DNA from: Candidatus Marinacidobacterales bacterium
GTDB lineage: Bacteria; Acidobacteriota; Vicinamibacteria; Marinacidobacterales; DATDRI01
DNA: 64,000 nucleotides
NCBI GenBank assembly: GCA_965226495.1
Contig: OZ245365.1
Span: 2,496,001-2,560,000, forward strand
Direction of reading: 5' to 3'
Below, piece after piece: positions 1 through 64,000 of this stretch; the first letter of the stretch is position 1, and each line of letters opens with the position of its first letter. The translations under genes were made by a program, and so were the position numbers. A model generated the notes under the pieces. The model worked only from the letters and a program-made list of their open reading frames with translations. It was not told the origin of the DNA and searched no databases.

Positions 1-873
1 CATCCACAGGAGCTGACTGATGCGTATCGGGAGCTCTCCGCGACGCTTCATCTCCTGGTGCAAGCGGTAATCTTCAACCGAGCTGCTTCCGTAGCGCACG
101 CTGGTCACGCCCGCCGAAAGGAGTTTGTTGTAGGCATCGATGCGATCTTGCACTTTCTGCTCGAGACTCCGCTCAGGAGGCTTCGGAAGATCGACGAGAT
201 CGGTGGCGTTATCGATGAGCTCTCCATTGAGCTCGTTGTCCGGGTAGCGACCGATGCGCCCTCCTTGGGGCTCGACCGTATCGGCCGTGATGCCCCACTG
301 TTGGAGCGCCTTGCTGTTCAGGATGAGCTCATGGCCTCCCCTCACGACGACTACCGGATTGTCCGGCGCCATTTGATCCAAGTCCCGCCTCAAAGGCAGT
401 CTCTGCTCCTTGAGCTGGGCTTCGTGCCAATCCGCATTGGTGATGACGAGCTCGCCCGGTGCGCTTTGGGAAGCACGTTCCTGGATTGCGCGGACTACGT
501 CTGCGAGCGTCCGTGCCTTCGACAGATCCACACCGGGGCCACCGCCTACCGAATGGAAGTGATCGTCCGCCAGTCCCGGGATGACCGTCTTACCCTCCAG
601 GTCGACGAGCTCGGTCTCGGGTCCCGCGAGAGCTTGGATGGACGCGTTGTCTCCGACCGCCTGGATGCGATCGCCCGTGATAGCCACCGCCTCAGCGTAG
701 GAGAAGGCGTCATCCACCGTGACGATCTTTCCGCTGTGGAGCACTAAGTCGGGTGGAGAGCCAGGCTCTTTTTGAGCAGAGCACCCAAAGCCCACCAGCC
801 ACAGTCCGACGAGTCCCGAAAACAGCGCCATACGTCCCAACCACGCTATCCAGGGCCGGCTCTTACGTTTCAT
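1..873 (-). CDS. Amidohydrolase_3 (YtcJ-like) family lipoprotein, runs off the left edge
   Basis: Own translation from ATG 873 (GGAGG RBS upstream): MKRKSRPWIAWLGRMALFSGLVGLWLVGFGC (lipobox) ...DLVLHSGKIVTVDDAFSYAEAVAI... The same N-terminal pattern is seen in 43371..45113. Missing from the ORF track because it lacks a stop in the window. Confidence 0.85.
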   Translation of the reverse strand, partial: MKRKSRPWIAWLGRMALFSGLVGLWLVGFGCSAQKEPGSPPDLVLHSGKIVTVDDAFSYAEAVAITGDRIQAVGDNASIQALAGPETELVDLEGKTVIPGLADDHFHSVGGGPGVDLSKARTLADVVRAIQERASQSAPGELVITNADWHEAQLKEQRLPLRRDLDQMAPDNPVVVVRGGHELILNSKALQQWGITADTVEPQGGRIGRYPDNELNGELIDNATDLVDLPKPPERSLEQKVQDRIDAYNKLLSAGVTSVRYGSSSVEDYRLHQEMKRRGELPIRISQLLWM

Positions 874-956
874 GTTGAACCTCCACCTACAACGCGTCTG
901 TCTCCATGCCTAACCGGCGCCCGGACCACCTTCCAAGGTGGCGAGCCTGCAGAGCC

Positions 957-1331
957 CTACTTCCCTGCCCCGAAGGCTTTCAGCAGCTTCCTAATCTGGT
1001 TACGGCTCACCGGGAGTACTCGGTTAACCGGAGGTTCGAGCTTCACCTCCCAGTCTTCCCTACCCTTCCGGCGTCGGATCTCTTGGATGCGGGCCAGGTT
1101 GACCGCGTGGTTGCGATGGATTCGGAGAAACCCGTAAGGCGTGAATTCCTTTAGAAGAGACCCCAGGGGGCGAACGTCCCGGAGCCGACGTTTGGATCTC
1201 AGGCGAACCAGCGTGTCGTCTCCTACCGCTTCCAGGAAGTAGACGTCGTTCGGATCGACCGGGACGCGGCGGAGCTCGGAGACATTAAGAAGGACCCGAC
1301 CGATACGGCTCATAGCTGTGTCTTTTAGCAT
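957..1331 (-). CDS. Stand-alone LytTR DNA-binding domain protein
   Basis: DVYFLEAVGDDTLV...FLRIHRNHAVNLARI...LPVSR is the LytTR signature. No receiver domain. Start may be 1313. Confidence 0.85.
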   Translation of the reverse strand: MLKDTAMSRIGRVLLNVSELRRVPVDPNDVYFLEAVGDDTLVRLRSKRRLRDVRPLGSLLKEFTPYGFLRIHRNHAVNLARIQEIRRRKGREDWEVKLEPPVNRVLPVSRNQIRKLLKAFGAGK

Positions 1332-1437
1332 GAGTCGCGGTTCTGTGGAACGAGCTGCCGCTCTGCGAGGCTGAGCTGCGGTTCTAGCTCATGACCTGCG
1401 ACGGCTGTGACTAAAGCAGGAGGAATCGAGCGGTAGT

Positions 1438-1466
1438 TGCTACTTTCGGTAACTCGCCCGGACGAG
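1438..1466 (+). repeat. Degenerate, inverted copy of the dispersed ~35-bp element
   Basis: TGCTACTTTCGGTAACTCGCCCGGACGAG resembles the reverse complement of the consensus (TGTTACTTTTNGTTACTCGGTCCGGACCGAG). Confidence 0.5.
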
Positions 1467-1560
1467 ATTTCGAGATACACGCAATTCGCTTCGGACTTGC
1501 CCCCGAATCCTTTGACTTTTCAGTGCGTGCAGAGCTATTTTCACTTTCAAAGGGCTAGCC

Positions 1561-1783
1561 ATGTCATTGATCTCCGGCACCAAGCTGGGTCCCTACGAAG
1601 TCCTGGCACCTCTCGGTGCGGGCGGCATGGGTGAAGTTTACAAAGCCAAGGACACTCGGCTCGATCGTACCGTCGCCATCAAGGTCCTTCCCTCTCATCT
1701 TTCCGATAACCCGCAGCTCAAGGAACGATTCGAGCGAGAAGCTGCGCGGTCTCTAGCCAAGAACCATCCGAACATATGCACTC
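1561..1783 (+). pseudogene. 5' fragment of a Hanks-type Ser/Thr protein kinase
   Basis: MSLISGTKLGPYEVLAPLGAGGMGEVYKAKDTRLDRTVAIKVL...RFEREA...HPNICT, then similarity stops and the frame runs into the convergent gene. Confidence 0.85.
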
Positions 1784-1798
1784 AGGCGATGGACGCTA

Positions 1799-2845
1799 CT
1801 ATGCTAGCCACACGGGGTTTCCACCCGGATTTCCACCACCGCATGGCCAGGGGCTTTTTGCCATTTCGCCGATCCCCGCGTCGACGAGCCAGAGTTCATC
1901 CTGCACCGTGAACACGAGCTTTCCTCCAGGCTCACGTAGCATTCGGTCCGAGGCGGTTTCAGACAGTGTAGTTTCTCGGTGAAGAACGTGTTTTTCGAGC
2001 GATTCATCCACAACGGAGAGCTCCCCGTTCCGCCAGAAGACCATTTCGCCGCTTGAGGTTACGAATGGATAGGTGGTGCCGAAGCCATCCAGGAGAGGCC
2101 CTTTTCGCATGCCGCCGTCTTGCTGCAGAACACCGACGTGCATGCGGGACGGCTTCCAGTTCTTCTCCTCAACGAGTCGCACCTCGCCGCTCTCACGGAC
2201 GACCCAATCACCATACGTGGCCCACTCGCGTTCAAACCCCTTGCGTGCGTTGTAGAGTTGCGTAGCTTTGTGACTCGGGGATCCGACGAGAAAGCGACCC
2301 GCTCCGACGGTCGCCGCATGGTGCACCGATCGGATTGACGTGTACCACAACATTTCACCGGTTTCCGCGTTCAGGCAATACCAATGTCCGAAGCCACCTC
2401 TCACGGCGGAAAAACCAGCCAACAAGAAACCAGCCGCCACGACAAGCGGCTCAGTCACGAAGTAGAGGGTCCAAGGGTGTTTCGAGTCGTGGCTGTCGAT
2501 CGGTAGCGACGTTGCCCAGCCGCGCTGGGCAACGTCGTCGAGGCGCATCACTCTTGGCTCACGCCACTGATCGAGTTGTGATTGGCATGTGCTTACAATG
2601 AATCCGTCCGGTAGACGCAGAAAACTCGCCAGAGCCTCGCCCGGCCTGAGAAAATCTGCGAGCGAGACGGTACGCCGTGCGTTTGGCCCGATTTCCTGGA
2701 TGGTCCCTTTCAGACTACTTCCAAGCCAAGGACAGGGGTCGGCAGCGGCGCGGATTTCCCATCCGAGCCCCATAATCGATGAATATTCAACGAGGTCGGC
2801 GAGATCAAGGTGCCAAAGACGGTTGCCGTCCGCATCAAAGCACAA
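1799..2845 (-). CDS. Hypothetical protein, probable PQQ/BamB-like beta-propeller; true start probably further upstream via a frameshift
   Basis: CFDADGNRLW and YCLNAETGEMLW are PQQ-repeat-like motifs. The frame stays open to ~3030 with no start codon; ATGs at 2988 and 3017 are in other frames. Confidence 0.55.
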   Translation of the reverse strand: MCFDADGNRLWHLDLADLVEYSSIMGLGWEIRAAADPCPWLGSSLKGTIQEIGPNARRTVSLADFLRPGEALASFLRLPDGFIVSTCQSQLDQWREPRVMRLDDVAQRGWATSLPIDSHDSKHPWTLYFVTEPLVVAAGFLLAGFSAVRGGFGHWYCLNAETGEMLWYTSIRSVHHAATVGAGRFLVGSPSHKATQLYNARKGFEREWATYGDWVVRESGEVRLVEEKNWKPSRMHVGVLQQDGGMRKGPLLDGFGTTYPFVTSSGEMVFWRNGELSVVDESLEKHVLHRETTLSETASDRMLREPGGKLVFTVQDELWLVDAGIGEMAKSPWPCGGGNPGGNPVWLA

Positions 2846-3056
2846 TACGGTTTCAGCAAGGTTTTCGTCTTGGGATACAAGACAGGCGGCTCGACGCGTG
2901 ACATTGAGGCGACGTTCGCGGACGTGCCCGACTGCAACAGCACCAAACCACTCCCGCGCCCTGACAGTTTCACGCGCTTGATCCTCATCAAGCCTCCTCG
3001 GTTTCGATACGGCGCATCGCTTAGTCTCTTAGAATATCTCCGATCCTGGGAGGCAG

Positions 3057-3081
3057 GCGGACCGAGTCACGAAAAGTAACA
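3057..3081 (+). repeat. Partial copy (right half) of the dispersed ~35-bp element
   Basis: GCGGACCGAGTCACGAAAAGTAACA. Confidence 0.65.
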
Positions 3082-3138
3082 GAATGTGGTCACGGGCCTG
3101 GACTCGAACTAGGAGTACCGGAGTCACAATCCGGTGGG

Positions 3139-4059
3139 TTAACCGTTTACCCCCTCTTTCATGGCACTAGCCAGAATTTTGAGGCATTCCGGGGAAACCA
3201 GTCGATACTGAATTACGTTGCGAGCCTCGACTCGGCGGGCAGCGATGACGTCGCAGATGACGAGGTCAGCGGCTTCTAGGTTGCCGGCCGGTTGTTGTGG
3301 CAAGAAATACTCCTGTAGCGTGTGCTGCTGTCCGACAACGGGTGCCAAAACGCCTCGCGCCGTTTGTAGGACAAACTCGCTAATGGAAACCACGGCAATG
3401 GTGGACGGCTCCCGCAACTGGCGGACCCTCTCTAACTGTTCGCTCCCTGAGGAAAACGTGATGGGGATAGCAGGACGATCTTTCGGAACGACCCCGGCAA
3501 TCTTGGAGATGGCACCCCCTGGGCCCACGACCAACGTCCCCATCATCAGTTCATGAGCCGAGGTGAGATCGTCCGGGGAACACGTCTCGACGGGGAAACC
3601 GAGACTTTCTCTAAGCTCTTCCCGGAGCAGGTGGCGGATGCCGCTGTCGTCCGAGACCGCCAACAGATGGTCTGGGCGCTCTGCCATCAAACGCTCTCGC
3701 AGCCGCCGACGAAGTTGCTGAATGCTGTAGCCGGCCTCCTGTGCGGCCTGAAGAGTCTGATTGATCACATCGTCTATATCCTTCAAGTGTGGCGAGGAGG
3801 TCACCTCTCCCGGGGATCTCACCAGCATTCGACTCCCCCGGCGGCGGAGCACGAGATTGTGAGTCTCCAACTCTTGGTACACCTGGCTCACCGTGTTGCG
3901 GTTGATCTCGAGCCTGCGGGCCATGTCCCTGACGCTCGGAAGCGCCTCTCCCGGCTTCCATTTCCTCGTTGCAATCAAGAAAGTGATTTCTGCCACGAGT
4001 TGATCATGGATGGTGACATCGCTTTCCTTGCTGATACGGATGTCGGTCTGGGCAACCAT
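3139..4059 (-). CDS. GntR-family (YtrA-like N-terminus) transcriptional regulator with C-terminal extension
   Basis: WKPGEALPSVRDMARRLEINRNTVSQVYQELE is a GntR winged HTH. Confidence 0.9.
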   Translation of the reverse strand: MVAQTDIRISKESDVTIHDQLVAEITFLIATRKWKPGEALPSVRDMARRLEINRNTVSQVYQELETHNLVLRRRGSRMLVRSPGEVTSSPHLKDIDDVINQTLQAAQEAGYSIQQLRRRLRERLMAERPDHLLAVSDDSGIRHLLREELRESLGFPVETCSPDDLTSAHELMMGTLVVGPGGAISKIAGVVPKDRPAIPITFSSGSEQLERVRQLREPSTIAVVSISEFVLQTARGVLAPVVGQQHTLQEYFLPQQPAGNLEAADLVICDVIAARRVEARNVIQYRLVSPECLKILASAMKEGVNG

Positions 4060-4132
4060 ACCGGCTGGCCTCCGCGGCGGATCGGGTCCAATCGACCCTT
4101 GGTTGCGGCAATTCTACACGGTCTTTTCGAAC

Positions 4133-4154
4133 GTGACACCTCAGAAACTGTCAC
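4133..4154. promoter_or_regulatory. Candidate operator (inverted repeat) between the GntR gene and the divergent membrane-protein gene
   Basis: GTGACA-N10-TGTCAC in the divergent intergenic region. The function is inferred. Confidence 0.35.
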
Positions 4155-4232
4155 ATTCCCCGTGGCGTCGTCTCCCCGCCCTGGCTACAGTCAACTACGG
4201 CTTAGTTGGGAGCCCAGAGGGAGGAACAAGCG

Positions 4233-4886
4233 ATGAGGAGCAAGGTGGTTGCGACTTGGAGTTCCATGGCAGCGGTACTGGCACTCGCATCTTCGGCCGA
4301 GGCGAACACCGGCCTGCCGATGCTCTCAATAATGTGGCCGTTCATGATGTTGGCGCTTGTCCCAATTATCGCCATTGAAGCGTACGTGTTGTCCGTAAAA
4401 CTTGCCATGGCGGTCGCACAGGTGTCGCCCGCCGCGTTCGTCGCCAACGCGGTGTCGACCATCGTGGGAGTGCCCGTTGCGTGGTTTCTAATGTTGTTCG
4501 TTCCCGGGATGCAGCGTGTCGCTTGGGTCTTTCCGACGAATGGGTTGTCTATGCCGAAATCTTATTGGCAGGATGCCGGCGCGGCTTTGGCGCTGCTCGT
4601 GCCGTTTTTCTTCGCGTCTTGGTGGATTGAGTACCGCATCGTCATGTACATGATGCCCTGGCTCGAGGCGGCGACGATCAATGCGGCTGTTCTCACTGGA
4701 AACTTGACCACGTATGTGTGCTTGGCGGTGGTCATCGTAGGGCTAACCGTCTGGAGAATTCGGAGTGAGCGACGGCCGAAGCGGAAGAAGACGCGACGGG
4801 CGAGTGGCGAGGCCTCGGAGAATGCGTACGAGGACGAGCGAGCGCCGGTCCTGGAGCCAAGTCATGGCTCTGATACGGTGGGTTAG
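4233..4886 (+). CDS. Hypothetical integral membrane protein
   Basis: GGAGG RBS before ATG 4233. Signal-like N-terminus (AEA|NTG) and several hydrophobic segments. Confidence 0.7.
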   Translation: MRSKVVATWSSMAAVLALASSAEANTGLPMLSIMWPFMMLALVPIIAIEAYVLSVKLAMAVAQVSPAAFVANAVSTIVGVPVAWFLMLFVPGMQRVAWVFPTNGLSMPKSYWQDAGAALALLVPFFFASWWIEYRIVMYMMPWLEAATINAAVLTGNLTTYVCLAVVIVGLTVWRIRSERRPKRKKTRRASGEASENAYEDERAPVLEPSHGSDTVG

Positions 4887-5985
4887 TCGTGTTGTGGGAA
4901 TTGTCGCTGCCATCACGGCCGCAGTAGTGTTCGTCAGCGGGCCCGGGGAATTGCCTATGCGTTTGGAAGAGTCAGCCCGAACCGACGGCCGGCCTTCGTC
5001 GTTTCCTCCCCTTGTTTTCGTTCCTGGGTTCAAAGGCAGTGCCTTATCGGATCCGGCAGGTCGCCGGCGTTGGCTCACCGCGTGGCAAGGGTTGGGCCTC
5101 CGCAGTCACGATCTGAGACTGCCGCTCGAATGGCAGGACGACGTGCAGCGGCGTGATCATCTCCTCCCGCCTTCACCGCTCCGCACGGTCGCCCGGCAAA
5201 ACGTCTACGCCCCTTTTCTGGATTGGGCGGTCACATCGGGACGTCGAGTTTGTCCCTTTCCCTATGACTGGCGCCGGGACCAACTCGAAACGACCGACAA
5301 GTTTGTTGAGTTTCTCGAAGGTGTCAGCCAACGGTTCGGGGGAGAGAAGGTACAAATCGTGGGCCATAGCATGGGCGGCCTCATCGGGTTCGTGGCCCTG
5401 AACCGTCGTCCCGATCTTGTTCACAGCGTTTTGTTCGCTGGCGTCCCGTTCGGCCCCCTTACTGGCTTCTTGGAGGATATGCATGCTGGCACTGCGGTCG
5501 GTCTGAACAGACGGATTCTCAGTCCCGAAGTCTTGTTTACGTTCGTGTCCCCCTACTGCCTGTTCTCTCTGACCCCCACCGAGTCGGATTTGGAGGACGA
5601 GAACGGCAACAACATTGTCCACAATTGGTATGCGGCGGCGGACTGGGAGCGACACAAGCTGGGCATTTTCGGGATGCGCGGACCCGCTGAAATAACCGAC
5701 GAGCAGCGTTTGCACCTTCGCAAGGCGCTGGTCCGGGCAGGAGAGTTTAGGTCTCTGTTCGTCCGCAGCAACGAGAAACCTTTCAAATACCCACCGATTG
5801 CGGTACTGGCGAGCGATTCTCGCAAAACGCTTTCCTCGGTGATGAGAGGTGGCCAACATGCGGTAAGAGGCTGGAATTTTCGGGACGCCACGGGTGCGCC
5901 AGGGTCGCAAATGCGCGGTGTCTCCCGCTTCGAGCAGGAAACTCGGCTCCTCGCGTCGCTCTATCTGTCTATTCCATCTCGGTAG
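4864..5985 (+). pseudogene. Alpha/beta hydrolase (LCAT/PGAP1-like lipase), probably C-terminally truncated
   Basis: LVFVPGFKGS, FPYDWRRD and IVGHSMGG (nucleophile elbow) are present. The expected GDGxV acid motif is absent after ...DATGAPG, and the tail overlaps the next gene. Confidence 0.6.
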
Positions 5986-7321
5986 TACTGCCCTCTTCGC
6001 GCTCGGGAACCCTGTTGCCCGCGATCCAAACCGAGTCGATGCTACGCACGTTCTCGATATCCACCAGTGGGTCGGAAGTGAGGACAACGAAATCGGCCCA
6101 CTTCCCCGGCTCGAGCGTTCCCTGCTCGTCCAGCCCCAAGCAACGCGCTGCGTTTCCGGTTGCCGAGAGCAGGATCTGAGTTGGGGTGAGGCCGGCTTCG
6201 GCCATGAGACCCATCTCCAAATGCTCGAAGTAGCCTGGGAAGCGCGAAGGGGGGCCGCTGTCTGTGCCAAACGCGGCCGTGGCTCCTCCATCCACGAGTT
6301 TCTTCAGGTTTTTGGACGCGGTGACCTGAGCCTGCTTATAGGTCTGTGCGGACCGGCTCTCACGAACGCTCTGCTGTCGCGCCGGATCCTTGAGTTGCTC
6401 GATCACGTTTGGATCGGCTTCTTTCAGGAAAAAGGGATCTTCGAAGAAGTCGGGGACGTCTTCATAGACGTAGCTCACGAACTCTCTCACCAGCGTCGGG
6501 GCTTGGCACACGTTGTGCTCCTTGAGCATCGCAATAAATTCTTCATCCACTTCCTGATCGCGGACGCTGTGGGCGAGAAAATCCACGCCAGCATCGAGGA
6601 TTCCCTTGGCGTCTTCTAGGTAATAGAGATGTGCGGTGACCTTGAGGCCGCGTTCGTGCGCTTGATCAATGACGGCGCGGTAGAACTCGGGGGTGGTCTT
6701 TTCCCTCGTGCCCAGGTCGTCATCGATCCGAAGCTTGATGAAATCCACTCCCATATCTGCGAGTTGGTTGACCTGCGCCCTTGCCTTTTCGGGGTCCTGG
6801 CCATCGAGCGCGAATCCGGCCATGAGAAGACGACTCCGGTCGAGCTCCGGAGTTTCCTGGGCGTTACGGACCGCGAAACCAGGCCCCATGAGGGCGGGGT
6901 CCATATGAGCCCCGAGGCTCACAACCGTGGTCACCCCGTACCGCGCGTACAGTGCGAGCTGACTCAGTACGTTCTCCTCCGTGTAATACTCCGGGCTTCG
7001 TTTCAGTCCCTTGACCTCCCCGACGTGAGCATGGGTGACGATGATGCCAGGGATGATCGTTCTCCCGGAGACGTCGACCCGCGCTGCACCGTCCGGGATG
7101 GGAGTCGTTTCCGTGGGGCCAATCGCTTCGATCCTTCCTTCACGCACCACGAGGACGGCGTCATCGACTAGATCGCTGCCGGTGCCGTCGAAGACACTCC
7201 CCCCGACGAACGCGGTAAGCCCTTCGACGGGAGGTGGCTCTTCGGTCGCACAGCCGCCCAACAGGAAGACAGGGAAGAGGGCGAGTCCAAGCGCCGTCAT
7301 GAAAGGATAACGATGAGACAT
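5969..7321 (-). CDS. Amidohydrolase family lipoprotein
   Basis: Lipobox LGGC. Motifs THAH, FIK, TAH, LAH, GTDSG, GTLEPGKWADFVVL. Confidence 0.9.
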   Translation of the reverse strand: MSHRYPFMTALGLALFPVFLLGGCATEEPPPVEGLTAFVGGSVFDGTGSDLVDDAVLVVREGRIEAIGPTETTPIPDGAARVDVSGRTIIPGIIVTHAHVGEVKGLKRSPEYYTEENVLSQLALYARYGVTTVVSLGAHMDPALMGPGFAVRNAQETPELDRSRLLMAGFALDGQDPEKARAQVNQLADMGVDFIKLRIDDDLGTREKTTPEFYRAVIDQAHERGLKVTAHLYYLEDAKGILDAGVDFLAHSVRDQEVDEEFIAMLKEHNVCQAPTLVREFVSYVYEDVPDFFEDPFFLKEADPNVIEQLKDPARQQSVRESRSAQTYKQAQVTASKNLKKLVDGGATAAFGTDSGPPSRFPGYFEHLEMGLMAEAGLTPTQILLSATGNAARCLGLDEQGTLEPGKWADFVVLTSDPLVDIENVRSIDSVWIAGNRVPEREEGSTTEME

Positions 7322-7481
7322 GGCTTCCTCCTTGAATTGAGGCTTCTCTCCGGCCAACGACACTACCATATATGGGAGACGGTGTCGGGTAGGTCGTCGA
7401 GAAGATGGGGGCCCTTCCGATTTGATTCCGCGCCGCAGTCCATATACCTTCTTGTCTCGTTCCAGGGATAGGAGGAAACTC

Positions 7482-8864
7482 ATGAAGACCGCGGTGTGCA
7501 AAGCGTGGTTGTTAGTAGCCCTCACACTCTTGGTCGCGATGCCAGCGCAGGGCGTTGGTGACACGCACCAAGCCACATTGGCGATAGTCGGCGGCAGGTT
7601 GATCGATGGATTCGGCGGTCCCCCGCTCGAGGATGCGGTGATTCTCATCGAAGACGACACGATCGTCGCGGTCGGTCGGGTTGGTCAATTGGAGGTGCCG
7701 GCGAGCGCGAAGGTCGTGGATAGCGACGGCATGACGGTTCTGCCTGGTTTATGGGATGGACATGGTCACTTGTGGCATGTCGGCGAAGGAAACCCGGGCG
7801 AGTTCCGCAAGAAGTTCGGCGATCGGATGATGGAAATCATGAGTGCGACGGCTGAGGCCAACCTCATGGCCGGCATCACCAGTTTCCGGGATCTGGGCGG
7901 GCCGTTGGCAGACCAACAGGCTTTGAGAGCGGCTATCGAATCCGGGACGAAAATTGGACCTCGTCTTTACCTTGCCGGTCCACTCGTGAGACAGCGGGAC
8001 AAGAATCCTGGCATCAGCGCGGACGAGTATACCGTCGGTAGTCCCGACGAAGCCCGCGCCGTTGCCAAGAAGCTCATCGGCATGAAAGTCGATCAGATCG
8101 ACGTCGAGGGGCTCTGGGATCAGTCTGTTCTGGAAGCGATTACCGCCACCGCCCACGAGGCCGGTATCGGCGTGGACGCGGGTGTGCGGCATGTCGAGGC
8201 CTACCGCACCGCCGTCCATGCAGGCGTGGACCGGTTGCAGCAGGTGTTCACAGCGGATCCGCTGTCAGACTACAGCGATGAACTCATCCGCTTGCTAGTG
8301 AGGGGCGCGCGCCCCGTCGGCTCGGGACCTTCCGCAAACATCATACGCGGGCCTTATATCGTGCCCGCGATTGAGATGCGGAACTCCTACGTGCGTGCAC
8401 TGCGTTTCCCCGAGATTGTCGAACATCCAAAGTTCAAGAAACAGTTTGCCCCCGATATCTATGATTATCTGCGACTCACCTGGCGAAATCCGCAGGCGAT
8501 ACCTTGGGGTATCGGTGCCGAGGAGCGCGTGAAGGTCGCGAAACGGAAGCTGAGGCGCTTTATCGAAGCAGGAGGTCGCGAGCAGATCGTCGCCGGCTGT
8601 GATTCCGGATCGCCGTTGAATTTTCATAGCCCCATTCCCAAGGAAATCGCCAACCTGGCAGAGGCCGGCCTGACACCGATGGAGGCCATTCAAAGCGCAA
8701 CGCTCCGGCCTGCTCAAATGCAAGGAGTTGACGATAGGCTCGGCACCGTATCCGTCGGCAAGCTGGCGGACATCATCGTGGTCGACGGTGATCCCCTGCA
8801 AGAGATTGAAGTTCTGCAGCACCGGTTGGTTCACGTGATCAAGGATGGCATCGTGTACAAGTAA
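7482..8864 (+). CDS. Secreted amidohydrolase family protein (degenerate second metal site)
   Basis: Signal peptide. Motifs DGHGH, GITSFRDLGG, GCDSG, GTVSVGKLADIIVVDGDPL. Confidence 0.9.
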   Translation: MKTAVCKAWLLVALTLLVAMPAQGVGDTHQATLAIVGGRLIDGFGGPPLEDAVILIEDDTIVAVGRVGQLEVPASAKVVDSDGMTVLPGLWDGHGHLWHVGEGNPGEFRKKFGDRMMEIMSATAEANLMAGITSFRDLGGPLADQQALRAAIESGTKIGPRLYLAGPLVRQRDKNPGISADEYTVGSPDEARAVAKKLIGMKVDQIDVEGLWDQSVLEAITATAHEAGIGVDAGVRHVEAYRTAVHAGVDRLQQVFTADPLSDYSDELIRLLVRGARPVGSGPSANIIRGPYIVPAIEMRNSYVRALRFPEIVEHPKFKKQFAPDIYDYLRLTWRNPQAIPWGIGAEERVKVAKRKLRRFIEAGGREQIVAGCDSGSPLNFHSPIPKEIANLAEAGLTPMEAIQSATLRPAQMQGVDDRLGTVSVGKLADIIVVDGDPLQEIEVLQHRLVHVIKDGIVYK

Positions 8865-9776
8865 TCACTTCGCCTGAATCATCTTCAGCACGGCGACAAA
8901 GAGCTTGCTGTCCTCCTCTCCAAGAGAGAACACCGTCTGGTCGTGACCTTCATCTTCTAGAACGACGAGCTCCGCTTTCACGCCTTCGGCCTTCATCTTT
9001 TCGACGAGCTCTCGGGATTCGGTTTCGAAGGGCTCCAGGGTTCCGAAGGCAACAACCGCTCGCGGTACGGGGTTGTCGATGTCTAGGATGGGACTCGCCT
9101 CGGCGCGGAGATCTGGGTCGGGTACATAGGCATCGTTGTCCGGGGGCCGTGGACCGTCCCGCATGTCATAGGGGCCACTGACCGGGGCGACACCCTTGAC
9201 GAGTCCCTTCGGCAGCCCCATCTTCTCTCGCCAGGTGCCCCGCAGGCCGAGGTAGGCAGAAAGAAGCGCTCCGGCCGAGTGGCCACCCACGTAGATTCGG
9301 TTCGGATCGCCTCCGTACTCTTTAATGTTCTGGTGAATCCAGCGAACTGCAGCCGCAACATCTTCCGGCTGATCCGGGTAGTGAAATCCCTGCGCCGTGA
9401 GCCGATAGCTGGCTACCGCGGTGATGACGCCATTGGCTGCAAACGGCATCGCGATGTAGCCGTAGTGAGCACGATCGCCCTCTCGCAAGCCGCCTCCATG
9501 TAAGAACAAGAACGTAGCGGCGCCCACCGGTTTTTCCTTGGGTAAGTAGAGGTCCAATTTCTGTTTCGGATCGTGGCCGTAGGCCAGGTCCAGATGATGG
9601 GGTAGCTCTTTACGTGCTCTCGCTGTTCGCTCGTCGCAGGTTTCGTAGAAACTGACCCAGTCGATGCTGAACTCGTCAGCATGTTGGATGGTGTAGTATT
9701 TCGACGGGTCCTGACCCGCGGATGCGGATGAAATCAAGAGACTGAAAAAGACCAGTGCGTGTATCTTCTTGCTCAT
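8865..9776 (-). CDS. Secreted alpha/beta hydrolase (HSL/carboxylesterase, kynurenine-formamidase-like)
   Basis: LHGGG oxyanion motif, GGHSAGA nucleophile, C-terminal GH. Signal peptide starts MSKK. Confidence 0.9.
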   Translation of the reverse strand: MSKKIHALVFFSLLISSASAGQDPSKYYTIQHADEFSIDWVSFYETCDERTARARKELPHHLDLAYGHDPKQKLDLYLPKEKPVGAATFLFLHGGGLREGDRAHYGYIAMPFAANGVITAVASYRLTAQGFHYPDQPEDVAAAVRWIHQNIKEYGGDPNRIYVGGHSAGALLSAYLGLRGTWREKMGLPKGLVKGVAPVSGPYDMRDGPRPPDNDAYVPDPDLRAEASPILDIDNPVPRAVVAFGTLEPFETESRELVEKMKAEGVKAELVVLEDEGHDQTVFSLGEEDSKLFVAVLKMIQAK

Positions 9777-9931
9777 GGTTCGACTCCCTGAAACGTTATG
9801 GCCGTCGCTCGTCAATGCCGCCCTTCCGCCCCACCCGCTCGGTCCGCCATGCCGATTCAATGACCGCCGGGCTCGGGACACTAGTCTAGGCGCTTTTCAT
9901 AGCAAGGTATAGGACGTGTCCTGAGCCACCG

Positions 9932-10123
9932 ATGGCCTCCGCGAACTTTCTGGAGGCGGTATTGACATCCAACGGTGTTCGACCAGGTTCAACTGGACTC
10001 CGAAGCACACACGCTGGTTTGGCCCAACGGTCTGATTTTGACCCCGCGATTCTCCACAATTGGCCGAAAGCAGGGCCCAAGCTCGAGGCTCTTGCGAAAT
10101 CGTGGAACGTACCTGCCAAGTAG
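9932..10123 (+). pseudogene. DUF2442-family remnant (frameshifted, 5' truncated)
   Basis: Joining two frames gives VFDQVQLDSEAHTLVWPNG / SDFDPAILHNWP, matching the DUF2442 WPNGxDxDP pattern. Confidence 0.7.
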
Positions 10124-10153
10124 AACTCTTCGTCTGGCGGTAGACCTACTCGG

Positions 10154-11989
10154 GACGTGAGAAAAATTCGGATTGCGGGGAGATGGGGATGGTTGGTCCA
10201 CAGTTCTGACGATCACGGCGATCGGGCCGGCATCCCGCGGATTCACGCCGTTATCGGCGCTGGAGTTTCGATGATGCCTTCTGACACGCTGAAACTCGCC
10301 CGGCTGCGTGTGCACAATCGCCGGTCGGGTGGCGCTCACGCCGGCACGGGCTCCGATACCAAGTTCGGCCTCCATCGGAGGCGAATCCACTGCTGGATAT
10401 CGTAGGTGAGGGCGGCCCAGAGAGATTCGGTGCGCACTTTGGCGATTCCGCGCACGCTAAACTGCCGCAGGCCGAACTTGGCTTTGATCCAAAGATTCGG
10501 AAACTCGGCCACCTGCGAGCGTGTCTTATAGATGGCCTTGGCTTCGTCGGTCTGCATCTTCTGCCGGAATGCGGCTATCTCCGGCAAGGGTTCGAGCCTT
10601 TCGATCGACCGACCGCTCGACGTGCGAGGACAGCAGAACTCCTTGACCGAGCACGTGTCGCAATCTTTCGCCGAGGCCTTGTATCGATAGCGCATCATGC
10701 CATCGCGTTCGAACTTTGCGTCGTAGCGTAAACGCTTGCCCTGCGGGCATACGTACGTGTTGCTCGCCTCATCGTGCACAAAGCTCGATGCTTCGAAAGC
10801 CGAAATAATGCCGTAGCGCTGATAGGACTTGCGCCGATTGGCCTCTGCCGACTTGCCCCGGGGCTCAGGGCCGACGAGGTCGATGCCGCGCTTCGCCATC
10901 TCCACGATGTTGTGGCTACTGATGTAGCCCCCATCTACGACCACCTGATCGGGCGTGCGCTGCAGCGTCTGTTCGATCCGTTCCATCGCCGGCGTCAGCT
11001 GCTGATAATCGCTGCCGGCCTGCGTGGCATCGATGTCGACAATCAAGCCGTGCGCGGCATCCGTTAAGATCTGGACGTTGTAGCTGGGCGCGGAACCGCC
11101 CTCGGCTTGCTTCATCACCCGCGCGTCGGGGTCGGTCGTGCTCACGCGCTCCATGCGGCTTTTCGCCGCTTTCAGCTTGTCGAATTCCTTCAACGCTGAT
11201 TCTAGCCGCTGGCGTCTCTCACGCTTGGCGCGTTGCTGCGCTGCCTGCATCTGTCGGCTCGATTCCTCCTCCGTCTGTGCCTCGAGGGCCTCGACCGCCT
11301 CACGCGCCTGCTCCAGATACGCCTCGACTCGAGGCTTACGGCGAAATCTATTCGACGATGCGTTCGCGCGCACCTTCGTCCCATCCTGCATGACCCGCTC
11401 GAGTGGGATCAATCCTTCCGCACTCAGCAGCCCTAACGTTTGCACAAACAACTCGTGCAAGGCGTCCGCATGCGCGACCCGAAAGTCCGACAGCGTGTGC
11501 GCACTGATGCCTTCCATCCCCGTCAGCCATTGATACCCCGGCTCATGCTCGCACAGTCGCTCAATCGCGCGGGCCGAACTCTCTCCCCGGCTGTAGCTGT
11601 AGACCCAAAGGCTCACCAGAAGCTGCGGGTCAAACGCAGGCCGGCCTGCGGCACCGGCGACCGAGCGGACCTGCTCCCTATAGCGACTAAGATCCAGCTG
11701 CCCCACGAACTCCCAGATCGCACGCGCTGGGTGATCCCTGGGGATCAACCGCTCCACGTCGACCGTCCGCAGCAGCATCTGCGTGCGATCGACCACCTTC
11801 AACCGAGCCTCTCCCGCCCGCTCGCACTCATCGCCGTCACCACCATCGCCAGGCACGGGCAAGCCCGGCAACGACGCTTGCTTATCGCCCACGCTTACCC
11901 CACTTCCTCCTACGATTCGTCACGTATCCCATGACCGCAATCTTGCAACATAGCTGCAACGTGAGTAAAGCCCAATTTTTTCTCACGTC
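10154..11989 (-). mobile_element. IS1182-family insertion sequence, apparently complete
   Basis: Terminal inverted repeats GACGTGAGAAAAA (10154-10166) and TTTTTCTCACGTC (11977-11989). Flanking direct repeat CTCGG (10149-10153, 11990-11994); an alternative reading is a 14-bp IR with a 3-bp TCG duplication. Confidence 0.9.
10336..11892 (-). CDS. IS1182-family DDE transposase
   Basis: GRPAFDPQLLVSLWVYSY..SSARAIERLC (DUF772-like), DGTKVRANAS, STTDPDARVM, YNVQ, DGGY, YVCPQGKRL, CxxC, YKTR..VAE. Confidence 0.95.
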   Translation of the reverse strand: MGDKQASLPGLPVPGDGGDGDECERAGEARLKVVDRTQMLLRTVDVERLIPRDHPARAIWEFVGQLDLSRYREQVRSVAGAAGRPAFDPQLLVSLWVYSYSRGESSARAIERLCEHEPGYQWLTGMEGISAHTLSDFRVAHADALHELFVQTLGLLSAEGLIPLERVMQDGTKVRANASSNRFRRKPRVEAYLEQAREAVEALEAQTEEESSRQMQAAQQRAKRERRQRLESALKEFDKLKAAKSRMERVSTTDPDARVMKQAEGGSAPSYNVQILTDAAHGLIVDIDATQAGSDYQQLTPAMERIEQTLQRTPDQVVVDGGYISSHNIVEMAKRGIDLVGPEPRGKSAEANRRKSYQRYGIISAFEASSFVHDEASNTYVCPQGKRLRYDAKFERDGMMRYRYKASAKDCDTCSVKEFCCPRTSSGRSIERLEPLPEIAAFRQKMQTDEAKAIYKTRSQVAEFPNLWIKAKFGLRQFSVRGIAKVRTESLWAALTYDIQQWIRLRWRPNLVSEPVPA

Positions 11990-12020
11990 CTCGGTCCGGA
12001 CCCAGTAACCAAAGGTAACA
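11990..12020 (+). repeat. Copy of the dispersed ~35-bp element interrupted by IS1182 (left part at 10146-10153)
   Basis: The reconstructed empty site reads CTACTCGGTCCGGACCCAGTAACCAAAGGTAACA. Confidence 0.8.
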
Positions 12021-12028
12021 ACAGACCG

Positions 12029-12580
12029 CTACTTGGTGGATTCGAAGCGCTCGTTTGCCTTTCGGAAGTTTTCGCGAAGGGCCTCGACATCGAAGGGGCG
12101 TTCTGCGAGGGTTTTGGAATCCCATTCGCTGCGGCCAGGCGCGAAGAAGTTTCCGCCGTAGATGTGGATCGCTCCTGTGAGTTGGGGAATCGGGTTGATC
12201 ACCGAGTGGATTCCGTTTTCTCCGAGAGGAAACACTTCTTTCTCAGACAACGATGCGGCTCGCTTCGCCTGCACCGTTGATCCCTCTCGCTGCCAAAGAA
12301 TGTTGTCCTCGCGCCCGGTATAGATGCCGATCGAAGCCCACATGTTGTGGTTGTGAGGCAGGAGCACCATGAGAGGAGCCCAGATCACGTTGAGGATCGT
12401 GAGGTCGTCCTCGTGGTGGAGGACGCCCAATCCCGCGGTCTCCGGCTCCCCCAAGCCCTCGAGAACGCGGCCCGGTTCCGACACCGCCCGTGCCAAGACC
12501 TCGCTCACCGCCCCTTGACCGTTGAGATTGGCCCTCTTTACCTCGTCAACGAATCGCTCGGTATCAAACTTCTTGGTCAT
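12029..12580 (-). CDS. Cupin-fold protein, cysteine-dioxygenase-like
   Basis: LPHNHNMWA.IGIYTGREDN ... GIHSVIN ... GAIHIYGG. Confidence 0.8.
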   Translation of the reverse strand: MTKKFDTERFVDEVKRANLNGQGAVSEVLARAVSEPGRVLEGLGEPETAGLGVLHHEDDLTILNVIWAPLMVLLPHNHNMWASIGIYTGREDNILWQREGSTVQAKRAASLSEKEVFPLGENGIHSVINPIPQLTGAIHIYGGNFFAPGRSEWDSKTLAERPFDVEALRENFRKANERFESTK

Positions 12581-12681
12581 GGGTGGTCTCTCCAGTTCGT
12601 CCCCGGGCGACGGTGGTCGCAGCTAGGAGAACGACACTTCCTCCCTCCTACTGGGCGCGGGGCATCGCTCGGGATTATACC

Positions 12682-12716
12682 GATACTCGGTGCGGACCGA
12701 GTATCCAAAAGTAACA
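12682..12716 (+). repeat. Copy of the dispersed ~35-bp element
   Basis: GATACTCGGT-GCGG-ACCGAGTATC-CAAAA-GTAACA (10-bp perfect arms). A minus-strand TATAAT lies adjacent at 12674-12679. Confidence 0.8.
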
Positions 12717-12744
12717 AGACCCCAGGGAGTTGGGGTATGTCGGC

Positions 12745-15020
12745 CTACTCCACCTCAATCGTCACTCGCTCGAGCTTCCCCGTGAACGGAAACGGAGGTT
12801 CGTAAGTCCAGCTCACCGGTGAGCCCCAGTCCTCACCGACGTCCAGGGTTTCGTCGTACGTGAAGAGAATCGGCACGGTCTTGTCGATCCGGCCTCGAGC
12901 CACCTGCTTACCGTTGACGGACATTGTGCCCATGCCGCCCTTTCCGCGGCCGCCTCCGTCATAAACGAAGTCGAACCGAAGCGTGGACTTCCCCACCGGC
13001 AAGGGATCTGAAGAGGCGATGGTGTAGCGCTCCAAAGCGAACCAGTTATAGACGAACGTCGGTATCCCGTCTTGCACCATGAGCACGAAGCCGGCAGGCG
13101 AGCCACCGAGGGTCACGATGACTCCTTCTGTCATGCTTTCCGCAGTCTCGATTTCAGCGACAATAGAAAACGACCGGTTCTTGATATCAATGACTCCCTG
13201 TTCCGGCATTCGAGAGATGCCGGGCCCGTAGACCACTTTGTTGCCGGTGGTTAGTTGTGGGCCGTGTCGGGTCGCCAGCAGCGCCGCCATGTCGTCGCGC
13301 AGCGGATACACGTGGTGTTCTTCGGCCTGGTGGTTGAAGAGTTGCTTCAGCGTCTCGAGTTTCTCCGGGTGGGTCTCTGCCAAGTTCTTCGATTGGCCAT
13401 AGTCGTTTTCCAGATCGTAGAGCTCCCACTCGTCGTTCGCGAAGTCACCCGGACTCCCCAGGCTGGTTCCCGTAAAGCCGTGGCGAGTTCCAGCCCACCA
13501 TCCTTCTTGGTAAATGGCGCGGGTGCCTATCGACTCGAAATACTGGGTCGTGTGTCTGCTCGGGGCGTCTTGGTCGTCGAACGTGTAGATCATACTGACG
13601 CCTTCGATCGGCTTTTGCTGGATGCCGTTGACCGTTTCGGGCTCCGGAAGGCCGGAAGCCTCGAGGATCGTCGGTACGATATCGATCAGATGGTGAAACT
13701 GCGTGCGGAGGCCACCATTGTCCTTGATTCGAGCGGGCCAAGAGATGACCATGCCGCTCCGCACGCCCCCGAGATGGGAAGCCACCGGCTTTCCCCACAT
13801 GAACGGTGCGCTGGTGGCGTAGGCCACGTTGCGGGCATGGAGCCATAGGAGCGCGGGCCACCAAGCTCGTCGATTTCGTCGAGCATTCTCTCCAAGGGAT
13901 AGGTCACGCCATTGGTAAACGCTGACTTGTTGTTGCTCCCTTGGAGTCCACCTTCCGGCGTGGGGCCGTTGTCACCGGGTATATAGATGATGAGTGTGTT
14001 GTCGATGTCACCCATCTGCTCAATAGCTTCGATGATGCGACCGACTTGGAAATCGGTATGCTCGAACGAACCGGAGACAACCTCCATCCACCGGGCACCG
14101 ACTTTTTTCTCTATGTCGGTGAGCTCGTCCCAGTGCGGCAAGATCCCTTCCGGCCATGCGCTGAGCTTCGTATCGGAAGGTACGACCCCCAGCGCGATCT
14201 GCCTAGTCAATGTTCGCGTTCGGAGATTGTCATAGCCGTCGTCAAACTTGCCTTTGTACTTGGCGATGAAACTCTTGGGCGCTGCAACCGGCGGCTTGTG
14301 GGCTGCCGGAGCCCAATAGGCGAACCAGGGTTTCTCGGGATAGACCGTCTGCTGCTGCTGGATCCACCGTATCGCCTTGTCGGCCATGTCGGCCTCGAAG
14401 TGATATCCCTCGTCTGGCGTCTTCGCGGGGCGGACGGGTGTAGTGTTCTCCCAAATGGGCGTATACCAACTGTTGGCGCCGGCGCCGAAGAAACCGTAGA
14501 AATAATCGAAACCGAAGCTTGTCGGCCATCGGTCGAACGGTCCCACCGGCGTGATCTCGTAGACCGGCGTCAGGTGTGATTTGCCGAACCAGGCCGTGGC
14601 GTAGCCGTTCTGACGCAGAATCTCGCCAACCGTCGCGGCGCTTTTCGGAATGATGGCGTTGTAGCTCGGATGGTCGCTCGCCATTTCCGGAGTGAAGCCC
14701 ATTCCGACGGAGTGAGCGTTGCGGCCGGTGAGGAGCGCCGCGCGGGATGCCGCACAGACGGCGTTGGTGTGAAAGTAGTTATAACGCAGTCCCTCGTTCG
14801 CGAGCCGATCGAGGGTGGGCGTGTTGACGGGTCCGCCGAAGGTGCTTGGCTGGCCGAAACCGACGTCGTCACCCATGACCAGCAGGACGTTGGGAGCTCC
14901 CTCGGGTGCCCGAAGATCTTGCGCGGAGTCGGGTGGCAAGACCGTCCGATCCGAAGTGGCCGGGGGGCTGCAAGCGACGATGCCCAGTAGAACGACCATC
15001 GGGAGAAGAAAACGCTTCAT
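12745..15020 (-). pseudogene. Arylsulfatase (lipoprotein) split by a 1-nt frameshift at ~13825
   Basis: PNVLLVMGDDVGFG, CAASRAALLTGR, GKSH, GDNG. The minus strand reads acg TGG CC tac; adding one G joins GSMPATW to AYATSAPF. Could be a sequencing error. Confidence 0.85.
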
Positions 15021-15058
15021 TCCATCCTCACAAAGTGGGCCTGAGCAGTAGATCAAAC

Positions 15059-15086
15059 CTAGTCGGTCCGAGTAATCATAAGTAAC
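15059..15086 (+). repeat. Internally deleted copy of the dispersed ~35-bp element
   Basis: CTAGTCGGTCCG-AGTAATCATAAGTAAC lacks 5 bp of the palindrome centre. Confidence 0.6.
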
Positions 15087-15134
15087 TGCGTTGGAGGCCG
15101 GGGGACAGTCTTTCGCAGCCTTGCATTGAGCATT

Positions 15135-15161
15135 GAGGGACAGGCTCGGTGCCTGCCCCTC
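15135..15161 (-). terminator. Hairpin just downstream of the 15175..15945 gene (terminator or REP-like)
   Basis: GAGGGACAGGC-TCGGT-GCCTGCCCCTC. Confidence 0.4.
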
Positions 15162-15174
15162 GGTTACGGCACCG

Positions 15175-15945
15175 CTAGTCCGAATTGGGATTGCTCGGTC
15201 TGTAGCTCAGGTCTTCTCGGTACGTCAGGATCGTAAAATTAGTACTGTGGAAGCTCGTCTTGGAAAGGACGTCCATAATGGCGTTGCTCTCGGTCCGTCC
15301 GTAGGCGTCTTCCAGCATTTTGGGGAAACCCCTCGGCCGACCAATCGACGCCCAGCTCTTGTGGACCCACCACACGAGGAAGGCCGGCTGACGGCCTCCT
15401 GCTACGACGCGGCTGAAATAGTACTGCAGGTCGGAGTCGGCCTTGGCGATCGCGGCCGGGAGCTTACCGACTGCGTTCACGTACTCCTCCGCCTTCTCCG
15501 GCTTCGCATAGACCGTAACCACCAGGGCGAGCTTTGCTGGAGGCGTCCCCTTAGGAGGTGTGACACTATGCGTCGGCAAGTCGACAATATAGCTGGTCTC
15601 CATAGACTCGGTGTAGGGCCCGGCGTTTTTCTTCCAATCTGCCGCGTCCTCCGGTCCCGACACCGGGATGTTGTCGAAATCGGACCATTTGTGCTCGAAC
15701 GTACCAATGGTGAAGTCCCCCGTGTTTTCGCCGCTCGAAATTTGGTGAACTTCCCACTGCCAGGGGTCGCCTTTCTTACGGTGATACTCCATGTGCTTCT
15801 TGGCGCCCTCGACCCATTGGTCCGTCATTCCGGGCTTGGGCTTCACATGGATCATCATTCCCACCACGTCCTCCTCTTGTGACGCGGCGGGCAACGCGGT
15901 GAAGACCAGACCCAGCGCACCGCCGATAAGAAGTAGCCTCTTCAT
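15175..15945 (-). CDS. Secreted hypothetical protein with two similar dimeric alpha/beta-barrel-like halves
   Basis: Signal peptide. Repeated hVKPKPG..W/Y pattern in both halves (HVKPKPGMTDQW, YAKPEKAEEY). Confidence 0.7.
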   Translation of the reverse strand: MKRLLLIGGALGLVFTALPAASQEEDVVGMMIHVKPKPGMTDQWVEGAKKHMEYHRKKGDPWQWEVHQISSGENTGDFTIGTFEHKWSDFDNIPVSGPEDAADWKKNAGPYTESMETSYIVDLPTHSVTPPKGTPPAKLALVVTVYAKPEKAEEYVNAVGKLPAAIAKADSDLQYYFSRVVAGGRQPAFLVWWVHKSWASIGRPRGFPKMLEDAYGRTESNAIMDVLSKTSFHSTNFTILTYREDLSYRPSNPNSD

Positions 15946-16046
15946 TCTTGCCCCCTTTGCCCTCTATGAATTCCAGAGCTTTCTGCTCGCAGATTTGGCA
16001 CAACCCTACGCACGGCATCATCGCAAGTCAAGGGACCTGTCGTGCG

Positions 16047-16083
16047 CTACTCGGTCCGGACCGAGCAACCCAAACTATTAACA
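16047..16083 (+). repeat. Copy of the dispersed ~35-bp element
   Basis: CTA-CTCGGTCCGGACCGAG (perfect 16-bp palindrome, 16050-16065)-CAACCCAAACTATTAACA. Confidence 0.75.
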
Positions 16084-16099
16084 ATACGCGGCGGAGCCG

Positions 16100-17533
16100 C
16101 TATCGTTCGGACACCGCATCTCGAAAACGCTCGTCGCTTTCGGCGATAGCGTAGGCCATGAACGCCATCGCTGCTAAGTTGCGCCTCACGGATTCCAGGT
16201 TCACCTTGTCGAAGGTGTCCCCATCGCTGTGATGAAAGATGAAGTAACGACTCGGGTCGTTTCGTAGCGCAACGGCCAAGACCCCCTTCTCCTCCAAGGG
16301 AGCTAGGTCCGGGGCCCAGGCTTCGGGCGGCAGTCCGCCCGGGCCACCGTAGTCCACCCACACGGCGCCAATTGGATCTAGAAGGCGGGCCCACTGGCGA
16401 ATTAGATCCAGCGTCCTTCCCTTCTGGCTAACGCGGAATCCAATGGGATCGTCGGCGCCGGCGTCGGCTTCGATCGCGGCCACGTGTCGTTCGAGCTCGT
16501 CCGAGGGCATGTCGGCGTATCGCTTCGCGCCCGGTGCCCGGATCTCCTCGGTCATGAACAAGACCGTCCGGATCGTTCGGCGCGGCACGAGCCCAAGCTC
16601 CTTGAGAAGACGTGGTGTCTCCATGGCGATGGCGGAGCCGACGGCGTCGTCGAACGCTCCCGTCCCGAGATCCCAGGAATCGAGATGGGCACCGACCACG
16701 ACGATCTCATCTGGATTTTCCCGTCCTCGAATCTCGCCGATCACATTGGCCGATTCGACCTCACCCTCGGGTCCACAGGTCATCACCAATCGCACGGTAG
16801 GTTTCTCACCGGTGGCGATCAGCCGATGGAGAAGATCGCCGGCTTCGGTCGCCAAGGCGGCATGCGGGATACGCGGGACGTCGTCCACGTAGTACGTTGC
16901 TCCAGTGTGCGGCGTACCCAAGCTGCCGGTGGCGAGGGAGCGAATCATGGATGCCGCGGCTCCGAGTTTGGCCGCCTCCACGGCGCCACGGCTACGGTAG
17001 CGGATCTGTTCACCGTAGGCTTGAAGAGGGTGTACATCCGGCTTCAGCGGCGTGTGGTAGTAAACGATTTTCCCCTCTACCGCTTCTCCCAACTGAGAGA
17101 GCTCTTCGAAACTCGATACCTCGATGACCTCGGCGGTGATCCCCGCCTCCGGTGTGCCCACGCTCCCTCCAAGTGCGGTCAAAGGCAATTTCTGTCGGCT
17201 AGGAGTCAAGAGCTCCCCGGTCTCGACACCTCGCACCCATTTCGGAACGGTCACCGGCTGGAGCCTGACGTTCTCGAACCCGTCCTTCTTCATCCGCTCC
17301 GCCGTCCATCGGACGGCTTCGGCTGCTTGGGGAGAGCCACTCAGCCGAGGGCCGATGCCATCGGTGAGATGTCTCAGTATTTCCATTGCGCGATCGTTGC
17401 GGTTTGCGGCGGCGATGATCTGACGCGCCGCTCGTTCGAGATCCCGCTCGGGTGGACGAGAGTGCGCGGTGAAAGCGCAGAGCACAAAGAGCGCGATAGA
17501 AAAAGACAACAACAGGCTGGAACGAGACGTCAT
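16100..17533 (-). CDS. M28 family peptidase (carboxypeptidase Q-like), secreted
   Basis: IGPRLSGS, PHTG, GAHLDSWDLGTGAFDD, TEE, HHSDGDTFDK. Confidence 0.92.
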   Translation of the reverse strand: MTSRSSLLLSFSIALFVLCAFTAHSRPPERDLERAARQIIAAANRNDRAMEILRHLTDGIGPRLSGSPQAAEAVRWTAERMKKDGFENVRLQPVTVPKWVRGVETGELLTPSRQKLPLTALGGSVGTPEAGITAEVIEVSSFEELSQLGEAVEGKIVYYHTPLKPDVHPLQAYGEQIRYRSRGAVEAAKLGAAASMIRSLATGSLGTPHTGATYYVDDVPRIPHAALATEAGDLLHRLIATGEKPTVRLVMTCGPEGEVESANVIGEIRGRENPDEIVVVGAHLDSWDLGTGAFDDAVGSAIAMETPRLLKELGLVPRRTIRTVLFMTEEIRAPGAKRYADMPSDELERHVAAIEADAGADDPIGFRVSQKGRTLDLIRQWARLLDPIGAVWVDYGGPGGLPPEAWAPDLAPLEEKGVLAVALRNDPSRYFIFHHSDGDTFDKVNLESVRRNLAAMAFMAYAIAESDERFRDAVSER

Positions 17534-17548
17534 GTGACCTCCTTCAAT

Positions 17549-18526
17549 CTAGTCGAAGTATCTGGCGAGGGCGTGCCGCTCGATCCCGGAGAGAGGAACA
17601 TCGAGAGCACGCCGGCCGCCCTCCAGATGGTCGGGCGTTCTGGGGCCGAGGACGACCGCCGTCGTGCGGGGATGGGAAAGAACCCAGGCAGTGGCGAGAG
17701 TCGCGGGGTCGGTTCCTCGAGCCTCGGCCGCCTTAGTAAGAGCCGCAACGGCTCGGAAGGTCTTCTCCTGAACGAGATCGGCGTACGCTTCCGGACGGAG
17801 ACTCATTCGCGAGCCTTCTGGATAGGCCTTCCCGGCTCGATACTTTCCCGTCAGCCACCCGCCGGCGAGCGGTCCGTAGGGCGTGAAGCCGAGATTCTGA
17901 TCCTCGCAGAGGGGCAATACCTCGGTATTTCGGATCCGGTCGAGGAGATTGTAGGAGTTCTGCACCCAATCGAATCGTACCAGTCCGTACTTGTCACTGA
18001 TCCACAGGGCCCGAACGAGACGCCACGCTTCGATGTTGCTCGCGCCGATATAGTGAATCTTGCCTTGGTGAACCAGGTCGTCCAGGACACCGAGGGTCTC
18101 CTCGAGCGGAGTGTTCGGGTCCAGCCCGTGAATGACAAACATATCCAATCGCTCGACGCCAAGGCGACGAAGACTGACGTCGACTTGCCCAAGAATGTGA
18201 CGTCGCGATAAACCGCGATCGTTTGGCCCTTTGCCGACTGGCATCGAGGCCTTGGTGCTAATGAGGAGTTGGTCTTTCACCGATGCCGGTTGGGTCTTGA
18301 GCCAGCGTCCGACGATCGACTCGCTGTTTCCCGCTCCATAAACATTTGCGGTGTCCAGGAAGTTGATTCCCAACTCTACGGCGTGGTTCATCAGGGCACA
18401 GGCTTGTTCTTCTGTCTCGCCCATGCCTGCGAAACTGGGATCGGATCCGATCCCACCGAAGTTCGCGCAGCCGAGACCGAGCCGTGAAACCTTGAGCCCG
18501 GTTCGTCCGAGAGAAACGTAATCCAT
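17549..18526 (-). CDS. Aldo/keto reductase
   Basis: LGRTGLKVSRLGLG, DTANVYG, GLSRRHI, IGASN, PYGPLAGGWLTGKY. Confidence 0.95.
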   Translation of the reverse strand: MDYVSLGRTGLKVSRLGLGCANFGGIGSDPSFAGMGETEEQACALMNHAVELGINFLDTANVYGAGNSESIVGRWLKTQPASVKDQLLISTKASMPVGKGPNDRGLSRRHILGQVDVSLRRLGVERLDMFVIHGLDPNTPLEETLGVLDDLVHQGKIHYIGASNIEAWRLVRALWISDKYGLVRFDWVQNSYNLLDRIRNTEVLPLCEDQNLGFTPYGPLAGGWLTGKYRAGKAYPEGSRMSLRPEAYADLVQEKTFRAVAALTKAAEARGTDPATLATAWVLSHPRTTAVVLGPRTPDHLEGGRRALDVPLSGIERHALARYFD

Positions 18527-18535
18527 AGCGAGTTG

Positions 18536-19843
18536 CTACTTCTGGGGTTTTTGCCCTTCGAAAGGGCTCCCCTTGAACGCCAAGGCCAGCATCAAGCCCG
18601 CCGAGGTCAACAACGCCACCAGAAATCCGGCCAGAACCCATTGATAAGAGCCGAGATAATCGAAGCCCAAGCCCATGAGAAGAGGACCACACATCCAACC
18701 TACGACGTACACCGCCACCACATAACCGTAGATCTCGGCGAACGATCGGAGCCCGAAGTATTGGGTCACCAGATAAGGGATGAGGCTGTCCGAGCTCGAC
18801 GCGATCCCGACCAGAAAGGCGCCGACGAACGCGAGGCTGCCGACCGCTCCGCTCCAAAGCAAAAATATCCCGAGTCCGGCGATCGCGAACAAACAGGCGC
18901 CCAAGTAGGGCGCGAAGAACCGGTCCAAGAGATAGCCGACCGTCAATCGTCCCACTAACGACGCGCCCCCGAGAACCGACGCGGTCAATGCGGCATCGAG
19001 GCTCGATACGCCCCGATCCATGAGCATCGGTACCAGGTGGGTCATGACGCCGACGACGCTCGTCGCAAGGAGCAAGAAGGCCGGGGCCACTAACCAAAAG
19101 GTGATGCTGCGTCGGGCCTCTGAAGCCGGGATGCCCTCGTCCTCCTTCTTCCCGGATTCTATGACTGGTGTTTCGGATATCTCGCCGTCCGGTAGAAGAC
19201 CCATCTGCTGCGGAGTTTCCTTGAACAAGACCGCCACGATCGGGATCGTCACCGAGATGACCATGAGTCCGATGAGGACGTAGGCCTGGCGCCAACCGAA
19301 CGTCGCGATCAAGCTATTGGCCAAGGACGGCATGAAAAAGGCGCTCAACCCGTTTCCGCTCAGAGCGAGACCAAATGCCAAGCCACGCCTCCGCTTGAAC
19401 CAGCGACTCAAGACACTGAAATAAAGCATCGAGGTCGTTCCGCCTCCGACGATCCCGATGACGGCATAGACCGCGTACAAGTGCCACAGGTTCGGCGTGA
19501 GGGCCGAGAGGGAGCCGAAGCACAGGCCGAAGAGCAGAAGCGCCGGCAAGAGGATTTTCCTCGCTCCGAGACGATCGACGAGTCGGCCAATAAATGGCTG
19601 CCCGGCACCGTAGCTAAGCATGGCCAGCGAATAGGCGGCGGAGATCTCACCGCGACTCCATTGAAACGTCTCGGCGAGATGATTGAAAAAAACACCGAAG
19701 GTGAAGGTGACCACCGGGCCGTAGCACATGAAGAGCCCGACCGCGGCCGAGAGAACCACCCACCAGCCGTAAAAGGGCTTCTTTCCTCGAGGGGGTGCCG
19801 CGGGGGGCCGGGGGGGCGGTTGAGGCTCGGGCGTCTTTGTCAT
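18536..19843 (-). CDS. MFS transporter (monocarboxylate/OFA-like)
   Basis: YGWWVV, GRLVDRLGAR motif A, WFKRRRGLAFG, about 12 TM segments. Confidence 0.92.
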   Translation of the reverse strand: MTKTPEPQPPPRPPAAPPRGKKPFYGWWVVLSAAVGLFMCYGPVVTFTFGVFFNHLAETFQWSRGEISAAYSLAMLSYGAGQPFIGRLVDRLGARKILLPALLLFGLCFGSLSALTPNLWHLYAVYAVIGIVGGGTTSMLYFSVLSRWFKRRRGLAFGLALSGNGLSAFFMPSLANSLIATFGWRQAYVLIGLMVISVTIPIVAVLFKETPQQMGLLPDGEISETPVIESGKKEDEGIPASEARRSITFWLVAPAFLLLATSVVGVMTHLVPMLMDRGVSSLDAALTASVLGGASLVGRLTVGYLLDRFFAPYLGACLFAIAGLGIFLLWSGAVGSLAFVGAFLVGIASSSDSLIPYLVTQYFGLRSFAEIYGYVVAVYVVGWMCGPLLMGLGFDYLGSYQWVLAGFLVALLTSAGLMLALAFKGSPFEGQKPQK

Positions 19844-19981
19844 TTCGACCTCGGGGAAAACAGTGGAGAACGAGCGCGCCGACTCTATCAAAAGGCAGGG
19901 TGGTCCATCCACTCACAACCGGTTTCCTTCAAGGCGGCCGAATCAGATAGGATACGAGAGCTCAGAAACGGAGGTAGGCAT

Positions 19982-20470
19982 ATGTTGATCGGGTTGAGAA
20001 CAATTTCAGGAAAACTCGCCCTGACACTTCTCTTCTTCCCGCCCCTGTCCGAGGCTCAGTCCGAAGAGAAAAGCGTTCTGGCCGTCGTTCAACGGTTTTT
20101 TGACGCCGATGCGGCAAAGGATGTGGAAGGGGCGCGGGACGTCACGTTTCCGGAAGCGCGTTTTTTCTCCGTCCGCACGGAAGATGGCCAGAAAGTCGTG
20201 CGCAACTTCACTATTAAGGGGTACCTGGAGGACCTCCCGGCGCGCGAGGAGACAGTGCGCGAACGGATGTGGGAGCCGACGGTGCTGATCCATCAGGAAA
20301 TCGCGGTGGTGTGGACGCGCTACGATTTCTATCGAGACGGACGATTTAGCAACTGCGGTATCGATGCCTGGAATCTCATCAAAACGCCCGAGGGCTGGAA
20401 AATCTCAGGAGGCAGCTACACGGTCGAGCGCATGGATTGTCCTGAAAGCCCGCTGGGTCCTCCAGAGTGA
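19982..20470 (+). CDS. Secreted NTF2/SnoaL-like protein
   Basis: GGAGG RBS and signal peptide. ERMWEPTVLIHQEIAVVWTRYDFY...CGIDAWNLIKTPEGWKI. Confidence 0.8.
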   Translation: MLIGLRTISGKLALTLLFFPPLSEAQSEEKSVLAVVQRFFDADAAKDVEGARDVTFPEARFFSVRTEDGQKVVRNFTIKGYLEDLPAREETVRERMWEPTVLIHQEIAVVWTRYDFYRDGRFSNCGIDAWNLIKTPEGWKISGGSYTVERMDCPESPLGPPE

Positions 20471-20481
20471 ATATCTCTCCC

Positions 20482-21900
20482 CTACTCCGAGATCGGCTCA
20501 GGCACGTGCTCGTGCCGCGGAATCACCACCTGTCCGTTTCTTACAACGAGCTCACCATCTCGAATCACCAGATTCACGTTGGCGAGATCCTCGAGGCGTT
20601 GCTCGGGCTTGCCATCCACCACGAGGACGTCGGCAAGCTTGCCCCGCTCCAGAGTGCCGAGCCTGTCGTCCATGTCCAGGATCTCGGCGCTCGTCCGGGT
20701 CGCTGCTACCAACGCTTCGGGTATGGTGTACCCGACCTCGACCAATTGCTTGAGCTCCGTGATATACGCACCGGGGAGCATGCGATACCAATCGAACGGT
20801 AAATCCGCACCGACTCCTATCTTGATGCCCGCACGCTTCATCTTTCGCAGCACTTCGAGATTGGCTTCGTGGGAAAACGTAAAGCGCCGGGATGTCGCGC
20901 CGTGGTAGCCGCCCCACAAGGCGAAGACATACATGTAGGGTACCAGGGTCGGTACCGAGGCGGTCCCGTTCGCCGCCATCATCTCAATGACGTCGTCTGA
21001 TCGCGGCAACGGGTGCTCGATGCTGTCGGCGCCCGCCTCCACTGCCCATCGGACATAGAAGGTTTCGGCATCCACGGCGACCTTGAGCCCCAAGGAGTGG
21101 GCCTCCTCCACCGCCGCTTTGATCTCCTCGCGCGAGAAATGACTCATGAGCTTGATAACGTCGGCGCCGGCTTTGAACTGCTCACGAACAGCTTCTCGCC
21201 AACCATCGGGCCCGGAGGCCTCGATGACCGCGCCGTAAGCCGCGTTGAACGGGCTCAGCCGCTCCGCACCGTGACCGCCGGTACCAGTAATTGCCTGTCC
21301 GGCTGGAAAGACGCGCGGCCCGATAAGCCGGCGCTCTCGGACCCATCGCTTCAACTGAAATGGGACCGTTCCGTGCGAGCTCACGTCGCGGACGCTCGTG
21401 ATCCCGCTCTCGATGGCGTAACGCATTCGTTCTATCGCCCGTAGCGTTTGGTGTGCAGGATCGAGAGCGTCGGTGATCGATCCCTCCGCCGACGCGGACC
21501 CCCCGGGCGGCCGTGCGAGGTAAGTGAGATGGCTGTGCAGATCGATGAGACCGGGAAGCACAGTCTGACCCGTCACGTCGATGACCTTTGCATCGGACGG
21601 CCAAGAGTCGTCTTCCGGCGACAGCACTCCCGAGATTCGATTTCGCTCGATGACGACGGTCGCTTCACGAGCCGGGGCGCCGGTACCATCGAACACCCGC
21701 CCGCCACGGAGGACGAAGCTACCCTCGGGCCCGCGCGGTCCCGCGGCGACCGGAATACGGCGCGGGTCGTCGGATACCGGCGATGTCGGCTCGATGTACA
21801 GCCGGCGATCCTCGGGGCGCTCTTGCGCCGCCGCGACCAAAGGAAGTTGCAACACAACGACGATGGCTACAATAGCCGTTCGAATCAGTGCGGTTTTCAT
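20482..21900 (-). CDS. Secreted amidohydrolase (Xaa-Pro dipeptidase-like subgroup)
   Basis: PGLIDLHSH, GITSVRD, ITGTGGHG, GADVIK, SIEH, GTLERGKLADVLVVDG. Confidence 0.9.
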   Translation of the reverse strand: MKTALIRTAIVAIVVVLQLPLVAAAQERPEDRRLYIEPTSPVSDDPRRIPVAAGPRGPEGSFVLRGGRVFDGTGAPAREATVVIERNRISGVLSPEDDSWPSDAKVIDVTGQTVLPGLIDLHSHLTYLARPPGGSASAEGSITDALDPAHQTLRAIERMRYAIESGITSVRDVSSHGTVPFQLKRWVRERRLIGPRVFPAGQAITGTGGHGAERLSPFNAAYGAVIEASGPDGWREAVREQFKAGADVIKLMSHFSREEIKAAVEEAHSLGLKVAVDAETFYVRWAVEAGADSIEHPLPRSDDVIEMMAANGTASVPTLVPYMYVFALWGGYHGATSRRFTFSHEANLEVLRKMKRAGIKIGVGADLPFDWYRMLPGAYITELKQLVEVGYTIPEALVAATRTSAEILDMDDRLGTLERGKLADVLVVDGKPEQRLEDLANVNLVIRDGELVVRNGQVVIPRHEHVPEPISE

Positions 21901-22030
21901 GTGACAACACCTCCCGTTTCGAGGGGGCGCTGATGCGCTCCCATCGAGAGTCAACTTAGCACGATGGACACCTTCTCGTCCGACAATGCGAGGTTCCCTA
22001 CTTCATGAGCTTGTCGCGAACTACCCTCCC

Positions 22031-22050
22031 CTCACCTCACCTCACCTCAC
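22031..22050. repeat. (CTCAC)4 microsatellite in a divergent promoter region
   Basis: CTCACCTCACCTCACCTCAC read directly. Confidence 0.8.
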
Positions 22051-22171
22051 TTTCTTGTATGCTGGATCGTCTATCGCTTGACACGAAGGCACGAACGATT
22101 CTATTCTTCCGAAGACTTGCCGGCCCCATCCAAGCGCTTCCTCCATCTCTGAGCTGGGCGAAGGAGAAGAA

Positions 22172-23635
22172 ATGAATACTAACCGTTTGATGTTGTCGTT
22201 TGCCATTATCGCGGCATGTGCCTCTCATGCCCGCGCCCAGACTCACTCCTCGAGAGAAGTTGCCGACCGCATCATTGCAGCTTCCGAGGGCAACACCGAG
22301 GCGCTTCAAAACCTCCTATACCTCAGTGACCACATCGGTCCTCGTTTGACCGGCTCGGAGCAGGCCGCGAAAGCCGTTCAGTGGGCCGCCGACAAGATGC
22401 GGAAAGACGGACTCGAAAACGTCCGGCTGCAGCCGGTGACCGTGCCGCGTTGGGTTCGAGGCCACGAAAGCGGTGAGCTGCTCAGTCCCTCCCGACAAAA
22501 GTTGCCTCTCATTGGGTTGGGAGGCACGGTGGGCACGCCGCCGGAAGGCATCACCGCGGAGGTGGTGGAAGTGTCGACCTTTGATGAGTTGGCCGCCCTC
22601 GGAGACGAGGCCAAGGGAAAGATTGTTTACTACCACACGCCTCTCAACCCGCGTTTGCACCCGATGGATGCTTATGGCGCTGCCATCCGCTATCGCAGTC
22701 GGGGAGCGGTGGAGGCGGCGCGGTACGGTGCCGTCGCTTCGATGATCCGTTCTTTTGGCACACGAAGCTTCGGGACGCCGCACACCGGGGGAACCTACTA
22801 CTCTGACGAGGTCGCGCCCATTCCCCACGTCGCCTTGGCCACCGAGGCGGGAGACCTGATCCATCGCCTGGTGACTGCCGGGGAAACGCCGAAGATGCGG
22901 CTCATCGTCACCAGCAAACCGGAGGGTGAGGTGGAGTCGGCCAACGTCATCGGGGAGCTTCCCGGAAGGTCGGCGCCCGAAGAGATCGTCGTGATCGCGG
23001 CGCACCTCGATTCCTGGGACGTGGGTACGGGCGCCATCGACGCGGGTTTCGCATGCGCCATTGCATTGGAAGTGCCGCGTATGCTCAAAGAGCTGGGGCT
23101 GGTGCCCCGCCGAACCATCCGCACGGTTCTGACCATGACCGAGGAGCTGGGAAACCTGGGTGCCAAACGCTATGCGGAATCCTTGAGCGATGAGGAGCTG
23201 CGAGCCCATGTCGCCGGGATCGAGGGCGATGCGGGCCCCGACCAGCCCTGGGGGTTCCGGGTCACGCGAGGCGATGCGGCCAGCGGTACCCAAGGAAGAT
23301 CGCTTGACGGCGCCGATCCCATCACGAAGAAAGTGTTCACCTTGGTCCAGGAGTGGGCACAGTTCCTCACGCCGATCGGTGCCAACTGGGTCGACTATGG
23401 AGGCATCGAAGGTTCCGGTCCCGACATCGTGCCTCTCGCCCGGAGGGGTGTGCCCGCGATTTCCATGCGCAACGACCAGACACGCTATTTGCACATTCAT
23501 CACACGGACGGCGACACGTTCGACAAGATCGATCCGCAAAGCTTTCGGCGTAACCTCGCTGCGATCGCCTTCATGGCTTATACCCTTGCTGAAAGCGAGG
23601 ATCTGGCGGCGGTTCGTAGGACCAGTGGACAGTAG
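22172..23635 (+). CDS. M28 family peptidase (carboxypeptidase Q-like), paralog of 16100..17533
   Basis: IGPRLTGS, AHLDSWDVGTGAID, TEE, HHTDGDTFDK. Long identical stretches with the 16100 gene. Confidence 0.92.
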   Translation: MNTNRLMLSFAIIAACASHARAQTHSSREVADRIIAASEGNTEALQNLLYLSDHIGPRLTGSEQAAKAVQWAADKMRKDGLENVRLQPVTVPRWVRGHESGELLSPSRQKLPLIGLGGTVGTPPEGITAEVVEVSTFDELAALGDEAKGKIVYYHTPLNPRLHPMDAYGAAIRYRSRGAVEAARYGAVASMIRSFGTRSFGTPHTGGTYYSDEVAPIPHVALATEAGDLIHRLVTAGETPKMRLIVTSKPEGEVESANVIGELPGRSAPEEIVVIAAHLDSWDVGTGAIDAGFACAIALEVPRMLKELGLVPRRTIRTVLTMTEELGNLGAKRYAESLSDEELRAHVAGIEGDAGPDQPWGFRVTRGDAASGTQGRSLDGADPITKKVFTLVQEWAQFLTPIGANWVDYGGIEGSGPDIVPLARRGVPAISMRNDQTRYLHIHHTDGDTFDKIDPQSFRRNLAAIAFMAYTLAESEDLAAVRRTSGQ

Positions 23636-23684
23636 AGCACCCTCGGTATGTTGAGGATCGGCAAATGATGAAGGAGGCGTATAT

Positions 23685-24107
23685 ATGATGAGACTCGCTA
23701 GCTTACTCCTACTGCTTACGACCGCATCCATCGGCTCAGTCGCCGCAGACGGTCAGGATTTGGTTGGAGTATGGAAACCGCTTAACTACCATATCGCAGG
23801 GGTGGATCACCCTATGGACGGGCTGTTTATCTTCACCGAGAACCACTACTTCGCGACCAACGTCCGCTATCGACAAACGAGCACCGAGCTCGATGACAGC
23901 AACGCGAACGCGGGCACCTACCGCACGGAAGGGAACAAACTGTTCTTGACATCCCACCTGGCTGCTCATATTCGTCCTGGCAAGAAGGAAGAACCGATCA
24001 ACTACAGTCAAGGCGGCACGGACGCCGGGACCTACGAAATCAAAGGCGATAAACTCATCATCACGTTCCCGTCGAAAAATCGGTATGAAGCGGAACGCGT
24101 GAAGTAG
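23685..24107 (+). CDS. Small secreted lipocalin-like domain protein
   Basis: Signal peptide. DLVGVWK, AGTYRTEGNKL, GTYEIKGDKLIITF. Confidence 0.7.
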   Translation: MMRLASLLLLLTTASIGSVAADGQDLVGVWKPLNYHIAGVDHPMDGLFIFTENHYFATNVRYRQTSTELDDSNANAGTYRTEGNKLFLTSHLAAHIRPGKKEEPINYSQGGTDAGTYEIKGDKLIITFPSKNRYEAERVK

Positions 24108-24130
24108 TGCAATCCCCGGCCGTTTCTGTG

Positions 24131-26482
24131 CTATCGGGGCCCTCGCCCTAGGTGCGTGTCGAAATAGCCGACCAGCTTCCTCAAGCCGAACAGCGAAACG
24201 TAGTCTTTGGCTCCCCATTCATGTACGGACGTCGGGAGCACAACGAAGTCGAAGTCTTTCTCCAACATCATCAGCTTCTCGGCCAGCACGACCGAGTCTT
24301 TGAAGAGCACGACGTTATCCTGCATCCCGTGCATGATCATCAGGTGGTCCTCCAGGTCCTCGCCATAGCTGATCGCGGAGACCTTTCGGTAGACCTCGGG
24401 ATGGGTATTGGGTCGACCGGCCACGTTGACTTGGGCGGTCATGGCATGAGAGATGTGGGTAGCGGGAGCCGAAGCGACTCCAGCCGCATAGACCCCCGGT
24501 TTCTTGAAGAGAGACATCGCGGTCATCAGCCCGCCGTAGCTGCTCCCCCATATCCCGATGCGATCTCGGTCGACGTACGGGAGGGTTAGAAGGTGCTGCA
24601 CGCCACTATGTATGTCTTCGACATCGATACCGCCGTAGTCCCGAAAGAGCCTTTCGCGGAAAGCGCGCCCGTATCCGACCGTCCCCCGAACATCGACGAG
24701 TAGCCCAATGTACTCCCCTTCGAGCGCGAAGTACTGTTGGAGGGTGCTGTATAGGCCCCTCCATTCTTCCACGTCCCCCCACCTGCTTTTTACCGAGTTT
24801 GGATACACCGGGCCGACGATGACCGGATACTTTTTCGACCGGTCGAGATTGCGGGGCTCGAGAATCCGCCCATGCACGGTGACCCCGTCCACGTGGCTCG
24901 GGAATGTTACGTATCGCGGCTCGATCCAATCGTAGTCATCGAAGTCTTTTGGCGGTGAATGCGTCACTCTCTTCTCGGATTCCCCTCCCCGGCTGCTCAC
25001 GATATAGAGCTCGGTAGGAGTGAGGTCGTTAGAATGAAGAAGTGCCAGCTTGGAGGCGTCGGGCGCCCCGAACGGATGGTGCACTCCGGGTAGCGTGGTC
25101 ACCTGCACGATGTCCCCGCCGTTCTCGGGCATGCGGTAGACATGCCTTTCGTAGGGACTCTTCTTGTTGGCAACGAAATAGACCTCTTTAGTGGAGTGCG
25201 AGACAAAGAGGGTCGCGGCACCCGACTCGCCGACGACACTCCAGTCTCCCTCCGTGAGGCGTTTCGGCTTTCGCGTTCCGAGCGGCAACTCATAGAGATG
25301 ATGGCGGTCGTCTTTGTCGGAAATGAAGAGTATTCCGCTCCCGTCGCTCTGCCAAGCAGAGTTCCAATGCTGGGTGGTCCTCGTCGCCCGATAATCGTGC
25401 CAGATCTCCTGTAGCGAGCCGTCTCTCGGGTCGGCGAGAAAGATCCATCGATTCTCCGCACTTTCATCGTACTGATCGACCAGCAGGTGACTATCCTCGG
25501 GCGACCAGCCGTAGCTGGCAATGCTGCGGTCGGTGTTCTCCGGAAGGTTAAGCCTCGCCAGACGGCCGGCGGAGACCGAATAGATAGCGATGTCCTTCAC
25601 GTGGTCGTTGTCCCCGGGGTAGTCGCGGCTAAGTAGGTCCACATCGGTCTCTTCACCTAGATAGTTCGGGATCATGACTTTCCGCATACTGCGGCGGTCT
25701 TCGACGTGGAGCGCGATATGTCCACCATGAGGCGACCATCGATAGGAGCTCACTTCCACATCCGGGCGAGAGTACCCCGGTCCGCAGCAGGTATTGAGCG
25801 GTGAACCGCCGACCTCTGGCCGAGCGATATTGGTCGCCCGAACCAACTCGTCGAGCTCGCCATTCTCGCGATTCCACAACCACAGGTCTCCTTCCTGAAG
25901 ATAGGACAGAAACTTGCCGTCGGGAGAGAAGGACAGGAGGTACTTGTCGCCGGGGGAGCGAGTGAGTCGTTTGAGACCGGTTCCATCCGGATTGATCTGA
26001 AATAAGTCGTCTCCGCCGTCCGGCATGGGTGCGCCCGAGCGGTTTCTAGGAACCTCCATCCCGCTGGTCTGGATCGCGAAAATCAATGCGTCACCGTTCG
26101 GTGTCCAAATCACCTCCGCGACACCTCGATGCCGGCGCGCAGTGACTCGTTCCACGAGCGACACGCCGTCGCTGGCCGGGGCATACAGCTCAGCAAGGTC
26201 CGAAGCCATGTCGGTGACCCGTTGCGGCTTCTCCCCGTTAGCTGACGCCACCCAAACGTCTCGGAAAGGCATCGCCTCGTCGTTCCAGACGAACGCCACC
26301 CGTATGCTGTCGGGCGACCAAGCCGGATTCGACGGCGCCGTGCCGCTCAAATAGGGCAGCGACGCAATGCGCTCGATGGTGAGAGGGCGCTGCTCCGCCT
26401 TCACCGACCCTTGCAGGGAGAGGACCAAAACCACCGCCCCGCAAACGCTCGCCGCACGTGACGTTCTCATATTGGCCGACAT
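24131..26482 (-). CDS. S9 family (DPP IV-like) prolyl oligopeptidase, secreted
   Basis: Beta-propeller WSPD repeats. GIWGSSYGG, HGMQDNVV, VHE catalytic triad. AAGGAGG RBS before ATG 26482. Confidence 0.93.
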   Translation of the reverse strand: MSANMRTSRAASVCGAVVLVLSLQGSVKAEQRPLTIERIASLPYLSGTAPSNPAWSPDSIRVAFVWNDEAMPFRDVWVASANGEKPQRVTDMASDLAELYAPASDGVSLVERVTARRHRGVAEVIWTPNGDALIFAIQTSGMEVPRNRSGAPMPDGGDDLFQINPDGTGLKRLTRSPGDKYLLSFSPDGKFLSYLQEGDLWLWNRENGELDELVRATNIARPEVGGSPLNTCCGPGYSRPDVEVSSYRWSPHGGHIALHVEDRRSMRKVMIPNYLGEETDVDLLSRDYPGDNDHVKDIAIYSVSAGRLARLNLPENTDRSIASYGWSPEDSHLLVDQYDESAENRWIFLADPRDGSLQEIWHDYRATRTTQHWNSAWQSDGSGILFISDKDDRHHLYELPLGTRKPKRLTEGDWSVVGESGAATLFVSHSTKEVYFVANKKSPYERHVYRMPENGGDIVQVTTLPGVHHPFGAPDASKLALLHSNDLTPTELYIVSSRGGESEKRVTHSPPKDFDDYDWIEPRYVTFPSHVDGVTVHGRILEPRNLDRSKKYPVIVGPVYPNSVKSRWGDVEEWRGLYSTLQQYFALEGEYIGLLVDVRGTVGYGRAFRERLFRDYGGIDVEDIHSGVQHLLTLPYVDRDRIGIWGSSYGGLMTAMSLFKKPGVYAAGVASAPATHISHAMTAQVNVAGRPNTHPEVYRKVSAISYGEDLEDHLMIMHGMQDNVVLFKDSVVLAEKLMMLEKDFDFVVLPTSVHEWGAKDYVSLFGLRKLVGYFDTHLGRGPR

Positions 26483-26546
26483 ACTGGCCCTCCTTCTGAA
26501 TGAGTCCTTAGACCGCAAACTTCCCCGGTCACGGAAACTTCGGGGG

Positions 26547-26562
26547 GCGATTCTAGAATCGC
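26547..26562. promoter_or_regulatory. Perfect 16-bp palindrome overlapping a TAGAAT -10-like box upstream of the S9 peptidase
   Basis: GCGATTCTAGAATCGC. Confidence 0.35.
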
Positions 26563-26622
26563 AACAGAACTAGAGAGGCTAGGAGCGTCTGTCCGCTCTC
26601 AGCCTGGGTCTCCACTGAGCAA

Positions 26623-26657
26623 ACCCACCCTCACCCGCGGTGCGGGCGAGGGTGGGT
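26623..26657 (-). terminator. Strong hairpin downstream of the TonB-dependent receptor
   Basis: ACCCACCCTCACCCGC-GGT-GCGGGCGAGGGTGGGT with a short T run on the minus strand. Confidence 0.65.
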
Positions 26658-26694
26658 CAACCCCAAGAGCTATAGGCCTCGAGGCGGGCCAGGG

Positions 26695-29616
26695 TTAGAA
26701 GTCAAACCTAATGCCCATGCGCAGCACCCGCGGCTTCAAAAGCTCGGCCGGAGTCAGATATCTCGGATCGTCAAGCCGAAGGGCGTTCAACCTAATCACC
26801 GTGCCTGAATTGAAGACATTGAAAATGTCGGCAATTAGCGCCACACCGGCATCTCCGCCAACAGGAATTCTGTATTGGACCCGCAGATCGAGGAGAGTCT
26901 CCACGTCGAACGTTCTAGTGCCAGCGGGCTCGCCGGCGACGTCGATAAAAGTCTCGGAGAGGATTTGGGGGAAATCACTTTGGAAAACGCGCACCTCGGT
27001 CGCCCCCCTTGGAGACTCCTGATTGAATCCTTGATAGTTATTCGTGATGGGAAAGCCGCTTAGCACCTCTAGGAACCCGCTGAACAGCAATCCATAGTCA
27101 GTCTTGTAGGTGGCCTGCAGTTTAAATTGGTGACGCCGGTCCATCGCGAGATCCCCGTCCCTGTTGATGAAAAAATTGGGGTTGGTGTAGTCGGCCCATG
27201 TGGAGCCCGCGAACCCGTTCGATACAGTCCCTGACCCCCGACCGAGAACGTAAGAGGTCGAAAGTTGCCAGTTGTTACTCATCCTCTTGTTTAGGACGAC
27301 CTCGACGCCGTTGTACTGCCGCGTCAACGGTGCCGGATCGCCAGGTCGGTCACCCGGATTGGTCTGACGGATCGCCGGCCGCCGGCCCAAGAATTCGGTT
27401 GGAAGCGTAAAGATATCCAGCGGCTGGCCAGTCAGCGGATTAGTCACGGTGATCGGTTGGTAAGCCGAGATTGGAACCGCGTCGTTGACAAAGCCGATTA
27501 GGTCGCCGTCGCGCTTGAAAATCCCTGTGGCTGAAAGAACCCACTCCTCACCGATCAGGTGTTGAAACCCTATCGTATAGACGTCCGTGTACTGGTTTTT
27601 CAAATTTGGATCGGCGGTTGGAAAGGCCGTCGGGTCTGGACGAGTATCGGTTCTTAGCAGCGTCTCTTCCCCCTGTTGCCACACACGGTCCCCGTTTCGA
27701 TCCTCCCAGTCGAACTCGCGAAAGGCTAAAACAGCGGGATTGATATTGTCCAGCCAGGCGGCCAAAGGTTGGCTGTAGAATCGCCCGGCGCTCCCCTTGA
27801 TGGTCGTTCTGTTACTCCCGGTGGCATCCCATACCACGCCGAGCCTCGGAGCTACGTTATCGAACGTAATGAGACCATTCTGCTCAGGAAAGGTCTGTAG
27901 AGGCTCAAAGGCCCCACCTCCGACGCTCGACTCGGTAATCGTCCCGCTCGAGTGATCGTACCGGACACCAAGATTCAATGTCAGCCGTTCTCCCAAGACC
28001 CACTGGTCCTGAAAGTATACGTTCCAAATATCGAACTTGTGGTTCCTGTCGGACGGAGAGTTGTACAGGCGAACCCGGAACGGGTCCCCATCGAAAAGAA
28101 GATGGTGGACGTCTGGCGTTTCGGAAATGCAGGCGTCACTGCAACCAGTTAGCTCATTGGAGCCTCGAGCTCCTTGGAGAAAGCCTAGGGCCAAGTTCGG
28201 CGTGGTCATCCATTTGATTCCCGTCTTAAATTCATGGCTTCCGCCAGCCCAATTCCCTTTGAACTTGGTCACGTCGGCCCTAGCCTGATGTCGGTTCCGT
28301 TCAACTCTGCCGATCGTATGAAAGTCGCCGCCACTGATGATACCGGTCGATTGGTCTACATAAGCCGTGGAGCCATCGTTGTTCGGGTTGCTCACCGGAA
28401 TATGGTAATATCCGAGGGCTCCCCGAACTTCAAGAAGTGTGCTCTCGTTGATGACACTGGTCCATTGCACCGATGGAATGCGGTTCGTCTTTACAAGAGC
28501 CATCCACGTGCGCGGGTCGTCTGCGTTGCGGAAGCTAGCGGTGGCGGTGAAGGGGAAGTTTGAAAAGACCCTGCGGTTGTATGAAGCCATCAGTGTGTTT
28601 GCGTCAGAGAGCTTTACGGTTCCTTTCACGAACAACTGCTTCTCTTCGTTGCTTAGTGCGACGGGGAAATCCGACTTTATCTCCTGCAAATCCTGATAGC
28701 GATAATTCGCAAAAAACCAGGCCCTTTCTCTCTTAATTGGACCTCCTAGGAAACCCGAGAGGTCGTAGACGTGCTCGAATCCGCTCGCGACCGAGAGTCC
28801 TTGTTGCTTGAGGTCGTCCGAGACATTATCTGCCTCAGTGCTCCTATTCTGAAAATAGAAGCTTGCTCCTCCGCTGAATCGGTCACCGCCCGATTTGGTG
28901 ATGTAGTTGAAAACGGCTCCGCTGGCATCGCCATACTCGGCAGTAATGCCCGCAGTGGTGAGTTGGATTTCTTGGATTGTGTCGACTGACAATTGCGTGG
29001 AGGTAGCACCGGTTAGAGAGTCGTTCGTATAGATGCCGTCCAGGCTGTATTCGTTCTGACGCACGCTTCCGCCATGAACGACATTGATGGGAGAAAAGTT
29101 GTAGTTGGCATCCACCACACCGGGGAGAAGGTTCAAGATCTTGGTGTAGTCTCTGTCGTAGGGTACGTTCTCCAGGGTGTCCGGATCGGCGAAGTTGACG
29201 AGTCCCGAGGTACGGGTATCGATCAGTGGGACTTCGCTGGTCACGGTCACCGCTTCCTGCACGCCGGCCAGTTGGAGTGCGACGACTACTGGGAGGGATT
29301 GTCCGGCCAATAGGAGGATCCCCTCACGCTTCTGGGACTGGAATCCCTGGATCTCGAATCTAACGCTGTACGTTCCTGGGCTGAGGGTGACGAACCGGAA
29401 GGCGCCATCTGGCCCTGTCGTCTGAACCATTTGCCCGGCCAGAAGCTGAGGGCTCGCCACGGTCACGGCGACTCCCGGGAGCCGCCCGCCGCTCTCATCG
29501 TTAACCGTCCCAAAGATGGAGCCGGTGACTCTCTGAGCCGCTGCCGTGGGAGCTGTTGCCCAGCCCCACGCGAGACAACCCACCACAAGAAACAATTCGC
29601 GGGTTCTAATATTCAT
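26695..29616 (-). CDS. TonB-dependent receptor (Oar-like, N-terminal carboxypeptidase-regulatory-like domain)
   Basis: GSIFGTVNDESGGRLPGVAVTV, AEYGDASGAVFNYITKSG, LTLNLGVRYD, APRLGVVWD, C-terminal RFDF. Confidence 0.95.
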   Translation of the reverse strand: MNIRTRELFLVVGCLAWGWATAPTAAAQRVTGSIFGTVNDESGGRLPGVAVTVASPQLLAGQMVQTTGPDGAFRFVTLSPGTYSVRFEIQGFQSQKREGILLLAGQSLPVVVALQLAGVQEAVTVTSEVPLIDTRTSGLVNFADPDTLENVPYDRDYTKILNLLPGVVDANYNFSPINVVHGGSVRQNEYSLDGIYTNDSLTGATSTQLSVDTIQEIQLTTAGITAEYGDASGAVFNYITKSGGDRFSGGASFYFQNRSTEADNVSDDLKQQGLSVASGFEHVYDLSGFLGGPIKRERAWFFANYRYQDLQEIKSDFPVALSNEEKQLFVKGTVKLSDANTLMASYNRRVFSNFPFTATASFRNADDPRTWMALVKTNRIPSVQWTSVINESTLLEVRGALGYYHIPVSNPNNDGSTAYVDQSTGIISGGDFHTIGRVERNRHQARADVTKFKGNWAGGSHEFKTGIKWMTTPNLALGFLQGARGSNELTGCSDACISETPDVHHLLFDGDPFRVRLYNSPSDRNHKFDIWNVYFQDQWVLGERLTLNLGVRYDHSSGTITESSVGGGAFEPLQTFPEQNGLITFDNVAPRLGVVWDATGSNRTTIKGSAGRFYSQPLAAWLDNINPAVLAFREFDWEDRNGDRVWQQGEETLLRTDTRPDPTAFPTADPNLKNQYTDVYTIGFQHLIGEEWVLSATGIFKRDGDLIGFVNDAVPISAYQPITVTNPLTGQPLDIFTLPTEFLGRRPAIRQTNPGDRPGDPAPLTRQYNGVEVVLNKRMSNNWQLSTSYVLGRGSGTVSNGFAGSTWADYTNPNFFINRDGDLAMDRRHQFKLQATYKTDYGLLFSGFLEVLSGFPITNNYQGFNQESPRGATEVRVFQSDFPQILSETFIDVAGEPAGTRTFDVETLLDLRVQYRIPVGGDAGVALIADIFNVFNSGTVIRLNALRLDDPRYLTPAELLKPRVLRMGIRFDF

Positions 29617-29712
29617 TACAACCCTCCTAGTTTAAAAAGTCGATTGATTAAATTTGAGGAGAACACGCCAGGATGTCGATGGCTGGGTACACCACCACTA
29701 TGGAAGTATACC

Positions 29713-29729
29713 TGCATACTGCATGCCAA
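29713..29729 (-). promoter_or_regulatory. Sigma-54 (-24/-12) promoter of the TonB-dependent receptor
   Basis: The minus strand reads TTGGCATGCAGTATGCA, i.e. GG-N10-GC matching TGGCAC-N5-TTGC, about 100 bp upstream of the ATG. Confidence 0.7.
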
Positions 29730-30034
29730 GTGAAAATAGGCACGGCTTCCCCCCGTAAACTCGTCGGACGCATCACGTTACAGTCGTTGCCCAAAAGGCT
29801 CAGCACAACGAAAGATCCATCCGGCTGGATCCATGCTCACCGCGCCTAAGCCCCATGAGCCGTTTCCGACACCAAGCCCGGAAGTGGCGCGTTCGTAGGT
29901 AACTGCGACACAGGGAGTTAACTGTCAGACGGCAACGTGGGAACGTCCTGAAGGCCATCATTCAAATTTTCGGATCTTTCGCGTACGAGTTTTCGCATTG
30001 GAAGCCTGCGGGTCTGATCGCGGGATCTTGAAAA

Positions 30035-31276
30035 TTACCGGTTGTCTCTGAACACGCGTCCGTTTTTCATGACGAAACTCACCTCCTTTAGCGTGTGGAT
30101 GTTCTCGAGCGGGTTTTCGGGAGTAGCGATCAGGTCAGCCGCGAGGCCAGGTTTGATGGCGCCTCGGGTGTCCTCGACGCCCAACATCCGGGCGGCGTTT
30201 GTCGTCATGGATTGAAGAATGGCTGTCACCGGCAGCCCCGCTTCGACGTAGTTGTCAATGATGGAGATGCCTAGGCGCCCTCGGGTCTGACCGGGCACCA
30301 CGATGCCGACGTCCGCGCCGAAGGCGAGCATCACCCCTGCATCGTACATGCGCCGGAGCTCTCCGAGTCGTTCCTGGTATCGCTTTTCCGGGTCGGAAAT
30401 GTTTCTTTCCTCGAGCATGACGAGCGTGTCCAGGTTCGGGATGACGGTAACCCCTTTTTCCTTGATCAGACGAAGTGTGTCATCCGACACAAAAAGAGCG
30501 GGCTCCACCGAACCCACACCTCCCTCGACGACGACACGCACACCGGCGTCGGTCGCGGCATAGGCGGCCACTTGAAGGCCGGCCTTGGAAACCTCTTCCA
30601 CCACGAACCGCACGTCTTCGACCGAGTACATGTATGGCTCGTAGTCGATCGCGATCTTGATCACTTTGGCACCGAAATGGATGTTCTCGCGGATTGCTTT
30701 CTTCAGCTCATCCCTGGTATCCGCATGCAGATAATCGGGGGCGGAGGAATAGCGGCCCTCTCGATGAACGGGAAGTCCACCGCCAAAAGGAGCAATCAGG
30801 CGTCCGGAATTGATAATCGTTGGTCCCGGTACCACGCCGTTCTCGATGGCCTGCCGCACGTCGGTGTCGGCGTAATGCCCCCCCACGCCATCGTCGCGAA
30901 TCGTCGTGAATCCCGCTTCCAGGATCTCCCGAGCGTACGCGACGCCCAGAATCGCTCGGTAGCCGGTGGTGAACGTCATAAGGTTGAGGAACAGGCCTCT
31001 AGTCTTGGTGTACTCGGCACAGATATGGGTGTGACAATCGAAGAGTCCCGGCATCACGGTGCTATCCGATAGATCTATCACCTTGGCTCCCGGCGGAATC
31101 GTGACATCTGTCCCGACCGCCGATATGGTCCTTCCCTCGACGAGAATCACCACGTTACTGGTGCTAGTACCGCTTTCTGGATCCACCAAATTACCTGCCT
31201 TGACCGCGGTCACCTGAGCCTCGGAAGCCGGGGCACCTAGAATCAGTAGGCTTAGTAACAACAAGATCCGCTTCAT
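30035..31276 (-). CDS. Secreted amidohydrolase (Xaa-Pro dipeptidase-like, degenerate His ligands)
   Basis: PGLFDCHTH, AGFTTIRD, GAKVIK, GAIKPGLAADLIA. Confidence 0.9.
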   Translation of the reverse strand: MKRILLLLSLLILGAPASEAQVTAVKAGNLVDPESGTSTSNVVILVEGRTISAVGTDVTIPPGAKVIDLSDSTVMPGLFDCHTHICAEYTKTRGLFLNLMTFTTGYRAILGVAYAREILEAGFTTIRDDGVGGHYADTDVRQAIENGVVPGPTIINSGRLIAPFGGGLPVHREGRYSSAPDYLHADTRDELKKAIRENIHFGAKVIKIAIDYEPYMYSVEDVRFVVEEVSKAGLQVAAYAATDAGVRVVVEGGVGSVEPALFVSDDTLRLIKEKGVTVIPNLDTLVMLEERNISDPEKRYQERLGELRRMYDAGVMLAFGADVGIVVPGQTRGRLGISIIDNYVEAGLPVTAILQSMTTNAARMLGVEDTRGAIKPGLAADLIATPENPLENIHTLKEVSFVMKNGRVFRDNR

Positions 31277-31380
31277 TATCTTCTCCTTCCACTTTTCGGC
31301 AGGATAGCCCTTGAATTTCGACATAGAAACTGATATCCCTATCACAATTGTGGGTTTCCGTCATTTAGCAAGGGGGCAGC

Positions 31381-32829
31381 ATGCATTCTCAAGGCACTAG
31401 GAAATCACGGCCAATGAGCACCGCCGCACTGCTTCTCAGCGTCTTCTTTGGCGGGATACTCTTCGCGGGCTTTACTTCTCAGACGTCGATCGATGCGAAA
31501 AGTGAGCTCGTTACCAAGGGCAGGGAGATCTTTTTCAACGAGACCTTCGACGGGAACGGTCGAACCTGTAGCACCTGCCACCGGCCCGAGGACAACTACC
31601 GAATCACCCCGGAGTTCATCGCGTCTCTTCCCGATGACGATCCTCTCTTTGTGCACGAGTTCAACCCGGATCTAAAAGAAAACTTCGAGAAAGCGGATTT
31701 GTTGAGAAAGTACGGACTCATTCTGGGAAACCCCGCCGGGTTTGACGACCTGGAGAACAAGTACGTTATGCGCACGGTTTCATCGCTTCGTTCCGTGCGT
31801 ACCTCCATCAACGGCTCCGAATTCGAGGGGTTCGAGAACAAAACTTCATTCCTTGGCCCCCTTACAGGTTGGGCTGGTGACGGTTCGCCTGATGGAACGC
31901 TCCGCGGATTCGCAGACGGTGCGATCAAAGCACACATGCCCAAGACGCTGAATCGAGTGCCGGGCGTTGACTACAGGTATGCGACCGACGAGGAGCTCGA
32001 TGCCCTCGAGGCGTACATGCTTACGTTGGGCAGGCAGGAGGAGCTGAGCCTTCCCCTCCCTTTGAAGGGTGAGCGAGCTCTGTTGGGACAAGAACTCTTC
32101 ATCGACAAAGACCAGAAAAACGCCCGTTGCAACACGTGTCATATCAATGCGAGTGCTTCGGCGATGAGCGCCGATGCCCGCGCCAAGGGGCAATTTGTCA
32201 ACTTGGGTAGCATCCACCTCAATACCGGCGAAGAGAACTTGGACAATGCTTTGATTCACAGTCTCCCGGTCGACGACGGTTTCGGTACTCCCGGATCCTT
32301 CCGGATGAATACGCCCTCGGTGGTGGAAGCGGCGGACGCCGGCCCTTTGTTCCACAGTGGCTTCTTCAATACGGTCGAAGAGGCGATCGACTTCTACAGT
32401 ACCGACGCCTTCAACAACTCCATCTCCGGGCGTAACATGACCCGAGATTTTGGCGGCCCTACCAATCTGAGCGCTGCCGAAGTGCTCGCGCTCGGCGCCT
32501 TCCTGAGGGTCATCAACGCACTGGACAATATTCGGGAAAGCACCGAGCTCCTCGAGGAAAGCCTCGAAGTAGCTTGGTTGGAACGCGAAGACAAAAAGCG
32601 CCTATTGCGCGAAGCCAACTACGAGACGGAGGACGCCATCATCGTGTTGGGAGGTGTTCATCTACATCCCATCGCCGTAGCTCATCTCAGGAAAGCGGAA
32701 GAACTAACCCAAGAAGCTTTGGACAGCGCGCTTTCTAGAAGCCGACTGACCAAGGAGGCCCTCGCGAAGCACCAGAAGGCCCGAGCCGACCTCATCGAGA
32801 TCTCCGAAAAGCTCGAGGGTGGACCCTAG
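31381..32829 (+). CDS. Di-heme c-type cytochrome (bCcP/MauG-superfamily-like)
   Basis: Signal peptide. GREIFF..FDGNGRTCSTCH and RCNTCH (two CxxCH), FRMNTPSV..A.AGPLFHSG. Start may be 31414. Confidence 0.8.
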   Translation: MHSQGTRKSRPMSTAALLLSVFFGGILFAGFTSQTSIDAKSELVTKGREIFFNETFDGNGRTCSTCHRPEDNYRITPEFIASLPDDDPLFVHEFNPDLKENFEKADLLRKYGLILGNPAGFDDLENKYVMRTVSSLRSVRTSINGSEFEGFENKTSFLGPLTGWAGDGSPDGTLRGFADGAIKAHMPKTLNRVPGVDYRYATDEELDALEAYMLTLGRQEELSLPLPLKGERALLGQELFIDKDQKNARCNTCHINASASAMSADARAKGQFVNLGSIHLNTGEENLDNALIHSLPVDDGFGTPGSFRMNTPSVVEAADAGPLFHSGFFNTVEEAIDFYSTDAFNNSISGRNMTRDFGGPTNLSAAEVLALGAFLRVINALDNIRESTELLEESLEVAWLEREDKKRLLREANYETEDAIIVLGGVHLHPIAVAHLRKAEELTQEALDSALSRSRLTKEALAKHQKARADLIEISEKLEGGP

Positions 32830-32844
32830 AACCCTGCTGTTTCG

Positions 32845-33987
32845 TCAGGCGCCCCAGATTTGCTCGTAGGCCCGGAGCAAATTCTCACCGAGCACCTTGC
32901 GAACGTCTGGCACCGACCATCCGCGACGTAGCAGCGCCCCTGTCACATTGGGTGTCTCGGCGACGTTTTCATAGCCTTTTACGAAGACCGACGCGTCTAC
33001 GAACATCTCGCGCGGGAAGATCGATCGGTTGACGTTCCCATAGTCGATATTCCGCCCCACGACGAAGTCCGAAGCAAGGCTAATATGATCGACGCCGACG
33101 AGCTTGCGCACGTAATCGAATTGATCCACATACTCTTCCACAGTCACTTGACGGATTTCATCTAGGTGCGCATTGGTTTTGTTCCGCACCAGAAAGTCGT
33201 TCACCGGAGTTAGCCCAATCACCCCACCGGTCCTGGCCACTGCTTCGATGAGCCGGTCGCTCACGCAGCGGGGGTTGTCGTTCAAGGCTTTCACGTTACT
33301 ATGGGTGCACATCACGACACGGCCGGCCGACATCTCGATGGCGTCGAGACTCGTTTGCTCGCCGGTGTGTCCTCCGACGTCGAGAACCATATTCAAGCCG
33401 TGAATCTCTTCCACCAAACGACGCCCGGCTCGTGTCAGTCCCATTTCAGGCTCGAGACACCCGCCTCCGAAAATATTGGCGACGTTGTACACAGGCAGGA
33501 CGATTCGCAAGCCAAGCTCGTAATAGGCGCGAAGAGCCGTCTTAGGAGGACCGAATCGGGAGTTCTGCCCGTCACCGAGAGCGTCAGCGCCCTGCCACCC
33601 GAAAACCATAGAGAGCTTCCCTTCCCGATTCGCATCGCGGATATCTCGTACGCTCCTCGCAACGACCAGCTCGTGAGGATGCTGATCGATGAAGTTGTGT
33701 GCGTCCGCAAACGCCTGTACGCCGCCGATGGTCGCGTGCCAGCCATCCACGCCGCCCTTCCGGAGTTCAGCGAGAAAAGCTTCGGTCAAGGCGGCTGGAA
33801 TCAGTCCATCGAAAACGAGGGTTGACTTGTGGATCGCCAGCGGGTCTGCCCCGCCGGCCTCTTGACCGGATACCCTTGGAAACACCGAGCTCGGTGGAAA
33901 ACTTGCGCCCCATCCATCGGAAATTCCGGATAGGCTCGCGGTCGCCCCCACGAGCGCGGCCTGCCGCATGAAGTCTCTTCGGTTCAT
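32845..33987 (-). CDS. Tat-exported membrane dipeptidase (M19) family protein
   Basis: MNRRDFM Tat signal. GLTRAGRRLV, CTHSN..LNDNPRCVSD, GGVIG, VGVDHISLASDF, KVLGENLLR. Confidence 0.9.
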   Translation of the reverse strand: MNRRDFMRQAALVGATASLSGISDGWGASFPPSSVFPRVSGQEAGGADPLAIHKSTLVFDGLIPAALTEAFLAELRKGGVDGWHATIGGVQAFADAHNFIDQHPHELVVARSVRDIRDANREGKLSMVFGWQGADALGDGQNSRFGPPKTALRAYYELGLRIVLPVYNVANIFGGGCLEPEMGLTRAGRRLVEEIHGLNMVLDVGGHTGEQTSLDAIEMSAGRVVMCTHSNVKALNDNPRCVSDRLIEAVARTGGVIGLTPVNDFLVRNKTNAHLDEIRQVTVEEYVDQFDYVRKLVGVDHISLASDFVVGRNIDYGNVNRSIFPREMFVDASVFVKGYENVAETPNVTGALLRRGWSVPDVRKVLGENLLRAYEQIWGA

Positions 33988-34042
33988 CGCTGACTCCTTC
34001 TCTCTTTCGTTTAGGGCGTCTTTCGTTTATGACGACCCTTGT

Positions 34043-35671
34043 TTACGAACCGGGCGGATCATTAGTCCGGCGCAATACGCGGCCCGGTTTCGCCCCGGTG
34101 TGCTGCCCTTTGTCGACCACCACCTTGCCGTTCACGAGGACATGGTGGATACCGGTTGAATAGTGGAGCGGATCTTCGAACGTCGCGATGTCGGAAGTCG
34201 ACTGCGCGTCGAAGATGACGACGTCGGCTTTCTTTCCCACTGCGATCTGTCCGCGGTCCACCAGTCCCAAGCGACGGGCTCCGTGCAACGTCATCTTGTG
34301 AATCGCCTCCTCGAGCGTCAGGACCCCTCCTTCGCGCACGTACTTTCGGAGCATTCGAGGGAAACTCCCTAGAAAGCGGGGATGGGCCCTCGCTCCGCGA
34401 AAAGTCTCGAGTGTGATGGACGACCCGTCCGAACCGATATGCACCCATGGCAGCTGAAGCGCCTTCGTCAAATTCTCTTCGGTGTTGTTGAGCGTCATGG
34501 AGTAAGCACTTCCTTCTTCCTCCAAGACCACGTCCATCACTACCACCGCCGGATCGACGCCCCGTTCTGAAGCGATCTGTGCGACGGTCTTGCCATTGAC
34601 CGATTCATCGGCCGAGCCGATCATCATTCTCTCCCAAAGTGAGGGGTCACCGCCTTCGAGCTCCTGGCCGATGCGCCGCCGCATTGTCTCGTTTCTCAAT
34701 CGCTCGAGCAACTTCTCGATGCCACCTTCTTGCGCCCATGCTGGAAGTCGTCCTCGAAGTCCGCCCATCCCTCGGAGGTAGGGGTAAACGTTTGCGGTGA
34801 TATCCAAACCGTTACTGCGGGCCTGGTCGATCGTGCGGGCGAACTCATCGTACTTCTCGCGCGCCGACGAGTTCAGGTGCATGATCTCGACGGGTATCTT
34901 GGCTTCTCGAGCGATACGGATGGCCTCTCGGAGGCCTCGAAGAGGCTCTTCTCCCGTTTCGCGAAGGTGGGTTCCGTACAAGCCTCCATAGTCTGCCGCC
35001 ACTTCTGCCAGCGCGATTAACTCTTCGGTCTCGGCGAATATGTTGGGGACGTAGGAAAGCCCTGACGAAAGTCCGACCGCCCCTTGCTCCATCGCTTCGG
35101 CGACGAGGCGTTTCATCTCCTCGAGCTCGCTCTCGGTGGGTGGCCGGTCTTCATACCCAATGACGCAAGTCCGCACCTGGCCGGAGCCGACGAAGGACGC
35201 GACGTTGGTGGCAATCCCCTGCTTTTCGAGAGTTTCGAAGTAGCCAGCGAGTGTCGTCCAGGTTACTAGGGGCTGTTGAACTCGCTCTTCGTCGGCACTG
35301 AACGATCGCGGATCCGCTTTGCCCTGAATCGGACCGGCCGAGGACTGCTCTCCGAGAAGCTGGGTCGTGACCCCCTGCAAGACGAAACTGGCGGCCCGCC
35401 CGTCCAGGACCAACGCCCGCTCCGAATGAGCGTGCATGTCGATGAAGCCGGGCGAGACAACGAGTCCTCGGGCGTCGATGATGCGATCGGCCGAACCTTC
35501 GATATCCGGCCCCATCGCGACGATGGTGTCGCCGCGGATGGCGATGCGGAGCTCTACGCCACGTTCTCCGGTTCCGTCGATCACGTTGCCGTTGGTGATG
35601 AGGATATCGTACTCCTCGGTAGGGAGTGACCCGAGGAGCGCGAGGGCGGCCAAGTATGCGATCGCTTTCAT
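34043..35671 (-). CDS. N-acyl-D-amino-acid deacylase (D-aminoacylase) family
   Basis: PGFIDMHAHS, GAVGLSSGLSYVP, THLRE, IGSDG, HPRFLGSFPR, TGAKPGRVLR. Confidence 0.92.
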   Translation of the reverse strand: MKAIAYLAALALLGSLPTEEYDILITNGNVIDGTGERGVELRIAIRGDTIVAMGPDIEGSADRIIDARGLVVSPGFIDMHAHSERALVLDGRAASFVLQGVTTQLLGEQSSAGPIQGKADPRSFSADEERVQQPLVTWTTLAGYFETLEKQGIATNVASFVGSGQVRTCVIGYEDRPPTESELEEMKRLVAEAMEQGAVGLSSGLSYVPNIFAETEELIALAEVAADYGGLYGTHLRETGEEPLRGLREAIRIAREAKIPVEIMHLNSSAREKYDEFARTIDQARSNGLDITANVYPYLRGMGGLRGRLPAWAQEGGIEKLLERLRNETMRRRIGQELEGGDPSLWERMMIGSADESVNGKTVAQIASERGVDPAVVVMDVVLEEEGSAYSMTLNNTEENLTKALQLPWVHIGSDGSSITLETFRGARAHPRFLGSFPRMLRKYVREGGVLTLEEAIHKMTLHGARRLGLVDRGQIAVGKKADVVIFDAQSTSDIATFEDPLHYSTGIHHVLVNGKVVVDKGQHTGAKPGRVLRRTNDPPGS

Positions 35672-35865
35672 TAGAATCCTAAACGAGTTGGTCGAATACG
35701 AGTTCACGATTCTAGTACCAAAAAACGTCGGTCGCCAACACCGAATACAGTGTGCGTATCTGGCACTGGCTCCGATGCGGGCGGCGATGCTAGAGTGGGA
35801 TGCCCAATCCGGGGTTCCCAAGGCTCGATCCACTCGAACCAGAATAGGGCTCAAGGAGGCAGGTC

Positions 35866-37270
35866 GTGAAAAAAACAGTCCTTCTCTTCGCGTTGATCTT
35901 TCCTTGTTTCCCCGCCTTTGCACATTCTACGCAGAGCTCCAACCAGCTCGGGAACAGGGACACTCAGAACTTGTTCGAAACGATAGACGAGAATAGACAG
36001 CGCCATATCTCTTTCCTGAAGAGGCTGGTTGAGGCCACAGAGGCTGGTTGAGGCCACAAAGGAAGGCGAGGAGAGTGTTCAACGTGTCGTAGCTGAGAGG
36101 TTCAAGGAACTTGGTTGCAAAGTTGACGTTCTGAGGATCCTCCCAACAAGCCTCAAGCTTAAGAAGCAGTTCGTATCGTCGGACCTTATCGATCTGACCG
36201 AACGCGTCACCGTAGTCTGTACGATCAAAGGCTCAGCCGAAGGCAAAAGTCTCCTGTTTTTCGCTCACCCCGATAGCCAGCCGGTGACTTCGACGCCTCA
36301 AGACGGGCATCGTGATCCATTCAAGGCGACCATCGTAGGCGATAAGATCTTCGGATGGGGTGTAGCAGACGACCTGGCAGGTGTTGCCATCATGGCCGAG
36401 GCCGTCGACGCAGTACTAACCGCGGGATTGCATCCCCGGGGGGACGTGATTCTGGGTAGCACTGCGAGCAAGAGAAATGCACTAGGTATCATAGCCCTGC
36501 TGAGCAAGGGCTACCATGCAGACGCCTCTATTTATGTTCACCCCGCCGAGTCCGGTGCAGGATTGAACGAAATCAAAGCCTACGCCTCCGGTATGCTCAG
36601 ATTCCGAATCACGATCTCCGGCCGACAGCCCAGCACAACGGAGCCTGATCAAACGGCGTTCGCTCACCTTGGAACCAGTCCCATCAATAAAGCGAATTTG
36701 ATCATGCAGGCTTTGGAGGAACTCGACGCCAGGCGTGGCGAAAGAATCTACCACAAGGCTATAGATGCAGCCGTTGGAAGATCGACTAATCTCCTAATCG
36801 GTCATATTAGCTGCGGAGACGCCAAACGGATCTACCAGATGCCGAACGAATGCGTGATTAGTGCGAGCATAACATTCCCACCGAATGAGGAGCTCAGCGC
36901 GGTGAGGAAAGTCGTTCAGAGCACCGTTGCCGAGGCCGCTGACACCGACCCCTGGCTCGCCCAGCACCCACCATCCATAGACTGGATTTTCGGAGCCCCA
37001 GGCGTGGAAGTACCCACCGACCATCCGTTGTATCAAACGGTTAGTGACGCCATGCGAGCCGCGACGGCTAGAACGCCTCATCTCAATCCGCTCCACTCGG
37101 CAAGCGATATTCGAAATCCAATTCTCTTTAGCGGCATCCCTACTGTTGGTATTGGTCCGCTTGGGGGAGGCTTGAAAGTGACAGGAGGAGAAGACGAGTG
37201 GGTTGATCTCGAGGACTACATTACCGCGATCAAGGTAGGCGCAAAAGTCATCGTAGAATGGTGTCGGTAG
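35866..37270 (+). pseudogene. Secreted M20 (ArgE/DapE-like) peptidase frameshifted by a 19-bp tandem duplication
   Basis: Signal-peptide ORF 35866.. and catalytic ORF (FAHPD, GWGVADDLAG, ASD, DEWV) join in frame if one copy of AGAGGCTGGTTGAGGCCAC is removed. Confidence 0.85.
36020..36057. repeat. Perfect 19-bp tandem duplication
   Basis: AGAGGCTGGTTGAGGCCAC occurs twice in tandem. Confidence 0.95.
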
Positions 37271-37341
37271 CTCTCACGGAAAACCAAACAGGGTCCCGAC
37301 GCTTGTTGGCCGCTTTGCGTCTCTACCTTCGCGTATTCTTG

Positions 37342-37369
37342 TTGACATGTGGAAAAACTGATCTATCCT
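37342..37369 (+). promoter_or_regulatory. Sigma-70-like promoter of the DUF885 gene (duplicated at 41434..41461)
   Basis: TTGACA-N16-TATCCT. Confidence 0.5.
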
Positions 37370-37535
37370 ACATTGCCCAACGGCGCGGTGTTCCAGTCCA
37401 CGGGTCCCCGCTAGGCCCGGCGCTCATGACGCCTGTTACTGAATTTCCTCCACTAAACGACATCAAAGCGGCTGGTTCAACCCGCCTTCGGCGCCTCGAA
37501 TCAACGGCTCTCGAATCTTGTCTCGGAGGAACGTC

Positions 37536-39230
37536 ATGAAACGCTTACGAGTATCAAAAATCGCGATCGGCCTGCTTGGCGTGTGCCTCCCCCTCGCCGC
37601 CCAAGGTACTTCGCAAAGCGGTTACCAACAGTTGGTCACCCTCGACAAAGAGTTCCTGGAATTCGCGAAACCCAAGCAAGTCGACGGCATCCCGGACTAC
37701 GGTTCCGAGGCGATGAAGGCGCAGAAGAAAGGCCTGGAAAACCTTCGGCAGCGTTTGGCGGCCATCGACGCCGACTCCTGGCCGACTAACCAAAAGGTGG
37801 ACTATCTCCTGGTGTGGGCCAGGCTCAATGAGCTCGACTTCGCCCACCGCGTGATGCGACCCTGGGCCCGAGACCCGACGCTCTACCTCGACCTGGTGAA
37901 CCGTTTGCCCTATATCGAGGTTCCCGTCCCGGAAGGCAAAGCGGCTCCGGCAGGTCCGAGAAAACTTCATCCGGTTATCCCGCGCATGTCGAAGACCGAG
38001 TTCCGCAACAAGTTACAAGCGGTGCCCGAGATCATGGCCGAGGCCCAGACCAACCTGACGGTTCCCGTGGGAGAGCTCGCCCATATCACACTTTTCCATC
38101 TAGAGAATTTCGACGGTGTGGGAGCGCGGGAGCCCTACCGCGATGAGCCGCCTGACGGCACCATCGGTTGGTATCAAGACTTGTGTGAGCGGCTCGCGCA
38201 ACACCAATCGGACCTCGTCTCCGATTGCCAAAACGCCCTCAAGGCCCTCGAAGGCTATCGGGATTGGCTCAAGGCGAAGGTCGACGAGATGCCCCAGTCG
38301 GCGGCCATCGGAATAGACAATTTCAACTGGTACCTCAAGTACGTCCGGCTCGTACCTTTCACGGTGGACGAGTTGGAAGCGCATGGCGAGCGGGAGCTGC
38401 AGCGCTACCGCGTCAGTTACATCATTGAGCGGAACAAGAATCGCAACTTACCCGAGCTCAAACTGACAGAGTCCAGAGAAGAGCACGAGGAGCGGACACG
38501 GAAAGCGGAGCAGAAGATTCGAGCTCTTATTGCCTGGCAGGACCTCTTGACCATCCCGGACTATATGCCCCCGGAGTTCGAAACCGACGTGTTCTGGAGC
38601 TCGAGAGCGCCGATCAAACGGCACTTCTGGGAGGAGATTCAGTTCCGGAACGCGCTCAACAACCACATCCACGCGTCCATCCCCGGACATCGTTTCGACG
38701 TAAGGCTCCGGGACCACCTCACCAGCCCCATCCGTCGTACCTATAATGACTGGAATCGCAGGCAAGGATGGGCAGTCTATCTCGAGGAGATGTTCGTACT
38801 GGCCGGTCTCACCGATGACAACCCTCGCGCCGCCGAGCTCTTCTACGCTGCTCTCATGAAACGGGCAAGCCGGATCTTCGCAGAGACGAAAATGCACAGT
38901 GGCGAGTTCACGCTGGCCGAGGCCAATCAGTTGATGATTGACTCCGTTCCCTTCATGGAAGAGGACTTAGGGCGTTACGACCTGGAGGGTTATCTACGCC
39001 GCCCCGGCGGGGGGAGCAGCTACCAGATTGGGAAAATACAAGTCGAACAATTAATGTTCGATCGGGCAACGCAGCTGGGAGATGAGTTCAATCTGAAGGC
39101 CTTCCACGACGAATTTCTGTCCAAGGGCATCATCCCGGTAACCTTGATTCGCTGGGAAATGACCGGTTTGGACGATGAAGTAAAGCCGCTGTGGGTAGAA
39201 GCAGTTGGGCCGCAACCGTCGGAGGATTAG
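37536..39230 (+). CDS. DUF885 family secreted protein (copy 1)
   Basis: Signal peptide. HxxIPGH, QGWAVYLEE, SYQIGK, LGDEFNLKAFHDEFLSKGIIP. Confidence 0.85.
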   Translation: MKRLRVSKIAIGLLGVCLPLAAQGTSQSGYQQLVTLDKEFLEFAKPKQVDGIPDYGSEAMKAQKKGLENLRQRLAAIDADSWPTNQKVDYLLVWARLNELDFAHRVMRPWARDPTLYLDLVNRLPYIEVPVPEGKAAPAGPRKLHPVIPRMSKTEFRNKLQAVPEIMAEAQTNLTVPVGELAHITLFHLENFDGVGAREPYRDEPPDGTIGWYQDLCERLAQHQSDLVSDCQNALKALEGYRDWLKAKVDEMPQSAAIGIDNFNWYLKYVRLVPFTVDELEAHGERELQRYRVSYIIERNKNRNLPELKLTESREEHEERTRKAEQKIRALIAWQDLLTIPDYMPPEFETDVFWSSRAPIKRHFWEEIQFRNALNNHIHASIPGHRFDVRLRDHLTSPIRRTYNDWNRRQGWAVYLEEMFVLAGLTDDNPRAAELFYAALMKRASRIFAETKMHSGEFTLAEANQLMIDSVPFMEEDLGRYDLEGYLRRPGGGSSYQIGKIQVEQLMFDRATQLGDEFNLKAFHDEFLSKGIIPVTLIRWEMTGLDDEVKPLWVEAVGPQPSED

Positions 39231-39607
39231 GCTCCGTCTAGAACATTTTTATGATCTTTTTTTAGAAGGTAAATCTAATACTGAACTTGACATACCTATT
39301 CTGATCAACCGTTAAGCATAGTACTGCCTAAGGCATTATATATGTCGATAAAAGCGCCCAGCTTTCCGAAGTCTCAAATCCCTTCGGGTCGCAGCTATAC
39401 ATGAGTTGAGTAAGCATGTCGCTCTTGCTCCCGAATGCGCCGAAAAGAAGGCTGTCGTTCGTGGACCACCATTCAAACTCTCAACCTATAAGAAAAGACA
39501 TGGAAAAGACAAAGAACTTAGACAACTTTTTAAAAATCGGTTCTTAAAAACATCGTTTTTCAACGTCGGTTTTTAAGGAAAAATATTCTTTCAAAAAGGA
39601 GGACGTA

Positions 39608-40813
39608 ATGAAAAAAAGATTTAAGACGTTACGAAACGTCCGATTATTCCCTTTCCTCATCATGCTTATGGCCATAGTGCTTATAAGTAGCTGCTCCCCA
39701 TCAGAACCTAATCCGTTCGATGTTAGTATTACCCATGTCCCTTCGGTTAACTATGCTGCCCCACAAGGAATCTACCTGGAACCGGAATCTTCTAAATGGG
39801 CATATCCCACAAGTCCATATGCTTACACTCAAAGTCTTATCTGGTTCCTCCACTTGGTTTTCGAGTCACAGGAAGACGATACTCTTAGTTTTGAAGAGGT
39901 AGAAGCCTTATTTAAACGTGAGGGTGAAGTCCTTTGGAAAGAAACATTCTCCAGGGAATACCTCAGGCGGATGGAATGGATAAAGGGTCCTTTCGAGATG
40001 ACTACCGAATATTTCTTAACGAAAATCAATATGGGAAAAGACATGATATCACGTGAAAAGGATATCACGTCGGAACTTCCTGCTGGAGGAACAATATCTT
40101 GGGTACGCATACCCTTTGCTCGTCCCTGGTTTGCACAGATTGACCGCATCGACATGAGATTCAAAGTTCGCGATTCTAAGGGTAATTCGGGTGTGCTTTC
40201 ACATTCGATACCGATTACCAATTATAAGCAAAAGGTAAAGCTGCGACTTCCATTCTCTGGCGTTTGGCAAGTAAGGGCCGGAAATGATCTGACCGCCGGT
40301 CATCGCCGGACCGGCTTGAACGGTTTAAGTACAACCGGCTGGGATTTTATGAAGGTTGATCCACCTGCCGATCCCGGCTATAGGGAGCCGATACTGGCAG
40401 CGGGCGATGGAGTGGTAGTGGATGTACGGAATGACATTACGAGAGTGGGTATGGAGGAACCGTACGAGCCTGAATTCTTGAAAAAAGATACCGACCGTTT
40501 TATTGACTCTTTTGTTTCCATAGATCATGGGAATGGTGAGTATTCTTTGTACGCTCATTTAGATAAAGGTGGCATAGTCGTAAAAGTAGGAGACAAAGTA
40601 AAGGCAGGCCAAGTTATTGCCCGGGACCGTTTGACTGAACATGGCTATCTCGGGTTGCATTTTAATCTGATGACGAAAGGGGAGTGGATCGAAGGGAAAG
40701 GACTACCAGCCATGTTTAGCGACTTCGAACGAGTCCGGGCGGGCAAAGTTCCTGTGTATAAGATAGAGCTTGGAAACCCGATGTCGCAATGGTACGTCCG
40801 TCACATCGAGTAA
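39608..40813 (+). CDS. M23 family metallopeptidase-domain lipoprotein (AT-richer)
   Basis: Lipobox ISSC. PILAAGDGVVV, IDHGNGEYSLYAHL, VKVGDKVKAGQVI, LHF. AAGGAGG RBS. Confidence 0.85.
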   Translation: MKKRFKTLRNVRLFPFLIMLMAIVLISSCSPSEPNPFDVSITHVPSVNYAAPQGIYLEPESSKWAYPTSPYAYTQSLIWFLHLVFESQEDDTLSFEEVEALFKREGEVLWKETFSREYLRRMEWIKGPFEMTTEYFLTKINMGKDMISREKDITSELPAGGTISWVRIPFARPWFAQIDRIDMRFKVRDSKGNSGVLSHSIPITNYKQKVKLRLPFSGVWQVRAGNDLTAGHRRTGLNGLSTTGWDFMKVDPPADPGYREPILAAGDGVVVDVRNDITRVGMEEPYEPEFLKKDTDRFIDSFVSIDHGNGEYSLYAHLDKGGIVVKVGDKVKAGQVIARDRLTEHGYLGLHFNLMTKGEWIEGKGLPAMFSDFERVRAGKVPVYKIELGNPMSQWYVRHIE

Positions 40814-41301
40814 TAAAATCTAACAAAAAAGAAGAGAATGGGACGATGACAGGCGACGCCTGATGGCGTCCTACGACAAGCTTGAGGAGAGAGGCATTTG
40901 CATACCGATCAATGAGACCTCTTTTAAGGACACGACACGCGCCCACCCCTTGTCGGCTGCGGTGGATGCAGACATGAAGGATAGGCAATTTCGGAACCAC
41001 TGCTACAAATACATGAATCCGAAGTTCCCGCTACCGAAGCGCGGTATTCAGGCGCTCGGAGCACAGAGCAGCGAAGAAGTCTGCGCCACGGTAGGCTCGG
41101 GTGAAGTCTTGAAAGGCGGCGGTGTAATCATGCGCACGCCTACATCATCCCTACTTCTGGCAGGGCTCAATGTCATGGCACATACTCACGGAGGTGGCCA
41201 CCACCGAGTCGAGCCGATCTCCAGCACCAGATTCTCGCCGACGTCAAGATGCTGAGGCCCTACTTTCTCCACCACCGCGAACTCCTCGGTAGGGAGTGGC
41301 C

Positions 41302-43332
41302 CGAGGACTACATTACCGCGATCAAGGTAGGCGCAAAAGTCATCGTAGAATGGTGTCGGTAGCTCTCACGGAAAACCAAACAGGGTCCCGACGCTTGTTG
41401 GCCGCTTTGCGTCTCTGCCTTCGCGTATTCTTGTTGACATGTAGAAAAACTGATCTATCCTACATTGCCCAACGGCGCGGTGTTCCAGTCCACGGGTCCC
41501 CGCTAGGCCCGGCGCTCATGACGCCTGTTACTGAATTTCCTCCACTAAACGACATCAAAGCGGCTGGTTCAACCCGCCTTCGGCGCCTCGAATCAACGGC
41601 TCTCGAATCTTGTCTCGGAGGAACGTCATGAAACGCTTACGAGTATCAAAAATCGCGATCGGCCTGCTTGGCGTGTGCCTCCCCCTCGCCGCCCAAGGTA
41701 CTTCGCAAAGCGGTTACCAACAGTTGGTCACCCTCGACAAAGAGTTCCTGGAATTCGCGAAACCCAAGCAAGTCGACGGCATCCCGGACTACGGTTCCGA
41801 GGCGATGAAGGCGCAGAAGAAAGGCCTGGAAAACCTTCGGCAGCGTTTGGCGGCCATCGACGCCGACTCCTGGCCGACTAACCAAAAGGTGGACTATCTC
41901 CTGGTGTGGGCCAGGCTCAATGAGCTCGACTTCGCCCACCGCGTGATGCGACCCTGGGCCCGAGACCCGACGCTCTACCTCGACCTGGTGAACCGTTTGC
42001 CCTATATCGAGGTTCCCGTCCCGGAAGGCAAAGCGGCTCCGGCAGGTCCGAGAAAACTTCATCCGGTTATCCCGCGCATGTCGAAGACCGAGTTCCGCAA
42101 CAAGTTACAAGCGGTGCCCGAGATCATGGCCGAGGCCCAGACCAACCTGACGGTTCCCGTGGGAGAGCTCGCCCATATCACACTTTTCCATCTAGAGAAT
42201 TTCGACGGTGTGGGAGCGCGGGAGCCCTACCGCGATGAGCCGCCTGACGGCACCATCGGTTGGTATCAAGACTTGTGTGAGCGGCTCGCGCAACACCAAT
42301 CGGACCTCGTCTCCGATTGCCAAAACGCCCTCAAGGCCCTCGAAGGCTATCGGGATTGGCTCAAGGCGAAGGTCGACGAGATGCCCCAGTCGGCGGCCAT
42401 CGGAATAGACAATTTCAACTGGTACCTCAAGTACGTCCGGCTCGTACCTTTCACGGTGGACGAGTTGGAAGCGCATGGCGAGCGGGAGCTGCAGCGCTAC
42501 CGCGTCAGTTACATCATTGAGCGGAACAAGAATCGCAACTTACCCGAGCTCAAACTGACAGAGTCCAGAGAAGAGCACGAGGAGCGGACACGGAAAGCGG
42601 AGCAGAAGATTCGAGCTCTTATTGCCTGGCAGGACCTCTTGACCATCCCGGACTATATGCCCCCGGAGTTCGAAACCGACGTGTTCTGGAGCTCGAGAGC
42701 GCCGATCAAACGGCACTTCTGGGAGGAGATTCAGTTCCGGAACGCGCTCAACAACCACATCCACGCGTCCATCCCCGGACATCGTTTCGACGTAAGGCTC
42801 CGGGACCACCTCACCAGCCCCATCCGTCGTACCTATAATGACTGGAATCGCAGGCAAGGATGGGCAGTCTATCTCGAGGAGATGTTCGTACTGGCCGGTC
42901 TCACCGATGACAACCCTCGCGCCGCCGAGCTCTTCTACGCTGCTCTCATGAAACGGGCAAGCCGGATCTTCGCAGAGACGAAAATGCACAGTGGCGAGTT
43001 CACGCTGGCCGAGGCCAATCAGTTGATGATTGACTCCGTTCCCTTCATGGAAGAGGACTTAGGGCGTTACGACCTGGAGGGTTATCTACGCCGCCCCGGC
43101 GGGGGGAGCAGCTACCAGATTGGGAAAATACAAGTCGAACAATTAATGTTCGATCGGGCAACGCAGCTGGGAGATGAGTTCAATCTGAAGGCCTTCCACG
43201 ACGAATTTCTGTCCAAGGGCATCATCCCGGTAACCTTGATTCGCTGGGAAATGACCGGTTTGGACGATGAAGTAAAGCCGCTGTGGGTAGAAGCAGTTGG
43301 GCCGCAACCGTCGGAGGATTAGGCTCCGTCTA
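41302..43332 (+). repeat. Copy 2 of the 2031-bp direct duplication
   Basis: Includes the last ~60 bp of the M20 gene, the promoter region and the whole DUF885 gene. Confidence 0.95.
41628..43322 (+). CDS. DUF885 family secreted protein (copy 2)
   Basis: Translation is identical to copy 1 in the ORF track. Confidence 0.85.
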   Translation: MKRLRVSKIAIGLLGVCLPLAAQGTSQSGYQQLVTLDKEFLEFAKPKQVDGIPDYGSEAMKAQKKGLENLRQRLAAIDADSWPTNQKVDYLLVWARLNELDFAHRVMRPWARDPTLYLDLVNRLPYIEVPVPEGKAAPAGPRKLHPVIPRMSKTEFRNKLQAVPEIMAEAQTNLTVPVGELAHITLFHLENFDGVGAREPYRDEPPDGTIGWYQDLCERLAQHQSDLVSDCQNALKALEGYRDWLKAKVDEMPQSAAIGIDNFNWYLKYVRLVPFTVDELEAHGERELQRYRVSYIIERNKNRNLPELKLTESREEHEERTRKAEQKIRALIAWQDLLTIPDYMPPEFETDVFWSSRAPIKRHFWEEIQFRNALNNHIHASIPGHRFDVRLRDHLTSPIRRTYNDWNRRQGWAVYLEEMFVLAGLTDDNPRAAELFYAALMKRASRIFAETKMHSGEFTLAEANQLMIDSVPFMEEDLGRYDLEGYLRRPGGGSSYQIGKIQVEQLMFDRATQLGDEFNLKAFHDEFLSKGIIPVTLIRWEMTGLDDEVKPLWVEAVGPQPSED

Positions 43333-43370
43333 AGCTTGGGCGAATAATTCTATGACCGAAGGAGGTCATC

Positions 43371-45113
43371 ATGACTCGCATAGCAAAACCAATCATATTG
43401 GCACTAGGTATCGGGGTCTGTGTTGGATGTGGTGAAGTAGGCGAAGATACTTCCGCGCAACAGGCGGGGTTAGATTTAATCATCCACAACGCGAAAATCG
43501 TGACGGTGGACGAAAACTTCTCGATCGCTGAGGCAGTAGCTATAAAGGATGGTGTGTTCGTGGCCGTTGGAACGGACTCCGAAGTGCTCGCCATGGCTGG
43601 CCGGGAAACACGGCAGGTGGATCTAGAGGGTAGGACGATGCTGCCGGGGTTCAACGACACGCACAGTCATGTGGTGAAGATGGGCCTCAACCTTCCGGCG
43701 TCGATCGATCTCACCTCGGTGGAGTCGATAGCCGACATTGGGGAGGTCGTTGCCGAGCGCGTGGCGAAGTCGGAGCCCGGCGAGTGGATCTTTAGTGAGG
43801 GTGGCTGGTGGCAGTTCATGCTGGCCGAGGGGCGTTTGCCGAACCGCCATGACCTTGACCCGGTGTCGCCGGAAAACCCGGTCGTCCTACGAGGGGGGCA
43901 CTACTGGATCGCTAATGGCTTGGCGCTGGAGAGCCTCGGCTACACGAAAGAGACACCGAATCCTCCCGGGGGCGAGATCTGGAAAGACGACGACGGCGAG
44001 CCTACCGGGTTTCTGCTAAAAGCCGCGCGCGATCCCTTGGCACAATACGTTCCCAAGCTGACCCGAGAGGAACAGCTAGGCGGCATTCGACAGGCGCTTA
44101 GGCGGGTAAACAGCTGGGGGATAACGAGCTTTCGGGAAGCCGGGGGTACCAAGGAGCATGTCGGGATGCTGCGGGAGCTCTATGACAACGGCGAGCTGAC
44201 GGCACGAGTGGATTGGTGTTACGACGTCGACCCAAACACGCCAGAAGCGGAGCTCGACGCTCTGTTCGAGGCGCTCGGCCCCCCAAACCAGAAATGGGGT
44301 GATGGGATGTTTCGGGCCGATGGACTTGCGGAGATAGGCTTGGATGGCGCAGAGGAATCTGCGTTTCTTCGCAGTGCATACCAAGGTCGTCCAGACTTTT
44401 TTGGCGTGCAGGTCGTCTCCCAGGAACAGTTCAACCTGTTCGCGGCTGCTGCGGCTCGCCATGGCTGGCGTCCGGGCCCGCACGTGGTGGGCGATGCCGC
44501 TATCGACCAAGCGCTCGAGTCATTTGAATACGCTAATGCCGAGACCTCGATTGTCGGTAAGCGTTGGATCCTCGATCACGGCATCCTGCTGCTGCCGGAC
44601 CATTATGATCGGGTCAAACAGCTGGAGTTGATCGTCAACGCGCAACCCCGGCACAACTATATTATCGGAGATAAGTTCACCGAGTTCTGGGGTAAAGAGC
44701 GAGCTGACATGGCGTATCGCTTCAGGGATTGGATTGATAACGGCATCACTGTGGCGTTCGGAGCGGACAGGCCCATTTCTGTACGTTCAACTCCTTTGAT
44801 GCAGATCGACATAGCGGTTACGCGCCAGACAGGCTGGGGGGGCGTCCTCGGCGCGGACCAAGGGATCTCCCGCGAGGAGGCTATCCGCTTGATAACGCGC
44901 GCATCGGCTTACACCTCTTTCGAGGAGGACAAGAAGGGCTCGATCGAGCCGGGTATGTACGCGGATCTTGTCGTCTTGGCGGAGGACATTCTCACCGTTC
45001 CGGCCGAAGACATCAACGACATCGAGGTTGTGGCAACGGTGCTTGCCGGAGAAACGGTCTACGGGTCTCTCACACAGGAAAGCAAGAACACACGAACAAG
45101 CAGTCTAAGGTGA
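43371..45113 (+). CDS. Amidohydrolase_3 (YtcJ-like) lipoprotein
   Basis: Lipobox. PGFNDTHSH, GEPTGFL, HVVGDAA, RWILDH, GSIEPGMYADLVVL. Confidence 0.92.
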   Translation: MTRIAKPIILALGIGVCVGCGEVGEDTSAQQAGLDLIIHNAKIVTVDENFSIAEAVAIKDGVFVAVGTDSEVLAMAGRETRQVDLEGRTMLPGFNDTHSHVVKMGLNLPASIDLTSVESIADIGEVVAERVAKSEPGEWIFSEGGWWQFMLAEGRLPNRHDLDPVSPENPVVLRGGHYWIANGLALESLGYTKETPNPPGGEIWKDDDGEPTGFLLKAARDPLAQYVPKLTREEQLGGIRQALRRVNSWGITSFREAGGTKEHVGMLRELYDNGELTARVDWCYDVDPNTPEAELDALFEALGPPNQKWGDGMFRADGLAEIGLDGAEESAFLRSAYQGRPDFFGVQVVSQEQFNLFAAAAARHGWRPGPHVVGDAAIDQALESFEYANAETSIVGKRWILDHGILLLPDHYDRVKQLELIVNAQPRHNYIIGDKFTEFWGKERADMAYRFRDWIDNGITVAFGADRPISVRSTPLMQIDIAVTRQTGWGGVLGADQGISREEAIRLITRASAYTSFEEDKKGSIEPGMYADLVVLAEDILTVPAEDINDIEVVATVLAGETVYGSLTQESKNTRTSSLR

Positions 45114-45162
45114 CCGTGCTCAACTGGTAAGTGTCTAACGGTGTGTCGCCTGACTATCTCGG

Positions 45163-48100
45163 TCACTTGCTGCCGAGGGTTCCTCCCAGGCGTACCAGCT
45201 CTTGGTTGTGCGGCCATCGCGCGAGCCCATCCTCGAGAAACCGGCGGGCCTCGCTTTCCTCACCCGACTGCACGTAGGCCCGGACGACTCTCACACAGAC
45301 TTCGGGTGATGGAGCGAGCTCGAACGCCTTTCGCAGGAGTTGGAGGGCTTCCCGGTGGCGCCCAACTTGACTGAGGGCGGTGCCCAGATTGAGGTAAGCC
45401 TTCACGAGCTCCGGCTCATAGGATATAGCCGCCTCAAAGGACCTGATAGCTGCGGACAAGTTACCGGAGCGTGCCTCCAGCGTGCCGAGGTTGTTGTGGG
45501 CCTCGGCAAAGTAGGGGCGTAGCTCGAGGGCGCGACGATACGCATCTCGTGCCTTGGCCTGCTGCCCGAGCGCCGCCGAGGCGTAACCGAGATTGTTATG
45601 GGCGTCCGCCAACCGCGGGTTCAAAGCGACCGCTTCCTCGAACGCGCGTCCCGCCTCTTTCCATCTTTGTTGGTTGAGCATCACCGTCCCGAGGTTGTAG
45701 TGTACCTGAGCCGCCGACTGACCCTTCTCGATGGCCTGTCGATAGAGCACCTCGGCGTGGCTCCAGTAGCCGCGCTCCGCGAACGCGTTTCCGAGCGCAA
45801 AATCGTTCCGAAAGAACTCGCCCACCAAATTGATGCCGTCGAAAGGGAGCCCGAGATGCTCCCGCTCTTCGGCGGTCCGAGGGATCCGTCTCGAGTCGGT
45901 CACAATTTCATCGACCCCGACAGCGCCGCGGTAGACTTTGACGATCCTTCCTCGCTCGTCGATAAGAAAGCTCATTGGAACACCCAAGTCCGAAACGCGG
46001 TCGTAAAGATTGGAGGCCAGAACCTTATAGACCCCCACCATCTCCTCATTGGCAATGAGCAGCGGGAAGTCGAGACCGAGCTCTGCCTGGAACGCGCGCA
46101 CAGCTTGCTCCGCCGGTGGCTCATCCACCGAGACCGCCAAGAGGGTGACGCCCGACGCCTCCAGCTCCGATCTCTTGGCCTTGAAATCGAGGAGCTCACC
46201 GCGGCAAGGGGCACACCAGCTCGCCCAGAAGTTCAGTAGCACCTTGCTTCCCTCGAGACTCGCAAGGCTGTGCGAATTGCCGTCTAAGTCGTCCAACGTG
46301 AAATCAGGGGCGGGCAAAGGATCCAGAAGCCACGTTCCCCGACGGGAGGCAGGCATGGCCCTGTCGGCTTTCGGAGCCGGTGTGACTCGGGATGGCTGGA
46401 AACGCTCTCGCCTGTAGTTCTCTTCCCCTTCGACCACGTAGATGACGTGATTGGCTGGGACGGACCGTAACGTTTGCACGAATCCGTTCGTCCAACGTAT
46501 GACGACCTTTTCTATTTTCCCCAAGCCTTCGAGGCCAAAATGCAAAGCCCGGCTACTTTGGGATAAATAGCCGCTCGCCGCACTCACGGTCTTTTGTCGG
46601 GTGGCGCCGGCTGCGTGCACCTCGACGCGCACGCCGATGGCGTCACGGTTGCTCGAGCGACCCTCCAAGACGAACCTAACAGCGGCCCGCCCGTTTGCCA
46701 GGTCGTTCCGCAGAAGCCGTAGCTGAGGCGCGTTTCGACTCTTGAGTGCAATATCGATGTCACCATCTAGGTCATAGTCGAATGCGACGAACGCTCGCCC
46801 GTCTTGGGGAAAGTCGAGCCCGCTGATACCTGAGGCGTCGATGAAGGTGCCATCACCGTTGTTCAAGTAGAAACAATTGCGCTCGTGTCCGCTCCAGCTT
46901 CCGTCACCGCGGATGAGTCGATCGATCGCGCTCCAGCTTCGCTCGTAAAGCTCCACCGCTTTTCTGTCATTGGGTGAGCGCGACACGACCTGCCGCCAAA
47001 AGAAACTTCAAAGGTCCTTCGTAGAGGTATTGGTAATGTAACCGTTGACGGTATAGAGATCGTCATTCCCGTCGTTGTCGCAATCGAAAAAATCGCTACT
47101 CCAGGCCCATCGCCCGAACTCCACTCCTGCCTCCTCAGCCACCTCTTCGAACCTTTCTCCCCCTAGATTGCGAAAAAGACTGTTTCCCTTGGCATGCCGT
47201 ACGTAGCTGCTCTGTGCCTCTCCGGCGTGGTAACCCGCCTGCGCAGTTAGGCGCAGCCCAGCAGAGGACCACATGTTGCCGATATAGAGATCATCCTTGC
47301 CATCGAGATCGTAGTCCGTCCAGGCCACACTCATGCCGGCCCCGATATCCTCTACCCCCGCCTCTCGACTCATCTCGACGAAAGTGCCGCTCACGTTCCG
47401 ATACAGATTGTTACGGCCGAAATCGTTCGCCACATAAAGGTCTAGCCAGCCATCGTTGTCGAAATCACCCCAAGAAGAGGAAAAACTGAAGCGATCGTTT
47501 CCGGCCTCTAGACCCGAACCAGAGGTGACGTCTTCGAACCTGCCGTCACCCTCATTCCGGAAGAGTATGTTTGGAGGCCCATTGGTGGCATCATGATAGG
47601 GGTAAGGCAGCGCAAGTGCGGTGTCCTCTCCGGGAGCGTCGACGTATCGGTAGCAGGTGACATAGAGGTCGAGGTCGCCGTCATTGTCATAGTCTGCCAG
47701 AGATGCCGAGCTAAGAGTCGCCTTGACTCCCTCCCTTCTCTCCAACGAATTGCGTGAAGGATCGAATCTCCCTTCGCCGTCGTTCAAGAGAAGCACGACG
47801 TTCCAGTTTTGGATGACCACAAGTAGATCTTGATCGCCGTCATTATCGACGTCACCGAAGAGGCCCATGGAGGTCCGTTCTAGCATGTCGATCCCCGACG
47901 CTTGGCTGATGTCCTCAAACGTCCCGTCGCCCCGGTTGCGGTAGAGCCGGTTGGGGAGTCCTTGCGGCTGGGCCACGAAAAGATCCTCGAGTCGGTCGTT
48001 ATCGACATCCCCCACCGCGAGTCCATTGTGCCCGTAGAGATCAACTCCACTGGCAGCGTCCATCCCAGCGCGGAAGTAATCGATACCCAGCCGCATCTGT

Positions 48101-48828
48101 TCCCAGTAGGAGGCTTCCTCGGCCCAGGCGATGCTACTCACGTCGGTAAAGAAGGGCGCCGCCGAATCGCCGCCGGTGGCGGGCTCGAGCTCGAGGCGCT
48201 TCATTTTCCAGACGCCATCGGAAAGGACCCAGTCGAGTCGCCACCAACCTAAACGGGAAATGATCTCGTTCCGCGCCCCTCGCCCCACCAGGTCGTACAA
48301 GACGCGAGTCCGTGCCTGGGCCGGAGCAGCATCCGAGGGAGCTCCCAGCTCGATGCTCACGATCTTGAACTTGAGTTCAGAAAAGGAATTGAAATCTTGA
48401 ACCCAAGACAAAAATTCTGCAGGCGCCTGGGCCGCGCCCACCGAAAGCTCATCTTTGTAGCTAAACCGGTAGAGTCGAACCCCGGGTGGTGCGGCGACCG
48501 GTTCGCTCGATACCGGAGCTAAAGATGTTGTCCGAAACTCCGCCCCGACCAGCGAGGCGATCGGTTCTGGGCGACGAGCTCGTAAGGCTTCTTCGAGTAC
48601 GTGAAGTCTCTTGTCGAGTGCTTCCGTGACCACCTCGGTCGCCCACCGATCTTGTTCGGCATCCACCGCGACGAAGAGGGACTCGACTGCGGAAGGCTTA
48701 GAAACGTAACCCCGGACTGGGAAGATTTGCTGGCTGTCTTCCGATTGTGGGTACCCTTCTGAATCGAGCGTCGGATGGATTAGGAGTAACAGGGCCACAC
48801 ATACCAAACGAGGGAACGACTCGACCAT
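45163..48828 (-). CDS. Predicted selenoprotein (~1221 aa, Sec at codon 607): FG-GAP/VCBS repeats + ASPIC/UnbV + TlpA-like thioredoxin + TPR
   Basis: In-frame TGA at 47010-47008 (TKDL*SFFWRQVVSRS) followed by a SECIS-like hairpin. GDVDNDGDQDL repeats on both sides, NRDAIGVRV..SGYLSQSS..LHFGL (ASPIC/UnbV), NFWASWCAPC, AHNNLG TPRs. The domain calls are confident; readthrough is inferred. Confidence 0.8.
46980..46996 (-). promoter_or_regulatory. Bacterial SECIS element candidate
   Basis: mRNA reads UGA-AGUUUCUUUUG(11 nt)-GCGGCA-GGUCG-UGUCGC. E. coli fdhF reads UGA-11 nt-GGUUGCA-GGUC-UGCACC. Confidence 0.75.
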
Positions 48829-49085
48829 ATTGGAATCTCTGGCTCCGACCCGAAAGCGGTGTGTGCTCGCTGGCAGTATCCTATCACGGGCACACGAAAA
48901 AAAGGGCCTCGCGATGGGGATCCCCCCCTGCGATGCCATCGGACGGAGATTGACTTCCCCCGGCTACGGCAGCATAGTGTCGGCGCACCGGGCCGGCGCA
49001 TCCGTAATTCTCCACCATCCTCCTCGGTCACACAGTCCCCCGGCAAAGGGCGCCCATCCCCGGTAAGCCGTTGTGGAGTCATATC

Positions 49086-50501
49086 ATGTCTAGACAGAGC
49101 TCAACTCAAAGATTGCTGTCCCTCTCCGTGATCCTGGTCGGATGGTTCGTGCTATCGGGCCATGCGCCCCAAGCGGAAGAACCGGTACTCGTGATTCGCG
49201 GAGCGACCCTTATCGATGGAACCGGGGGGGCTCCCCTTCCCGACTCGTCGGTCATCGTCCGAGGCAATACTATTGAGGCGGTCGCCTCGGTCGGCCCGGC
49301 GCCTCCCCCAGCGAACGCAACCGTTATCGATGCGCGGGGGAAATATCTATTACCCGGGATCATTGATTCCCATTCGCACATCGACAAACCAAACGGTGTC
49401 GGGTTGACGGATGAGCAAAAGGCGATCGTCCAAGACCACAATCTGAAGGCCTATTTATATAGCGGCATCACGACGGCGGTGACCCTCGCGGCGACCGATC
49501 GCGAGTGGATGTTGGAGCAACGGCGCTTGGCTCGAGACCATGAAATCGTCTCGCCTCGTCTGCTTACCGGTCTGGTCCGGTTTACCGCCCCGGATGGTTG
49601 GGCCGGTCGAAGCGGGCAGCCGGTCGCGTCCAAAGCAGACGTCGACCACATATTCCAGGACTCGATCGACAATCATGCCGACCTCGTCTTTGCCATCTAT
49701 GACGATGGGGTGGGTGCCGCCAAGATCTATCCGCGTTTGGACCCGCTGTTGCTTGGGCGTGTGGCCGACCTGTCGAGAGAGCACAAGTTGCCGCTCTACA
49801 TTCATGCCGTGGACATCGAGGAGTACCGTGTCTCCGTCGCCGTCGGCCCACGCGCCATCGTCCTCGCGTTAGAGGACCCCATCGCCGAGGACGACCCGCT
49901 CCTTCAGGAGATGGTCTCGAAGAACGTGTTCTTGGTGCCGAGCATAGTGAATTTCGAATCGTTTTATCGGGTGACCGACAATCCCGCGCTTCTCGATGAG
50001 CCTGTCCTGAATCAGACATTCCCCGACTATTTGATCGCGAGTGTGCGCGATCCGGACAACATCGAGGCCGCGGTCGCCCGGCTAGAGGGCGTCCTCCAAA
50101 CCGACGCCCTGGAGTGGGCCCGGCAAGCGGTTCCCATCATGAAAGAGAACACGAAGAAATTCTTCGACGCCGGTGTCATCATCGCGGTCGGCGCGGATTC
50201 GGGTGGTGCGGTCGTTCACAATTTCCAGGGCTATAACCTCATCCGCGAGTTCGAGCTTCTTGTTGAGTGCGGACTCACCCCCATGGATGCGATTGTTGCG
50301 GGGACCAAGAACGGGGCGATGATGATTGGAATGGACGACCGGCTCGGAACCATCGAGCCCGGGAAATTGGCCGATATGATCCTGCTGGACGAGGATCCCC
50401 TGGAGAACATTAGTAATCTGCGAACCGTCGATCGAGTGATTCTGAACGGCAAGGTTATGAAACGTGACGAGCTCCGCTACGGCGATAAGCCGGAGTCATG
50501 A
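49086..50501 (+). CDS. Secreted amidohydrolase family protein
   Basis: PGIIDSHSH, YIHA, GADSG, GTIEPGKLADMILLDEDPL. Confidence 0.9.
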   Translation: MSRQSSTQRLLSLSVILVGWFVLSGHAPQAEEPVLVIRGATLIDGTGGAPLPDSSVIVRGNTIEAVASVGPAPPPANATVIDARGKYLLPGIIDSHSHIDKPNGVGLTDEQKAIVQDHNLKAYLYSGITTAVTLAATDREWMLEQRRLARDHEIVSPRLLTGLVRFTAPDGWAGRSGQPVASKADVDHIFQDSIDNHADLVFAIYDDGVGAAKIYPRLDPLLLGRVADLSREHKLPLYIHAVDIEEYRVSVAVGPRAIVLALEDPIAEDDPLLQEMVSKNVFLVPSIVNFESFYRVTDNPALLDEPVLNQTFPDYLIASVRDPDNIEAAVARLEGVLQTDALEWARQAVPIMKENTKKFFDAGVIIAVGADSGGAVVHNFQGYNLIREFELLVECGLTPMDAIVAGTKNGAMMIGMDDRLGTIEPGKLADMILLDEDPLENISNLRTVDRVILNGKVMKRDELRYGDKPES

Positions 50502-50524
50502 GTCCGTTGACTAGGAGAGTGCTT

Positions 50525-51910
50525 ATGAAAAAGGGACTGCTACTTACACTCTTGGGCGGTGTCTTAGGCTTCGGATGCGCGAGTCCCGAGCCACCACCGC
50601 CTTCTGGCGACTTCGTCCTCATCCAGAACGGAACACTCATCGACGGTACGGGTGCCGCGCCCCAGGCCGAGACCGACTTGCTCATCCGCAACGATCGGAT
50701 CGAGAAGGTCGGACGGAACCTGGAAGCTCCGATGGGTGGCACGGTCATCGATGCGACGGGAAAATATCTGGTTCCCGGGCTCATCGACGCGCACGCTCAC
50801 TTGGACGGCACGATGGTTTTCCAGCTCTCGCCGGAGGAAAAGCAAGAAATCGTCGATCACAATCCCTCCGCCTTTCTTTACAGCGGCGTGACGACGGTCC
50901 TCAATCTCATTTCCAAGCCAGAGCGGATCTTTGGGATGCGGCAGGCGCAGCGAGACGGTGAGCTCGTGGCTCCACGGATTTACGCCACTGGCGGCGTCTT
51001 TACTCCCGAGGGGGGTTGGGGCACGAGGCATCGGGGCGGCCTGGCGAGCGCCGAAGCAGCCCGAGAACAGGCTTTGGACTTCGTTCGGCAAGGTACCGAC
51101 GGCTTCAAGATCACGATAGAAGATGGGCTGGGGCGCTCCGGGCACTCTGTGGAAATGCCGGAGGACATGTTGCAGGCGATCGCCGAGGTGGCGCATGAGA
51201 ACGATGTTTCCATGTTCATCCATGCCATCAATATCGAGGAGTACCGGAGAGCGGTGGCGGTCGACCCCCGGGCCATCGTGCACGGACTGGAAGATCCCAT
51301 ACCCGAGGGAGATCCCTTAATCGCCGATCTTCTAGAGAAAAAGATCTTCGTCGTCCCGACCCTTAGCCTCTGGGAAGCCTTCGTCAGGATGGACGGCTCG
51401 TTCGAGGATCCCGTTCTCCATGCCACGGTCCCGCAATTCCTCGTCGCCAACTTGCAGAGTCCTGAATATAGAGCCGTCGAGGTGGAGAAGTTTGCGGCGG
51501 TCGTGAAGATCGACGCCGAGGAATGGGCAAGAACAAGAATACCCGTCTTCATGGAGAACGTCGCGAAGATGCATGAAGCCGGCATCAAGATCGCGGTGGG
51601 TACCGATGCGGGCGGGCCGGCGGGTTTCGCGCTCCAAGGGTACAACACGCCCTGGGAGCTCGATTTGCTGGTGCAGTGCGGCCTGACCCCGATGGAAGCC
51701 CTAGTGGCTGCGACCCGTAACGGTGCCGACACGATCGGGGTTCTGGACGAGCTCGGGACGTTGGAACCGGGCAAGTTCGCCGATGTCCTGATCCTCGACG
51801 CGGATCCTCTGGAGAATATTCGGAATGTCCGGAAGTTCGAGGTGCTCATTCAGGGCGGGAAGGTCCTGCAGCGAAGCCAATTTGCTTACAAGCCTCGAAA
51901 AACATCCTGA
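50525..51910 (+). CDS. Amidohydrolase family lipoprotein, tandem paralog of 49086..50501
   Basis: Lipobox GFGC. DAHAH, FK, FIHA, IVHG, GTDAG. Confidence 0.9.
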   Translation: MKKGLLLTLLGGVLGFGCASPEPPPPSGDFVLIQNGTLIDGTGAAPQAETDLLIRNDRIEKVGRNLEAPMGGTVIDATGKYLVPGLIDAHAHLDGTMVFQLSPEEKQEIVDHNPSAFLYSGVTTVLNLISKPERIFGMRQAQRDGELVAPRIYATGGVFTPEGGWGTRHRGGLASAEAAREQALDFVRQGTDGFKITIEDGLGRSGHSVEMPEDMLQAIAEVAHENDVSMFIHAINIEEYRRAVAVDPRAIVHGLEDPIPEGDPLIADLLEKKIFVVPTLSLWEAFVRMDGSFEDPVLHATVPQFLVANLQSPEYRAVEVEKFAAVVKIDAEEWARTRIPVFMENVAKMHEAGIKIAVGTDAGGPAGFALQGYNTPWELDLLVQCGLTPMEALVAATRNGADTIGVLDELGTLEPGKFADVLILDADPLENIRNVRKFEVLIQGGKVLQRSQFAYKPRKTS

Positions 51911-52028
51911 TCATTGACCTCGCGCCGGTGTCCATCGAGCAAGAGTTGACACCGCCTCCAGTCGAAAGTTGCCGCTTGCCATGGCGCAGACTGCGAATTT
52001 ATAGGTAGGCTCGATCTATTGATGGAGA

Positions 52029-52063
52029 GTTACTCCCTCCGGAACGAGTAACGAAAAGTAACA
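52029..52063 (+). repeat. Copy of the dispersed ~35-bp element
   Basis: GTTACTC-CCTCCGGAAC-GAGTAAC-GAAAA-GTAACA. Confidence 0.75.
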
Positions 52064-52151
52064 GTTTCCACTTCCGAGGCATTCATGCCGCAGTGCGCGG
52101 TGGCACCGCGCCCGGATCGGGGCGGGACACTCCGATGATCCGCGCAACCTA

Positions 52152-54083
52152 TCATGCCGGCTCCAGGCGGACCGCGGTCTCGTTGTATGCGACCCCCCCG
52201 CCCGGAGTGAATCGATTCTTGAGAAGTGGGCTCATGGAGTGCCCGGTCTTCCACCATCCGCCCTTACGGCACACCACCAGATCCTGTCTTTGTGCGGCGT
52301 CTAGCTCTAGTGACACCTCCACGCTTCCCTCGGGAGAGCGGAGGCGCGCTTTTCGATCGGACGCCACACCGAATCGGGCCGCAGTCTCCGGGTGTACCTT
52401 GACACTCGGAAGTCCGGAGGGCCTCATGTTGACGAGCTGCGTGTTGGTCCCCTTCCGGGTGGCGCCAGAGACAAGGCGAAGCGGAAACTCATCGTCGATC
52501 GCGGGTGCGATGGGCGTGCTGGTGGGAAACAAGAAACGCTCCGATGGGGTCTCGAACTTCCCTCCTTTATAAGGTAGCCGCTCCGCCTCCGGGAAGACCT
52601 GAGAACCTTCCTTCAAGACCTGATAGCTCCAGCCGTTGTCGTTCCACGGCGTGACCGCGCGGTCTATCCATTCCGCCGCGGTTCCGGCCATCCCTTGACC
52701 AAAGCCAAGCGCCTCGGCGAGCGCCTGGTAGATGGCTAGATCCGATTTCACTTCACCGGGCGCGGGAATGACGGGCTGGGTCACGCTCGCGGTGAAATGG
52801 GAACCGCTGAAGGCCAGGTCTTCATCCTCGAGGAACGTCGTCACTGGAAGCACCAGATGCGCGCACTCGGCGGTATCGGTGAGGAATTGATCCACCACGA
52901 GATTGAACTCCCGCTTCATCAGAGCTTCCCGCATGGTCTCGGGTCGTGCGTGCTGGGCAACCGGGTTGGCCCCGGTGATGAAAGTGGCGGTGATCGGTGG
53001 ATCTTCGAAGGTCTCTAGGCTCTTCGCGATGTGGCCGACCGGGACGTTCCGGTGCTTGGCATCGAGCTCTTTACCCGTGATGATCGGATCTAGATCGCCC
53101 CAAGGCCATCGGGCAAAGTTCACCCCGGCTCCAGGGACACCGATGTTCCCGGTGAGAACGGCTAGGGCGGAGACGTGGGCGACCACTTCCGCACCGTGGG
53201 AGTACTGTTGTAGACCGACTCCGGGATAAATCGTCGCGGGACGTCGGCGCGCCATCGCGTCGGCTAGGGCGTGCACTTCCTCAACCGTGACGTCGGCCCG
53301 CCGCGCTCGCTCGGCAACTTGGACCGAGGTCACTTCCTTGCGGTAAGCTTCGAAGCCTTCGGTGTGATCGGAAATGAAACCCTCGTCCGCCCATCCCTCC
53401 GTCAGAATGACGCTCGCCACGGCCTGCGCCAGCTCGTGATCGAAACCGGGACGGGGCTTGATCTGGACGTCCGCTAGGACAGTGCTCTCCGTCACGACCG
53501 GATCCACGAGGAGAATCCGAACGCCTTTCTGTCTCGCCTTTCGGAGCCACGGAACCAGATGGATCTGCGTCGCGGCCGGGTTTCTTCCCCATAGAACGAT
53601 CGTCCGGCTATTCAACACATCCCGCGTGTCGTGACATAGGACGTTCCCGAACGAGCGGATGAAGGCGTAGATCCCTTCACCGGCGCAGTAATTGCCGTGC
53701 GCGCGGGAAGCCCCTCCCCAGAGGCCGATGAAACGATCGTATAGATGCTTGAGGGCTCCCATGGAGCCATGTCCTTTGAGTGTGAAGAGTGTCCAGGGGC
53801 CGTAGCGTTCTCTGAGACGCGAGAGCTCGGAGCCGGCGTACTCTATCGCTTGCTTCCAAGAGATCCGCTCGAACCCGTTGGGCCCGCGGCGCAAAGGGTA
53901 AAGCAGTCGATCCTTGTGGTAGACGCGCTCCGCATACTTCGAGACCTTGTGGCAGAGAAAGCCTCGAGTAATGGCGTGGTCCGGATCGCCCTGGAGTCGG
54001 ACTAGCCGATCGCCATCGACGTGTGCGAGGACCGAGCAGGTATCCAGGCAGTCGATGATGCAGGTCGTGCGAATGATCTTCAC
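52152..54083 (-). CDS. Molybdopterin-dependent oxidoreductase (DMSO reductase family, cytoplasmic)
   Basis: TCIIDCLDTC 4Fe-4S motif, GDPDHAITRGFLCHK, RISW, WGRNP, DQFLTDTAECAHLVLP. Likely GTG start at 54083. Confidence 0.9.
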   Translation of the reverse strand: MKIIRTTCIIDCLDTCSVLAHVDGDRLVRLQGDPDHAITRGFLCHKVSKYAERVYHKDRLLYPLRRGPNGFERISWKQAIEYAGSELSRLRERYGPWTLFTLKGHGSMGALKHLYDRFIGLWGGASRAHGNYCAGEGIYAFIRSFGNVLCHDTRDVLNSRTIVLWGRNPAATQIHLVPWLRKARQKGVRILLVDPVVTESTVLADVQIKPRPGFDHELAQAVASVILTEGWADEGFISDHTEGFEAYRKEVTSVQVAERARRADVTVEEVHALADAMARRRPATIYPGVGLQQYSHGAEVVAHVSALAVLTGNIGVPGAGVNFARWPWGDLDPIITGKELDAKHRNVPVGHIAKSLETFEDPPITATFITGANPVAQHARPETMREALMKREFNLVVDQFLTDTAECAHLVLPVTTFLEDEDLAFSGSHFTASVTQPVIPAPGEVKSDLAIYQALAEALGFGQGMAGTAAEWIDRAVTPWNDNGWSYQVLKEGSQVFPEAERLPYKGGKFETPSERFLFPTSTPIAPAIDDEFPLRLVSGATRKGTNTQLVNMRPSGLPSVKVHPETAARFGVASDRKARLRSPEGSVEVSLELDAAQRQDLVVCRKGGWWKTGHSMSPLLKNRFTPGGGVAYNETAVRLEPA

Positions 54084-54106
54084 GTTGGCGATTGTACTAT
54101 CCCGCT

Positions 54107-54625
54107 TCACCGGCGACGGCCGCCACCCGTTTGGGCACGCTGGGCCTTCAACTCCCAAGGCGGCACCGGCTTGGGAAGCGACCAGATGCCAATGCCCGCG
54201 GCCCGAGCGTTCGATTCTGCTTTCGCTAGAGCAGGATCTGCCGAGTACCTCTTGTAGTGCCAGGCAAGCCCTGCCCGGACCAGTTCAACCGAAACGTCTT
54301 GGCCATCGATGAAGACCCGAGCCACAAGGCGTCCATAGCGATCGGTTTCCTTGACTCGAAGGGTGACGACCTTGCCGAGCACCATGTTGGCTGTGAACTT
54401 CTTCGCTCTCGCGCTAAAGTCATCCCCGTACTCCGGGCAGTCCACTCCCTCGAGGCGTATCTTTAGTGTCTTGCCGCCTCGCAGGACTTTGATAGTGTCG
54501 CCGTCGGTTATGCCGACGCACGTTCCACTAGGAGTTTCGCAGGCAAGCGAAAGATGGGCAAAGACGAGGCTGGCGAGCAGCCAGGAACCCGTACCGGGCC
54601 ATTGGGGCAGGGATCTTGTTTTCAA
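54107..54625 (-). CDS. Thermonuclease (SNase) family protein
   Basis: ITDGDTI, IRLEGVDCPE, DRYGRLVA, LVRAGLAWHY, AR..GIW. Start uncertain (TTG 54625). Confidence 0.88.
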   Translation of the reverse strand: MKTRSLPQWPGTGSWLLASLVFAHLSLACETPSGTCVGITDGDTIKVLRGGKTLKIRLEGVDCPEYGDDFSARAKKFTANMVLGKVVTLRVKETDRYGRLVARVFIDGQDVSVELVRAGLAWHYKRYSADPALAKAESNARAAGIGIWSLPKPVPPWELKAQRAQTGGGRRR

Positions 54626-54683
54626 TAGACCGATTGTAGGGTGTGTCCCTCCTGGAGTCCATCCGGCGCACTGGCGCGCGCAC

Positions 54684-56126
54684 CTAGAGCTGCGCCACGA
54701 AGTCGTATATGGACCGGACACCAAATGCCGAAAGGACGACACCGGCCATGAAGAGCGCTCCCGCGAGCACCGCGGACATCTGAAAATGTTTCGGCAGGAA
54801 TCGCCGATCCACCCACAACATAGCAAAACACCACAAGCCGGAAGCCAAGATGCTGAGAAGGGCCGCCGGAGTCACGAGCGTCACTGGGTCCCATCCGGTC
54901 CAGATGAGCAAGAGACCGCTCAGAGTCCCGTAGACGATCACAAACCGCCGGACGCCCCGAATCGAGTCTCCTTTCAGTCGAGCCGAGACGACGCGCCCAC
55001 ATTCGTAGAGCGCCCGCGATTGAAGCTCGAACGATCCATAGATCGTTCCAAGGAACACGGTGAGAATGCCCACGAGGTAGAGGGGCGCCAGTTTCGGATG
55101 GAGCTCGGTGAGGAAGTTCGCCTGAACACTCAGGAGCTCGGAAGCGTGAGGCACCAAGTGAGCTGGAGAGAGAATCATCGCCCCGAGTACGAGGAAAATG
55201 ACCGAGAACAGCGCGACCAAAGTGAATGAGAGCAACATGTCGGTCAAGGGTGCCCGCAGCCAGAGTTTTCCCTTGAGGCGTTCGTCCTGCGAGTCAGGCA
55301 GCGGAGAGTCCTGGTCCTCCTCGGCCTCCGTCAATCTTCCCGCGAGGCCCCATTTCTTGTCGCGTAAGAAACTCAAATACGCGATGTAGTCGGTGCTGCT
55401 TCCTCCGATCAAGCCCACAAAGGTCATCACCTCGACCCAGTTCGGACGGGAGGCAATCGTCGGGTAGGCCGCCGTCACCCATTCCGGATAGTCCGGGATC
55501 GAAATGACGAAGACGTTCTTGAGAAGCATCCCGAGATCGGGCCGCAGTGCCATAAACGAAGCGACGATGAGACCGAGGAAAAATAGGATGATGACCTTCT
55601 GGGCCAACTCGAGGGTTCGGTACGTGCTTCCCAGCGCGCCGAGCCCACAGAGGATGAGAACCGCGCTCGAGATCAGATTCAAGTTGATTCCGTAATCGAC
55701 AGAATCGGCGCCGCGCCCGAGGAGCTGCATCAAGAGTGTCGCGAGAGCCTTGGGCAGCGCGGAGAAGGTGGCCGACATGATGACGAGCGCCACGATTCCC
55801 AAGAGGATAGGAAACCATGCCCGCGGTCCCTTCATCTTCGCCCAGTAGTGCGCCGGGTGTCTTCCCGTGAGCGTGATGACCCGCATGCTCGAGTAGACCT
55901 GCACTGCTTTCAGGGCCGACACCAGAAGGATGCACCAGATTAGAGCGAAGCCGAAGATGGCTCCCCCACGCGAGGCGAAGATCGTCTCGCCACCACCGAC
56001 GGTGACGGATGCGATGATGGCACCCGGCCCGTAGAACTTGAGATAGCCGAGCGGATTCTTAGAGCGGAGCTCCTTCGGAACCGGGGGGAACTTTCTGGCG
56101 TCGGGGCTCGGTGTGGGTGAAGTCAT
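54684..56126 (-). CDS. Nramp/APC-superfamily membrane transporter
   Basis: YGPGAIIASVTVGGGE...GAIFGFALIW, about 11 TM segments. Confidence 0.8.
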   Translation of the reverse strand: MTSPTPSPDARKFPPVPKELRSKNPLGYLKFYGPGAIIASVTVGGGETIFASRGGAIFGFALIWCILLVSALKAVQVYSSMRVITLTGRHPAHYWAKMKGPRAWFPILLGIVALVIMSATFSALPKALATLLMQLLGRGADSVDYGINLNLISSAVLILCGLGALGSTYRTLELAQKVIILFFLGLIVASFMALRPDLGMLLKNVFVISIPDYPEWVTAAYPTIASRPNWVEVMTFVGLIGGSSTDYIAYLSFLRDKKWGLAGRLTEAEEDQDSPLPDSQDERLKGKLWLRAPLTDMLLSFTLVALFSVIFLVLGAMILSPAHLVPHASELLSVQANFLTELHPKLAPLYLVGILTVFLGTIYGSFELQSRALYECGRVVSARLKGDSIRGVRRFVIVYGTLSGLLLIWTGWDPVTLVTPAALLSILASGLWCFAMLWVDRRFLPKHFQMSAVLAGALFMAGVVLSAFGVRSIYDFVAQL

Positions 56127-56283
56127 GGGCGACTCACGATGCCGCGAGAGCATAAGCCATGACCGCCCTCACCGCCAGGTCGAGACTCCCCCGGTGCTCT
56201 TGGCGCTAGGGGCCGCAGACCGTTAGAATCCGCCTTCGAGTCCTATTTAGGTCTAGATGTGATCCAACAAGGAGGTAGGAAAG

Positions 56284-56754
56284 ATGAACAACGTCCTCGC
56301 ACTTACGATAGCAGGCGCCTTCGCCTGCTCCGGCCTGGCTTACGCCGAGTCGGAGACCGAAAAAGAGGTCAAGCAGACCATCCTAGAGGCGAATGAGTAC
56401 ACCGTTAAGAACCTGACGGGTCGTGCCGACGACTACTCGCAGCGCGGCGCATTGGAGTTTTGGTCGAGCGGGGGGTTGTTGCAGGAAATTCAGCCCGGCG
56501 GCAGGCAGGAGCCCTTCGAGGTTTTCAGCATCGAGGTCAAACACATCAAAGTGATCACCCTCGTGGAGGGGCAGGCTGCGGTGGCTCATTACTATTCGGA
56601 AGGTTCGATGAAGCCCGAGGGTTCCCCGTCAGTAAACCACTACCTTACGAGGGTCAGCCAAGTCCTCGTCAAGGAAAACGGAAAGTGGAAGATCCGCTCC
56701 TCGCACTGGTCGCCGGTCGCCGGAGGGTCGGGAACGACTCAAACGACTCAGTAA
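56284..56754 (+). CDS. Secreted NTF2/DUF4440-like protein
   Basis: AGGAGG RBS and signal peptide. TRVSQVLVKENGKWKIRSSHWS. Confidence 0.8.
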   Translation: MNNVLALTIAGAFACSGLAYAESETEKEVKQTILEANEYTVKNLTGRADDYSQRGALEFWSSGGLLQEIQPGGRQEPFEVFSIEVKHIKVITLVEGQAAVAHYYSEGSMKPEGSPSVNHYLTRVSQVLVKENGKWKIRSSHWSPVAGGSGTTQTTQ

Positions 56755-56777
56755 CTGTAACCAGGCAGGACAATCAG

Positions 56778-57773
56778 ATGCAATTCTTCCTGGGTTTATT
56801 GGTTGCGGCACCGTTATGGACCGCGTCAATGCTGTGGACACAGGAGGATAGGGTCGCCATCAATCGTCCTCCGAGTCCCAAGGCGCCTGCCATTACGGTT
56901 GAGCGCGGTGATGACTTTAGAAACCCAGAAGAAGTCAAAATCCGCTCTCTGCCCAAAGGGCATGGGGGCAAGCGTCTTGCTGTGGAAGAACCCTTTATCG
57001 CGCGCGATGGGCAATTTCTCTTCTTCAATTCCAATCAACAGGAAGGAGAGAAAGACCTGCACTACGCCAAGCTAATCAATCATCGATGGGTTTACCAGGG
57101 TGAGATGGGCCCCAACATTAATACACCTTCGAAAGTGGAGGGCAACCCAACGATGGATAGCGAACACGCCTTTTACTACATTGACATTAAGAACGCCCAT
57201 GGCGCGAGCAGAGGAACATTTTCTACGGCAACCGGAGAGCTCGTGGGCGTTCGACCATTTGAGGAAATTCCACCCAATAAGGTCATGAGTACGAAGAACC
57301 AAATCCGGGTCAACATCGGTGTTGAAGTTAGTGCGGATGGCAAGACAATGTTTTTTTCGCAAGCAGTATTTGAATTTCAGAATGGAACAGTCGGCGACTT
57401 GATTGCGTCAGACATCCATTTCTTAAGGAAAAAGGGCCAGAAGTTCAAATTCGACGCCATCGAGTCCAAAAGGGTCATGAGAAATATCAACTCTCACGAG
57501 TTAGATTATGCGGCGGGCATCTCCAGAGATGGGCTCGAGATTTTCTTTACCCGCTTTGAAGTCGCTGATTATGCTAATCGAAAACTTGAATCCAAGATCA
57601 TGCGTGCAACGAGGTCAACCGTGAACAAGCCCTTCGGCAAGCCTGAGGTCGTTGAGGCCATAGGAGAAAGGCGTTTTGTGGAGGGACCAGCCCTTTCGGC
57701 AGATGAAAGAGAACTCTTTTATCATCAGCACGTCAACGGCAAGAGCAGGTTGTTTAGGGTGACACGTCCATGA
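56778..57773 (+). CDS. Secreted WD40/PD40 (TolB-like) repeat protein
   Basis: EEPFIARDGQFLFFNS, VSADGKTMFFS, ISRDGLEIFFTR, GPALSADERELFY. Confidence 0.75.
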   Translation: MQFFLGLLVAAPLWTASMLWTQEDRVAINRPPSPKAPAITVERGDDFRNPEEVKIRSLPKGHGGKRLAVEEPFIARDGQFLFFNSNQQEGEKDLHYAKLINHRWVYQGEMGPNINTPSKVEGNPTMDSEHAFYYIDIKNAHGASRGTFSTATGELVGVRPFEEIPPNKVMSTKNQIRVNIGVEVSADGKTMFFSQAVFEFQNGTVGDLIASDIHFLRKKGQKFKFDAIESKRVMRNINSHELDYAAGISRDGLEIFFTRFEVADYANRKLESKIMRATRSTVNKPFGKPEVVEAIGERRFVEGPALSADERELFYHQHVNGKSRLFRVTRP

Positions 57774-57781
57774 AGCAGTAG

Positions 57782-59142
57782 TTACGCCCCACCCCGCCGA
57801 AAGAAGCTGAGACCGGCGGTGACTCCAAGGCCGAGGAGGCAGAAGCTCACAAGAGAAGGCTCGGGTACCCTGCTGGTAATCTGATAAATCACTCCTGCGC
57901 CCGCGCCGTTGCCCATCGACCCGTTGGAGGATAGGTCGGCGATGAACAACGAGTTGCCCGCAGATAGTAGGCCGTCCAAATGGCCAATTCCCGACTCGCC
58001 GACACCGATGAAATGGAAGTAGTCGAGAGTATCGAGATCGACATAAACCAGTGGGTTTTCCTCGTTGTCGAGTCCGGCGAGGTCGAACTGACCGTGGAAG
58101 CCGACGAAGATCCCGTTGTTTAGCCCATCGGGAAAGCCCGCTGGTGCAAAAGCGATCTCCGCAGCACCCTCGCTTTCATCGCCATTCGGGGAGGGAATGG
58201 GTTGGAAAGCTACCAGGGGCTGAGTCCCACTTCCCCCGATGACATTGCCCGTCCGATACTCCGTATAGTTATCGGCATAACCGAAATTGTCGACGCCTCC
58301 ACCGATGTCCGTCGCCGAAAGGAAGTTCAGCTCGTCCGCGCTGAAAGCCTCACTGCGGTTTCCCGGAGTGTCGATGCCGTTGTCTTCGAAATATAGATCT
58401 CCGGTCGAGGGATCGAAGGCTATGCCGGCGGGATTGCGTACGCCGTCAACGATTTGAGTGAGTGCAGCACCGATGACGCTGGTGCCGTTGTCGGTTATCG
58501 TGACCATGTAAATCGAATCACCCTCGAGCGTGCCGCTGACGAGACCGAGACCGCTTATGGTAGCTGTCTCTGTGGTTACGGTATTATTGTCGAACGAACC
58601 GAGCTGAAAGAAGAGGTCATAACTCCCTGGCTGGCCGGGGGTCTCTCGAAGGGCGAGGCCAGAGGGTACGTGCTCCCAACCCGTCGGGATCGTGAACTCG
58701 ATAGTCCCTTCCAAGGTCACAAGGGGTCGCCGGGACTCGCTCCTGCTCGCAGCACGGAGATCTCTTGCCCGGCGCTCATTACGGCCACGAGCTCGCCCGC
58801 AGCGCGGACTCCTGTAAAACTGCCGGTGCCGGTTGGTGCCGTGTAGAGAGTGGCACCCGGGCCATCTACGATGCCGTCCTTGTTCGCATCCACCAGCCGA
58901 ATCAGACTCCCGGTTGAGTTGAAAAAACTGGTACCGGCTGGGTTGCTTGTCGCCACGAGAAGCGACCCGTCGGAGAGCATGTGCATTCCGTACGGGTAGT
59001 TGAGCCCACTAGCGAAGGTCGTGATGCGAAAGTTATTCGGATTAACACCCGGGCCACTAATTGCGAAGGGGTCCGCGCCGCTGGATTGGGCCTTGAGGAC
59101 GCAGATCGTAAGCGCAATCGCGAATCGAAGGAATCGGGACAT
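57782..59142 (-). pseudogene. PEP-CTERM-anchored glucose/sorbosone-dehydrogenase-like beta-propeller protein, frameshifted at ~58720
   Basis: Signal peptide MSRFLRFAIAL, FASGLNYPYGM, GVRNPAGIAFDP..GDLY..DNG. C-terminal VPEPS-hydrophobic-RR. The two ORFs overlap by 4 nt next to a C4 run. Confidence 0.75.
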
Positions 59143-59280
59143 GGGGAGGTGTTTCCCTATTGCCCTTGTGTACCACTGGATTAGCAGAAAAACACACGGC
59201 CGCAAGGAGGCCGGTATGGAGATTTGAGTAGAAACTCGATGGGTTTCGAGGCAAAGTAAAGGCCGAATCGGATAGACAAG

Positions 59281-59358
59281 ATGGCTATCGAAACCGGGAC
59301 GCGGCTCAGTCACTACGAGATCACCGGCAAGCTCGGCGCCGGTGGGATGGGAGAGGTC
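59281..59358 (+). pseudogene. Short 5' stub of a Ser/Thr kinase
   Basis: MAIETGTRLSHYEITGKLGAGGMGEV, then unrelated sequence. Confidence 0.75.
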
Positions 59359-59404
59359 TCCTATTCTTGGGCCGACGACGGCTCCGTGTCGTCGCTCGAA
59401 CTGA

Positions 59405-59444
59405 CCCTCTCCCCGTTAAGCGGGGAGAGGGATGGGGTGAGGGG
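59405..59444. repeat. REP-like CCCTCTCCC..GGGAGAGGG..GGGTGAGGGG hairpin element
   Basis: CCCTCTCCCCG-TTAAG-CGGGGAGAGGG-ATGGGGTGAGGGG. Confidence 0.6.
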
Positions 59445-59471
59445 TCCCGCAATCCGAAACCGCCAGAGCCT

Positions 59472-62042
59472 ATGATCAAAAAACTCGGTCACTACGAGGT
59501 CATCGAGCTCATTGGCTCTGGCGGAATGGGTAAAGTCTACCGGGCACGGGACACCAAGCTCGATCGGGACGTGGCGATCAAGGTGCTTCCCGAGAAGCTT
59601 TCCAACGACCCCGATTTACTGGCGCGCTTCGAGAGGGAGGCCAAAGCGGTCGCGGCCCTCTCGCACCCGAACATCCTCGCCATCCACGACTTCGGTACCG
59701 ACAACGGCGTCACCTATGCGGTCACCGAGCTCGTCGATGGAGGAACACTCCAGGAGATCCTAGAGGGCGACGGAGTACCGCAACGAAAGGCTATTGACTA
59801 TGCTCGCCAGGTGGCCAAAGGCCTGGCGGCCGCGCATGACCGGGGCATCGTCCACCGAGACCTAAAACCCGCCAACCTGATGGTCACCCGTGACGGCCGG
59901 GTAAAGATCCTCGACTTCGGTTTGGCCAAGCTGACCCACGCGGGTCAGAGTGAAGCCCCTACCATGGTGCCCGCTCCCGGCCCAGAGACCGGAGCGGGCG
60001 TTGTCCTCGGAACCGTCGGCTACATGTCTCCGGAACAAGTACGGGGACAACCGGCCGACCATCGCTCGGACATCTTCGCTTTCGGTGCGATTCTCTACGA
60101 GCTGGTCACCGGCGAGCGCGCCTTTGCGCGAGATTCGGCTGCGGAGACGATGACCGCCATTCTCAAGGAGGATCCGGGGAAGCTCTCCGAGCCAGGGGGA
60201 CCTTTACCCGCTGTTGTCGAGCGCGTCACTCGGCACTGCTTGGAGAAGAATCCCGAGGAGCGCTTCCAGTCGGCGCACGATCTAGCGTTCGCGCTCGACG
60301 CGATCGCCGAAACCTCGGGAACGAGCGAGTCGGCCGGCGTCGCGGCTCTAACCGGAGGGGCCCCGCGTCGGATTTCGATTCCGCTGGCCGGTTTGATCGC
60401 AGGGGTCACTCTGCTAGTTGGCGTTCTGGCTGGCTGGGCGATCTTCCGGGCGTCGCCGGTTCAGCCACCACAGTTCCAGCGCCTCACATTTCGACGCGGA
60501 CATGTGGTGTCGGCCCGCTTCGCGGCGGACCAGCAAACGGTGGTGTACGGAGCTTCCTGGGAAGGAGCGCCTCCCGAGATTTTCACGACTCAGATCGGGA
60601 CACCGGGTTCGCGTCCCCTCGGATTCGGTTGGGCCGACGTGCTGTCGATCTCCGCAACTGGGGAAATGGCCATTTCGCTCAACCGTCATTTCACCGTGGG
60701 CTTCGAGACGAGTGGGACGCTTGCACGGGTTCCACTCGAGGGCGGAGCTCCCCGCGAGATCCTCGAGTCCGTGCACGATGCGGACTGGGGTCCAGATGGA
60801 GAGAGCCTGGCAGTCGTGCGGACGGTTGAAGGGCAAAACCGACTCGAATATCCGATCGGCAACGTGCTCTACGACACCGATGGCTGGATTAGTAGCCTGC
60901 GCGTGAGTCCCGACGGAAAACTCATCGCCTTTAATGATCATCCGGTGCGGGGCGACAACGTGGGCCCGATGGCCGTGATCGACCTCGAGGGTAATAAGAA
61001 GCTATTCCCTGGAACTGGAGCTCCTCAAGGACTCGCCTGGTCTCCGGACAGCAAAGAAATATGGGGTGCTCAAGGGGGCACCCTTTTCGCCCAACCCCTC
61101 GACGGGGAACGCCGGGTTCTATCTAGCTCGGTTGGGAGCGGGCTGCTGATGGATGTCTCGGACGACGGGAGGCTGCTCATCGCCTCGCAGACTTCGCGTC
61201 GAGAGTTAGTGGGGAGACATCGAGCGGCGACCGAGGAGGTCAATCTTTCCTGGTTCAACTGGTCGGCGCCCAGAGCTCTCTCGGCCGATGGCAGAACCGT
61301 CTTATTCGAAGAACAAAATACGGTTCGCGCGCCCGGTGCCGGTTATCCGATGTATCTCCGCGGGACCGACGGCTCGCCACCCTTGCGTCTCGGAGACGGC
61401 ATGGGCTTGGCGCTCTCGCCCGACGGGCAATGGGCGCTGGGCCTCACCGATCCTTTCGGTGAGCCGCGGCTGATCCTCCACCCCACCGGCCCCGGCCAAA
61501 CACGGGAACTCGACATGGGCAACTTCCAGCCGCAACCGTGGGCGAGCTGGTTGCCGGATGGATCGGGAGCACTGATTGCGGGCAGCCTCGGAGGCGGAGG
61601 AGCTCGGCTGTTTTTTCATGACTTAAACAACGGCGCACCTAAACCCGTCACGCCAGAGGGGATACAATTCAACTACGACAGTAACGCCCTGTCTCCCGAT
61701 GGTGCATGGGTGGCCACGCTCTCGGCCCAGGGCGAACCCTATCGCTATCCGATCGGCGGTGGCGACGGTGAAGCTATCCCCGGTGGTGAACAGGGAGAAG
61801 TTCCCATTCAATGGGATGCCGGCGGGAACCACATCTATGTCTACAGACCGGGCGGCCTTCCGACCCAGGTCTTCAAGCTAAACCTTTCCTCCGGACAACG
61901 GGAGATCTGGAAGGAGTTGGAGCCTCCAGACAGCGCCGGTGTCTTCACCGTCAACATGATCTACATGACCCGCGACGGTGAAAGCTACGTCTACTCTTAC
62001 CGGCGGGTTCTTTCGGATCTTTATCTTGCCAGCGGGTTCTGA
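59472..62042 (+). CDS. Membrane Ser/Thr protein kinase with C-terminal TolB/PD40-like propeller
   Basis: GSGGMGKVY, VAIK, HRDLKPAN, DFGLAK, GTVGYMSPEQ, SDIFAFG, a TM segment, then SPDG repeats. Confidence 0.95.
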   Translation: MIKKLGHYEVIELIGSGGMGKVYRARDTKLDRDVAIKVLPEKLSNDPDLLARFEREAKAVAALSHPNILAIHDFGTDNGVTYAVTELVDGGTLQEILEGDGVPQRKAIDYARQVAKGLAAAHDRGIVHRDLKPANLMVTRDGRVKILDFGLAKLTHAGQSEAPTMVPAPGPETGAGVVLGTVGYMSPEQVRGQPADHRSDIFAFGAILYELVTGERAFARDSAAETMTAILKEDPGKLSEPGGPLPAVVERVTRHCLEKNPEERFQSAHDLAFALDAIAETSGTSESAGVAALTGGAPRRISIPLAGLIAGVTLLVGVLAGWAIFRASPVQPPQFQRLTFRRGHVVSARFAADQQTVVYGASWEGAPPEIFTTQIGTPGSRPLGFGWADVLSISATGEMAISLNRHFTVGFETSGTLARVPLEGGAPREILESVHDADWGPDGESLAVVRTVEGQNRLEYPIGNVLYDTDGWISSLRVSPDGKLIAFNDHPVRGDNVGPMAVIDLEGNKKLFPGTGAPQGLAWSPDSKEIWGAQGGTLFAQPLDGERRVLSSSVGSGLLMDVSDDGRLLIASQTSRRELVGRHRAATEEVNLSWFNWSAPRALSADGRTVLFEEQNTVRAPGAGYPMYLRGTDGSPPLRLGDGMGLALSPDGQWALGLTDPFGEPRLILHPTGPGQTRELDMGNFQPQPWASWLPDGSGALIAGSLGGGGARLFFHDLNNGAPKPVTPEGIQFNYDSNALSPDGAWVATLSAQGEPYRYPIGGGDGEAIPGGEQGEVPIQWDAGGNHIYVYRPGGLPTQVFKLNLSSGQREIWKELEPPDSAGVFTVNMIYMTRDGESYVYSYRRVLSDLYLASGF

Positions 62043-62272
62043 GAGATAAGTGCGACCGGAATCAGGATGTGAAATCCATAATCGACCCTTCGAGCACGAC
62101 CTCCACTGACGTTGGCCTTCGCAGCGTTGGCTCTACTCGCCTTCTTCTGCTAACCTCGCCCGCAACAAATGGCAGTTCCCAATTTCTCCACCTCTTCGCA
62201 ACCCGACGTGAACTTAGGTCGGGTGAATAGGTTCAAATATTCGTACGCGTGTGGTAACCGGGAGGCCCTCCA

Positions 62273-64000
62273 ATGGAACACGATTCGAAAACACAGAACT
62301 CCAGCTGGACTCGACGGCAGTTTCTAACGCGAGTCGGGCACGCAGGAGGCTCGGCCGCACTCTACGAAACCATGGTCGCCCTCGGGATGATTCGAACACC
62401 ACCGGCCTGGGCTGGCCCGCTTCAAATGAGTCCGGGACACGGCACCGGTCGATCGGTCTTGATTCTCGGTGCGGGCATCGGCGGACTGACGACGGCTTAC
62501 GTCCTGAGTAAGTACGGTTACCGCTGCGAGATCTTGGAGGCCTCGTCGCGCGCCGGTGGGCGAAACTTGACCGCCCGTCGTGGGAGTGTCGTCGTCGAAG
62601 AAAGCGACGCCAACGGCACGACGTACCAGGAGTGTCAGTTCGACGACGGTTTGTATTTGAACATGGGCCCGGGTCGACTCCCCTACCATCACCGTCGCGT
62701 CCTCGGCTATTGCCGGGAGCTCGGCGTGACGCTCGAGCCGTACATCATGAACACGACCGGGAACCTCTTTCAATCTAGGAAATCGTTCGAAGGCGCCCCC
62801 TCGATCTACCGCCAAGTGCAAAACGATGCGCGCGGGTACATCGCTGAGCTCCTCGCCAAGGCCGTCAACCAGGGAGCGCTTCAAGACGAGCTGAACCGTG
62901 ACGATCGTGAGCGGCTGCTCAGCCTCTTGGAAAGATTCGGACCACTGGGTGTCAAGACGCGTGGCTGTGACGCCCCGCCGGACTACACCTATCAAGGCTC
63001 GACGCGCGCCGGGTGTGGCTCCGACCTAAACGGTAACCCAACACCGAGTGTCTTCTACAACTGCGAGATCCCGAGCCATTCGCCACTCGATCAACTGCTC
63101 CGGGCCGAATTCTGGAAAGATAGTTTCTACAACCCCGTCGAGTTCTTATGGCAGCCCACGCTCTTCCAGCCGGCGGGGGGCATGGACGCCATCGTCGATG
63201 GTTTCATCAACAAAGTAGGAGCTCTCATCACCTACAACGCGCCGGTCGTGCATATCGACGCCAGAAACGACGGTGTCGCGGTCACCTACAAACAGGGCGA
63301 CCAGGACATCACAAGACAAGCCGACTATTGTGTGAGCAATATTCCCTGTCCCGTTCTGACGGAGATCACCAACAATTTCGAGCCCCGTTTCGCCGAAGCG
63401 GTGCGGCGAACGGCATTCGCTTCGTCGTGTAAGGTTGGATGGCAGACTAACACTCGCTTCTGGGAGTCCGACAAGTATCAAATCTACGGAGGCATCAGCT
63501 GGACCGACGACATCATCGAGCAGATCTGGTATCCCTCGAACGACTACTTCTCTCAGAAGGGCACGCTCACGGGCGCTTACATTCACGACGGTGTTTGTGC
63601 CGACGACCCCCACAACGCGACGGAGTTCGGGACCTATAGCCTGGAGAAACGGTTGGCGGTCGCGAAGGAAGGCGGGCGGCGGTTACATGACGAATTCGAT
63701 AGTGACGCGATCGTGCCAACCGCGCTCGGATTGTCCATCGCGTGGCAGAACGTACCGCACCAACGAGGCGCGTGGGCGGCTTGGGGCAGCGAACAGCACG
63801 ACGATGCTGACTATGTTCGGTTACTACTTCCCGATCGCCGCTTCTACGTCGTCGGTGATCAGGTCTCTACCCTTCCTGGGTGGCAGGAAGGTGCGATGAT
63901 GTCTGCTGAGCACGTCGTGGAGTTGATCAGCGGATTGAAGCCGCACAGGGTTCCGAAGGACACGACGGCGCCCGATACTATCAAGGTGACCCGAGGCCAC
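62273..64000 (+). CDS. Tat-exported flavin monoamine oxidase / L-amino-acid oxidase family, runs off the right edge
   Basis: Own translation: MEHDSKTQNSSWTRRQFL (Tat), VLILGAGIGGLTTAY, ILEASSRAGGR, NMGPGRLP, GGMD, GDQVSTLPGWQEGA. Missing from the ORF track because it has no stop in the window. Confidence 0.88.
   Translation, partial: MEHDSKTQNSSWTRRQFLTRVGHAGGSAALYETMVALGMIRTPPAWAGPLQMSPGHGTGRSVLILGAGIGGLTTAYVLSKYGYRCEILEASSRAGGRNLTARRGSVVVEESDANGTTYQECQFDDGLYLNMGPGRLPYHHRRVLGYCRELGVTLEPYIMNTTGNLFQSRKSFEGAPSIYRQVQNDARGYIAELLAKAVNQGALQDELNRDDRERLLSLLERFGPLGVKTRGCDAPPDYTYQGSTRAGCGSDLNGNPTPSVFYNCEIPSHSPLDQLLRAEFWKDSFYNPVEFLWQPTLFQPAGGMDAIVDGFINKVGALITYNAPVVHIDARNDGVAVTYKQGDQDITRQADYCVSNIPCPVLTEITNNFEPRFAEAVRRTAFASSCKVGWQTNTRFWESDKYQIYGGISWTDDIIEQIWYPSNDYFSQKGTLTGAYIHDGVCADDPHNATEFGTYSLEKRLAVAKEGGRRLHDEFDSDAIVPTALGLSIAWQNVPHQRGAWAAWGSEQHDDADYVRLLLPDRRFYVVGDQVSTLPGWQEGAMMSAEHVVELISGLKPHRVPKDTTAPDTIKVTRGH

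What the first reader, a model, noticed from the sequence alone, without database searches (positions are those of the whole stretch)
45163..48828. Hidden selenoprotein: FG-GAP/ASPIC-UnbV-thioredoxin-TPR protein with in-frame UGA and a fdhF-like SECIS
Seen: the ORF ending ...YITNTSTKDL-TGA (47008) continues in the same frame as SFFWRQV into the next ORF (VSRSPND...), and FG-GAP repeats lie on both sides of the TGA. Exactly 11 nt after the UGA is the hairpin GCGGCA-GGUCG-UGUCGC. Established: the E. coli fdhF SECIS also starts 11 nt after UGA and carries GCA-GGUC at the stem/loop. Inference: UGA is decoded as selenocysteine, giving a ~1221-aa exported protein with Sec607 in a propeller loop and a WCAPC thioredoxin domain in the same chain, possibly an intramolecular Sec/dithiol redox relay. 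I do not know CRTAC1/ASPIC-UnbV proteins as a classical selenoprotein family, and standard annotation would split this gene in two.
Basis: partly seen in the sequence, partly recalled or inferred. Interest (0 to 1): 0.92.

Follow-up and report, generated by a model that had tools for sequence, protein, structure and literature searches.

The report
Selenocysteine codon in CRTAC1-like gene
The "stop" codon that seems to cut this large exported repeat protein in two is almost certainly read as selenocysteine, and it marks a widespread bacterial selenoprotein family that the catalogues I could read do not list and in which the selenium site nearly always comes with a partner thiol.

Summary
One minus-strand gene (45163-48939) carries an in-frame TGA at 47010-47008, followed 11 nt later by the hairpin GCGGCA-GGUCG-UGUCGC. 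Reading TGA as selenocysteine (Sec) is strongly supported. The genome has selA, selB, selD and tRNA-Sec. The TGA sits in the same alignment column in 64 distinct loci from three phyla. The hairpin is kept through compensatory changes in TGA forms (at least 6 bp in 40 of 44) but rarely in TGA-free relatives (4 of 24). The genome's own formate dehydrogenase genes have the same 11-nt spacing and G(G)UC loops. Unusually, uninterrupted homologues almost never carry Cys at this column (1 of 59); they carry Ser, Ala, Asn, Glu and others. Sec tracks a partner thiol: 48 of 64 Sec forms have a fused ResA/TlpA-like domain with CxxC. Another 14 lack that domain and have Cys two residues after Sec (UxC). 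Two have neither and none has both. TGA-free relatives mostly lost the CxxC. A confident model puts Sec at the start of a helix. The likely role, inferred only, is an exported Sec-dependent oxidoreductase. The family is absent from a 2026 list of 119 prokaryotic selenoprotein families. This scan met it before in at least 8 other genomes.

The parts
45163..48939 (-). Whole selenoprotein gene. It gives 1259 codons from the ATG at 48939; the Met at 48828, followed by a signal-like hydrophobic stretch, is the more likely start and gives 1222 aa. The terminal stop is TGA at 45165-45163.
   Evidence: two same-frame ORFs joined by one TGA; one continuous domain architecture.
47008..47010 (-). In-frame TGA read as selenocysteine (Sec644 from 48939; Sec607 from 48828).
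   Evidence: Same alignment column in 64 distinct loci. In the AF2 model it is the first residue of helix 366-376.
46980..46996 (-). SECIS-like hairpin GCGGCA / GGUCG / UGUCGC, starting 11 nt after the TGA and lying inside the codons for W-R-Q-V-V-S-R.
   Evidence: The stem pair at alignment columns 18/28 occurs as C-G, G-U, A-U, G-C and U-A.
46660..48057 (-). FG-GAP (CRTAC1-like) beta-propeller, about residues 295-760. The Sec lies in its last third.
   Evidence: FG-GAP_3, 6 stretches, 147.7 bits; best PDB fold match is murine CRTAC1, 9etn_A.
46444..46641 (-). UnbV_ASPIC domain (residues 767-832).
   Evidence: 58.2 bits against a cut-off of 23.4.
45916..46314 (-). ResA/TlpA-like thioredoxin-fold domain (residues 876-1008). 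The active-site motif W-C-A-P-C is at residues 908-912 (46204-46218).
   Evidence: ResA, TlpA and StoA structures, TM about 0.8 on the target. W908, C909, P911 and E915 are specific to Sec forms.
45190..45801 (-). C-terminal TPR repeats (residues 1047-1250). They occur only in this subfamily, not in the two paralogues of the same genome.

Best explanation
The TGA at 47010-47008(-) is a selenocysteine codon. It is recoded by SelB and tRNA-Sec with the help of a short SECIS hairpin that begins 11 nt downstream, inside the coding sequence. The product is therefore one exported protein of about 1220-1260 aa: an N-terminal domain, a CRTAC1-like FG-GAP propeller carrying Sec, an UnbV/ASPIC domain, a ResA/TlpA-like CxxC domain and TPR repeats. 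It belongs to a large family of Sec-containing CRTAC1-like proteins in at least three phyla (named records: Planctomycetota and a Cytophagia MAG; the window's own phylum, whose close homologues are named Acidobacteria/Terriglobia). Shown here: conservation of the codon, the hairpin and its covariation, the Sec machinery, and the linkage of Sec to a partner thiol. Inferred: Sec, sitting at the N-terminus of a helix, is a redox-active catalytic residue. Its oxidised form (selenenic acid or a selenenyl-sulfide) would be resolved by a thiol supplied either by the fused thioredoxin-fold CxxC domain or, in forms without that domain, by a Cys two residues downstream (UxC). The substrate is unknown; a peroxide or a disulfide/sulfoxide in the cell envelope is my guess.
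For: (1) Machinery. selD (itself with an in-frame TGA), selA and selB all score over the NCBIfam cut-offs, and tRNA-Sec (anticodon tca) is present in this genome.
(2) Conservation near home. The 21 best matches in 41 related genomes each have exactly one TGA. It lies in the same column in 21 of 21 loci, with the motif D-[LT]-U-S-x-F-W-R. Two of these are paralogues in this same genome.
(3) Conservation across the phylum. Of 401 genomes sampled, 80 have a match at E<=1e-40, and 74 of the 103 matches listed have exactly one TGA, spread over 56 genomes. With Planctomycetota and a Cytophagia MAG added, there are 64 distinct TGA loci.
(4) Machinery in those genomes. 52 of the 56 have selA. The other 4 have tRNA-Sec over Rfam's cut-off.
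(5) Hairpin. A stem of at least 6 bp begins 8-15 nt after the codon in 40 of 44 TGA loci against 4 of 24 TGA-free loci. Cells paired: 81.5% (0 of 500 shuffles reach this; slid controls 28-67%) against 56.9%. One stem pair occurs in five standard types, because the wobble base of the Arg codon tracks the first base of the residue after Val-Val. The loop Val codon is GUC in 37 of 44 against 5 of 24.
(6) Controls in the same genome. Both FDH-like genes have hairpins about 11 nt after their UGA, with loops GUC and GGUCU. selD likewise has a hairpin 11 nt after its UGA, with loop AGU.
(7) Translation through the TGA. The residues S-x-F-W-R just after the TGA are conserved, also in TGA-free homologues. 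In the paralogue L047 the 24 codons after the TGA hold no ATG, GTG or TTG.
(8) Normal code. TGA ends 890 of 2114 long open stretches in this genome.
(9) Partner thiol. 48 Sec loci have U-x-[not Cys] plus a CxxC domain. 14 have UxC and no such domain. 2 have neither, and 0 have both. CxxC is present in 43 of 44 TGA loci against 4 of 24 TGA-free loci and in 2 of 34 database homologues. The columns specific to Sec forms are U644, W908, C909, P911 and E915, plus F617 and N622.
(10) Structure. In the AF2 model (pLDDT 90.9, pTM 0.91), Sec is the first residue of helix 366-376, as C909 is of its own helix.
(11) Transcript. A 258-nt contig from an RNA library bridges the TGA with 0 differences.
Against: There is no experimental evidence of selenium incorporation. 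The classical hallmark, Cys-containing homologues, is nearly absent: only 1 of 59 TGA-free homologues has Cys, and that one (L109) has no hairpin and a degenerate redoxin motif. The column is therefore variable in non-Sec relatives, which would also fit a non-catalytic position. The hairpin is short (6 bp) and lacks the extended lower stem of the FDH elements. The local fold energy is unexceptional. No Rfam SECIS family matches it, although the genome's selD is also missed while its FDH is hit. The links Sec-CxxC and UxC-no-redoxin rest on few independent events. With 5 independent pairs, CxxC goes the same way in 2-4 and never the other way (p 0.125-0.5). With 2 pairs, p is 0.5. Two Sec forms (L112, L200) have no evident partner thiol. 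selA was not found in 4 of the 56 genomes. The RNA contig could derive from DNA in the library. Loci L069 (G089) and L107 (G192) are from unpublished genomes and are included in the counts.
Confidence: 0.88

Rival explanations
1. Sec is inserted, but it has no catalytic role. The UGA/SECIS acts as a selenium-dependent gate: full-length protein is made only when selenium and the Sec machinery are available, and otherwise translation stops after the N-terminal 643 residues.
For: The aligned column is variable (S, A, N, G, D, E, Y, L) in uninterrupted homologues of the same architecture, and Cys is almost never used. That is how a position tolerant of substitution looks.
Against: A mere gate would not explain why Sec tracks an intact CxxC domain (43 of 44 against 4 of 24). 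It would not explain why forms without that domain have Cys at +2 (14 of 14). It would not explain why the codon sits in exactly one column, at a helix N-terminus, across subfamilies of 30-40% identity.
Confidence: 0.07
2. The TGA is a true stop. Either the two ORFs are separate genes (a split propeller), or the gene is a pseudogene.
For: Gene callers split it. No full-length close relative is present in the protein database (best identity 54%). ORF B has a possible GTG start at 46986.
Against: Exactly one stop, always TGA and always in the same column, occurs in 64 loci of three phyla, with both halves otherwise open. The codons between the TGA and any restart encode the conserved S-x-F-W-R. 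There is no in-frame start within 24 codons in the paralogue L047. The break would cut a confidently modelled single fold. The hairpin shows covariation.
Confidence: 0.03
3. The TGA is read through by something other than Sec: near-cognate Trp/Cys/Arg insertion, or a lineage-specific reassignment.
For: Read-through as such is all that the conservation of both halves demands.
Against: TGA is the commonest terminator of long open stretches in this genome (890 of 2114), and it ends this very gene. All 56 genomes with the TGA form show selA or tRNA-Sec. The hairpin matches the spacing and loop of the genome's FDH elements. Trp and Arg are never seen at this column among 59 TGA-free homologues.
Confidence: 0.02

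Closest known systems
Bacterial in-ORF SECIS with SelB-dependent UGA recoding, as in formate dehydrogenase (E. coli fdhF is the textbook case, recalled; this genome's own FDH genes were tested here)
   Same: A hairpin starts about 11 nt after the UGA, inside the coding sequence, with G(G)UC in the apical loop. This genome's two FDH-like genes show ...CCA-GUC-UGG... and CGUCGUC-GGUCU-GGCGACG at the same spacing. The genome has selA, selB, selC and selD.
   Different: The stem is shorter (6 bp), with no extended lower helix and no bulge. It is not matched by Rfam SECIS_3, which does hit the FDH element at 68 bits. The host protein is unrelated to FDH.
CRTAC1 / ASPIC-UnbV FG-GAP propeller proteins (murine CRTAC1 crystal structure, PDB 9etn)
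   Same: 9etn is the best fold match (E 6.8e-26, TM 0.71 on the target, 594 columns) and the only PDB sequence hit. Pfam FG-GAP_3 and UnbV_ASPIC both score over their cut-offs.
   Different: Identity is 18%. CRTAC1 is not recorded as a selenoprotein in anything I read. The bacterial protein adds Sec, a thioredoxin-fold domain and TPR repeats.
ResA / TlpA / StoA extracytoplasmic thiol-disulfide oxidoreductases
   Same: The C-terminal domain matches their structures (TM about 0.8, 23-34% identity) and carries W-C-x-P-C.
   Different: It scores below the NCBIfam equivalog cut-offs (ResA 81 against 170; TlpA 63 against 230). Here it is fused to a propeller and conserved only where Sec is present.
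Selenoproteins with a vicinal resolving Cys (UxxC, CxxU and UxC motifs in Table 1 of the 2026 review PMC13188914), and catalytic domains fused to a TlpA-like recycling domain (Neisseria PilB/MsrAB; recalled, not tested)
   Same: Sec is paired with a nearby thiol (UxC in 14 loci) or with a fused thioredoxin-fold domain (48 loci).
   Different: The Sec sits in a beta-propeller, not in a thioredoxin fold. Cys-for-Sec homologues are nearly absent, whereas papers state that almost all selenoproteins have them (PMC12013277, passages).
[quoted passage not shown] 2016 (PMC4807772)
   Same: Earlier notes of this scan say that this table lists hypothetical ASPIC/UnbV FG-GAP candidates in two planctomycetes.
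   Different: I could not verify this. If true, it is a table entry without analysis.

Membership tests
Bacterial selenoprotein gene (UGA recoded by SelB/SECIS) | In-frame UGA conserved at the same position in orthologues and paralogues | tested here: met
   64 distinct loci carry TGA in the same column. 74 of 103 strong matches in 401 genomes have exactly one TGA.
Bacterial selenoprotein gene (UGA recoded by SelB/SECIS) | Stem-loop shortly downstream of the UGA with G in the apical loop, kept by selection | tested here: met
   A stem of at least 6 bp in 40 of 44 TGA loci against 4 of 24 TGA-free loci. 81.5% of cells paired, 0 of 500 shuffles as high, five pair types at one stem position, against 56.9% in TGA-free loci. 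bSECISearch was not available.
Bacterial selenoprotein gene (UGA recoded by SelB/SECIS) | selA, selB, selD and tRNA-Sec in the genome | tested here: met
   (all over the cut-offs). Of 56 genomes with the TGA form, 52 have selA and the other 4 have tRNA-Sec.
Bacterial selenoprotein gene (UGA recoded by SelB/SECIS) | Homologues with Cys aligned to Sec | tested here: not met
   1 Cys among 59 TGA-free homologues (24 loci, 34 database proteins and L109). The rest are S, A, N, E, G, D, Y or L. This is a usual hallmark rather than a mechanistic requirement.
Bacterial selenoprotein gene (UGA recoded by SelB/SECIS) | Selenium shown in the protein | not testable with these tools
   Needs 75Se labelling or mass spectrometry.
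Rfam bacterial SECIS families (SECIS_2 to SECIS_5) | Match at or above the gathering score | tested here: not met
   No SECIS hit at E<=10 on 46850-47100. Control: SECIS_3 hits the genome's FDH gene (68 bits against 63) but not its selD. The models are gene-specific.
CRTAC1-like FG-GAP / UnbV_ASPIC proteins | FG-GAP repeats followed by an UnbV_ASPIC domain; CRTAC1 fold | tested here: met
   (both over their Pfam cut-offs). (9etn_A top hit)..
ResA/TlpA-type thioredoxin-fold oxidoreductase domain | Thioredoxin fold with a CxxC active site at a helix N-terminus | tested here: met
   (WCAPC; C909 lies just before helix 632-643 of the model).
ResA / TlpA equivalogs (NCBIfam NF002854, NF047696) | Score over the curated cut-off | tested here: not met
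   81.2 against 170, and 63.4 against 230. It resembles them in domain only and is not a member.
WAxxUGC ResA-like selenoprotein (NCBIfam NF041054) | Sec within the redoxin motif; score over 300 bits | tested here: not met
   79.4 against 300. The motif here is W-C-A-P-C, with no Sec in this domain.

The most novel reading that the evidence does not exclude
These proteins are a new class of extracytoplasmic oxidoreductase built on a CRTAC1-type beta-propeller. Selenocysteine is obligatory in them: lineages that give up Sec do not substitute Cys. Instead they abandon the chemistry altogether, letting the site drift and the CxxC domain decay. The resolving thiol is modular, being either a fused ResA/TlpA-like domain or a Cys at +2. 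If so, this would be a rare natural case where selenium does something sulfur cannot. It would also hint that the function-unknown CRTAC1 fold descends from, or can host, a redox enzyme.
Probability: 0.45. Interest if true: 0.88.

Novelty: new member of a known kind. Interest (0 to 1): 0.8.

Why it matters
Annotation: these genes are split in two or called pseudogenes, so 14% of sampled genomes in the window's phylum (56 of 401) are affected, and some planctomycetes have up to seven such genes mis-annotated. Their selenoproteomes are undercounted.

Method: searches for new selenoproteins rely on Sec/Cys pairs (PMC12013277). This family shows that such searches can miss a large family that has almost no Cys homologues.

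Biology: it is a large exported selenoprotein with Sec in a beta-propeller. The two alternative partner-thiol arrangements are a natural experiment that makes the catalytic hypothesis directly testable. The family may also shed light on the unknown function of CRTAC1/ASPIC-type proteins.

Tried and rejected
1. Rfam scan of the hairpin region: no SECIS family at E<=10. This is uninformative, because the genome's selD is also missed while its FDH is hit.

2. Fold energy of the 63 nt after the TGA: not better than shuffles. Single-sequence folding cannot support the hairpin.

3. NCBIfam: no model covers the propeller part (0 families). The redoxin and TPR hits are all below their cut-offs.

No docking result exists, and the AF2 tool returns no coordinates, so the Sec-to-CxxC distance is unknown.

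5. The search for related loci in genome contigs built its patterns with Cys at the Sec position. It is therefore biased against TGA forms and mostly returned distant CRTAC1-like genes. It did give the single Cys homologue (L109) and seven TGA forms in other phyla.

6. Tests of association corrected for phylogeny: the direction is consistent, but there are too few independent contrasts for significance.

7. Gene neighbourhood: amidohydrolases, DUF885, an M23 peptidase, a molybdopterin oxidoreductase and an Nramp-like protein. No functional clue. The gene stands alone on its strand.

8. Literature. Searches for selenoprotein + FG-GAP, selenocysteine + ASPIC, and selenoprotein + Acidobacteria + SECIS found nothing on this family. 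So did word searches inside PMC13188914, PMC12013277, PMC13326102 and PMC1794560. Table 1 of PMC13188914, which I read in full, lists 119 families and none resembles this one. Haft and Gwadz 2023 is not held, and Haft and Tolstoy 2025 was not read. The family list of BSepDB (Additional File 1) and the S9 Table of Kim et al. 2016 are supplements that I could not open.

9. A part of the RNA-library run without cover outside 46806-47077 says nothing.
Full report
**Observation.** The feature is one gene on the minus strand. ORF A (47008..48939) ends ...YITNTSTKDL-TGA, with the TGA at 47010-47008. ORF B (45163..46986) continues in the same frame, and the intervening codons read SFFWRQV. Read through, the product has 1259 residues from the ATG at 48939 (Sec644). 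Pfam finds six FG-GAP stretches on both sides of the TGA, UnbV_ASPIC (767-832), AhpC-TSA/Redoxin (876-1008, WCAPC at 908-912) and TPR repeats (1047-1250). Exactly 11 nt after the TGA lies GCGGCA-GGUCG-UGUCGC (46996-46980). On its own the hairpin is unremarkable: the 63-nt stretch folds no better than shuffles (z 0.45).

**Sec machinery and code.** The genome (one contig, 6.34 Mb) encodes selD, itself with an in-frame TGA in TSAG-U-ASKL. It also encodes selA and selB, all over the NCBIfam cut-offs, and a tRNA-Sec with anticodon tca. TGA is otherwise a normal stop. It ends 890 of 2114 open stretches of at least 400 codons, and it ends this gene.

**Conservation of the codon.**
- In 41 related genomes, the 21 best matches to residues 480-800 each contain exactly one TGA; weaker FG-GAP hits contain none. 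They are orthologues of 83-92% identity and two paralogue groups of 37-43% identity.
- In all 21 loci the TGA is in the same column, in the motifs KD[LT]-U-S[FL]FWR[QH]VV or GD[ST]-U-S[TI]FWRAVARD.
- The window's genome has three such genes. The other two are at C1:4670998-4671936 and C1:3214382-3215377.
- Across 401 genomes sampled from the phylum, 80 have a match at E<=1e-40. Of the 103 matches listed, 74 have one TGA and 29 have none. 56 genomes carry a TGA form.
- A scan of named genome records added TGA forms in Planctomycetota and in a Cytophagia MAG. Five of those genomes hold 2-8 copies each, nearly all with one TGA, including three in tandem on one contig.
- In total I examined 64 distinct TGA loci.
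- Of the 56 genomes, 52 have selA (the background is 300 of 401). The other four have a tRNA-Sec above Rfam's threshold but no selA match.
- Contigs of three further public runs carry the window's stretch unchanged. A 258-nt contig from a metatranscriptome library bridges the TGA. DNA carry-over in that library cannot be excluded.

**The hairpin is selected, and only where TGA is present.**
- A perfect stem of at least 6 bp (G-U allowed) starts 8-15 nt after the codon in 40 of 44 TGA loci, against 4 of 24 TGA-free loci.
- On codon-aligned 39-nt alignments, the six proposed pairs form in 81.5% of cells in TGA loci. Shuffles give 72.8 +/- 1.5, with 0 of 500 as high, and slid controls give 28-67%. 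In TGA-free loci the figure is 56.9%, with 34 of 500 shuffles as high.
- The fourth stem pair appears as C-G (16), G-U (9), A-U (2), G-C (2) and U-A (1). Its 5' base is the silent third base of the Arg codon. That base changes in step with the first base of the residue after Val-Val (Ser, Pro, Thr or Ala). The same pair is unpaired in 17 of 24 TGA-free loci.
- A third subfamily has GCGUGC-GGUC-GCACGC, again 11 nt after the TGA.
- The loop Val codon is GUC in 37 of 44 TGA loci, against 5 of 24.
- The genome's own selenoprotein genes give the yardstick. Both FDH-like genes have hairpins about 11 nt after UGA with loops GUC and GGUCU, and selD has one 11 nt after UGA.
- Rfam's SECIS_3 recognises the FDH element (68 bits) but neither selD nor this gene. 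The Rfam negative therefore carries no weight.
- In the metagenome runs, many foreign contigs match only 46973-47016, which is the hairpin. This shows nucleotide-level conservation peaking there.

**Against a split gene.** S-x-F-W-R directly after the TGA is conserved in TGA forms and in uninterrupted homologues alike. In the paralogue L047, the 24 codons after the TGA contain no ATG, GTG or TTG. An AF2 model of residues 279-1016 is confident throughout (pLDDT 90.9, pTM 0.91), with the TGA inside the fold.

**The unusual part: almost no Cys homologues.**
- Thirty-four full-length database proteins have the same four-part architecture and 49-54% identity over residues 480-860. A few are named Terriglobales, Terriglobia or Acidobacteria. 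At the Sec column they carry S (20), A (9), N (3), E (1) and G (1).
- The 24 TGA-free loci carry E6, N5, S4, A3, G2, D2, Y1 and L1.
- Only one homologue has Cys, a Bryobacterales MAG (L109). It has no hairpin and a degenerate redoxin motif.
- So 1 of 59 has Cys. Papers describing current search methods say that almost all selenoproteins have Cys homologues and that such methods may miss those without (PMC12013277, passages). This would explain why the family is uncatalogued.

**Sec goes with a partner thiol.**
- A CxxC lies 245-284 residues after the column in 43 of 44 TGA loci. It is present in only 4 of 24 TGA-free loci and 2 of 34 database homologues, whose consensus is SxxS.
- Columns conserved in at least 85% of 15 Sec forms and at most 20% of 36 others are Sec644, W908, C909, P911 and E915, plus F617 and N622 just upstream of Sec.
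- The one TGA locus without CxxC (L101) has Cys at +2. This pattern generalises. Among 64 Sec loci, 48 are U-x-[not Cys] with a CxxC domain. Fourteen are U-x-C (USC, URC or UTC), with the ORF ending 201-230 residues after Sec, so they have no redoxin domain. Two have neither (L112, L200) and none has both.
- On a tree of 63 Sec forms, the UxC forms make two well-supported separate clades, each nested beside CxxC forms.
- On a tree of 98 Sec and non-Sec forms, Sec changes state at least 5 times and CxxC at least 7 times. In independent pairs CxxC goes with Sec in 2-4 of 5 and never against it.
- These contrasts are too few for significance (p 0.125-0.5 and 0.5). I report the pattern as suggestive, not proven.

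**Structure and relatives.** In the model, Sec is the first residue of helix 366-376, after a strand and a loop. C909 sits before its helix in the same way. Such a position is typical of reactive Cys/Sec; that is general knowledge, not tested here. The best PDB fold match is murine CRTAC1 (9etn: E 6.8e-26, TM 0.71 on the target). The C-terminal domain matches ResA, TlpA and StoA. The N-termini of this protein and of its two paralogues look like signal or lipoprotein signals (judged by eye), which fits the extracytoplasmic ResA/TlpA type. I could not measure the Sec-CxxC distance. The tool gives no coordinates, and the complex prediction was not accepted.

**Mechanism.** Shown: UGA recoding signals and their conservation, and the linkage to a thiol partner. 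Inferred: Sec644 is a catalytic redox residue whose oxidised form is resolved by C909/C912 of the fused domain or by the +2 Cys. The fused domain would be re-reduced by the envelope's reducing pathway. The substrate is unknown. The main rival that keeps Sec is a purely regulatory, selenium-gated stop. It fits the variable column but not the partner-thiol pattern.

**Prior knowledge.**
- Table 1 of the May 2026 review PMC13188914 lists 119 prokaryotic selenoprotein families. I read it in full, and nothing in it resembles an FG-GAP, ASPIC or CRTAC1 propeller.
- Word searches in that review, in the deep-Sep paper and in the BSepDB paper found none of these terms. Three library-wide searches found nothing.
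- NCBIfam has no model on the propeller part.
- This scan has met the family in at least eight other genomes. Their readings agree with mine, including one that noted the co-loss of Sec and CxxC.
- Several of those notes cite S9 Table of Kim et al. 2016 (PMC4807772) as listing such candidates in two planctomycetes. The main text has none of these words and supplements are closed, so I could not verify it. The BSepDB family list is also a supplement that I could not see.

**Verdict.** This is a real selenoprotein gene of a widespread family that is essentially undescribed in what I could read. It is a new member of a known kind (SECIS-dependent bacterial selenoproteins). It has three unusual traits: Sec in a beta-propeller, near-absence of Cys homologues, and a modular partner thiol. 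The counts include two loci from unpublished genomes (L069 from G089, L107 from G192). The tallies include G007, G089, G192 and G064.

Noticed in passing
window 37352-39240 and 41444-43332: A perfect 1889-bp direct repeat. Each copy holds an identical 570-aa DUF885 ORF (37518-39230 and 41610-43322), with an M23 peptidase gene between them. It is either a recent duplication or an assembly artefact.
   Followed up: partly
G000:C1:5697808 (L001): The genome's selD is itself a selenoprotein (TSAG-U-ASKL), with a hairpin GAGUCC-AGU-GGAC(C)UC 11 nt after the TGA. Rfam SECIS models do not recognise it.
   Followed up: partly
G000:C1:1800365-1803361(-) and about C1:1766480-1767667(-) (L054, L055): Two formate-dehydrogenase-like genes with an in-frame TGA (ARL-U-HGPTV and NRT-U-HAPSV) and strong hairpins. 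The first is hit by Rfam SECIS_3.
   Followed up: partly
G000:C1:4670998-4671936(-) and C1:3214382-3215377(-) (L046, L047): Two paralogues of the finding in the same genome, each with the TGA, a hairpin and a C-terminal CxxC domain, but without TPR repeats. One looks like a lipoprotein.
   Followed up: yes
G443:C40:18378-24670 (L194-L196): Three tandem UxC-type Sec-containing CRTAC1-like genes on one contig of a planctomycete MAG. That genome has 8 matches, 7 of them with one TGA.
   Followed up: partly
L106 (G126:C389): A TGA-free orthologue (GAG, Glu) that still carries a perfect SECIS-like hairpin, GCGCCA-GGUCG-UGGCGC, 11 nt downstream but has lost the CxxC. It is possibly a recent loss of Sec. 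Its congener L108 has lost the hairpin.
   Followed up: no
L112 and L200: Two Sec forms with a good hairpin but no CxxC domain and no Cys at +2. They are exceptions to the partner-thiol pattern. L200 keeps a Cys-free thioredoxin-like tail.
   Followed up: partly
window 46973-47016: In three metagenome runs, dozens of unrelated contigs match only this ~40-nt stretch (depth 95-284 against 5-25 beside it). The TGA-hairpin segment is thus conserved at the nucleotide level across many organisms in those samples.
   Followed up: partly
window 52152-54158(-): A molybdopterin oxidoreductase (Fe4S4, Molybdopterin and Molydop_binding domains) without an in-frame TGA lies 3 kb from the finding. No link to it is evident.
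   Followed up: no
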